A DNA stretch of 64,000 nucleotides from the NCBI GenBank assembly GCA_051294905.1, contig CM119373.1, forward strand, positions 27,900,001 to 27,964,000, read 5' to 3'. The notes under the pieces are model-generated. The model saw only the letters and a program-made list of their open reading frames with translations, had not been told where the DNA came from and did no database searches. Positions 1 through 64,000 of the stretch are shown here, piece by piece. How positions within the stretch are numbered: position 1 is the first letter of the stretch; each line of letters starts with the position of its first letter. This DNA comes from Botryllus schlosseri (taxonomy: Eukaryota). Both the position numbers and the translations under genes were made by a program.

Positions 1-59
1 ACGAAATTGCAGACATGCCGCAAACCTGCAATAATTACAATGACAGAGTGTGCGAGTCA

Positions 60-2160
60 CAGGGCATGGTATGGTATGGAATGGAATGAGAATCTTCCAT
101 ACTCCATACCCGTCCAATCGTTCCATACCATACTTGACAATTTTCCATACCATACCAACATTCTTCCATACCATATTTGATATTTTTTCCATACTTTCGC
201 AACTTGATCAACCTCTCAAGTGATATTCTATTTTTGATGTATGGTAATGTTCCGGCGTATATATTCTAATTATTTTGGATGAGATTATCCTTTTAAACAG
301 CCCTGATGCACCAATGATGTCCCCAGCTTCTTTATATCATATGTCGTCAGCGATGTAGGAAGGTATATTGTAGGTCTATACACACGGGATTATTTGTAAA
401 TCACAGCAGAATCTCACGGCATGTAAATCTAGTGTGGTAACGCACTGCTAGCATAATCTCATCTACAGAATTACATAAAACAAAGGTATATTGTCCAATT
501 ATAAGATAGGTTACCAACCTTTATACACTTTAAAATTGTTCCTCCAATAAAATTTGATAAGACTTCCTTTTGTAAAGACTTGCTATTGGTCAAAGTTAAG
601 ACCCCCAGAATGGAACAGCACTCAATAAAATTAATGAGCAGTGAACTGGTAACCGTACACGCAATGTTGCGCCTCCGTAAAATAGATATGTGAGGTAAGC
701 CGACAGAAAAATAGGAAGGGTTGGGAATTTTTCCAATACCAAGCATCAATTTACATGTGTAAATGCCGAATATATTGCATGGGTCAGATAAACTTACTGG
801 TGTTGACGAACTTATGCGTATATAAGCCACCATAACCTACACTGCAACACGCTACTATAACTCGAGCAGTAAGAAATATATGTAATTTCATCAGTAACGA
901 GTCCGGCTATGCAATCAATTCGCAATTCCACGATCCCCCGTGAGTACATATTCATATACATATGAACTTTTATGTTAACGAATAAGGTGGTTTCAATCAC
1001 ACCATTTCGCATACGAATGAAACAGGGATTTATAAAACTCCTTCTAGTTTTAGAAATCCCTGCAATGAATAACCCACCTATATGAGGGAGATCGCGTGTC
1101 GCTGTCCAATCGATTCTCGCTAATTGGAGGCAATGATAATACGAATTGCTGAATTGCAAATGAGCGTAGAAATATTATAGATATATACGATCGGCATTTC
1201 ATACAGACGTTTAATAAACGAAGTTAATAATGTAAAAAATTTGTTTTCCAATTGAGTCTATTCCCAACCAGAAGGCCCTAAATTACCCACAGGCCACAAT
1301 TGGGGTATTCTTCATCGGTTGGAAACACCTGCATTGGGATATGTCTTTAAATAAATTTTACATCACTACAATCATTTTGCGACAGCTAATCAAATGTCTA
1401 TTTTCTCCGCCAATCTGTGGGTCACACTCGTTAGCTTCATTAGCCAACATCAAGGTGTCCGCTGTCCACTATATCAGAAATAAACAGATTTCATGAAGTT
1501 ACGATGCGTGGTGTAGGCCTGCATATCGTAACGTCGCTTCAAGACAAGCTACATATTTTTGAATTAAAATGATGGTTGTGTCAAATAGATATTGCGTGAT
1601 GATCATCCTCCCAAAGCGCAGAAAATTATTTCCAAAGCTCAACAAATTGATAAAAATATTGATGTAACTTCTACATTCTCAGAGTCTACGATTTTAGAAC
1701 TACGTTGGTTATTTACGTAGTGGCAGTAAAGATAAGCGAAATGCAATTGTAACGCGACAGCGGTCGAATATCATTCATTTTTATGATATTTAAATCGGAC
1801 TAATTATCAATAATATTGTTTTCATTCATATGCGCGTCGCAAAACTTTGCTGTCTTCAACTAGATGTCGACTGGGATGGGTGAGTCATGAATCACAATTT
1901 GAGATATGAACATAGACAGTGAGCGATTTTCTGTGGTATGCAATCAATTTGACAAATCGAAAGTAGGATTATTGTCATGGTTCTAGTAAAACTGTCAAAG
2001 TATGTAAAAAGTATGGAAGTATGGAAAACACATTCCATACCATACTTGGGAAATTTCCATACCATACCATAATTGCACTCTTCCATATTCCATACCGAAA
2101 TTTCGTTCCATACCATACCATACTTCCATACCATACCATACCATACCATACCATGCCCTG
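60..2160. mobile_element. Non-autonomous hAT-like element with CCATA/CCATAC subterminal arrays and a non-transposase interior
   Basis: 20-bp TIR CAGGGCATGGTATGGTATGG (60) / CCATACCATACCATGCCCTG (ends 2160). 8-bp TSD GCGAGTCA (52-59) vs GCTAGTCA (2161-2168), 7/8 match. CCATA arrays at about 60-200 and 1990-2160. Confidence 0.8.
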
Positions 2161-3789
2161 GCTAGTCATACCTGAATGCCCAGATTCGGCAATGGCAACG
2201 AGCACAATTTGTTCAGACGCGGACATAAGTTTTAATCAGAAAGATACATAAACACAAACAATATTACAGTCAGAGATTGTTACTGTTTGGAGAAAGTGTA
2301 CCTGCGGACGGTAGCGAGCCTACAAGCGGACGCGCTAAATCAAACCACTGCCGATAGTGCACGCACATGAGATATCGATGACCCATTTCGCATACAAATG
2401 ATTCTCGCTGATTTGCAGTGCGCGGCATCGATAATACGAATTAGTGAATTGGCATTTCAAAAGGACGGGATTTCTAGTTATAAATAAGAAACTGCCTGGC
2501 TACGCACCTGGGGTTTTAATGCCGACAACGCGCTGGTTAATATCAGCCCGGGACCTACGGCCTACGCAGGCTCCGATCAGCCAGTCGAATGTGATCGTAA
2601 AATGGTGCGCTTTTAATTATCCACGTGTTATACAGTAAGAGCAATATGGGAGCATGCCGCGACCTTATCAATAGAAATACATATCCCAAAGGTTTGGAAT
2701 TCGACTCTCTCTCTCTCTTTTCGATCCGCGATATGATTGCGCTAGCTCGACAGGGTCCGTCCAGCAATGAAGTTTATTGGAACATGGAAGGTTCCCGGTA
2801 AAACTAATCGAATAAATTCAGGATTTGCGCCACCGAGAAGCTCGTGTTGCATCAATATTTGACAACGTAATTCAACGCCGTTCACTGCACAATGCCCGGT
2901 ATTAATAACAAATCAAACACTGACAAGTGACACCTAGGGAATACGAGTGTATGAAGCAGACAAGAATTAGTAGCCTACAGATGATAGCAAACGAGAAAGC
3001 GCGCCATCTAATCAGCAATTATTCAACTTGCGTACAGCACAATGGGGTTCCAACTTGGAACTTCCTAGTCTGAAATCGCGACAATTGTTTGCTTATTATA
3101 ACGAGGTTTGAGCTGCATTGTTGCATTTTCCGATAAAACTTGTCTTGGCAAAGCTTTGTTAAAGTGATGATTATGCGCACTTTGCGCAGGAATAACTTTC
3201 AATTCACAGGCATACACAAACACAATGTCCTATTTCGCGCTCCAAGCATCCAATTAAAGAGAATATCACGGAACTACGAGAATTATTTTGTAAACGAATA
3301 TGGGCGCAAATACAATTTAATTAAGAGATGAGAACGTGAATTCGCTCCTCTGGTCGAGATAGAAGATGGTGTTTCTCAGCGCCAGCGTGTCGAAATCGAC
3401 GTCGTAAACGAGGTTGCTTCGATTATCTTCATGATTACTAATCACGGATTACAACTTATTGGGCCGTTTTAAGCACTAGTTTATCGTCGCCTACGAAGTT
3501 GCGTATTCAAATATTCGCGCGCGTATCTGTTAATGCTAGATAGTTGGCATTTACGCGCTATCACGGACTCGCTAATTGACAGCGCTGATGATTTGAAATC
3601 GCAGACGGCGGGCGTTTATTCTAATTGTATGGGGTGGCCGCCACCCCATAAATGTGTCATGGGGTGGCTGCGCCACCCCGCCACCTCGTAACTCGGCGCC
3701 TATGTGGTAACCCTATGATAACTAGATGGGCAACACGTGACTCACTGTTGAATCCGCCGAGATGCATACTGCTTATCCGGCTAAAAGCA

Positions 3790-4950
3790 GCACAATTGGT
3801 AGTTTTATAGTAATCCCCCAATCCCCCGAATTGAGGAGGCCGAGCTCGAAGGGGGCCCAAAATTATTTCGTGAATTAGCATAAATTATAGAGTATTTTTT
3901 AGAAATTTATGCAACTTTTTTAAAAAAATTTCGCGCTTGGCGCGATTTCAATTCGCCACATGTCTTGATTATTGGGTACTCTTCCCCAATAAAAAATACG
4001 CAAGATTTATAGAAATGGGCATTTCAGCGTTGGCCATGACCATACCACAACGCACCAAGACAAAAAAAGTTTTAGGCCATGTAACATGTGACTCCAAGAA
4101 GTGTGTCAGAACGATCGGCAGCGAGAAAGCCTTGGCCGTAAAGGACTGCTTTTATGCTGACCAAAAACTTCAAAATACAAAAAACTTCGTTATATATACA
4201 AAATACATATAGGTTTAATTGTCCATATAGGCGCCTAAATGACTGGCGCCGAATGTTCTTGTCTTGGCAATCTGAACCTCACCAGACAAATACTATCCCG
4301 CAGGAAAGAAAATTATATGCCGGTGAATAAATACCAATCTGAAATCGTGTGATCTTTCAGTTTAGTAGGTTTGGGCAATTCTACATTTTTTGAGATAGCA
4401 GACAAGAGGTCACGAAATAACATCATATAAAGATATCATACATAGGGGCCGCCCGTCTGAAGCTTTTTAATTTTACGGGGTCTGCAGTTTCAAAGACACC
4501 TCTCACTCAGCACTACCGGTAAATCTGATTACGTGGGCAAAGAGGGCAACCATGCAATTCCCAATCTCATTCACCGATTTTATCATGAATTATCGAAATA
4601 TTCGCGCGTCGCGCTGTCTCACTAAACAGTACAACTTTCATTTCGTGGCAAAAGCGAACAACGTGATGCGGGGTCAGTTTATCACCCTATGGGAGCCCGG
4701 GGTCCTGACGAAGTGCTGTTACGTTCCTGCCAACGGGTATACCCCGGAGATGTTTAATTACTATTGAGGGGGCCTATACCTCTTCAAACACACCTCACTC
4801 AGACTGGTAAATCAGATTACGTGAACAGAGACAGGATGAAAATTGATAGCAATACATGCAATTCCCGATCATATTGACCGATTCAGTCACGAAACTGAAG
4901 AAATTTCTCGCACTTCGCGCGTTTAGGCGAGAAAAACTGATTCACTCAAC
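3790..4950 (+). repeat. Dispersed repeat of unclassified transposon type with an internal tandem duplication
   Basis: Colinear, diverged inverted copy at about 23100-23937 (e.g. catgtgactccaagaagtgtgtcagaacg vs cgttctgtcacacttctcggattcgcatg). Segment 4490-4620 is repeated at 4786-4930. Ends are approximate. Confidence 0.6.
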
Positions 4951-5569
4951 GGACACCCAATGCAGCAAATTAAAAGCGGTAAACAGTGTACAGTTTGAAA
5001 TCTCGCCAGGACAATGAAAGTACTCCGAATAGCCATGATGACTGTTTGGGTCCGTTTCACAACCGTAGTATTCGTGTGGCCCCGACCGTACTCTGAAATT
5101 CTAAATATGGCCCTCACACCGAAAATGTTTGGGAACCACTGGTGTACACTGTACAGTGGATACCTACTCATCAATTCCTTAACACAGGGATGCCGAATGT
5201 TTTAGGGTTGATCGCATTCTATTTCGGACCGGCTTCACTTTATTCGATTTCGGATATTAGTACGCTTTGAATCGGGTCAAATTACCTGTTGCCTTGTAAA
5301 TGAGATAAGATTTGTACTAGCTTTCGGGCAATGACTCTGCATATGAAATGTTTGTCACAAGTAGGCTACTAGCTCTACTAGCTCAATTATAAATGCAAGA
5401 CAATTAGAGCGTTGATATTCATGATATTGGCATGAGTGGGAGCAATCAGTTTATACCCTGTCATCGACACGAAAAACATGGGATTGTAGGTGATTCTTTA
5501 TCTTTGACTATGGGCTTCTACATCCCACATGCGGCGAGCGATCAAAGAACTAGCTGAGAACGTTGTTCG

Positions 5570-5890
5570 ATCACAGATGTCTATTTCTTGAACTGTCTGT
5601 CTTTACGAAGTAGTTTGGCATGAAAAAACTTTTTGACTTGAAAACTGACAAAACTTTATTTTAACGAAATCTGGATCAATGAGGAATTCCAGTAGTTACA
5701 TCACCCATTATGGCAGAGTTAATTAAATTTGTTACAGTACGGTACAACCAAAAATACTGTCCTAAACATTTGGGTGGAAAATGTGTCTGTCCTTACTAAG
5801 TAGCTTGCTGGGAATGGAGAAATAACGTTCAAAAGCAGCAGTTGTTGACTGGCAACACTGAGGTTGTGCCTACACTGCTGATGTCACATC
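5570..5890 (+). repeat. Dispersed repeat fragment
   Basis: Same-orientation diverged copy at about 44060-44400 (shared aacgaaatctg...gaattccagtagttac, gtgtctgtcctta, gaatggagaaa). Confidence 0.6.
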
Positions 5891-6936
5891 GTGTTACTTC
5901 ATTTTGGCAATGCTATCTGCATCACAATTTTCTATCATATGCGCTTCTTGATATAAGAACCAATGTCCACGCAGTCTTGCTTCAGCTAGGATATTGCATT
6001 GAGCATAACACCATGCCAACAGAATTGTTTCATTAGACTATATATGATTTACAACGGGCAGACAATGAGCGGCATTGTGTTTAGAACTACATTCATTGCA
6101 GTAAAGAATTTATTAACTCAAAGACTTTTTGTGTGCCTCTTATCAAGAGTTAACCGCACAATAACAAGCATTTCAGCTGCAGGAGGCAGCAAGGTAGAAG
6201 AAAAACCCTAGCCGACCCCTCGGGGGTACAAAGCAGGAATGCAGAGGGTATATGAGATGCATTGTGGAATTAATGCTTTATTCTGAGCCCAAATTAATTC
6301 AATGCCTACATAAAGTGGAATATTTTATAGGAAGATTTTTTCAACTCCAGAATTTTCTTTACGCTACGGTCAATCTCGTATCGATAGTTTTATTCCTTGC
6401 ATGTTGACACCATCCGGCACAAATATTGCTAGTACTAACGACAACAGAAAAACATACATATAATGTAAGAAACGAGATAAACCATCTACCCGGTAATCAT
6501 ATATTACTAGTATCGGTTGAGATCGTTGGAATCATTTAGACGACGCGTGTGTCATGTAACCCACTGGTGCAGAACTAGAAGGCCCCAGCTATTCGGTGCC
6601 GGACAATGCCAATGTTTTTGACAAAATTTATTCAATTTCCAAAAATTCAGGATTGTGCACGCTTAAGGCAATTACTTGAAAGGCGAAAAAAAGGAAATAG
6701 ATAAGTCTTGCAAATGGCGTTATTCGATATGGAAATACTATGTTTGTTTTTGGATCTGATAGTGATGAAATTACCCGTTTAAGAAGTTATGCTTGAATAG
6801 ACGGGGATACTAGAAATTTTATTAAAAGGTAGGAACGGGTTACGCACCAAATGGGTTTAGAAACACTGCTATAGATCAACAGTGTCAAAATCCCCAACGG
6901 TGGGATACTCTTGTTCATTTGGTCTTTCCCTCGCAG

Positions 6937-7054
6937 GGGTTACAACAGTGGAACCACATTATATATGAAGCCTCTAGCAACTCTAACCTACAATCCGGGT
7001 ACGGGATCGGAAACGGACTGGATTGTACTCAGCAGTGGCTCAGTATCGTTGTGA
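6937..7054 (+). CDS. Candidate orphan terminal exon (GYNSGTTLYMKPLATLTYNPGTGSETDWIVLSSGSVSL*)
   Basis: Strong acceptor ttcatttggtctttccctcgcag ending 6936, an open phase-2 frame to TGA at 7052-7054, and AATAAA at 7063-7068. Upstream exons are not securely found and no homology was recognised. Confidence 0.3.
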
Positions 7055-9217
7055 CAGCTGCAAATAAAACTACCGTATCTGCGAATTTAAAGACTTACAC
7101 CAGAACTACGGCAGCTGATTCAATTGTCACAAATTGAATATATTAAGAGATTCATTAGTTTGGCGCTTCAGATGCCCTGTGGTCTGACCGTCCCAATGTG
7201 ACTACAGTCCATTGTTAACAGTGCCGTGTTATTGATTTTAAGGTAGATAGATGCTGCAACTCACAAACGTGTGGCAACACTGGGAGTATAGGCTACAGCT
7301 TCGAATGTAAACCATTATACAAGTAATGTAGCTCTAAAGACTCCATACAGAAAGCGAAGTTGATATAGCCTACACACAGCTACTATGGTAAGCGAAATTT
7401 GCAGTTAGCCACCATTAACTTACTGATGCAGATCAGCAAATTCCAAGTAGCCTCTTGTCTGACTCAACCACGGGAAATCTGATGGCGCCATTGTTGCACA
7501 GAGAACTATTCTAAAAGGATTGAACAATCGCGAATAGGATCTATGCCGGCTGGTTCATATCTTCCAACAGTGACCCTAAATTGATAACATATTCGTACCA
7601 GGTAGGCTTTTTCGAATGCATCAGAGAAACGTTTAGAATTACATCAAGGATTTGAACTGTTTGGTATGCTTATCATGGTTATCACAACTCGATGATTCCT
7701 TCTTCACCCAATCATCACCGCTGATGATATAATTTATTTCAGAAATATCGCCCACCGTAACGGGACTTTACCCAATATGCTATTACAATATGTATTTTTA
7801 GGCACGGTACATGGAGAAACATGATCTCTCAGCACATATGCCCAGCACTTCCTGTAATCTACAAAACACCACTTAAAAGGCGCATAAAAAGTGAAGCGCC
7901 ATTTCCAGCCTTCCAATCACGTTACCAGTACATGCGTTAGAGTACACCACGGCAATCCTGCAATAAAAGGTAAAATCAGTAGGCATAATATCGAGATAGC
8001 ATGTTTTACCGGCTATATTAGGTGCACAGCAGGCTATGCTCCTGAGTTGTATTGCAAATTTTGGAACTTTTCTACAGTTTTCGGCAGTATCCTAAATACT
8101 CATAATTTGAGTAGCATGATGTTTTAAGCTCTATGAAGGATTCTTTCGCAACTATTTTATATTTTGCATGCAACTTTTTATGGCAAGTTTTATCAAGTAT
8201 CGAACGAAAGCTAAAGAAGCGATTGAAAAAACATGCTATAAATATTTTTCTGGTAGGTTCTGTTTTCATTGATCTGCATGACAAAGTGCGATGTGGTGGA
8301 TTAGATGCATCTCTACTATACCTATCACGTGACAGTTGGCTTGAGAGCTACAAGTCAAGCCGACAGTGCCCGAACCAAATTAAAAGTGGCAATATGACTC
8401 GACTTTTGGCCAAGCCCGCACTAACGAAAATAGGTTGTGACAAGTATTTTTAATAGAAGTTTTGTTGAGACAGTTGGATAGTTAAACTGTGTTTAGATAA
8501 ATGTCAATTCGTTATTTCGCAAGCAAGTTGTTATCTATTAAAAATTACAGTGTAAAGGAGGGATCTCCAACTTGTAACCCGCATGAGACTATTGTGCGGC
8601 CCGCTAGTCATTTTCACTTCAAATTGTATAATGAACTTAAATGGTTTCGTGAAATGAGAAAGTTTCACGTAGGTTTCAAATCGTTAGAAAATTGTATGCA
8701 TGATAGATTGACTAGCGAAGAAAGAAACGTTACAATTAAACACCCGGCAAATCTTAAACAGTTCAGTTTTACAACGGAACCTTTCAAGCATCTCATATAC
8801 TGATAATTTTTCTATTATTGCGCATAAATTCAACTATTCACAGCAACGTGCATTTTAAATAAGTGTAACTTTCTCAAAATTTTAGTGGAATAAAAACTTG
8901 CCCTAATTATAACCCAAATCTGATTTATCATCTGGAATAGACGCATACGCCAGTGAGTCTACAAATAGTTCAGAGCTTTTGCGCTTCGGTATGAATCAAA
9001 TCCTATTAACCCAATGTGTACCAAATGTACGTTGTGTATATAATTGAATATTTCCATGAATTTTGACTTCGCATCATGGAATGACGAAACGGGCATTTGA
9101 AAACTACAAAACGGTCGTTACGATTGAGTACAACCATTTTACCATTGTCGTCAAGCACAGACATGGAACGTCTCAAAGCCTCGTGTACTGACTGATCTAC
9201 TACACTCTTTCCTACAG

Positions 9218-11072
9218 ATGAATGCAAACTTCCTGATAGCGTTGCTGGCAATTGGATCCATGCTTGAAGTCCGGAGCGTCCATGGGATTCTACGGCAGAT
9301 TCTGGAACATTCACTTGGCGTTGGGTTAATGAGAACCGCTGTACCCGTTGTGAGGCGCCAAGCAGGAGATCAATTGAGAGTTGCCGAACATTTCCGTAAT
9401 TGAAATTTTTACCGACTTCGATTATCGCTTTGGATTAGCTTACGTACGATTAGCTTTAATTTTGATTTAATTCAAATGAACCCGTCTATAAAGGTATAAT
9501 TCCTTCAGTCCCAACATATTAGCATGTGGCACAATGAACAACGACGGTTGAGCATGCGACACCTGGGCATGTCGCTGCATATAGCCCCAGAACTAACGTT
9601 GTCCTCAACCCTAACCCCAATGTAAACCCGCATGCTAACCCCTAACGCAGGAATTCCCAACCTTTGAGTCACGGCTTCTGAAGGGCCATAAACACTTATC
9701 ATCAAGTCTATTCCCATATATCAATACAAATATATTATAATGCAATAAAATGATGGTGTACTCTTGAAGCTGCAGGAACAGACGACATCCAAAATTTGAC
9801 CATATATTGGGTAAAACGAAGCAAATTGTACCCGACGCGTAATGAAATTGGTATGCCATTTATGTTGCCTTTAGCATCAACATATATTGTTGTATATTTT
9901 GTCTCACAACTATTCAACGCAGTGTCTTGGATATTCAGTATGAAACGTGCCGGGCTCATCACACCAGCAGAGCAAAAACAAGTTTCACATTGACTTAATA
10001 TGTAATACCTCATTAATGTACTATCGTTTTCGTCTAGCATCGTATTTATATCATTTCCTAAGAGCCTTTATTGGAGGCCATATGATTTCATAATTCTAAC
10101 TACCGATTACGGTACCGACCATTTCTAAAATTTAGGAAAAACGTTTTTTAATTTTTTATAGGGTTGAAAAAGGGTTGAAAATAGGATGGCCATTGATTTT
10201 TCAACATATTCAAAGGGGGCACAGCGTGAGAAACTTGGGTAACCCCTACCCTAGCGCAACGCAGACCGACTCTTCAATCCACACGTCGAAATGTCAAATT
10301 GGTAAGTGTCGCAAGCTCACATGTCAACGGAACTATCGACTGCCCGTAGACAGCATATTCCAATCGTTTAATACAGTAAAACCAGCGTGTACTCAAAGGT
10401 GGTGTGGACACTCGGAAAATCACGTGACTGTCACGCCCAGAAACCTTTGATGACTTTGTTGCTACCGATCCGTCTGCAGCAGTAATTAAAGGCAAAGTCG
10501 CTATTGATCTTTGTTGATTTTGACTGCGTTCCATATCGAGTTAGGTGACGGGATTCGGTATGGTATATTTTGATGCTGTCATCTAGCACTGTACCAAGTT
10601 TCAAGGCTGTGAATCAATGATTAACGTATGAATTTCGCTGTCAAGTCGAGTATCTGGTAGATGAGCGCGCACCGATATATTGCCGACTTTGATGACGGAA
10701 TTACTATGCTAATATTTGGGTGACAATCCTGAAACTTACTGCGAAGTTGGATAACACAGCTAAGATACATCATACCGAATTTCGTCATCTATCTCGGTAT
10801 GGAACGCTTTCAAAATTCACATATACCAATATCAAATTTCCGGATAATTCCTTTATGCGGTAGGCTCAATGCCCAATCAGCGCACGTGCGGGCGTGACAG
10901 TCACGTGATTTTCCGAGTGTCCACACCACCTTTGAGTACACGCTGGTAGAACAGTGTCCTCGAATAACATTCACTTTTACCATTTACAGTTTTCGATGAT
11001 GACGACTTTGACGAAATGACACTCAAGTACGCTGGACAGGATTATGCCTCCGAACATGCGTTTGATATATAG
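9218..11072 (+). CDS. Secreted antimicrobial-peptide-like precursor, 86 aa, 2 coding exons (9218-9395, 10990-11072)
   Basis: MNANFLIALLAIGSMLEVRSVHG-ILRQILEHSLGVGLMRTAVPVVRRQA-G-DQLRVAEHFLFDDDDFDEMTLKYAGQDYASEHAFDI*. Donor C|GTAATT at 9396 and acceptor cacttttaccatttacag ending 10989 are phase-1 compatible. Acceptor directly before ATG; AATAAA at 11152. Layout matches tunicate clavanin/styelin precursors. Confidence 0.7.
10382..10946. mobile_element. MITE / foldback element with perfect 57-bp TIRs, in the peptide-gene intron
   Basis: CCAGCGTGTACTCAAAGGTGGTGTGGACACTCGGAAAATCACGTGACTGTCACGCCC at 10382 and its exact reverse complement ending 10946. The interior is also imperfectly palindromic. 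TSD not resolved. Confidence 0.8.
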
Positions 11073-11151
11073 CCTATAGCTGTAATGCCACCAGCACGAG
11101 CAATCACACATGTCGTACTACTTAAACCGAGTAGTATATAAATGGATGTAG

Positions 11152-11157
11152 AATAAA
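11152..11157 (+). promoter_or_regulatory. Putative polyadenylation signal of the peptide gene
   Basis: AATAAA about 80 nt after the TAG at 11070-11072. Confidence 0.4.
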
Positions 11158-11205
11158 TATCTTCAATGATCACGGTTTTGGCAATGACTTTGGTAGCATA
11201 ACTAC

Positions 11206-13413
11206 TAGGGGTGGTGTGAACCTCTGAAAGGTTCTGTGGAAACGCATACGTGAACTCATTATGACATTACGTGACGTCATATTGCTAACTCCTAACATGC
11301 ATTTCAGTGCAGTGATAATCTGTATTAATGTACAGTTGTGCAAGATACCTAGCGACGACTTGGAATACATAATGCCACAATGCTGAACTACACGTGTACA
11401 TTGACGTTTCAAACGTCGCCAAACGTATCAACCAGGGCAATCAAATCAGAGGTGGTCAAAGTAGTCAAGAAAGCTACTCGAGTAGAAGTAGAAGTAGCGA
11501 CGAGAAAATCTACTCAAGCACGAGTAGAAGTACTTCCTCCATAATCAACCTAAAACTACGTGAAGTAGAAGTAGAATTTGCTGGCATTAAATCTACTGAA
11601 GTAAGTAAGTAGTTTCGTAAACGGTCATAATACGTTCGCATGGACTTTCAAAAGTTGCAAATTAAGCAATGCGGAAGGTGCGGAGAGCTTAATGCACAAT
11701 GCACATTGATGTATCCCAGAAGGTACAGATTTCCGACAGCATGAGCATTCGATCGCATCGTGAGATGCAAATGATAGTTTTGCTATGGAAATGAGATACT
11801 AATCTTGTGTTTAAAACTCAAACATCCCGTTTTAGAAAATGTGATGCATGTTCCCTCACGCATATTACGACCTCTAGCTTAGTCGAAGAGCAATACGGAG
11901 AAGTTGTACGGATACGATGTTAACAATTTGCTCGATTCGCATACGATGATAAAAAATATGGTGTAACGTAAAAATGCCATAAAGTGTAATTGAATTTTAG
12001 GAAAATAGACTGCGATGCTACACTTAATTTTAAACTTAAAAATGTACAGTATGTTATTTATACAAAAGAACTGACACTAATTAGAACTCTAAGTAATGAT
12101 ACTGCGAATTGAACGAGAAATACCAATACTACATCAGAAAAGCGGAAAATGTATTTTATGTCTTTTGTCGAAACAGTTTTAACGGTTGTCTGCTATAACA
12201 GATCTAACGCTCAAAAACTGAGAGCCCACTTTTCCAGATTTGGACACGCCGTGGGCTGCTAGATTACGATATGATGGGTAAATGCATGCTAGATTGCGAA
12301 ACGGTAGTTTCAAACGTTATGATGGGCCATATTTACTGTGATGAAATATGTCATATGGGCGACAATGCGGTGCAATGCAACCTGCACCTAAATAATATTC
12401 ACTTCCGTGAAAACATATTTGTAACTTTATCTACTTGATGTGAATCGCGGCGGAAATTCTGGGTTTGATTAATTTTCTTAAAATTGAACGTTAGAACTCC
12501 ATAAAAATAGCCCGAAAATTCCCCAGTTTCTCTTTCTAATTGGAGGGTTACACTACTTCTACTTGACAAACTGAAAATAGCGAAAAGTAAGTAAGTAGAT
12601 CACAAAATATTACGAAGTAGAAGTAGCGAATATTTTATCTACTTGAGTAAGTACCAGAAGTAGAGGAAAACTACTCAAGTACTTCGAAAAAGTAGAAGTA
12701 CTTCGTTACTGACCACCTCTGAATCAAATGATAGAATATTCCCATAGAATCAATATCCTCCGTGACTTTGCCAACAATTTCGACGAGGACTTACAAGGGA
12801 ATACGCCTTAATGGTCCAGGCCAGACCAGACAATATATTCGGCGTCTGAGTATTGCTACGGTGATATTGAGCAGAGTGTAAAACAGGTTTCTATACTTTC
12901 CACCGATATTACCCCATTAACAAGTTATACAGCAGAAGCTAACACCATAATCGCACGCATTTGGTTTTTATGATGCAATAACCAATAAACATATGAATTC
13001 AAGATTGACCCAGTACGCCTGCTAGATTTTTTTTGCATCAGACTGCGATAGCAATTGCAGTGATTGGTTGAATAAGCGTCATTCGCTGTCTATCTAGTAC
13101 GAACATGTATAGTGTATTTCGCTCTTGATGTTGAGTCACCGAATTTTCACAAACGGGAAGCTGGATATTCCGAGCAAACGCACGCTCGTTTGGCGATGAA
13201 GTTTTATGCTGGTAGTGGCATGCGTAGATTGGCCCACGGTTGAAATACAGTAAATTACATCCGAAGACGTTACAATGAAATGAAAATTGTAGTACTTGAC
13301 ACAAAAGTTCACAGTGCAGAACCTACGAAGGTTCGTTTGTGAACGTCAACCTCTAAATTTCTGAGGTTCACACACAGAACGCAAACGTTAACCTCACGTT
13401 CACACCATCCCTA
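11206..13413. mobile_element. hAT non-autonomous element (family also at 59772-60695), interrupted by a nested hAT
   Basis: TIR TAGGGGTGGTGTGAAC / GTTCACACCATCCCTA. Perfect TSD ATAACTAC (11198-11205, 13414-13421). Once 11447-12729 is removed, the sequence is an inverted copy of 59772-60695. Confidence 0.9.
11447..12721. mobile_element. hAT non-autonomous element with AGTAGA-rich subterminal repeats (nested)
   Basis: TIR CAGAGGTGGTCA / TGACCACCTCTG. Perfect TSD AATCAAAT (11439-11446, 12722-12729). A second copy starts at 63562. Confidence 0.92.
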
Positions 13414-13678
13414 ATAACTACAGATTTACATCAGAAGTAGGATACAAGTCCATGTAATCTCAAGTTATAATTTCTCTCCTTTACCGTAAGAAGCTAAAGC
13501 AAATCCATATACATGCCACCAGTAGTAGAAAGCTGCATTGCATAACCCTACTCAGTACAATATACACTAGTGACTTCACTCTGGCTAATTATGCTTTCCT
13601 TCGCACCGATACTGAATCTACTTCTATGCAGTCACCTCGTAGATTCTATAAAGTCAGAGCTGTAAGTATCCCTTAGCT

Positions 13679-14938
13679 CAGAGGTCTCAAACTCAAATGT
13701 GGTGGCGGGCCGAATTCCTACTTTTTGATGGCGCCGCGGGCCGCAGCACAGATAATAGGAGAATTCAATGTATTACCAAGTAGGCCTTATTTGACGGGAC
13801 TTTGCAGATTAGAATTCCACACACATCGTAGAATGTGACTTACTATTGTGAAATCACGCCTGGAACGGAAAAATCACATTTTAAGATATGTGAATAAAAT
13901 TGTTGCCGTGCTTGGCATAGTTGCTGTATATTTAGTTGTGAACACCAAAACACAGTACAAATGCATCAAGACATCGTAAAAGGTGCCTTGTAAAATTTTT
14001 GAAGCTAGCGGACATTTGACGTGTCACAATTATAGGTAGAATATTTTAGAATATTACTGAGATTGATCTGATATCAGAGCATTGGAGCAGTACAGCCTAA
14101 TCCGGGTTTCGGACATGCATACTCCAGATTACTAGGCTATTGATCAAATCAGTACCAAAGTTAAATTACATCAGCGTTAGATTTATCCTCGAATATTGGA
14201 ACAGATCTATAACAACTTGAATATAATGATTACTGTGCCATAGCATTAGAAATGTCAAATCGCCGAAGAATCCATTGTTGTTGCAGCTGTGACGGCTACG
14301 ACTACTTTATACTCGCCACATTTAATTGGCGAGGATAACATGGATAAATATACCCAAGATGACACAGGATGTAACAAATTATGCATCAAGAGGGCAACAT
14401 CATGCCAATGTTTGCCATACCTATCTGCTTAGATATCCAAATAGCTACGCAACACAAGCTAAGACCTTTTGATATGTTACCATTCCCCAAACCAGTTTGA
14501 CAGTTTTTTTGCATCCGTGGTTCGGTGGCTGTACTAAGTCACGGCGTTCCGAGTCACAATAGTTGCTGCTCTGATTATAACGTTTGACGCGACTCAACTC
14601 GAGTCATTTTTATTTTAACACGCGTTGAGTGCGAGATCGAGGTCGCGCCTAAGTCCAAATCTCAATTTTCAGTGACGAATCATTAACGGGTCATGTTTTA
14701 CCATCATAAACAATTAGTGTGACGTAATAGTTCCTATTCCACTGCGTAGTAACTTTTGAAAGTGATGTAATAGGGAAGTTTGATAAGTGGTTTCAGGCTT
14801 CTGGAGAAGTTTTAGAGCGAATTTCCAGTTCTCAAATTCAACAAATAGACATTTGGCAGTTGAGGAATACTTCGAACTCCAAAATGCAGTCACGGGCCGC
14901 ACAAAACGGTCTCGCGGGCCGCGTGTTTGAGACCTCTG
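13679..14938. mobile_element. Charlie/Buster-type hAT deletion derivative
   Basis: TIR CAGAGGTCTCAAAC / GTTTGAGACCTCTG. Perfect TSD CCTTAGCT. GCGGGCCGC subterminal motifs and a decayed interior. Confidence 0.9.
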
Positions 14939-15612
14939 CCTTAGCTAAACGATCGTCGCTTCTCCATTATAACTGCAGCACGCACAGTCGCTCTACACAA
15001 ATTAATAGAAAGCTGAAAGTATTCATTGTATTTCATATTCATGAAAGATCACGAAAGTACAATATGTAAGGTCGCTAGGTACGCGTCGACTTTGTTAGAT
15101 AAAATTACACTAAAATTGCGAGTAAACTCATGATCGTATGAGAATTGCGTACCGCAAAAGTGCATCTGCAATGGGAGGAACTTCATAAATAAATATAGGC
15201 ACGAAAAGATAAACGATTGATTAGGTCGTGAACTTCAAACTGGAAAGAGGATACAGGAAACACTTGAGAGAGAGAAAAACTTAAAGTATACAATGACACG
15301 GAAACCCAATAACATGCAAATAGCTAAATTCCACGTACCAGATAATCAGCTTTTACGTTAGTCAATGTTTTCGCTAGAAACCCAGATGTCAATAGTGGAT
15401 TGATAGGAATAAACTCTAACCGTTACCTGGTGAATTTGATATGAAACTCATGCGAGAACTAATTTTATAACCACTATTTGATGATCAAACAGGAAATACC
15501 CTTTAATTTTGGTAATATGAAGTCGAATATATCGAAAAACTGTTTATCTTAGACAGTTGCGTGTGAGTTGAAGAAGTCGATAAGGTATAGAACCGCATAG
15601 AATTGAGCCGAG

Positions 15613-18600
15613 TTATTCGATTTGGTTGTGCGCATCTTCGACAATGTTCTCTGAAGCACTGCCCGTCGAATCGCTGATGTATCCCAAGTTATCAGCACCG
15701 TGGCAAGGCGCTGCATGATCATTACCTCCGGTATGCGTATCGCGAAAACCGCTAGGCGATGACACAGATTCCTCAGGTTCGCGAGAGTTACTGTGTTCAG
15801 ATTGTCGTCTTGATGGTTCCACTTCAACGATTTCAATATGGTCTGCTGTCATCGAGATTTGCACAAACTCTCTATTGTCAGTTTGAACGTTTGCGCCGTT
15901 ATTGTTATTAATATCATTATTGTTACTGTTGGTATCGTAACTTGGAGGTGGTAATTCTGTTTCCATGGACTGGTCGTTTTCTTTTAAGTCTTCGGATATT
16001 CTTTTCGACTTTTTATCTGTAAATACGTGACAGAGTATTGTCTCATTCATGCGGGCGTGCGATGTAGAGTAAGGCTAGGTTTATTGCATGGGTGTGCAAT
16101 AGGGCTGTTCAAAAATAACTTTTTTTCCCGGATTCCATCCATTCACTGATTAAATTGTCAGGTTACCTTAAAAAACGCTGCACACCAAATTTGGTTCGAT
16201 TCTAACAAGTATAGGACTCCGCAGATCCAATTAAAATTTTTAATTTATTATGGAAAATTGAAAAAAAAATTTTCCAAATTTTTTTTGCCAACCCCATGAA
16301 ATTGTTGAGCTGTCTTCAAAGACGTTGCAAAACAAATTTGAGTCAATTCCGACCAGTAGAAGCGGAGTTATGTGAGTTTTTCGAGGAGAATCCTCGGATG
16401 ATCCTTGATCGGTGGATAATCCGCGATTTATCAACGAAAAACTCACATAACTCCGCTTCTACTGGTCGGAATTGACTCAAATTTGTTTTGCAACGTCTTT
16501 GAAGACAGCCCAACAATTTCATGGGGTTGGCAAAAAAATTTGGAAAATTTTTTTTTTCAATTTTCCATAATAAATTAAAATTTTTAATTGGATCTGCGGA
16601 GTCCTATACTTGTTAGAATCGAACCAAATTTGGTGTTCAGCGTTTTTTTAGGGTAACCTGACAATTTAATCAGTGAATGGCTGGAATCCGGGAAAAAAGG
16701 TTATTTTTGAACAGCCCTAGTGTGCAACCATTTCGGCAAGGATCCATATGTTCTTAACGCGGTGACACTCCGAGACGTAGGCTACTTTTGCTTTCTCTTA
16801 GTTGCAAAGCCCAGTGAAATACTCGGAATTGTTGACGGGTATAGCGACACCTTTCTACACAATTCGATATAGGCCCACATATAACAGTTGTAAAGGCTTC
16901 ACGGAAATCAATAATACGCCTCACTCATACCCATTTTCTCCTTATTCTTCGTTACAAACTGTTCGTATGTAGGCAACACGAGGGATCCATTAGAAGTTGC
17001 GATGCTAAAATTATCCAAATCCAAGTCATCCGGTACTGTAAAATATTCAATAGCTCTTGACAATGTAAAATCCATTATGCGAGTCGTGAATCCGGGATAT
17101 CTACTCTCAAGGGTTCGCTATACGTTAAGGGTATTTTTGTCAGTAATATTAAATGATATTATGTTTCCGTATTATGAAATGCGGTGCTATAAAGCGCGTG
17201 GCTTCATATTCAGACGCTCAAGTTGGAAGACGGACTTTCAGCATTCCCGTGACCACATAACTGGCCACGGATTATTTTGTGGCCGGATATGAGGGATGTC
17301 ATGGCCCTCCATGAAAAACCGGCACGGCTGGCTACGAAACTTTCTTGACCTGCCATGGAAAACTCAGACATTCATTGCCAACTGAAATATACCAGCTGAG
17401 AATTAATGACCAGCACTGTCCGCGATCAAATCGTTGCCAAACATATGATCGTTGATCATTCTTGTACTTTTATGGGCATACAGTCGATAGCAATAGGTGA
17501 GCTCGAGAACGTTTTGGACCGTATATCAGCAAAATACCAAAAAATTGTTATACATTGTAGATGAAAATTCGCTGTGGCCGGCCAGAAAATTTGTGTCCAG
17601 TGGGTGGCCACGGGACCGTTAAGATCCCGTCTGCAAGTTGGTTGGAAATTGACGCATAAATATAACTGATGTGAAAACGCGTTAGCTAACATAAATCTGT
17701 CGTAGGCTAGTGATATGTAAAGATTTGGGCATTGCAATAGAACTAAGCTCCGGGCCAAAGTATGTGTGAAGTAGACATGTTTCAACTAATTTAGATAATA
17801 TTCTAGCAAGTTTACAGCTCGCGTTGTGAACCACACTGGGTCGTGGTTAAAAAACGCATCATAAAATTGGTTGTATTGCACCACCGGACACAATATCTAA
17901 TAATATTCCTACTCAAACGAATTACTAGTACAAACACTTTGTAATTCTGAATCTCAGTTTAATAAGCATAAACGAACATTTCGCCCATTTCCGATAGTCT
18001 GTCAATAGAAGCGATAATTTCAGGCAATTTTGAAGTGGTATCGATCGGATATGACAGAAGTAAACGTACTACAGCAAGTATCAGGTGTGGTCATCGCACC
18101 AACCCACAGAATACACATACAGTCCAACATTATGAGTGGTTTTAAAGTTACTAATGAAATCCCAATGTCGCTACGAGTACATCAAGTAAACAACAATTGG
18201 AAAATTTGTGCTATATGTAGTCCGCGTTGTTCAATATTTAGACGCGACCACTTTGTTAAGAGAAAAGTGCAGTTACTTTGTAATAAATATGATGAATAAA
18301 ATAATATCACTATCGATGACTTTGGACGTGATAAAGAACACTTTGAGTTGAATACTGACGAAACGGCGTGCCCTCCAGAATTACAGCTATAAAGGGGATG
18401 CAAATGAAGCCAGTGGCAATTTCTTCTGCAAAATTCAGCTCGTACACAAATACCAGTCGGAGTGAATAAGCCCTTTATTATGTCATATATATTACGCCTG
18501 GGATAAGTTGTATTAGGCTTGTGGAATAGATTGTCATGGAGTTTATATGTTCGCCACTTACCATGCCTTTAATAGCCAAACGTAGGTGGATACTTTGGAC

Positions 18601-21600
18601 GTTACAGCGTGCATCTTACGACTAACATATAATGGCTTATGCCACTAAATATTGATACAATTTCCGATGATATATTCATTTGCCACTATATAGGGGGTAT
18701 TTGACCCGGTCCTTATAACAATTGCACTCAAAACTACACTCTGCTTTGCAAAACTTACAGTGTAAAGTAGTAAAAATGCGTAACAAACCGAGTATGTATT
18801 ACTAAGAAAAAGTAGAAGTACCTCGTTTCTAACCCCTTCTGAATTGCGAGCATCAATTTCTGGTTTGGCTATACGTACTGTTTTCACTAACAGCGATGCA
18901 GGTACAATTCGATCGTAATAATATCTAGTTAAGCGAAGGGTTACTGCAACTATAGGCCACAACTCACACTCGAATCCCAGATTATCGTATGATGGCGGGA
19001 GGTCCGAGAACATCTGTCTGCGCCTTTCCTCGCGCCGATGGCGCCTGTGCGCTCTGCGCATTGCGTTAAGTCGAACCAAAGCTCTCCGGCGCTCTTGCTC
19101 GTATAATCTCGCGTATCTGTACCTGGAAATGCGAACAGAAATACAATTATTATGTAGTACAGGGGTTCTCAACTTCCCTTGTATAACGGTCCGCATTTTA
19201 ACGGCAAAAGACGCTGCGGGCCGCAGAACATTATTACCATGTATTTGTGGGCTACTATGAAATTAAGGATACTGTAGCCTATTTACCAGTCGCATGCGGG
19301 CCTTAAACCCTTCCACCAGAGAACCGAACCCTCTGCTTCAAAGCGTGAGCAAGCGAGTATGAAATTACGGTCACTTTTTCGTAACAGACGCCATTGTCAC
19401 ATTGAGTTCACAGTGATATAAGAAAAAGTCTGGCGTTCGGGGTCATTTCTGAGCAAACCGATCAACCCTTCTCTTTTCATTCCATAGCGGGGGGGGGGGG
19501 GGTCCTACATCATTAATCACATAAGTTAGCTTTGTCAAGTTGATGTTTTTCCGCTGGTCACCCTACCACGTTTGCCGAGGGGCCAGCATTTTCTCTGCAA
19601 ATATGTCCGCTCTGATAAAATGCACCCAGATAACTAGCTATGCAATGTCTGTGGAGTCGGTGAATTCGTCCAATGCTAGGCTAAAGTAGTCTACGCGGCA
19701 ACGTGTTTCAGAACATGCAATAAAAGATCGAATGACATAACTGTTACTCATTTGGTCACGGTTGAATCAGACAAATGTAGCTTCGAAATATGTCAGGTGG
19801 TGTTGTCATTGCTGCTAAATTCCGGAAACAGCGGATACCCGCAGAGTTTTATTGAAATCACACCTTCGCTAGCAAATTTCTTGGGTTTTGCTATATTCCC
19901 AGCAATTTTGAACGATGTGTCTGCAACGTCGTCGGCAATTTTACAATGCTTCGAAATATGGATTGCTGGGCTTGACATCTAGCTGGCAACGTTTTTCTAA
20001 GATCAGGCGATAGGTAGGCTATAATTCCAGACGAAACTGTCGTGGTATAATTTTAAGGTTCAACGCTTCGTTACGACTTACGAAATCTGTTTTTCGACAA
20101 ATATGGCACATCGGTTTTCCATTTATATCTGAGAAAGCAAATTCATCGTTCCACGCAGAGTTACAAACTCAGTGTACGCCGTTTAATTTACCATTCCTTG
20201 TTCTTGTTTCTGTTCAAACCATTCGCGGTGAGTGAAACACGCTCTTTAAAAAATGTACCACCTAGCGGGATTCTCTTGAACCAGAGTCAACCGAATACAG
20301 ATTCAAAACAATAACAATCTAAACTCGAGCATATATCAAGAAACCAGAACACATCAAAAATGAGTAATCAAACGAAACAGAGACGGTGCGATAAGATAGC
20401 TAAGCAGCTAAATCAATATGTAACAATATCGTGTCAGTAATAATTCGGGGTGAGAACCCCTGATGTAGGATATCAATTGATATTACATGGATTTGTTCTA
20501 GAAATGTAGAAATTGATGCATGATAGCATCAGCCTCGTTAGCAAGGGTGATCCGTAACAAAGGACGTCTACTTTAACTTTTTCGGAGTACTCAAATAGGT
20601 TTTTCACTCACCTCATAACATATTTCACGCAAACAACTTGGACCAGTGTTCAATGATATTCCGATGATGCGAAATAGAAACAAAATCTTTTATTCGATCC
20701 CGGTATGGAACACCGTAAAAGTCAACTCAGGGAAAGGCCCGGCTGTTATGTGCTAATATAGATGCCGGATCAGCGCACATCGGCGCATCTATACATACTC
20801 GATGTAACTGTAGTTTCCAAACTTTTTCGACTCATTGCCCCCTTTTCAAAATCCACACCGATCATCGCCCCCCAAATATTGGGAACCGAAAAATGGGCAT
20901 GAAAACAGTAATCAAAGGCGATTTGACTAAATAAAAGCGCAACTTTTCGGCTTGACCTCTAAATTGCACTTTTACAGATAAATTTTCGTGAGTTGACTAA
21001 AAAAAGTCATTTCTCCGACTTGACTCCAAGCCGTTTTACCGCGACATCACCCCCTTCGTCTGTTTCCACCCCCTCATCCCCCATCGTTATTTTTGCCCCT
21101 AGACCGCCAAATCGCTCCTGGACGGCGATATCACTCACGTTAGGAACCACTGCTCTATACATACTTCGATAACGGAATTACTTCCCTAATCATTCGGTAT
21201 GAACCTTGAAACCAGACACTTTGTCGAATGACATGATCAAAATGTACCATGCAAAACCGAGTCATCCACCCCAGAAGGGAACACCTCACACCTAGACATA
21301 GCCGACTTCGATCATGAAATCGCTACCTCAATCATTAAGTGTTGAAACGGTACAGTTCAGTGTTAAATGATATCATTAAGTTATACCACGCGAAATTTTG
21401 TGAGACATCCCGGTATGAAAAAAAAATCGAAATCAAACAGACCAAAATCGGCTTTTGCGCAAAACCACTGACGGGTCGACAGGGACAAATATATCAAAGT
21501 CACCAAAGTGCGAGGGACGTCTTTTCCCAATGTGCCCCAGATCATTTCTGAGTATACATACTGATATCTAGGCCTCATTTTGGGTTACAAATAATACTAA

Positions 21601-22792
21601 AATTAGGATGTCCTCAATTTGTGGCATATCGCAGCCGGAACATTATGCCGTGGCAGCCCTGCGCAGCATGATGGAGCATGGACCGGAGCCGAATTGGATT
21701 TCCGGACGGATTTTCTCATTGTTGGCTGGTGTCGCATTAGAGCCAGATCAGTACTTGTTACTAAGAATATGACAGCCTTATACTCTCTTCCACCATCGAA
21801 TCAATAGTTAAAGTGAAGCGTATATGGAAATAAACCATATGGTAAGTCCAAGTTGGCGTAATTACTTCAGATAAGGGTTGGGTTTGATCTTTGAGTTTTT
21901 AATGTACTGTTCGCATTGTTTTAATCAATATTTAATACTGTCCTGTGAGTAGATACTTACTACCGGAGTTGCTAGGGCACTATCACCGTCATTTCTACAA
22001 TCCGGCCTAAGAGTCAGACCGGAATCGCACCAGAGCTTTAAAAACAGGATCGGAGTAGGACCAGAGAATTTGTCGATCCAGTACGCAGTACTGCGCAGTA
22101 CTATCGGAACCTAGAGTGACGCGGGACACGCCGGCTAAGAACCCGTCTTAAAAACCATAGTGCACACTGTGCACAGGCTGCTTAAACCAAGAAAACCAAG
22201 TCATGACTATGCCTACAACTCACCTATTGATCGCCATGCAGCACGGTGCTAATCCCAACACAATCAACATGATTCCCGCATAAGTCGGGAACTGCTCGCC
22301 ATTGACCAGAAATATAACTCCCAGCAGAATGAACAGGAATCCGCTGAATATCCCGGTAATCAAATTCCCGACCCAGTGCTTCCGATAAAAGTCGCAACAA
22401 GAATAATTCCGCTCGCCCGAATCAGACAATGTTCTAATCTCGCGGTCCAAGGCATCGCTCGTGTCGCTTCTGGTATCGGAGGCTGCCGGCCTGGTAACGG
22501 CTAACTCGCCATATTCGACTTCTATGCTCATACTTTCTGTTCGTGGTCGAGGCACGGTACGTGCAGGCCTAGCCGTGTTTGCATTGCAGTTATTGGGCTC
22601 AATATTCGAGTCGGAAGCCTCGTTTTGGTTTATTCCTTGGCTTGCGCTTTGTACAGAGTTGTCCCGCGTGGTGTCTAGTACCTGGTTGGTCTCTGTGGTA
22701 GAAACGTCATTGGTTTCGCTTGACTGATTATTCGCGCTTGAGTTGTCGTCTTCGGTATTCTGGTTCGCGCGGTTTCCATATTCCACTTGCAT
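15613..22792 (-). CDS. Two-transmembrane protein with two PPxY motifs, 375 aa, 3 coding exons (22224-22792, 18968-19122, 15613-16016)
   Basis: Junctions are phase-compatible: AG|gtgagt to ttcgcatttccag|G, and T|gtgagt to gtatttacag|AT. Ser/Asn/Thr-rich N-terminus, hydrophobic hairpin WVGNLITGIFSGFLFILLGVIFLV...TYAGIMLIVLGLAPCCMAI, Arg-rich helix, LPPSY and PPPSY motifs, acidic tail. An alternative start at 22840 is possible. Confidence 0.8.
16100..16719. mobile_element. Young foldback MITE, near-perfect palindrome with arms of about 284 bp
   Basis: Arms 16100-16383 and 16435-16719 are almost exact reverse complements around a 51-bp spacer. Termini TAGGGCTGTTC / GAACAGCCCTA. Perfect TSD GTGTGCAA. 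Confidence 0.95.
19160..19740 (-). mobile_element. Decayed Charlie/SPIN-type hAT transposase relic
   Basis: Terminus CAGGGGTTCTCAAC at 19160. The minus strand of about 19560-19700 reads VDYFSLALDEFTDSTDIA*LVIWVHF, matching the hAT YFSLALDESTD..D.AQL motif. Confidence 0.65.
20808..21150. mobile_element. Charlie-type MITE (family also at 22897-24107 and 41702-42023)
   Basis: Ends CTGTAGTTTCCAAAC / GTTAGGAACCACTG. Body shares cgactcat.gccccctt, ccacaccgatcat and gccgtttta with the other copies. No clean TSD. Confidence 0.7.
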
Positions 22793-22896
22793 GTCTGCGT
22801 TAAAGGAAAGCTGGTTATGACATCGCCGTTTTGCTGGCATAACGTGACATATACGACAGGGATAAGGATTTTAACCTAATATCTATAGGCCTTGAC

Positions 22897-24107
22897 CAGT
22901 GGTTCCCAACCTTTTTCGACTCATCGCCCCCTTTTGAAGTTCCACACCGATCATGCCCCCCCCCCTCCAAAAATATTGGGAAACTAAAAACAGCACTTCG
23001 TCAGCCCCCCAAACATTGGTCTTAGGCACCATAAGGTGATAAACCAAACCCCAGTCCCCCTCAGCCAGTGGGCCTTTTGTCGCTACATACCAGCTATACC
23101 CTATTTCATGTAGTTTTTAGTGAGTCACGGTATTTCGACTAAACGCGCGAAGCGCGACAAATTTCTAGAATTCATGTTTGAATCGGTCAATATGGTCGGG
23201 AATTGCATATATATTGCCATCAATTTTTGTATCCTCTTTCTGCTGGCGTAATCAGATTTACTGGTAGAGCTGCCTGTGGTGTGCTGGAAAAGTTAGGACC
23301 GCTAAATAATAATTAAACATCTTCGGGCAGAATCGTTGTTATATTGACTTCACTACATGATGCTATTTCGTGACCTCTTATATCTGCTATGTCAGAAGAT
23401 ATGGAAATCGTCAAAACGTACCAAACTAAAAGACGCACTTGATTTCAAATTGGTATTTCTGCGCTGGCAAATAATTTTTTTCCTTGCGGGATGGCATTTG
23501 CCCTGTATGGTTAAGGTCGTCAGGACGAGAACATTCGACGCCAGCCATTGAGACGCCTATGGACAATTGAACATATATGTATATATATATCGAAGTTTTC
23601 AGTCAGCACAATGGCATTCCTTTTCGGCCAAGGCCTTCTCGCTGCTGGTCGTTCTGTCACACTTCTCGGATTCGCATGTTACATGACCTCTAACTTCATA
23701 TGTCTTGGTGCGTCGTGGCGCAGTAATGGCCGACACCGAAGTCTCCCATTTCCATAAATCATGCGTATTTTTGTTGGATGACGGGTACCCCAAAATCAAG
23801 ATATATGATATTAATAAATCGCGCCATGCGCGAAAAAATTCGGAAAAAGTTGCATGAATTCCTAAAAGATTTTGGGCCCCCCTCAAGTTCGGGCCCCACC
23901 CCCAACAGGGGAGTTTGGGATGCGGTAATTACGGTCCCGACTCCGAAATAGCCGTTTTATAACGCCATCGCCCCCTTCGTTGCTTTCGCCCCCTATCGCC
24001 CCCTTCGTCCGTTTTCGCCCCCCTATCGCCCCCTTCGTTATTTTCGCCCCCCTACATCGCCAAAATCGCCGCCTGGGGGGTGATATCGCCCACGTTGGGA
24101 ACCACTG
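22897..24107. mobile_element. Charlie-type MITE carrying a nested copy of the 3790-4950 repeat
   Basis: TIR CAGTGGTTCCCAAC / GTTGGGAACCACTG. Perfect TSD GCCTTGAC. About 23100-23937 is the nested repeat. ATCGCCCCC(T) subterminal repeats. Confidence 0.88.
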
Positions 24108-24199
24108 GCCTTGACGATTAGAGTTACACCGTCGGACTGAACAATGTATAATTGTAAATGGTAAAGGTGGGCTTACAATATTTTGGAAATCTAAAAAGA

Positions 24200-24530
24200 G
24201 AACACTTTTTCAGAAAAGTCAGACTTGCAAAACCGGAGGAGAATTCCCAAAACCGGTGAATTTTTTCCACTTTGTGATCGGTCGACTAAAAAAAAAAAAG
24301 GTCATCTTTTCGCTCGGAGCTAAAATCGCCGTTTTTCACTCCGAAATACCCGCCGGAGCGTCACTTCTGTGCTAATTTTCGGCATATCACTCGCAATTTG
24401 CTTTAAATCTGACCTGAATTTTCAAAAAAGAGGACAAAAGGGCGTCCTCCGAGGACACTTTCAAAAAAGTCAAAAAAGAGGACAAATCCTCTTAAAAGAG
24501 GACGTAGGTAAAGGGCGACAGACCACCTCA
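24200..24530. repeat. Degenerate MITE-like fragment with GAGGAC repeats
   Basis: AAAGAGGAC(A) repeated four times at about 24426-24505. Termini not resolved. Confidence 0.35.
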
Positions 24531-27500
24531 TCAGCAACATATCATAAAAACACCTGATGTTAGTGTCCACAGATGTTAATTCAGTCTCTGCTCTAATCCA
24601 TACAAATGTCGCGTAGTGTTCGAACAAAAAATTCAAACATACCGCATTACAAGCATTAGGCATCTACCTACAGCCATCTTTATCTGAGTTTGTAAACACG
24701 GCTAATATATATATAATATTTAAAGGCAGTTTCCCTTTCGAAGTCCCTGGCCACAGTACACAATGTGAACGGAGGAATCGTTTTTAAAAAGGACTGGGTA
24801 CTATATAGGCTACGGAACACCCAAAGAAAATAAATTCGAATGAGACAGTATTCTGACTATCTCAAAGTAGAATTACGTGTGCAGTCGTCAAAACTATAAA
24901 TGTATCGACCACGTACTTCTCTGAATGCGACCGATCCTTTGGTCGAAATGAGTCCGGATGGTTCGATCCAAATTCACAATCGACATACTCATAGCCATCG
25001 GAGTTCGTGTTCGATAAAAATATGCATAAATAGCGTGTTATGGCAAGATTTTCTGAAATTGAATAAAAGGTTTTGCAATTTTAGGTTTAGATGTCTTCTT
25101 CAAAAGCAGGACGCCCGAGATGTGAAATCGGATCGCTGGACTCAAAGCAACAGCGCTGACCTTTACACCATGACGCCGCACGACGCAACGCTGAAAACAA
25201 GGATCCGTATTGGCTTTTTTGACCATCGAAGACTGCAAATTGATAAGGGGAACTTTCTCAGTTATTGCAAGTAACGCGGATATCGAACATGCTAATGTAC
25301 ATTTATTTCAAACAAACACGCGCTTAAATGGTGAAATGTACACCTGGTTCGAGAATTGGACATATTACATGTGCACGTATTTCTATAATTTTATTGGTGT
25401 GAACTTTCTGTTGCTTGAAAGAGCGCTTGATCTAGAATGGAGCGGCTGTTTGACATGGAAATCGATACGTTTTAATATGTGACTCTTGACACAGTACACT
25501 TGATACATTGGAGTCATAGCGGGTGCATTACGGATCGCCGCAAGGCCTTTAGATAAGATTGTATATAGGCCGTATCTGAATAGAGGAGTGGTCCAAGTAT
25601 AAATCAGTTGTTCTTAACTTATACGAAACCGGGTAACACTTACTCTTAACTGTAAGATTACGGGAACCCCAAATTTTCGATGATGCTTTAAAATGTACCC
25701 CAATACACACGCGATGCATCTAATACATTACAGGTTAACAGAATGTACTATGCAACAGCCTGGTATAAAATGTAGAATAAAACATTAAGTGTGATTTTCA
25801 CACAAAATTAAAATATTAAAAATAACATTTGTTGCAAATCAGGACGACTTGTGCGGTTCCCTTTCGACTGCCAGCTCATAAATGCGAGGCTACACCTTGA
25901 AAAAGGTCATAATTGTTCGGTCGAAACGCTAAAACGTGATACCTATTGCTTAAATGAAAGCGCAATTAAAAATATGGGGGCGGGAATAGGCATTTTCGAG
26001 GGACGTTGTTTCGATTTATAACCCGAACCTCCCCTACGTACGCCTCTACGCACGACGTACCACCGCAACCGTTACATTCGACTGCTGATCGGGCGGTATT
26101 CCCTGCAACCAATGATTGCAAAGATCATCGTATCGCCACAAATCATACGTGAGTCTGGCTCAGACAACAATGGCTAAAAGAACCACTGCATGGTAACAGT
26201 TACGTTCCCATTACATCATCGTTACTGTTTTTGTTATGTTAGGATGTTTGCTTTTTACATAAATGCAACCACTCGGGAAACAAATCTTTATAGCACGATT
26301 ACATAATGCCTGTATCACTGTCGCTGAACAATAACCTCGCATCACTCACGAGTTGAATCGCTGACAGTGCGGTTTGAATTACAGTTAATGCTGCTCAACT
26401 CAAAGCAAATAACAACTTCCTTACGTATTGGGCGTCAAAAGTATATTAGTAGATCAGAGCCATACACTCTATACAGCATAACTCCACGCCAGTTCAGACC
26501 CATGTCGATTTCGCACGTGTGTCTTTCAAGTATTGTGGTAATCGTTACGGAAAGAAAACCAATCCAAATTTGACAGGTAGTGTACCTCAAAACCACCCTA
26601 TTGTTGCTTTAACACAACAATAGTTCTACCTTGAGTACGATATCGCCAGTCGCTAACATCCCTGTCTGATAATTCATAAGTTACGATTTCACTACCATTC
26701 ACCCAGGCCCCGATTCACCCATTTTCCAAAAGCCTATGTCTGATTCATGCATAACGAGCGCGGGCAATGCCAAGTTTTTACAATCAGCAACAAGTCCACG
26801 ATGGGGAAACAGTAATATCTAGCATAGGCGTAAAAATCTCTGCAATGTGTTTTTTTTGCTTGAAATAGTACTTGTGTACTATGTACTATAGTTTTTCTGT
26901 CCTGATGGTCAAATCACCTCATACTATTATGCATCATTCGCCACAATTGTACTGCCAATATTGATCATTTACGTACGATAAAGTATTAACCTACATATCG
27001 GCTAACTTCAATTTACTCTTGATGCTATAATCTAGGATCACTGACCTATCAACAACTAGCCTACAGTCTAACAGTCAGCTTGTAGGTAAGGAATTAAGTA
27101 TTAGTCTGTAAAAAGAGCCATACGGTTGCTGCCATTGGGTCACAATGTTTGAACTCTACCTAACAAATAACTGAGTAAATATTTGAGAATAAATATGAAG
27201 GCAAGGAAAATGTCCTCCAAGCGAAACATATTGCTTATTAACATTCAATGCTATGCTATAATACAGTGGTTCTCAAAATATTTTCGTGAATCACATTGAA
27301 ATGGTAGAAATTCACACTCCGCACCAGCGCAAGTGCTATATAGTCTTATCCTTAGTCCCTTTAACATCTACGGATAATTTCGTCGTTATTCTTTGTACAT
27401 CCGATTCACAAGTACACACAACCTTTCCGATATTACGCAGTATACTATGCTCACTATGCACCAAAATGGCGAAAACTAATGTCAGGAGAAAAATCGATCT

Positions 27501-27780
27501 CTGTTACATATCTGGTCGATCCAAGATGGAGATTTTTTACAGTTAAATATATTAGCTTCTTGGTAGTACAGAAAGTCATTAAACAATTGATCAGTATACT
27601 CATATTGAACTGACCCCGGATATATCGGGCTCACATTCATCAGGGGTAATCGTCAGCAACTAGCAGAGAACGGGAAAGGGCATTGTATATCAACAGTCGT
27701 ATCCCCAAACATGACGTCAACAAAATAACATGTCGACTAATCAGGGCTAAAACATCGATTAAGCAGCTCAATGTACTATT

Positions 27781-27990
27781 TTAGCTGGTACACGAACTCA
27801 TTCTGTGGGTATAAATTTGGTTACCGTGTTTTGATAAAAGTTGAATCCAAAGCACCCAAATGAAAGTGTGAACGGACTCTTCCGAAGACGCGAAATCTAT
27901 TGTCTCAAAATTCTCCGGAAAAACAGAATTATCCAATAAATGTTTGCCAATGACAGAATTCATGACCTTTGCCTGTTCAGAATCAAGCTT
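27781..27990 (-). mobile_element. Penelope-like retroelement relic (C-terminus of the GIY-YIG endonuclease)
   Basis: With one frameshift it reads SVIGKHLLDNSVFPENF...GRVRSHFHLGALDSTFIKTR*PNLYPQNEFVYQL, the S.IG.HLL.N / F.L..LE..FI....P.L..Q.EFV pattern of Penelope-like elements. Confidence 0.65.
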
Positions 27991-29331
27991 CAGGCGATGA
28001 GTGGAGGTCGAGCTTTTCTCCGAGCGTGATGGGGTGAGTTATCAATCTAGAGACATGGTGTTTTATGCTGCCCTGCAAACGTAGTGACGTTCTTCCACGT
28101 AGCCTCAATTACAGTGGCCCTTATATTTCTTCTCTTTTGACACAAATTATATTATATTCAATTATTAACTGACCAGCTTGCTCATCTGCGTTTCCAAACA
28201 CTATCTACCATCAAGTCGCATCAGTATAATGACCACATATGCACTTGCAACTGAATTCCACCAAGGAAAACGTTGACTGTTAACTGTTACGACTGCGCAT
28301 TTCCTAAGAAAGCTCTGCGGACGAAGAATTACTTTTACGACAAGAATATCATATGTGCTCTCGCGCGATACATAATCGTGTCGTGGGACAAGGTTGTCTG
28401 CCAACCGCACAGAAGGTTCACGCCCAGAAACCGATCGATTAACCCCACTATGACATTCACAACGGATACTACTTTTAGCGCTGCTACTTCCAACAGTCAT
28501 AATAATTTTACAGTAGGTCTACATGTAGCCTACAATACATATGCATATTCACCTGTTAATCATCTCAGATGAACTCTCTCAGAAAATCTTGGAAAACCTA
28601 AGTTATGGTTTGATGACTGATAACAACAGAAGCAATACCAGTCCCAATAGAAACCACAAGCTCCCTGTATTGTTACACTTCAACTGAAAGCTTTGTTATC
28701 TCTCGACAGCCGGAATGACACGGAGAATGCTTGCTACATGCTATGTGATTCCATAACCCACTTCGCAGAGTTAACAAACGCCTGTAATAACCCGAAACGT
28801 TTACATCAAATAATGGCATTGTAGTACCGAACGAGTTATATAGCATTGAAAGCAATCATCCGTATCAGATAAAATTCGCTCTATATGCAATTTTGAGAGT
28901 CTCAGCTCAGTACGAGTGGTGATAGGCACATCAAACAATATTCAAGAGGGCTCTGTACCATTATTCTGTGAAGTACACTGTAACAACTCGTGAACTATAT
29001 TCCCGAGGTTAGACTTGACAGCAGCGTTTAGCAATAGCATAGGCGTCTATAGTAAAAATACGGTTTCAAATATTTCAAAAACTGCGTAGATATATATTTT
29101 GGCTGCATTAAAAAGACATGACGAGATAGCGATGTACTGCTATAGCGCTTCACCGTTGTGTCGCTAAAATAATGCTCTACTGTGGTGGAAAGTATCAAAG
29201 TATTAGCCTAGTTGATTATACAACAGATGAACGTAGCATCTTCCAATATGGATTGAAGAGTTCGGGAGTAGACTGTCATCTTACATTGTCGCCGTTACCA
29301 CTGTACACATCGTAGGATGTACTGTATACAG

Positions 29332-30536
29332 AAGTGGTTCTCAAACTGGTGGCGTGAAAGCATTCGAAGGGAGTGCGAGGCTGCGGTCAAATGAAACATT
29401 TTTTCGCGCATTACGCGATTTACCTCCAATTATTGCTCTGTGTATAGTCCTAATTTAGTATTTAAGGGGACTAGCAACCAAAAAACCTAAATTTCGGATG
29501 GTTACCCCCATCAGCATGAAATTTTCACAGTTGCTAGATGTCGCTATGCTATAAACAAAAAAACCAAAAATTTTCGTTCCACCATGCAGATTGTGAATTT
29601 CTTTGTATTTCAAGGACAGAAAATGCTCCGACACGGGGAATGCAAAATCTCGATATTGTGAAGCCCTTTTTCCGATCTAACGCCTTCTTAAGGAAGTACT
29701 AGGACAGTGCTGTGCTATGCTAAAATTTGAAGGATTGCATGCAACCCACCTAGGAGAAATTCCATTTCGAAATTCAAAAATTCAAAAAAATCCCAATTTT
29801 TGTCATAAACTTGCAGAAAGTTTACTGCGACGTTCTGTACCTCTTGACATGGTAGACCTATGACTAAAAACTTTTAGCATGGCACACGTCTGAATCTAAG
29901 CTTTTCAAAAAACCTTGAGTGACGCATCTACGACAAATATTTCAAACAAATTTTTGGTTTGCCGTGATGCAGCGTAACAAAATTTTACAATTGAGAAAAC
30001 GACTATCAAACACTTGAAACGTAAAAAGTCGATGAACAAGTGTTGCCGATGTAATGATAAGAATGAGTGTCAGAATGCTAGAATGCCAACTGACAACAAT
30101 CTAACAAATTTGTACCCGGAGATAATATAGATATATATATTTTATAACTGTCAAAATATATATTTTATAGAGTCATCGGACGAAACATGCGATCTTTTGG
30201 TTGGAACTTGAAAAAAAACACCCCCCCCCCCCAATTATTAAAGGAAAATAAAATCGAAATTTTGAAGTTTTTAGTTATTGTTTGGGTGAAAAATTGCCAT
30301 AAGGTGTCAGCAGAGATACAATGTTAATATTTCTTACCAGAAAAAAAATCAAAAATTTTGATTTTTTTGGGTTGCTAGTCCCCTTAAGGATTTTCTCTTC
30401 AACAGTCATAACCTTCGGTGCGATAAATCTATCAGTGGGGATTGCTAGCATTCTGGTTGTGATATGACGATAAGAGGGCGCGAAATGTTTCACTGTCATA
30501 AAGCGGCGCGTGTCTCAAAAGATTTGAGAACCACTG
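29332..30536. mobile_element. Charlie-type MITE interrupted by a Kolobok element
   Basis: Ends AAGTGGTTCTCAAA / TTTGAGAACCACTG. Perfect TSD GTATACAG (29324-29331, 30537-30544). Confidence 0.8.
29466..30383. mobile_element. Kolobok-type non-autonomous element
   Basis: TTAA|GGGGACTAGCAACC ... GGTTGCTAGTCCCC|TTAA. A TTAA TSD with purine-purine 5' termini fits Kolobok rather than piggyBac. Confidence 0.8.
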
Positions 30537-31346
30537 GTATACAGGATACAATTCAGATTTTTGTTGGAAAAGAGCTGTGACTAGGTTTGGGCATTTTTGA
30601 TATGAAAGTGTTTGATTTGGTAAAGCAAACAAATTTAAATTTGCACCGGGTGACAATAGATGATCACACACAAACCTCTCTGGCACGGTCGCACACCTCG
30701 CATTCCAGTATTTCGTTATAGTTGCCAATTGCTTCCTAATATCATAGAGTTTCTCATTTGCGATTCGTTAGTCACCAAGAATATGACAGCAACTTAAAGA
30801 CCAAAGTACTTGACTAGGGTATTTTATGTTGATGGGAATTTACCTCTCAGTGACCGACTAGTAGTCTCACGTAACGACAGCTGTAAACATGAGCTAGATC
30901 ACGGTTTCGTTGCAGCAACCAAAAGCGCCGAACAACATACTGCATATCATAAGACATAAGCCGAACTGCCACTGGACAAAGATAAGTAGGCCTATCAGAC
31001 AAATTCAACCTAGAGTATGCAAGTACCACCTCTAATGACGTCACAACAGCATAAAAGACTGGAAGAGTCCGAAAGATATATTTTTGCAGCCACACGGAGA
31101 ATTATGCCAGTTTCACGCCATCGAATATATTTTTGTATTTCCAGACCATAGCGTTTCGTGGCAATGCCATGGATCGATCGCTCACTCACAACGGATGATC
31201 GTTAAAAAACGTAACTGCGATATATGACAATATGACTGGTGTCTTTTTATCAGGAATTTGAGACCGGTCATTTGTATGTCGAGCCGAGAATGTTTTGACT
31301 CGAAAGTCACGTCACATAATAATTGGTAAAATCAAGTCATTGCTAG

Positions 31347-31638
31347 AGTGTGGCGAGATAGTGTAGTGGTATAATCCACAACTACAACACCAATGGGTAG
31401 TAGGTTCGAGTCCGACCGAGGTCGACTTCAAAATTCCAACCTGAGTGTTGGAGGTTTATCTGTGCTCATCCTCGCCATATCATCCGCGTAAGCGGAGTCT
31501 AGCAAAAAGCAAAAAGCCTAGAAGAGGGCCGTGCTACAAGTCGCCAGATACGGTATCAGAAATAAGAGATATCGACCTGATGTAAATGACCACAGTAGGC
31601 GGCAAACACCATGAATACCATACCAACAGAACAACAAA
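31347..31638 (+). mobile_element. tRNA-derived SINE
   Basis: A-box-like TGGCGAGATAGTGTAGTGG and B-box GGTTCGAGTCC (31403-31413). AAC-rich tail. Flanking direct repeat TCATTGCTAG (31337-31346, 31639-31648). Confidence 0.75.
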
Positions 31639-33117
31639 TCATTGCTAGTCATGGCAGTAGCATGTAACGCTACCGTGATATACTAAATTTGATATGACTA
31701 GACCACTACGACGAAGTCAAAGGAATATGGCTATACATTGGCAACGATATGTTTACCTTATAATTATAATTGACGCTCTCTAGATATGTCTACAATAGGT
31801 ATTCATGACTATTATTACGGCACAATTCAATCTGCTACGTTACAATACAAAGCTTACGTTACGAGCAGCAGTACCTGACATTTCCATGGTTAGCTGAGCT
31901 ATCGACCAGTTCGTTCCAGTTGTTCAGTACCGTACAAACCATACAATGATGTTCGCGGTCATTGTGCTCGTTTCGCAAGGGAGATATACGAGTTATATAA
32001 TGAAAAAGACAAAGTGACATGGTCCGTTGCGCGTTACAGAACATTATTCTATGTCCTCTGCAGCCGATTCCACTATATGCATGCATGTTCAGACCCCATA
32101 ACGACACTAGAATTTAACCTACCTTTTACGAAAGCTGATGCCAAGCAGCGCTCTAGATAACGGGCTTTATTTTCATCGCTCGTCCTAATCTATGCTATAT
32201 CCTGTTACATTTCATTCAGTGTGCAGTCTCTTATTCAGTCCAGTCCAGTCCTTTACTAACTTGGCAAACTGTTACGCTATTCTGTATAAGCAATCGGCGA
32301 ACACTGAATTTTCGCTGGATCACAATAACACGAACACACCACAACCACACCATGCATCAACTACATACATACAAGGTGGGTGACTACCGACTGATAGAAA
32401 AGCTACCCCAAGCCGTCTCGATACCTTCCTATATTGTCATTCTATCGTAATCATGTTTTTTCAACTGATGAAAATACTACAAAAACGAACCAGAATCAGA
32501 ACCCGAGTTGTTTTGGTTGGATGAAAATAAAGACTCTCTCTCTCTGTTCTATTGCCTATGTTTTGCACCGCCGATACTGCATGACAGCACATATACTTTC
32601 CAAACGTCACCTTAGCGTAGGCTACGCATAGAACCCGCCACTACTGACATCTCTTTCATATTTACAGGTCTACTAGAGTTAGAGAATCTCCTCTGCTCAT
32701 GTTCAGCAAATAGTAACACATTGTCAATATTTTCCGGCCGATTCCATCGCACCACGGCTATATTTGGATGCATAGTTGCACATAACGTATCGTTGGAGCG
32801 CAGCGACAAGTGGACCGTGTTAAACGTTAACGCCGTGTAAACAGCTAGAAGTTGCGAGGCTATGTATAGATTCCAGCAAGTCTGTAAACCTTTCGTCGCC
32901 TGCACAAGTTAGGCAAATGCCAAACCCTACTTACTACAAACATTCTCGATTAATTCATTCCACCAGTAGCATTCAGCGATGACCGCCTTCCGAAACTTGC
33001 GTATATGCGAAATCACTCATTATGGTATTTGTCTGGGGATGTACATTCAATTAATTTTCATCAATAATAATAATAATTTGGAAATTCGGGCGGATCGTTG
33101 AAGGCGTAGGTATAGGA

Positions 33118-35530
33118 CAGGGGTGGGCAAATTCATGAGCTCGCGGGCCGCATTCAACATCTGAATCCATTCGCGGGCCGCACTATATAAATCTGGGATT
33201 ATAAACCAAAACGCAATATCAGTATTTGATTATAGAGTGAGGACATGGAGATAATATATATGCTTATTTAAACAAAACCAAACATTGCTTTGAGGATATC
33301 GTACAGGCGAGATTTCATAGGCTTGGGACCTCAATACCAATTTGTCAAAACTATAGAGATGAAAGTCGGTTGTTCCGATTCCTATAGAACAGGATTGAAA
33401 TTTAAATCTGTTAACAGCGATCTGTTCATTGATTTACTCATTCCACTTTTTGGTCAGTTCAAGGACACACAATGCTGACGGCATCATAATCATGTTTGCT
33501 TCGAACACGCTTCTACGATATGTGTACATAAAATATAAATACCCTAATTCTACGCATACAGAGAACGTATCTACTTAAGACACGCGCGAATCGTTTTTAT
33601 AAGCTCATCACTGAAATAATTAAAACTGGAGTGGCCAATCTGAAATCACACTCGCGATCCGAATTATGTATATCTTGTTTAGCATTTCTGTGATGTTTAG
33701 CAGTTGAAACTTTTCAATTTGCGTAGGCCTTGAGATCGGGCTTTCGCGCCAGAAATTAAACATTAAAAATAATATAGGTAGTATTTGCCTTAGAACAGTG
33801 GCTCTGAAACATTTTAAGACACGACCACCCCCCTTATGATGGTGAAAGATTTTGCGCCACCCTTACCGTCATATCATAAAACTCAACCAGGTTGCTAGCA
33901 AACCTAACTGATAGTTTGATGGCATGGAAGGTTACGACTGTGGATGAGTGATTTTTAAATATGAAATTCATACTAAATGCAGAGCAATAATTATGAAGTG
34001 ATTACACTGGTCAACAAAATGAAAAAGAAAATTTAGGCAGAACATCTGAGAGCCGTTTCCGGGTTCCTCTGGGGTTGCTGATTACGAATATCACATTAGT
34101 TTTGTCAGATTGGCTCTCTGTCAGAAGATGTTTATACCCCCCAAAAAGCCCAAAATTACTGTATTTACCCTTAACTATTTCACTTGGTAGGAAGAAAGTC
34201 CTTTTTTAAAATTTTATCCTGCGCAAAAATCGGTAATTGACTATAAAAGACCCTCATGTCGTTCTCAGTCATTCTATCAATATTAACATAAACTGATGCG
34301 AAACATCTGTTAGTCAAAAAGGCAATTTGTGAGGTCTAAAAATTGTACTTTTGCACAACGGAAATACATATTCTCCTGCATTAATTGGTCGTTTTACCAA
34401 GATTAAATAGGAGTATAAAACTATAAAATTTGTCCTCGAAAAGCTCAACTACAATACTCATATGCGTCTCCTTTCTTTTGACTGGTATATGGATAATTTT
34501 CCGCTGAGTCGAAAAAGTGGGTATAGCTAGTAACCCTATCAAACGAGAAGCTGAAATATGGTATCTGATGTATTCGAATACCGATGAAAGATTCCAATTT
34601 GACATTAGGAAAAAGTTCACTGCATGTAATTTCTACTAAGATGTAGTAAATAAAACTTTTAGATGATCACGAAGCATCCAACTAAAAATAGTTGGTCCCA
34701 AAATTCGTATGTGCATATCGAAAACTTGAGCACGAACATGAGCATAAAAGTTCACTTCCTGTTCAGTCATCTTGATATATTTCCAGATCATCTTGTTGAT
34801 TAGCACGGCGACAGGTTCTAACAAGAATTCAGAACAATAAAATAAAGATATCAGGACAGATGATATGAACATTGAACATATTATGGCAGACCATTGCCGG
34901 AACCTTTCGAGAAACTGCATTAAATAGCTTACAGGCGAAAATCGTACAAAAAACAATTGTGCTTTAAGATAAATTGATAATATTATATTCCAACTGATTA
35001 TTTCAAACTTACAATAGGTGGTTGACGTAAAACGGATTGAATTAATGCCACGTTATTTGAGTATCTATGTAAATACTTATATACATGATTGCAGTTTATT
35101 TATGTACAATTGTACATGATATCAGTGAAAGTCTGTAACTATTCTAAATCTATTACCCCAAAATTTAGTGCTGTTGCTGTATTTTGATTTAAAAGTGTCG
35201 TCTGTGTGTAAAAATAACAGGTAGATCGAATTTCTAAACTTTATATTACTACTGAGCCGATTTCATATCTAGTCATTATCGCGAAAATGGGAGATTTTGG
35301 TCAAAATAGCCCCATGGGTTATCTCCAAAACAAGAGCGAATTTGAAAAAACCAAGGTCATATTCGAAATCAGTGCCCTTCAGAACCCCCAAAACCACTCT
35401 AACTTTGTCTGCCTAAAATATGTGTTGACCAGTGTTATGAATCGCGCGAAACGCGAAACAATTTTTCAGTTGGGCTAACCTTCGCGCCTCCCTTGAGATG
35501 CTTTCACGGCCCGCGGCCCGCCCATCTCTG
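33118..35530. mobile_element. Charlie-type hAT shell containing a nested Chapaev3 element and a MITE fragment
   Basis: Ends CAGGGGTGGGCAAA / CGCCCATCTCTG. Perfect TSD GTATAGGA (33110-33117, 35531-35538). GCGGGCCGC motifs. Confidence 0.8.
34005..35434 (+). mobile_element. Chapaev3 (CMC superfamily) deletion derivative with transposase relic
   Basis: TIR CACTGGTCAACA / TGTTGACCAGTG with 3-bp TSD TTA. About 34730-34910 reads MSIKVHFLFSHLDIFPDHLVD*HGDRF*QEFRTIK*RYQDR...IMADHC, the Chapaev3 MSxKxHFLxSHLD/GERFHQ/RYQG/MADYC motif series. Confidence 0.85.
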
Positions 35531-36741
35531 GTATAGGATGCCCATATTCCTCATCGAAATTTCTATCGACCACTGCCACGTGGCCACCAGATGATTCTTT
35601 AATGGTTAGTGATCAGATCACCTATATCTATATCAGGCCATCTAATGCAATTTAGATCACGGTTCGGACCAGTCAAATGATGTTCAGTTTGACCTTTGCC
35701 TCAATACCTTTGTCTCTTAGTGGAATGATTCATTATCGCGCCTACACATCAGCAGTGTGCACCGTGTGGCCAGAAGAAGTGCTAATTTCGATTGGTGTGG
35801 GACCAACAAACTGTGTTTCTGATTGAGCATAGTTTTCTGCCTTCCAGCTATATACTCAGGTGGGTTGAGAGAACGACCAAAAATACTGTGATATGCATAT
35901 ACTGACGTTGCACTGGAATATTTTTGACAAAATTAATTCAATAACATGAAAACCTATATCGGGCCTGGCCCGATTTCCAGTTATTACGACTGTCATGACT
36001 CGGTACCAAAATTTAGAGATAAACCGCCCCATCATCATGTTCAATTCTCAATCAGATGGTGAGCAATGAGCATTGCCGCCCGCGGTTTCAGCGTGGCATT
36101 TATATCCACCCCGCTGCCAAAAAGGATACACGCCCCTTTTATAATATTACGGATCATTATTGTAGCAAGACAATTTATTCGCATGCATTGAAACTGGTAA
36201 CGTTTCATAATTGGTCATTTCTAAATGGTTATGGACCACTGAAACAGTGGCTCATTCGCGGGTCACGTCACCACGATACACCTGGGTGCATACGTCTGCA
36301 TGTTCTTTGCATTATTAGTGAATCGGTGCTCTGTGAGGATTACATCAGATTCAACTTTTCGACCGCTTCCATTTCTTTCATCATTTGTATGACACCATTC
36401 GGGTGTCCTGCCGACCCATGCGATTTTGAGTTATGAGCAACAGGTAGCTAAAAAATCACACTGAACCAACTTACCATATCGAAGTGCATGAGAGATGTGA
36501 ATAAATTATTGCGCAATTAACATATTTTTAAAATGTAGATTTTATGGTTGGAATTCGATCAACTGGCTTTGTAACGTTGGGACCAAACAACACATATGTC
36601 CAGTATATTCGCGAGCATCTGAATAACTATAGCTTTCAGTCTATTACTTTCTCAGTAACCATGCAACTCGTATATAGTTTTAGCCCACCTCAGACTTTAG
36701 CGTTCTTCTCACAGACTTATTACTCGTAGTGAATACCAGAC

Positions 36742-37045
36742 AAGTGATTTTTAAACTGGAGTCCACGGACCCCTTAGGGACCCGCGAACTACTTTACGGG
36801 GGTTCGTGAAATCGCAATACGTCATCAAGAAACTATAAAAACAGATTATCCTTTGAGAATAACGTGGTGAGTGGGACAGTGACTGCTGTATCTGGACATT
36901 TGTTATCTTATTTTAGTACTACAATAGCTTAAATATAGTTGAGCTTGATGTGATGAAATTCTATGGCTCCTGAAATCTGGTGGGAACGCACCACCGTCCA
37001 AAAAACTGGAAGGAGTCCGCGATCAAAAAAGTCTAAGAACCCCAG
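36742..37045. mobile_element. Degenerate Charlie-type MITE
   Basis: caagtgatttttaaactggagtccacggacccc ... ggagtccgcgatcaaaaaagtctaagaacccc resembles the ends of 53231-54053. Confidence 0.5.
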
Positions 37046-37559
37046 GACTAGATTGAAGACGCATCATTCGTGTCGGACGATTATACTGTGACACAATAAA
37101 TATCCAATGTTTCGAAAGAAATATGCTGGATAAACCTTGCGCTGCTCATTTTCAGAGCATTCAGTAAAAATAATTGCGGTGATGCTGAGGCTGCAGGAAA
37201 ATAATAAATTACCACGGATTCAGCTCAAGACGTGATAATGAATCATACCAGCATGTGGAATGAAATTAGAGTGGATAATTTTGAAGAAGCTATCGCGGTC
37301 TGCAAGAAATGATTCCGCGGGCCACATGCGACCATTGATCCTAACCTTATATAGGCTCTGGGCCTTCAAAATTAACAACGCTTTCATATATTACAGTCCC
37401 GCACTAAAGTCATTACGACGCGGTTTACAACTAATGCTACGAGATATTTGGTGCAGGCATAGTAAAAAAAAGAAAGAAGGAAATACATTTCAATTGGTCA
37501 CAAATTGCGACTTCATATCAAAATTGTAAAATGCATGTGATGTCGCCGAACAAACTTTT

Positions 37560-37750
37560 GAAGTAGACGTGGAAGGGGTTCAAAAAAATAACCAGCGGAG
37601 TAAGCACTCTCAAGTGGACAAAAACCTATTCGAGTATTACGAAAGAGATGTGGTATACCTCGTGACTAATCATCTCTGGAACATTCAAAAAGTGCAAGGC
37701 AATATTGGATATCGCCGTAAGAAATTGGTAGAACGTCAAAAAGATGTATA
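37560..37750 (+). mobile_element. Possible pogo/Tigger CENP-B HTH transposase relic
   Basis: Frameshifted RSKHSQVDKNLFEYY...IISGTFKKCKA...RNW pattern. No termini found. Confidence 0.35.
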
Positions 37751-37794
37751 TGACTGCGATACATAAAGCTCCCTTTCAAAGGTGCGGAAATGTT

Positions 37795-51607
<13,813 letters not shown>

Positions 51608-53230
51608 ACAGAGTACCAACGCTACTTTAATACATCTTCCTATAAGCAACGCTATAATTTATCACACAATTTCAATGACACTCTTTTGCGAGATGAAATA
51701 TACAAATTATTGATGTCAATTTGCCTTTTCTTATTGCCACTTTCACTTTAGAACACCCCCTTTATCTTGGTGTGGTAACTTATAATTTTGTTGTGGTTGT
51801 ACTTGTACACAACGACCATAATACTGACAATATATAATATGTCATGAGGCTGCACCCTGCTTAATGTGGCTAAGTTCGAAGTATGATAGCAATCCTAAAG
51901 TCAGCAAAACACATGGTGTTGAAATAGCATTAACTGAGCTTCTTTTGAAAATATCCTCGCTACCCGCGTCAGACGAAACAGCCAATTCGCTGAAGGCACA
52001 AATGTAGCTATGCTTCAACTGAGTCTGGCGAAGCGTGTCAAACTTGTTCTATCACTAATTGAACATCAATAGACCGAGGTCCTGTTACTTCAGCTGATCC
52101 TGAATAGGTTAGGTATCATCTTTACAGTCGATATACTTTCAAATCGAACAATACGTTGGAGGGTACCACCTTCCTATTCTCCAGACATCTGTAAGAGAAA
52201 ATCATGATGCCCATTTTGACCATTCCGTCGGTATCGAGTGCGGCGCACTGTTTATTTTGTGACGCATCAAACAGCATTCCGAACGCTATTACCGAAGGCT
52301 AATGCGCTAACTTCATTCCCGCATTTCGCGCAGTCCCGCTACACCGCTCATTGACATCATTATAGTTTCCGACGCTCAAGCTTATTGGGAAGTTGTTATG
52401 GCCATAACAGGTCAAGGTATGAGCACTTTCGCTCGTGAGTTGTAGAACACCCTCGCCGTAACTGACTCATGGCATCATGGTATCGCTGACAGTGCTCGTC
52501 AACAAAGATTCATGTCCCGAATCCAGACCGGATTACAAAGTACTGTCTCTTTGAATATCAAATATCTTTAAGAGTTACTGATTATCAAAATTATATTCAT
52601 TTTAAGAGCATCTTGGCGGTACAGAATTTTAATATACAATTGAATGGCATATTCATATTTAAATGATCTATACTTCTATAGTATTTTCGCCTGATACTCG
52701 TCAGGGGGTAATCGTCAGCAACTAGTAGAGCATTGGAAATAACATTGTATATCAGCAATCGAACCGTGGGATGGACTGTAAATAAATCGCCTCTGCGTTG
52801 GAATTCATTTACGTTTTCAAGAATGATCTCATACTGAACTGTAAAGTTCGTCTTAGAAAGTCAATAGTATCACGGTCCTCAGAGAAATATGTTCTGCGTA
52901 AATAGAAGTGGTAAACAAAATCAGCCATCGCTAATAATACTATTCGCGTGGGCAGCAGTGTATTGTATACTTCATTAAATATCTGTTCCTATTGGGAGCT
53001 GTCTGTATCGTGGAAGTAAAATTATATATAAATGAGTCGGGAGGTTATAGTTACTTTCTGTTCATTGTCGACGAGGTTGGTTCAGACCAAAGATTAGTTT
53101 ATAAAATTGTTATCCATGGCTAAACCCTGTAGGCGCACGGTGTACAGGGGTAAGGGGTTGCGTGTAGAGAGGAAATGGTCACGCAGACTCGATGAATGAA
53201 TGTTTAAGCCGCACCTCCATCGTCATAGGT

Positions 53231-54053
53231 CCGCGTTTCTCAATCGGGGGTCCGCGAAGCCTCAAAATATTTGATAACCTATTTTGTATTTTTATTGTAA
53301 TTTTGAAAATCGCGAGGCAGTTTCGCTCCATTACTAGTAAAACTCCGGAGCTCACATCAGCAGATGAGATGAAATATGATACTTTGTGGACTCATTTTAA
53401 TTGCTAAATTGCCAACTGATACAAACATTTTGCTGTTTAGAGATTTTCTGTTGGGGAGTGTGGAAAAGAAAAGTTGAATGAGTAAGGTCAATCACGGTTA
53501 CTTCGAAATGTTTGAAAAAAATCCATTCTCTCCTGTGATACATAACCATTTTTTCCATAATAACTTCAAGATAAGCTGCTAGATAAAAAAAGACCAGGCT
53601 TGACGTTATATGTTTATTAAAATAATAGTTTGTCAATTTTGGTGCCAGATTTGCTGCGATCATACCCAAATGTGTCGTCTGGCGCGTTCCGCGTTATTCT
53701 TACATTCGCCACCATCTATATTTGTGGAAACGGATTTTCGGCACTCGTTCATGTCAAATCGAAGGCGCGGATTTTTAAGACACGACCACTTATTTCAAGA
53801 AATACAGTTGCAGAATTTGCTTTGAAATGATAACAGTAGTCAACCCAATTTCTATACGTGAATAGTATGATCCTAATTTCAAGAAAAGTCATTTTGGTGA
53901 TGTTTGTCACTAAGGCTAAACTTATCATTTGCACAAGAAAGATGGCGATTGCACGATAATTGAGCTAAATTTGAACTAAAACTTCGTGGGGTTCCGCGAG
54001 GTCCGTGACGGTCCGAAAGGAGTCCGCGAAGACAAAAAGGTTGAGAACCACTG
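53231..54053 (+). mobile_element. Charlie/Buster-type hAT deletion derivative
   Basis: Ends CCGCGTTTCTCAA / TTGAGAACCACTG. Perfect TSD TCATAGGT. Relic YPNVSSGAFRVILTFATIYICGNGFSALVHVKSKAR (ORF 53630-53830). Confidence 0.9.
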
Positions 54054-55119
54054 TCATAGGTGGTGCAGACGGAAAAGTGCACCTTCCCTTATAAGCCCTT
54101 TATGTAATACTATTCACTAATATTTAAAATGTCATTCAATTCTGATGTACAATGTTATTTCCAATTCTCTACACTAGTTGCTGACGAATACCCCAGAAGA
54201 GTGTCAGCCGAAAATATTCGGATTCATTTCAATGTGAATATACTTTTCAATCATATTGAGGCTCTTTACCTCCAAGAAGCTCTTCGAATTCTGATAGGGT
54301 AAGAGTTCGAAACCATATGTTCGGCCCAAAGGCCTCAGACGCATGAAAATTATAAATTGTTATCGGCTTATCGCCACAAGCAATATAACCAATTCATATT
54401 GTCAAATTTATGCCCCTTTAAACTTGTTGACTGACTCTCCTCTGGAGCGAACGTCAGCAAATGCGGTAAACCCATTTCGCAATTTGAGATAATTCTTCTC
54501 GCTGTGGCGTAATAATGAGAAGTGAACAGGCTAGTGAACTATGATAACAATTTTTAATATTTATAAATCAATGAGATACATCACTTATATGGATGTATAC
54601 CAAGCTAAAATAATAATAATCTACATCTGGTCCGGCTAAAATCTGCAGATCCATTTTCACTCAAATTCATACTCAAATGTGAAAGGGATTTGGATGCGCT
54701 GATCAGCACCCGAATGCCGCTCTGCTCGGTTACATGTTAGAGATGCTTATTTCTACTAAAAGATTACGGACGTATACCTACCTTTTTCGTTCAGTTTCGC
54801 TGCGAATTTCTGGGAAGCAACTGTGAAGGTCTCGGTAGAAAATATTAAAAATGCATTCCGAAATGCGATGTCGACTGAAGGTGTAGCTAAAATCGCAGAA
54901 ATTAATGAAAATAATACCGGTCTATCGCAACCCCCGCACACTATACAAAGTATCGTTTTGGACTTGGATATTCTGATAGTTTTGAATGCGTATAGCCGTG
55001 CCATTGGTTTATGATTTAGCTTAAGGTCAGGCGCGTAAGAGCTAAGATCAAAAGGGGTAATAAAAGGGAATAGGCACAAAAATCGCTGAAATTTCTATGT
55101 GCTTCGTGATACCAGGGCT

Positions 55120-55399
55120 CATGAACATGTTTAACAAAATATTTAATTCGGGACTTTTTCGTGCTCCACGCGATTTGCCTCCAGCTCATACCTCATAGTT
55201 ATTGTTTTGTGTATATTCCGAATTCCATATTTGATAAGTGTCTCAACAGCCATAACTCCTTTCGTGCCAACAAACAATGCGTAGGTATTGCAAACACTCT
55301 GGTTGCTCTTATTATTTTTTGATATGACGATAAGGCGGGGGGCGGGGGATTTTTCACTATCATCAAGGGTCGTATCGAAAAAAGTTTGAGAACCACTGG
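55120..55399. mobile_element. Charlie-type MITE fragment
   Basis: Right end gatatgacgataagg...AAGTTTGAGAACCACTG matches the right end of 29332-30536. The left end is unclear. Confidence 0.5.
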
Positions 55400-55652
55400 C
55401 TCAAAATCATAAAACGATTGGGCAAGTAGTGCACGTGGTACTTCGTTACTGCGTGTTTCTCGACCAACATTTCTGAACAAGCCCCACACCCCTTTCAATT
55501 TCTGTCATATATGCGATACTGACGCTGCATACTAGTACAGTGCTCATTAGGTAATGAGAGAGTTCACAGAATATACAAGTGCATGTACAAAATGATTTAT
55601 TTAAGTTGATACATTGGCAGTAGCCTAGTCCCACTTTTCTTTTGGCTGCTAC

Positions 55653-57876
55653 CAGGGCTTTGGAGCCGGAGCCGGAGCCCCGGAGCCGTGTATTTTTACC
55701 GGAGCTGGAGCCGGAGGCAGATCTCTACATAAAATTCAGCCGGAGCCGGAGCTGGAGCCAGTTATTTGAGGGGTAGCTCCGGCTTCGACGGATTTCATAA
55801 GATGCTATAATATATGCAACAACCATATCTGCATATATGCCTTCGCCAAATTAAGAATCTTTTCCTCTTTGGCGCTACCTTTTCCGACTAACCATGTTCC
55901 TGGGGATTTAACAGCAGAGCAATCATATGTTCAATGTTCAATTTTCATACATGAGTGCCGAGCCTCGGTATGCAAAATATGCCTGTGAATATTGTGGGTA
56001 TTCGGCATAACCTTGTTGGTTTACGGTTCGAAAATAATGATCACTATGTATTACGCGAAATGAGGGAGAGGATAAAAATGTGATTTCGTTGCACATGGCG
56101 ATATGACGAGCACGAGCCGAGAAATTCCATCTCATTGTTGCTATGAATCGGATGAGCAAATACTCGTTCTTTCGTGATAGTTCTTCGATCGGGACGCGAA
56201 ATTGGACAGTGTTATTGAGTATGCAATTATGCATGCTAATTGAAATTCATTACTGCGCATCATCGTCATGCACTCCAGTAAGGATTTTTGAGCGTAAATA
56301 GGGGATGGCAGAAGAGTAGCCCAAAACCCCATGGTGTTTTATGTTGGAGACAAATTACTGATTTGATACGCGGTTTCCCATTTGTAATCATATGTTTCGT
56401 AAATTCATTCTTGATGTCTGCTTGATACTCTAGTATTCCCGGATTATCGCGCACTGTGACTTGTAAATGTGCAATGTGCATACTGCATAGTTTAATTCGT
56501 TATGGGCATGGCGCAATGTGCATGGCACAGTGTTTATTTCGATTGTTCGATTCGTTTCAACGGCAAATATTATATTCCGATAATCTTGATCGACACCGCA
56601 TGGACTGGTAACAAGTGCACCAATATCGAACGTCAAACCATTGGCCATTTTGGTACAAGTCGAATTTCTATTGATCACTTCGTTATATCCGCCCATATTT
56701 CTCTTACTACAGTTGCAGTTGAATAATAATCGCACATTTAAAGATTGAATTGAGCTGTATGGCTTAATGTCAACGAGTACAGGGCCAGTGTTAAAACGCC
56801 GCATCAGAATTTGAATGCTTTACATAAGCAATGGCACGGAGTAAAGTACGTTCTAGTGCAGCTATGATGTTGTCGGCAATTGACAAGTATTCATTATGTC
56901 GTCACAAGCCCGCACGGCGGCACCTTTGTCTTCATGCATCCGATGTTACTGACGGCTGACAGACTCTAGATTACTATAGATAACTAACCTACGGGTAAAT
57001 TAGTACTCTATATAGACCAGGGGTGGCCAACCTTTTCGGCTAGAGAGCCACATGAAATCGACGAACGAGTGCGCTGCCCACTAGCCGCGCCGGGCGCGTA
57101 AAATTTTCAAAGTTAATATTATTTTAACTTGGGTATATTGCGGGTCGATTGTATACCACCCGCTGGGTTCAGTTTGCAAGGACAGGACTATCCGACATCA
57201 GGAAATATCGATATCGAAGATATCCGCTAATATACGACAATCATTTTGTGTCTACATTTCATCGTCGACGATCTTTCTGCGAGCGCAAATGCGAAGACTT
57301 TCTCTCGTAATAGCGAATATAGTTAGAATCAATCGGCTAAATCAGGCGTTTTATCATTTTCCCGTGGGGGTAGGCTACAAAGAAAGAAATCGTGTGACAA
57401 TTAAACACGCGATGCGTGAAGAAAAATTTAACCACTTTTTCAGTTTATAGTTACGACGATTTACTAAAAATGTGACTGGACCCTGGATCTGCCAATGCGT
57501 CGGAACTGATATTTTAGTCATCAACATCCCAAGTGTCGCAGCCAGACTAATCATATTTTTGGTTGGCCTTGCAAGTTCACAATCTGAGCAATTCAATTTC
57601 GATAATAAAATAGATAATTTCGATAATATAATGTGAAATTAGCTCGCGGGCTACTCAAAACCTTCTCGCAGGCCACAAATGGCCCGCAGGCCGCGGGTTG
57701 CCCGCCGCTGATATGGACAGACTCCTTCGATAGTTTTCAGAACCAGAGCCGGAGCTGGAGCCGAAGCAATGGTAATAATGCGGCTCCGGAGCTGGAGCCG
57801 GAGCTAATGTATGATAGCAGAAAGCTCCGGAGCCGGAGCTGGAGCAATGTAAATTTGCAGCGGCTCCAAAGCCCTG
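55653..57876. mobile_element. hAT-like shell with GGAGCC subterminal arrays, non-transposase interior and a nested MITE
   Basis: TIR CAGGGCTTTGGAGCCG / CGGCTCCAAAGCCCTG. Flanks TTGGCT(GCT)AC and TTGGCTAC, i.e. a TSD with a 3-bp microduplication. GGAGCC arrays at 55660-55785 and 57745-57870. Confidence 0.8.
57018..57710. mobile_element. Charlie-type MITE nested in 55653-57876
   Basis: Ends CAGGGGTGGCCAACC / GGTTGCCCGCCGCTG. TSD ATATAGAC vs ATATGGAC (7/8). Confidence 0.82.
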
Positions 57877-58034
57877 TTGGCTACTGCAAATTTCGGGAAG
57901 TAACAAACAGAAGACTATGCAAGTCTTGCTCATAGCATTTGATAGGATATATCATATATGTATGAAGAAAGAGGTATTCCGGAGATACAAAGCGTCAACA
58001 TAACAGGGTTTGATTCTTACAACTGAGAAAAAGT

Positions 58035-61000
58035 CTAGTCGCTGTTAAGCGATATAATGTCGGTGATCCAAGAAATGTAGTCAGAAACTTTTGTGTACAC
58101 GCCGGGCGTATCCTTCAGTCCGCATTGATCTCCCCAACTCGTGATGCCCCACACAACAAAAGGCGACAATTTATTTTCTGTGTCGCGTTGGCACGCGAGA
58201 GGACCGCCGCTGTCTCCTTGGCAAGTATCAGCGTCACCCTGTATATGCGCAAAAGGAGTTTAATACTGCCCCCATCCCCACAGGCGTGGCTTGCAATGAA
58301 AAACTTATACTTTGTCGGGCTGACCAAGTGTGCTTTCCTTATAGTTTCACTACTTAGTACTTACTCAGTTGCTGGTTCACGTTTTCGCACCACTTCCATT
58401 CTCGTTTTATACTTTTAAGTTTGCAGGGTAATAAAATGTAATGGGAATTTGCATCACTTTCATGAGTGAGATTGTCATAGTATATCGTCGAATTATCACC
58501 TGTATCAATGGGATTGAACAATTTTCGGAAGTCGCATCTATATACTTGTCGGCTCGTTATAGTCGAGTTGCGTCAGTCTCGAAAAATATACTATGCGATT
58601 TCGAAGGAAATAACCCCGACTAACCGCTAAATGTATGCGAACGCTATGATACTATTTACGTGAGTAATTTTCGAAAGTTATCATCTACTTCCCCTCAAAG
58701 AAGTTTCGACATATTCTGGGAAACGTTACCTATAGGTTTATCAATATATATGTAGTTTCTGGCAACCTCTGTATAGCTCATATATTTTGATATCACCTAC
58801 CCCAGCACAGAGCATCCCATTTTTGAGTCTTGTCCCGTGAGTTGTTCGACACTTCTGCTCGGATCTAATATTTACCTTTCCTCCTTGAAGCTCGTGGGGG
58901 TATCTGCTAGGTGCTAAATTACATAAAGTTCAATATGAAACAATGGATATCATGTAATCGCGACTATATAGTTTAATTGACGAAGCAAGTATTCCGTACG
59001 AGGTGAAAACCGATCCGTATATGCCTAATGTCCATAGGTCGGTGGTTCGAAACTGGGGTTCAATCGAGCCCCAGAGGATCGTCGAGTCATTCGAGTATTC
59101 GGCAGAAGTTACGACACACACCCAACTCATATGACTAGCGATGATACACTAGTCGTGGTGTAATTGGCTGCAGGGAATCAGTACTCGAATTGTAACTGTT
59201 ATGGTGGTACTTTATGCGTAATGACGTACGCAGGAGAAGGCTAGGGATCGAAACCGAAGTCCCGCGCCATTGAAATATCAAATCCATCTCCAATAACGCT
59301 GTTGCGGAACAATTTCCAATGTGAAGCCTCGTATTTCTTAACTGGTCACATGAAGCAGACAGCTGAAGTCTATCTGATTCGCAGCAAACATTTTTTATAA
59401 TCATTTTTTCATGATGCAATGTTAATGAATTTTTTCGTTCGGCACTGTTGTCGATGCAGAGTTCATTTTGTGCACAAGATGCCAATTATACAGTATTGAC
59501 TGTGTAGTTAGATAGGTAGGCCTGTTGTACAATTTTGTTTTTGCGACTCGACGTAATGTTTGGGTTCACCGAAGACTCGCCGATTAACGTGAGGGATAAC
59601 TACATTTGTACTGCTAGGAACCAAGGCTATGGAGGTATCATGTCAATTAAAACATCCAGCCTATAGTACATAAATACCGCAGTCCATAGACTTTTAAGAC
59701 AGAACGTGTTATTGGACGCTAGCCATCACCCAAGTTGTAGTACAACAGCAAAGACTCTACGATGTAGGAAGCAGGGATGGTGTGATGGTGAGGTTCACGT
59801 TCGCTTTCTGTGTGTGATCCTCCGAAATTAAGAGGTTCACGTTCACAAACGAACCTTGGTAGGCTCTCTACTGTGAACCTTTTTTCACTTCATTTTAACA
59901 CATTTTGTTGAAATTTATTGCATTTCAACTGCTGGCCACTGGATGCATGGCGCTGGCAGCATAAAATAATCAACACTAAAGGAGCATGCACCTTGACCAT
60001 CTCAAAAATTCTACTTGCTGTGTTACAAAAGTTTGCTCGAAATATCCTGCTTTTCGTTTGTGAATATTTGGTGACTCTCTGCTGTGAGCTAGACCCGCAA
60101 TCACACAACATCAAGAGCGAAATACACTACATGTAGGTAGTCAGTCAATGATGCTTATTCAACCAATCAATGAAATTGATTTCTGTGTCTGATGAAAAAA
60201 TCTAGCTGGTGTACCAGTCAATCTTGAATTCATATGTTTTATGCATAATAGAAAGCAAATCCGTGCGATTGGGGTGTTGGCAACAGCTGTATAACTTGTA
60301 AATGGGGCAATATCGGTAGCAAGTAGGCCTATAGAAACACTCTGCTCAATATCAACGTAGCAGTACTTAGACGCCAAATATATTGTCCGGTTTGGCCTGA
60401 ACCGTCAAGGCGTAAGCTTATATTTCCTTACAAGACCTCGTCGAAATTGTTGGCAAAGCCACGGAAGATATTGATTTTATGGGATTATTATGCCATTTGA
60501 TTGCCCAGTTGTACTTCAACATTGTGGCATTATGTGGCCCGAGTCTTCGCTAGGTATCGTGTACATACATTGATATAGGCTATCACTTCACTGAAATGCA
60601 GGGTTAGAATTAGCAAAATGACGTCACGTGACGTCATGAGGTTCATGTTCGCGTTCACACGAACCTGAACCTTTCCGAGGTTCACACCATCCCTAGTAGG
60701 AAGGCTTCTATAGTGTAATATTAAGCGATAAATCGGCGGTTAGCCTCGTAATTGATATAATTATTAATAACTTACCCTGATCATACGATTGCGCTCCCCA
60801 ACCGCTTATCACGCATGGGGCGTTTTCATCGAAATGATCCACACTCGGGTCTGGTAAGCATGCCGGGTTGGCGTACTCACTGTAACACAAGTAAAATTGA
60901 AAGGTGAAAATTTCGGCCACCAGTCAAAAGATTCAACCGGCATCCTCGGTTTGGAAAGACAAGGTAGTTTCGGTCTTTTATTACATTTCATTTCAAAACT

Positions 61001-62596
61001 ATTTTTACAATGCTCTTGGTTTGAACCTGAGCTTGTGTGTAACGGAGTACTCGAGTGAGTTTTATTAATTGAACTAATTATTGAGTGACGCGTTTTTCTA
61101 TACCGCGTCCACTTCTGATGTAGCAGTAAGTTCGTAAAACTACTTCCTTTTAAAATCTCTGATTTTGGAAACTAGAAGGTAGTTTAGTGATCAGTTTGAT
61201 GACTGAAATTGTCTTAATAACCGCCTGCAATGACAGCTGTATCACTGTAACTGTATATATTGTTGAAGACTGTTGCGATTCAGGCATCAGGCATTTTTCG
61301 TCAGTCGCGTAGATCTATTTTCTCGTTACGAAAGTAGCTCTCTCCAATTAACCACATTTTTATATTGAAACAACCTAATTGTGTAGTTTCAGACTTTTCC
61401 TCCAGTACCTCGAAAGTAGTGTTGACACGTTTTGAGAATTTCGTCTTCTCTTATAACATAGTTGAAATTCACAGCGTACGGCCTCCTACTATAGTGTAGC
61501 AACTCTGACTACTCTGAACACATCCGTTTTTTGGAACATAACGGGACCACAGGAGGGAGCAATCAACCTCGGTCATTTGGTGCACATAGCATTCCACCCT
61601 ACAAGGAAGTGATCGTCAGGCCTACTACAATGTAAATCATTACAGAACAGGCGAAAAGTTAATGAGAATCGGTAAAACGCAACGACGAAGCAATGTCGTG
61701 AGCATTTTGTGAGGTAACAAAAGAAATAACGTCAAAATAAATAAAACTGAGTTTGATGGAACAAGAACGCCTTCTAACCTACTAGGATATCAACAATGTC
61801 CGGGTTTAATATTTCCATATCCTATAGTCCAGTGTTTCTCAACCTTTTTGTCTTCGCGGTCCCCCTCCACAGTGTTAGTTTAAAGTCATCTCAATATTCG
61901 GACAACCGGCATCTGTCGTGTGTATATATTAAATGTATAGGCTGCTGATGAACAGCAACAAAATGACTTTAAAAAAAAAACTTATTATTTATCAAGAGAT
62001 TAGGAAGACTTTTAGGATTTCAAAGCTAATTTTGTAGATGCATATCTTGATATACTCGGCCGTGTCTTCAAAATCCGTGCCGTGGATTGCTGGATATGAA
62101 GCAGTGCCGAAAATGCCTCTCCACAAAGATAGGTGGTGGTGAATGTAGTAATAATGCTTAACGCTTTTGACGATACCTTTGGGTAAGATCGCGACATATA
62201 TGACACCGAAATTGAGAAGCACATCTTCCATGAACATACAGCGTTCAGTTCAGTTATTTTTATCTAGCAGATCATCCGAAAGTGTTTCTGGAATTGCGGT
62301 TTATCAATTAGAATCAATTAGAAATGCGCAAGAAAATCGAAAATTATTCGACCTACTGAGTTAAATCCCAAACATATGTTGCGAAAATCATAAATTAAAA
62401 CCGGTCAGAATCTCCGTTTTCACAAATCCTGATCCACGCTCATCTCTGGTGGATGAGTGTTATTGGTATGTTCAACGAACCTTGTTTCGACACAGCTTCC
62501 ATTAACTTTCTTCAACTTGATGAGGGCGATGTCATATGGTGGCGAGGTGCCACCCCTATACTCCTCATGTTGAAACACCTTCTCGATGGCCATATC
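58035..62596 (-). CDS. Paralogous trypsin-type serine protease, 3' part only (4 exons; 5' exons presumably beyond the window)
   Basis: Exons 62481-62596 ([13 protein letters not shown]...[18 protein letters not shown]), 60776-60879 ([11 protein letters not shown]...CVISGWG), 58801-58913 (ELQGGKV...GMLCAG), 58035-58238 ([11 protein letters not shown]...TSWGDQCG...PGVYTKV). Intron positions and phases match the 37795-51607 gene; three of the four exon lengths (116, 104, 204) are identical. Confidence 0.9.
59772..60695. mobile_element. hAT non-autonomous element (uninterrupted copy of the 11206 family)
   Basis: TIR CAGGGATGGTGTGA / TCACACCATCCCTA. Perfect TSD GTAGGAAG (59764-59771, 60696-60703). 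Confidence 0.92.
61830..62350 (-). mobile_element. Truncated inverted copy of the 53231 Charlie/Buster family
   Basis: Terminus CAGTGTTTCTCAACCTTTTTGTCTTCGCGG. Relic [31 protein letters not shown] (ORF 62012-62224). Confidence 0.8.
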
Positions 62597-62914
62597 CTTA
62601 ACACCAAGAACATGCGCGACTTTACAGGCTGGAATCTTTATCATCGATTTCGTCGCAAGATAAAACAAACTTAGACCATTTAAAGAATTGTGATCGAACG
62701 GAAGAACAGACGATCTCCTAGCTATGCGATGGAATTTCTGAGGTGTCTGTGGGGGTAATGCATCAGAGCCAAGTCAGACACATGAATATCCACTGGGTGG
62801 GATTTCGAAATTGTATTAGATATACCGCTAGAATCATAGCAATTGGTCCATCATTGGAAACAGGTAGGCCTATATCATTCTAGTCCGTTGTTCGGATAGA
62901 AACCTCGCATGTGT

Positions 62915-63095
62915 AATTGGTGGAGTCGGTGATTTTTTCTGCCGACTCGAACACCAACTCCGACTCCAGACATTTTAAACAGACCGTCTCCGACTCTATA
63001 GAGTATTTAAACGTACCGACTCCGACTACGGCTCCAACTCCGGCTCCGACTACGACTATTTTCCTCACAGAACACCGACTCCGTCTGCAACTACA
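62915..63095. repeat. Degenerate CCGACT/GGAGTCG subterminal-type repeat array (MITE remnant)
   Basis: Many CCGACTC units. Termini not resolved. Confidence 0.55.
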
Positions 63096-63561
63096 AATTT
63101 ACTTCGAAAATTACAATCCACCTTGACGGTTGAATGAATTTCATTTAACCATCAAACACATGTAAACATATTGCTCACGATGGCAGGTATAATTGTTTCA
63201 TTGTGGCACATCTCGAAATATTCACCGTGCAATTATCATGGAATTATTCGTTTCGAAATATTCTTCCTCTTTCGTATATTATAGTTTTTATAACAAAGCC
63301 AAGCCACGGATGCAGCGTTTGGTTATATTTGCATCAATTTTACAAGTGACGTTGTCGCTTACAAAGCCAGACGAAGTATTTACTCTTTCATAATATCATC
63401 ATATAATTCCAAAAATTGCACCGATTGGCGACTTTATCAGTAATTTTGTTTTAGTCGCGATTTGGTTGCAATTTTCTGTCTCTATACAATTTGCAATAAA
63501 TGTCCAATTGCATAAATATCGTTACTAATAACAATGATTGTTAATACATACAAATCCTATT

Positions 63562-64000
63562 CAGAGGTGGTCAAAGTAGTCAAGAAAGTTACTCAAGTAG
63601 AAGTAGAAGTAGAGACGAAAAAATCTACTCAAGTACGAGTAGAAGTACTTCTTCCATAAGCCACCTATAACTACTTGAAGTAGAAGTAGAATTGTCTGAC
63701 TTTAAATCTACTCAAGTAAGTAAGTAGTTTTAAAAACTGTCCTAATTCGTTCGCATCGACTGTCAAAAACTGCGAATTGAGTTATGCGGAAGGTGAAGAG
63801 AGCCTGATTCGTGTTGATACATCCCAGGAGGTATCAATTTTCGACAGAATAAGCATTCTTTCGCATCATGGGATGCAAATTATAGTATTGATATGAAAAT
63901 GCGATATACTAACCTTTTGTTTACTAGAAGACCCCGTTTTAGAGACTATCATGGCATGGCGCCCTCCCCCAAGGTCCGTAGTTTAGTCGAAGAGCAATAG
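63562..64000. mobile_element. Second copy of the 11447 AGTAGA hAT family, running off the window end
   Basis: Starts CAGAGGTGGTCAAAGTAGTCAAGAAAG and is colinear with about 11447-11900. Confidence 0.9.

What the first reader, a model, noticed from the sequence alone, without database searches (positions are those of the whole stretch)
9218..11072. Hidden two-exon precursor of a candidate new amidated antimicrobial peptide
Seen: the ORF track shows only 61 aa. Splicing to a small exon 1.6 kb downstream gives signal peptide, then ILRQILEHSLGVGLMRTAVPVVRRQA (26 aa, four Arg, one Glu, amphipathic), then G-DQ, then an Asp-rich tail (FDDDDFDEM). Established: tunicate clavanin and styelin precursors are signal, cationic helix, Gly amide donor followed by Asp, acidic C-terminal propiece, and Ciona MAM/PAP peptides are similar. 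The mature sequence resembles none that I recall. Inference: a lineage-specific host-defence peptide ending in Ala-amide that gene finders could easily miss.
Basis: partly seen in the sequence, partly recalled or inferred. Interest (0 to 1): 0.8.

Follow-up and report, generated by a model that had tools for sequence, protein, structure and literature searches.

The report
Unannotated sea-squirt secreted peptide gene
The predicted splice is real: this is a small, previously unlisted three-exon gene of a colonial sea squirt for an 86-residue secreted peptide precursor laid out like sea-squirt antimicrobial-peptide precursors, but its positive core is weak for a germ-killer and no activity is known.

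Summary
Observation confirmed. The 61-aa ORF (9218-9403) exists. Assembled RNA contigs from two independent studies carry exactly the predicted GT..AG joint 9395|10990. They also carry a second joint, 7969|9218, to an upstream non-coding exon. The gene therefore has three exons, and its CDS (9218-9395 + 10990-11072) encodes 86 aa: a signal-like N-terminus, a Cys-free 26-residue basic stretch (+3), Gly50-Asp51, then a 36-residue acidic tail (-9).

It is single-copy in its genome. It has no detectable homologue in 5.8 bn or 1.84 bn proteins, Pfam, PDB or the ESM Atlas. The genome is Botryllus schlosseri or a sibling species: published primers and the botryllin epitope match exactly.

The layout and the Gly|Asp boundary fit published ascidian cationic-helical AMP precursors, and the protein passes that paper's numeric screen. 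It passes only marginally. As one helix the 26-mer has a hydrophobic moment of 0.082, worse than 85% of its own shuffles. Two of its four Arg form an RR convertase site. Expression is low. A mass-spectrometry-verified Ciona haemocyte signalling peptide uses the same Gly|Asp amidation route, so the processing logic is not specific to AMPs.

Verdict: a real orphan secreted-peptide gene. The AMP function is plausible (about 0.35) but unproven. The scan has already noted several similar precursors elsewhere in this genome.

The parts
7871..7892 (+). TATA-like motifs (TTAAAAG at 7872-7878, CATAAAAAG at 7884-7892) just upstream of the 5' ends of the RNA contigs; putative core promoter
   Evidence: Read from the sequence. 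RNA contigs end at 7902 and 7907. Inference only.
7902..7969 (+). Exon 1, non-coding 5' UTR. An in-frame TAA at 7964-7966 closes the frame upstream of the start codon. A 2-codon uORF (ATG 7932) is present in the reference but removed by T7933G in the RNA alleles.
   Evidence: Joint 7967(7969)|9216(9218), GT..AG, in contigs of X9 and X10; sequence; translation.
7970..9217 (+). Intron 1 (1248 nt, GT..AG)
   Evidence: table 5
9218..9395 (+). Exon 2. The start codon is its first base, and A sits at -3 in the spliced mRNA. It encodes residues 1-59 plus the first base of codon 60.
9218..9286 (+). Signal-peptide-like N-terminus (residues 1-23). It has an uncharged 12-residue hydrophobic core. V-H-G|I fits the -3/-1 rule, and V-R-S|V (20|21) fits as well.
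   Evidence: Heuristic only (4 of 82 control ORFs score as signal-like). SignalP was not available.
9287..9364 (+). Proposed mature 26-residue peptide (residues 24-49, ILRQ...RRQA). Net charge +3, no Cys, GVG hinge and a Pro, RR at residues 46-47.
   Evidence: Polymorphisms M38I (9331) and A41T (9338) appear in RNA contigs.
9365..9370 (+). Gly50-Asp51: candidate ascidian-type cleavage and amide-donor site
   Evidence: Sequence. Precedents: styelins and clavanins are cut N-terminal of D/DD (PMC7387483), and CiEMa is cut between Gly and Asp and amidated, verified by MS (PMC10888236). Inference for this gene.
9396..10989 (+). Intron 2 (1594 nt, phase 1, GTAA..ACAG)
   Evidence: Joint 9395|10990 in contigs of X9 and X10, with 91 and 98 letters on the shorter side
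10381..10947 (.). Non-autonomous transposon (MITE or foldback-like) inside intron 2, with 58-nt perfect terminal inverted repeats. It is not part of the gene's function.
   Evidence: at least 598 candidate copies genome-wide at 87-92% identity
10990..11072 (+). Coding part of exon 3: the rest of the acidic tail (Asp run, two Tyr next to acidic residues) and stop codon TAG 11070-11072. The tail, residues 51-86, has net charge -9.
   Evidence: K72N (11027) and two synonymous variants appear in an RNA contig.
11073..11165 (+). 3' UTR with AATAAA at 11152-11157. The RNA contig is laid up to 11165.

Best explanation
This is a genuine, single-copy, lineage-restricted three-exon gene of a botryllid sea squirt. 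Its ~0.42-kb mRNA encodes an 86-residue, Cys-free pre-propeptide.

Shown: the transcript and both GT..AG junctions; the reading frame, with an in-frame stop upstream of the first AUG; the charge-segregated layout.

Inferred: the N-terminal ~23 residues act as a signal peptide. The pro-form (net -6) is stored with its acidic tail masking the basic stretch. Cleavage between Gly50 and Asp51 follows the ascidian route known from styelins, clavanins and CiEMa. Gly50 is then converted to a C-terminal amide, giving a 26-residue peptide amide (calculated monoisotopic mass 2910.72).

The most likely role is a host-defence or immune peptide of the ascidian 'signal - cationic - anionic' class, acting on membranes as a hydrophobic, weakly cationic helix-hinge-helix. 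Confidence that the gene is real and encodes a secreted peptide precursor is about 0.75. Confidence that the product is specifically an antimicrobial peptide is about 0.35. The figure given for this field is for the specific AMP or host-defence reading.
For: - Spliced RNA contigs from two studies carry both joints. A third study's contig covers exon 2.
- Nine small transcriptome-sized contig sets hold 13-87% of the exon-2 words (eight of them 47-87%). The eight of these that were also listed for the whole 2.1-kb stretch hold 5-13% of its words, as expected for spliced RNA.
- The first AUG opens the 86-aa ORF, and an in-frame TAA lies upstream.
- An ORF this long is unlikely by chance (about 2-3%).
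- The CDS is less polymorphic than the 5' UTR exon (Fisher p = 0.004-0.006).
- A signal-like start, a Cys-free sequence and a -9 tail are each rare in control ORFs.
- The protein meets the published Ciona LCAMP criteria that I could compute: length 50-100 aa, no Cys, 18-residue windows with 0<=H<=0.6, muH>=0.1 and z>=+3 (windows 31-33 and 37-39), and an anionic helical C-terminal region (windows 47-68). My implementation reproduces that paper's Table 3 exactly.
- A Gly-Asp boundary recurs in ascidian precursors (KH.S908.1 '...AALGDEG', styelins, clavanins, CiEMa).
- The host is a styelid. The genome carries botryllin and matches B. schlosseri primers exactly.
Against: - The whole 26-mer has muH 0.082, against 0.35-0.585 for Ci-PAP-A, Ci-MAM-A and clavanin A, and it is not better than its own shuffles.
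- Net charge is only +3, the bottom of the screen's range. Two of the four Arg form an RR site that a prohormone convertase could cut, leaving a +1 22-mer.
- The acidic tail (-9) far over-compensates the basic part.
- Expression is low: k-mer depth is 3-6 in positive runs, and there were no reads on the CDS among 12.9 million records sampled from a bulk RNA run.
- No paralogues exist, whereas AMPs often form families.
- There is no similarity to botryllin or to anything else.
- The signal peptide was judged by rule of thumb only.
- Tissues and conditions of the positive runs are coded and unknown.
Confidence: 0.35

Rival explanations
1. It is a secreted signalling peptide (haemocyte cytokine-like, endocrine or neuropeptide) rather than a direct antimicrobial. 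It uses the same precursor and the same Gly|Asp amidation route, or cleavage at RR46-47, but the product acts on a receptor.
For: - CiEMa of Ciona is a species-restricted, haemocyte-derived, MS-verified amidated peptide cut between Gly and Asp, with immune-modulatory rather than killing roles (PMC10888236).
- Low, apparently restricted expression.
- Weak charge and weak amphipathicity for an AMP.
- An RR dibasic site is present.
Against: - At 26 residues, hydrophobic and followed by a long acidic tail, the product is closer to the LCAMP layout than to typical short ascidian neuropeptides.
- Gly50 is not followed by a basic pair, as it is in classical neuropeptide precursors.
- No homologue was found in any other species.
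- No receptor evidence exists.
Confidence: 0.27
2. It is a young, possibly de novo, transcribed ORF with little or no function. The transcript is real, but the peptide is not made in useful amounts, or the signal-like and charge features are fortuitous.
For: - An orphan with no homologue anywhere and no paralogue.
- Low expression.
- An ORF of this length arises in 2-3% of control sequences.
- Three of five coding polymorphisms seen are non-synonymous.
Against: - Canonical three-exon structure, with the AUG in good context and a poly(A) signal.
- The CDS is 4-8 times less polymorphic than the 5' UTR exon.
- A signal-like start, absence of Cys and a -9 tail together were not seen in any of 82 control ORFs.
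- The transcript is found in runs of at least five studies.
Confidence: 0.2
3. The functional product is the acidic C-terminal peptide (residues 51-86 or 48-86), for example an anionic or sulfated secreted peptide. The basic stretch would serve only as a spacer or pro-region.
For: - The tail dominates the charge of the pro-form (net -6, pI 4.7).
- Two Tyr lie in an acidic neighbourhood (Gln-Asp-Tyr), the kind of context that favours tyrosine sulfation (established knowledge).
- Cleavage after RR would expose an N-terminal Gln that could cyclise.
Against: No precedent was retrieved here for ascidians. In the published ascidian precursors the acidic region is treated as the pro-piece. One non-synonymous variant (K72N) was seen in the tail.
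Confidence: 0.08

Closest known systems
Ciona linear cationic alpha-helical AMP (LCAMP) precursors: Ci-MAM, Ci-PAP, KH.S908.1 and others (PMC7387483)
   Same: - A 50-100-aa Cys-free precursor ordered signal, basic region, acidic helical region.
- Val/Ala/Gly/Arg-rich basic part with an Arg cluster near its end.
- Acidic residues, not basic pairs, at the boundary (for example '...AALG-DEG').
- Species-restricted sequences.
   Different: - No sequence homology is detectable.
- Charge is +3 against +4 to +12.
- Whole-peptide hydrophobic moment is 0.08 against 0.12-0.38.
- Single copy rather than a family with a shared signal peptide.
- Activity is untested.
Styelins and clavanins of Styela clava, and botryllin of Botryllus schlosseri (PMC9966394; PMC10608444)
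   Same: - Same ascidian family (Styelidae), and for botryllin the same species.
- The secreted pre-propeptide carries its mature peptide directly after the signal peptide.
- Styelins and clavanins have C-terminal amidation and cleavage N-terminal of Asp.
- An acidic extension follows the mature peptide.
   Different: - Botryllin is a 158-aa precursor with a 37-residue, +11 mature peptide.
- BLASTP finds no alignment with this protein.
- Clavanins are His/Phe-rich and strongly amphipathic (muH 0.585).
- Those peptides are abundant in haemocytes, whereas this mRNA is rare in the runs examined.
CiEMa, a haemocyte-derived amidated peptide of Ciona (PMC10888236)
   Same: An orphan, species-restricted secreted precursor. 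The mature C-terminus is produced by cleavage between Gly and Asp followed by amidation, which is the same processing proposed here.
   Different: CiEMa is 14 residues long, not cationic-hydrophobic, and has an unusual N-terminal cleavage. Its function is immune signalling. No sequence similarity was tested, because its precursor sequence was not retrieved.

Membership tests
Ascidian LCAMP precursor class (criteria of PMC7387483) | Precursor length 50-100 aa | tested here: met
   86 aa
Ascidian LCAMP precursor class (criteria of PMC7387483) | N-terminal signal peptide, secreted, no transmembrane segment (SignalP, TMHMM, DeepLoc) | tested here: inconclusive
   Only a rule-of-thumb test was possible. 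It found an uncharged hydrophobic core and -3/-1 sites at 20|21 and 23|24, and 4 of 82 control ORFs pass the same rule. The named predictors were not available.
Ascidian LCAMP precursor class (criteria of PMC7387483) | No cysteine after the signal peptide | tested here: met
   Zero Cys in 86 aa; 6 of 82 control ORFs are Cys-free
Ascidian LCAMP precursor class (criteria of PMC7387483) | An 18-residue window with hydrophobicity 0-0.6, hydrophobic moment at least 0.1 and net charge +3 to +10 | tested here: met
   Windows starting at residues 31-33 and 37-39 pass (muH 0.26-0.32, z = +3), which is the lowest allowed charge. The scale reproduces the paper's Table 3 exactly.
Ascidian LCAMP precursor class (criteria of PMC7387483) | Alpha-helical propensity of the cationic segment | tested here: inconclusive
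   Single-sequence AlphaFold2 gives one helix over residues 3-60 at pLDDT 84, which carries little weight. The segment contains G-V-G and Pro.
Ascidian LCAMP precursor class (criteria of PMC7387483) | C-terminal anionic helical region (z -3 to -10) | tested here: met
   All windows starting at residues 47-68 pass; the tail has z = -9
Ascidian LCAMP precursor class (criteria of PMC7387483) | Aggregation index within range; demonstrated antimicrobial activity | not testable with these tools
   AGGRESCAN and wet assays are not available
Styelin / clavanin / botryllin sequence family | Detectable sequence homology of the precursor | tested here: not met
   No BLASTP alignment with the botryllin exon of the same genome at E<=100. 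phmmer against 1.84 bn representatives gave 0 hits at E<=1e-3. No shared words in 5.8 bn proteins.
Styelin / clavanin / botryllin sequence family | Mature peptide followed by Gly (amide donor) and Asp, then an acidic extension | tested here: met
   ...RRQA-G-D-Q..., tail z = -9. The rule is taken from PMC7387483 and PMC10608444.
Styelin / clavanin / botryllin sequence family | Strongly cationic or His-rich, clearly amphipathic mature helix | tested here: not met
   z = +3 and muH 0.082; 85% of its own shuffles reach this value
Styelin / clavanin / botryllin sequence family | Expression in haemocytes (morula cells) | not testable with these tools
Classical neuropeptide or prohormone precursor | Peptides flanked by mono- or dibasic sites, with the amide-donor Gly followed by basic residues | tested here: not met
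   Gly50 is followed by Asp. The single RR (residues 46-47) lies inside the proposed peptide.
Classical neuropeptide or prohormone precursor | Conservation across related species | tested here: inconclusive
   No homologue was found in the protein collections. However, no tunicate genomes could be searched at DNA level, and a 61-aa query has little power.

The most novel reading that the evidence does not exclude
This is a previously unknown, botryllid-specific amidated 26-residue host-defence peptide: a helix-hinge-helix of low charge and high hydrophobicity. It would be released from an over-acidic pro-form by the ascidian Gly|Asp cleavage-amidation route, and would define a new AMP family unrelated to styelins, clavanins and botryllin.
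Probability: 0.3. Interest if true: 0.55.

Novelty: new member of a known kind. Interest (0 to 1): 0.4.

Why it matters
The finding shows that short, multi-exon secreted-peptide genes are absent from very large public protein collections even for a well-studied model tunicate, and that they can be recovered from raw sequence plus public RNA data.

If the peptide is active, it would add a second, unrelated AMP to Botryllus, where only botryllin is described. It would be an unusually weakly charged, salt-water-adapted template.

Together with CiEMa, styelins and clavanins, it is one more substrate for the still unidentified ascidian protease that cuts between Gly and Asp before amidation. A collection of such substrates makes that enzyme's specificity testable.

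Tried and rejected
- Homology searches with the 61-aa exon product all came back empty: word-indexed 5.8 bn proteins, exhaustive phmmer on 1.84 bn representatives, ESM Atlas features, Pfam and PDB sequences.
- Own-genome six-frame and DNA searches found no paralogue.
- Rfam on 7500-12000 gave no RNA family, so nothing suggests a structured ncRNA.
- Full-text searches for four fragments of the peptide, and for clavanin or styelin precursor junction strings, gave no papers. The clavanin and styelin precursor sequences therefore could not be aligned from a tool-supplied source; I did not type them from memory.
- An NF-kB-type motif scan found no site near this promoter, and the count in the window is not above chance.
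- High RNA depth just downstream (11316-11615) looked like a neighbouring gene. It is a ~170-bp interspersed repeat with at least 2417 candidate copies.
- The short high-depth contigs at 5824-6137 were not resolved.
- The antisense 102-aa ORF 9006-9314 is rejected as the gene, because both introns are GT..AG on the + strand.
- The similarity of the signal peptide to the Ciona 'MNKSALL..LL..G' consensus, and a faint resemblance of 'ILRQILEH' to CRH-type peptides (from memory), were considered and set aside as too short to test.
- Single-sequence AlphaFold2 gave a generic long helix. I did not run fold searches on it.
- The full spliced 86-aa protein could not be passed to the remote search and fold tools by reference, so those used the 61-aa exon product.

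Full report
**What is in the sequence.** A GT lies at 9396-9397, one base into codon 60. A pyrimidine-rich ...TTTACAG acceptor ends at 10989. Joining 9395 to 10990 keeps the frame for 27 more codons, up to TAG 11070-11072, and gives an 86-residue product.

After Gly50-Asp51-Gln52 come nine more residues (LRVAEHFLF) before the Asp run.

**RNA evidence.** A search for runs holding exon 2 (9190-9400) found nine small, transcriptome-sized contig sets of the same organism from several studies. They hold 13-87% of the exon's words, and eight of them hold 47-87%. The eight of these sets that were also listed for the whole 2.1-kb stretch, introns included, hold only 5-13% of its words. This is the pattern expected for spliced RNA.

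I laid three such sets and one raw RNA run on 5800-11700, with these results:
- The joint 9395|10990 ('skips 1594, GT..AG') appears in contigs of X9 (study P6) and X10 (study P7), with 91 and 98 letters on the shorter side.
- A second joint, 7967|9216 (GT..AG with the cut two bases to the right, i.e. 7969|9218), appears in the same two runs.
- One 339-nt contig of X10 runs 7907-7967 / 9216-9395 / 10990-11087 and so contains the whole CDS.
- An X9 contig continues to 11165, just past AATAAA at 11152-11157.
- X12 (study P5) covers 9216-9391.
- No contig shows intron retention.

The gene therefore has three exons, not two. The upstream exon (~7902-7969) is non-coding. In the spliced mRNA an in-frame TAA (7964-7966) lies two codons before the ATG. 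The ATG is the first base of exon 2 and has A at -3. A two-codon uORF in the reference is abolished by T7933G in the RNA alleles. TATA-like motifs lie 10-30 nt upstream of the contig ends (inference).

**Is it coding?**
- An ORF of at least 86 aa arises in 1.9% of dinucleotide shuffles of the 422-nt mRNA and in 3% of equally long genomic control windows.
- The alleles in the RNA contigs differ from the reference at 5-6 of 61-66 positions in the 5' UTR exon. In the coding exons they differ at only about 1-2% of positions (Fisher p = 0.004-0.006, counts).
- Five coding variants were seen: M38I, A41T, K72N and two synonymous changes. This is too few for a dN/dS statement.
- Of 82 control ORFs of at least 60 aa in the window, 4 have a signal-like start by my simple rule, none has a tail of charge -8 or lower, and 6 lack Cys. 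The real product has all three features.

I take translation into a secreted product as likely (about 0.75), but it is not shown.

**Organism.** Earlier notes of the scan called this genome a tunicate. I tested this with primers published for Botryllus schlosseri (PMC9966394).
- The botryllin qRT-PCR forward primer (19 nt) matches the genome exactly. A second copy with one mismatch lies 55 kb away.
- The BsEF1-alpha forward primer (18 nt) also matches exactly.
- The first locus encodes a signal peptide followed by a strongly basic peptide ending ...GWYNKHK, which is the published botryllin epitope.

The genome (495 Mb) is therefore B. schlosseri or a very close sibling. That makes it a styelid, the family of Styela clava, which makes clavanins and styelins.

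**Relatives.** None were found. The searches were: word-indexed search of 5.8 bn proteins, exhaustive phmmer of 1.84 bn representatives, ESM Atlas, Pfam, PDB sequences, own genome at protein and DNA level, and BLASTP against the botryllin exon. Fragments of the peptide occur in no paper of the library.

Even the gene's own product is absent from the protein collections. I could not inspect the annotation of this assembly itself.

**Comparison with known ascidian peptide precursors.** A Ciona genome screen (PMC7387483) defines linear cationic alpha-helical AMP precursors as follows:
- a Cys-free secreted protein of 50-100 aa;
- an 18-residue window with hydrophobicity 0-0.6, moment at least 0.1 and charge +3 to +10;
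- usually a C-terminal anionic helical region.

The paper notes that the boundary carries Asp or Glu rather than basic pairs, and that styelins and clavanins are cut N-terminal of D and DD. A review confirms their C-terminal amidation (PMC10608444).

I re-implemented the HeliQuest calculation and it reproduces the paper's Table 3 to three decimals. The Botryllus protein passes, but barely. Only the windows starting at residues 31-33 and 37-39 qualify (moment 0.26-0.32). They have the minimum charge of +3, and that charge depends on the RR pair at 46-47. The tail windows 47-68 all meet the anionic criteria.

The comparators are Ci-PAP-A (0.35, +4), Ci-MAM-A (0.38, +6) and clavanin A (0.585). 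Shuffling tests give the following:
- 85% of shuffles of the 26-mer's own residues are at least as amphipathic as the real order.
- The two halves on either side of the G-V-G hinge (24-36, moment 0.448; 37-49, moment 0.381) are only mildly better than their shuffles (8% and 13%).
- The known peptides score 0-8% in the same test.

'Amphipathic' is therefore not supported for a continuous helix. A helix-hinge-helix is permitted but not demonstrated. Single-sequence AlphaFold2 gave a generic helix over residues 3-60, which I give little weight.

**Processing.** The Gly|Asp cleavage-plus-amidation step is real in ascidians. Mass spectrometry verified it for CiEMa, a Ciona-specific haemocyte peptide with immune-modulatory roles (PMC10888236). 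It also shows that the processing logic does not point specifically to an antimicrobial.

The RR at 46-47 is an alternative, classical convertase site. Cutting there would give a 22-residue, +1 peptide and a Gln-initiated acidic peptide.

**Expression.** K-mer depth of the positive contigs is 3-6. A bulk RNA run sampled at 6% (12.9 million records) has no read on the CDS. The low level seen here argues for a restricted cell type or condition. The run identities are coded, so tissue cannot be assigned.

**Surroundings.**
- Intron 2 holds a 567-bp element with 58-nt perfect terminal inverted repeats. It belongs to a family with at least 598 candidate copies.
- The high RNA depth at 11316-11615 comes from a ~170-bp interspersed repeat with at least 2417 candidate copies, not from a neighbouring gene.
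- No Rfam family matches 7500-12000.
- Nothing within about 4 kb on either side looks like a paralogue or an obviously related gene.

**Verdict.** This is a real, orphan, apparently unlisted gene for a small secreted pre-propeptide of the ascidian signal / basic / Gly-Asp / acidic type.

My estimates for what the product does:
- antimicrobial or host-defence peptide: about 0.35, the single most likely reading;
- signalling peptide: about 0.27;
- young gene of little function: about 0.2;
- functional acidic tail: about 0.08.

It is a new member of a known kind. The scan has already recorded several other precursors of this layout on other DNA of the same genome, which lowers its singularity.

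Noticed in passing
window 10381-10947: A 567-bp non-autonomous transposon with 58-nt perfect terminal inverted repeats sits in intron 2. The genome holds at least 598 candidate copies at 87-92% identity. The element also matches its own reverse strand at about 70% over its full length, so it is foldback-like. No clear target-site duplication is visible by eye (AAA|...|AGA).
   Followed up: partly
window 11447-11615: A ~170-bp interspersed repeat (SINE- or MITE-like) has at least 2417 candidate copies genome-wide at 92-95% identity. A 33-56-nt core (11447-11502) is embedded in very many different RNA contigs at depths up to thousands, and some reads begin right after a template-switch oligo at 11451.
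   Followed up: partly
L002 (G000:C11:9115917-9118935) and L003 (G000:C11:9170679-9173697): Two botryllin-like loci lie about 55 kb apart on one contig. L002 encodes the signal peptide plus the basic mature N-terminus ending GWYNKHK. L003 carries a one-mismatch primer site and an open frame containing the published pro-piece epitope (...DRDEYDGAL). The botryllin paper could not tell whether its variants were alleles or paralogues; this assembly suggests a tandem duplication.
   Followed up: partly
window 7932-7934: A two-codon upstream ORF (ATG CGT TAG) in the 5' UTR exon is present in the reference allele. In the alleles seen in RNA contigs of two studies, T7933G destroys it.
   Followed up: no
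window 38689-38698 and 39715-39724: Two palindromic NF-kB/Rel-type decamers (GGGAAATCCC, GGGGAATCCC) lie 1 kb apart at the start of the stretch another note calls a galectin-protease fusion gene. The window-wide count is not above chance (4 found, 2.8 expected).
   Followed up: no
window 15613-16050(-), 18645-19196(-), 22220-22840(-): Three long minus-strand ORFs have no Pfam match. Two contain a PPSYD motif (PPxY-like), and the third ends in a hydrophobic, membrane-like segment. They may be a small family of PPxY-motif membrane proteins.
   Followed up: no
window 5824-6137: Short, high-depth RNA contigs (46-60 nt) map at 5824-5867 and 5939-5996. One exon-like piece at 6085-6137 belongs to a 376-nt contig that continues into sequence unlike this stretch (5800-11700). 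This is either a repeat or an exon of an upstream gene.
   Followed up: no
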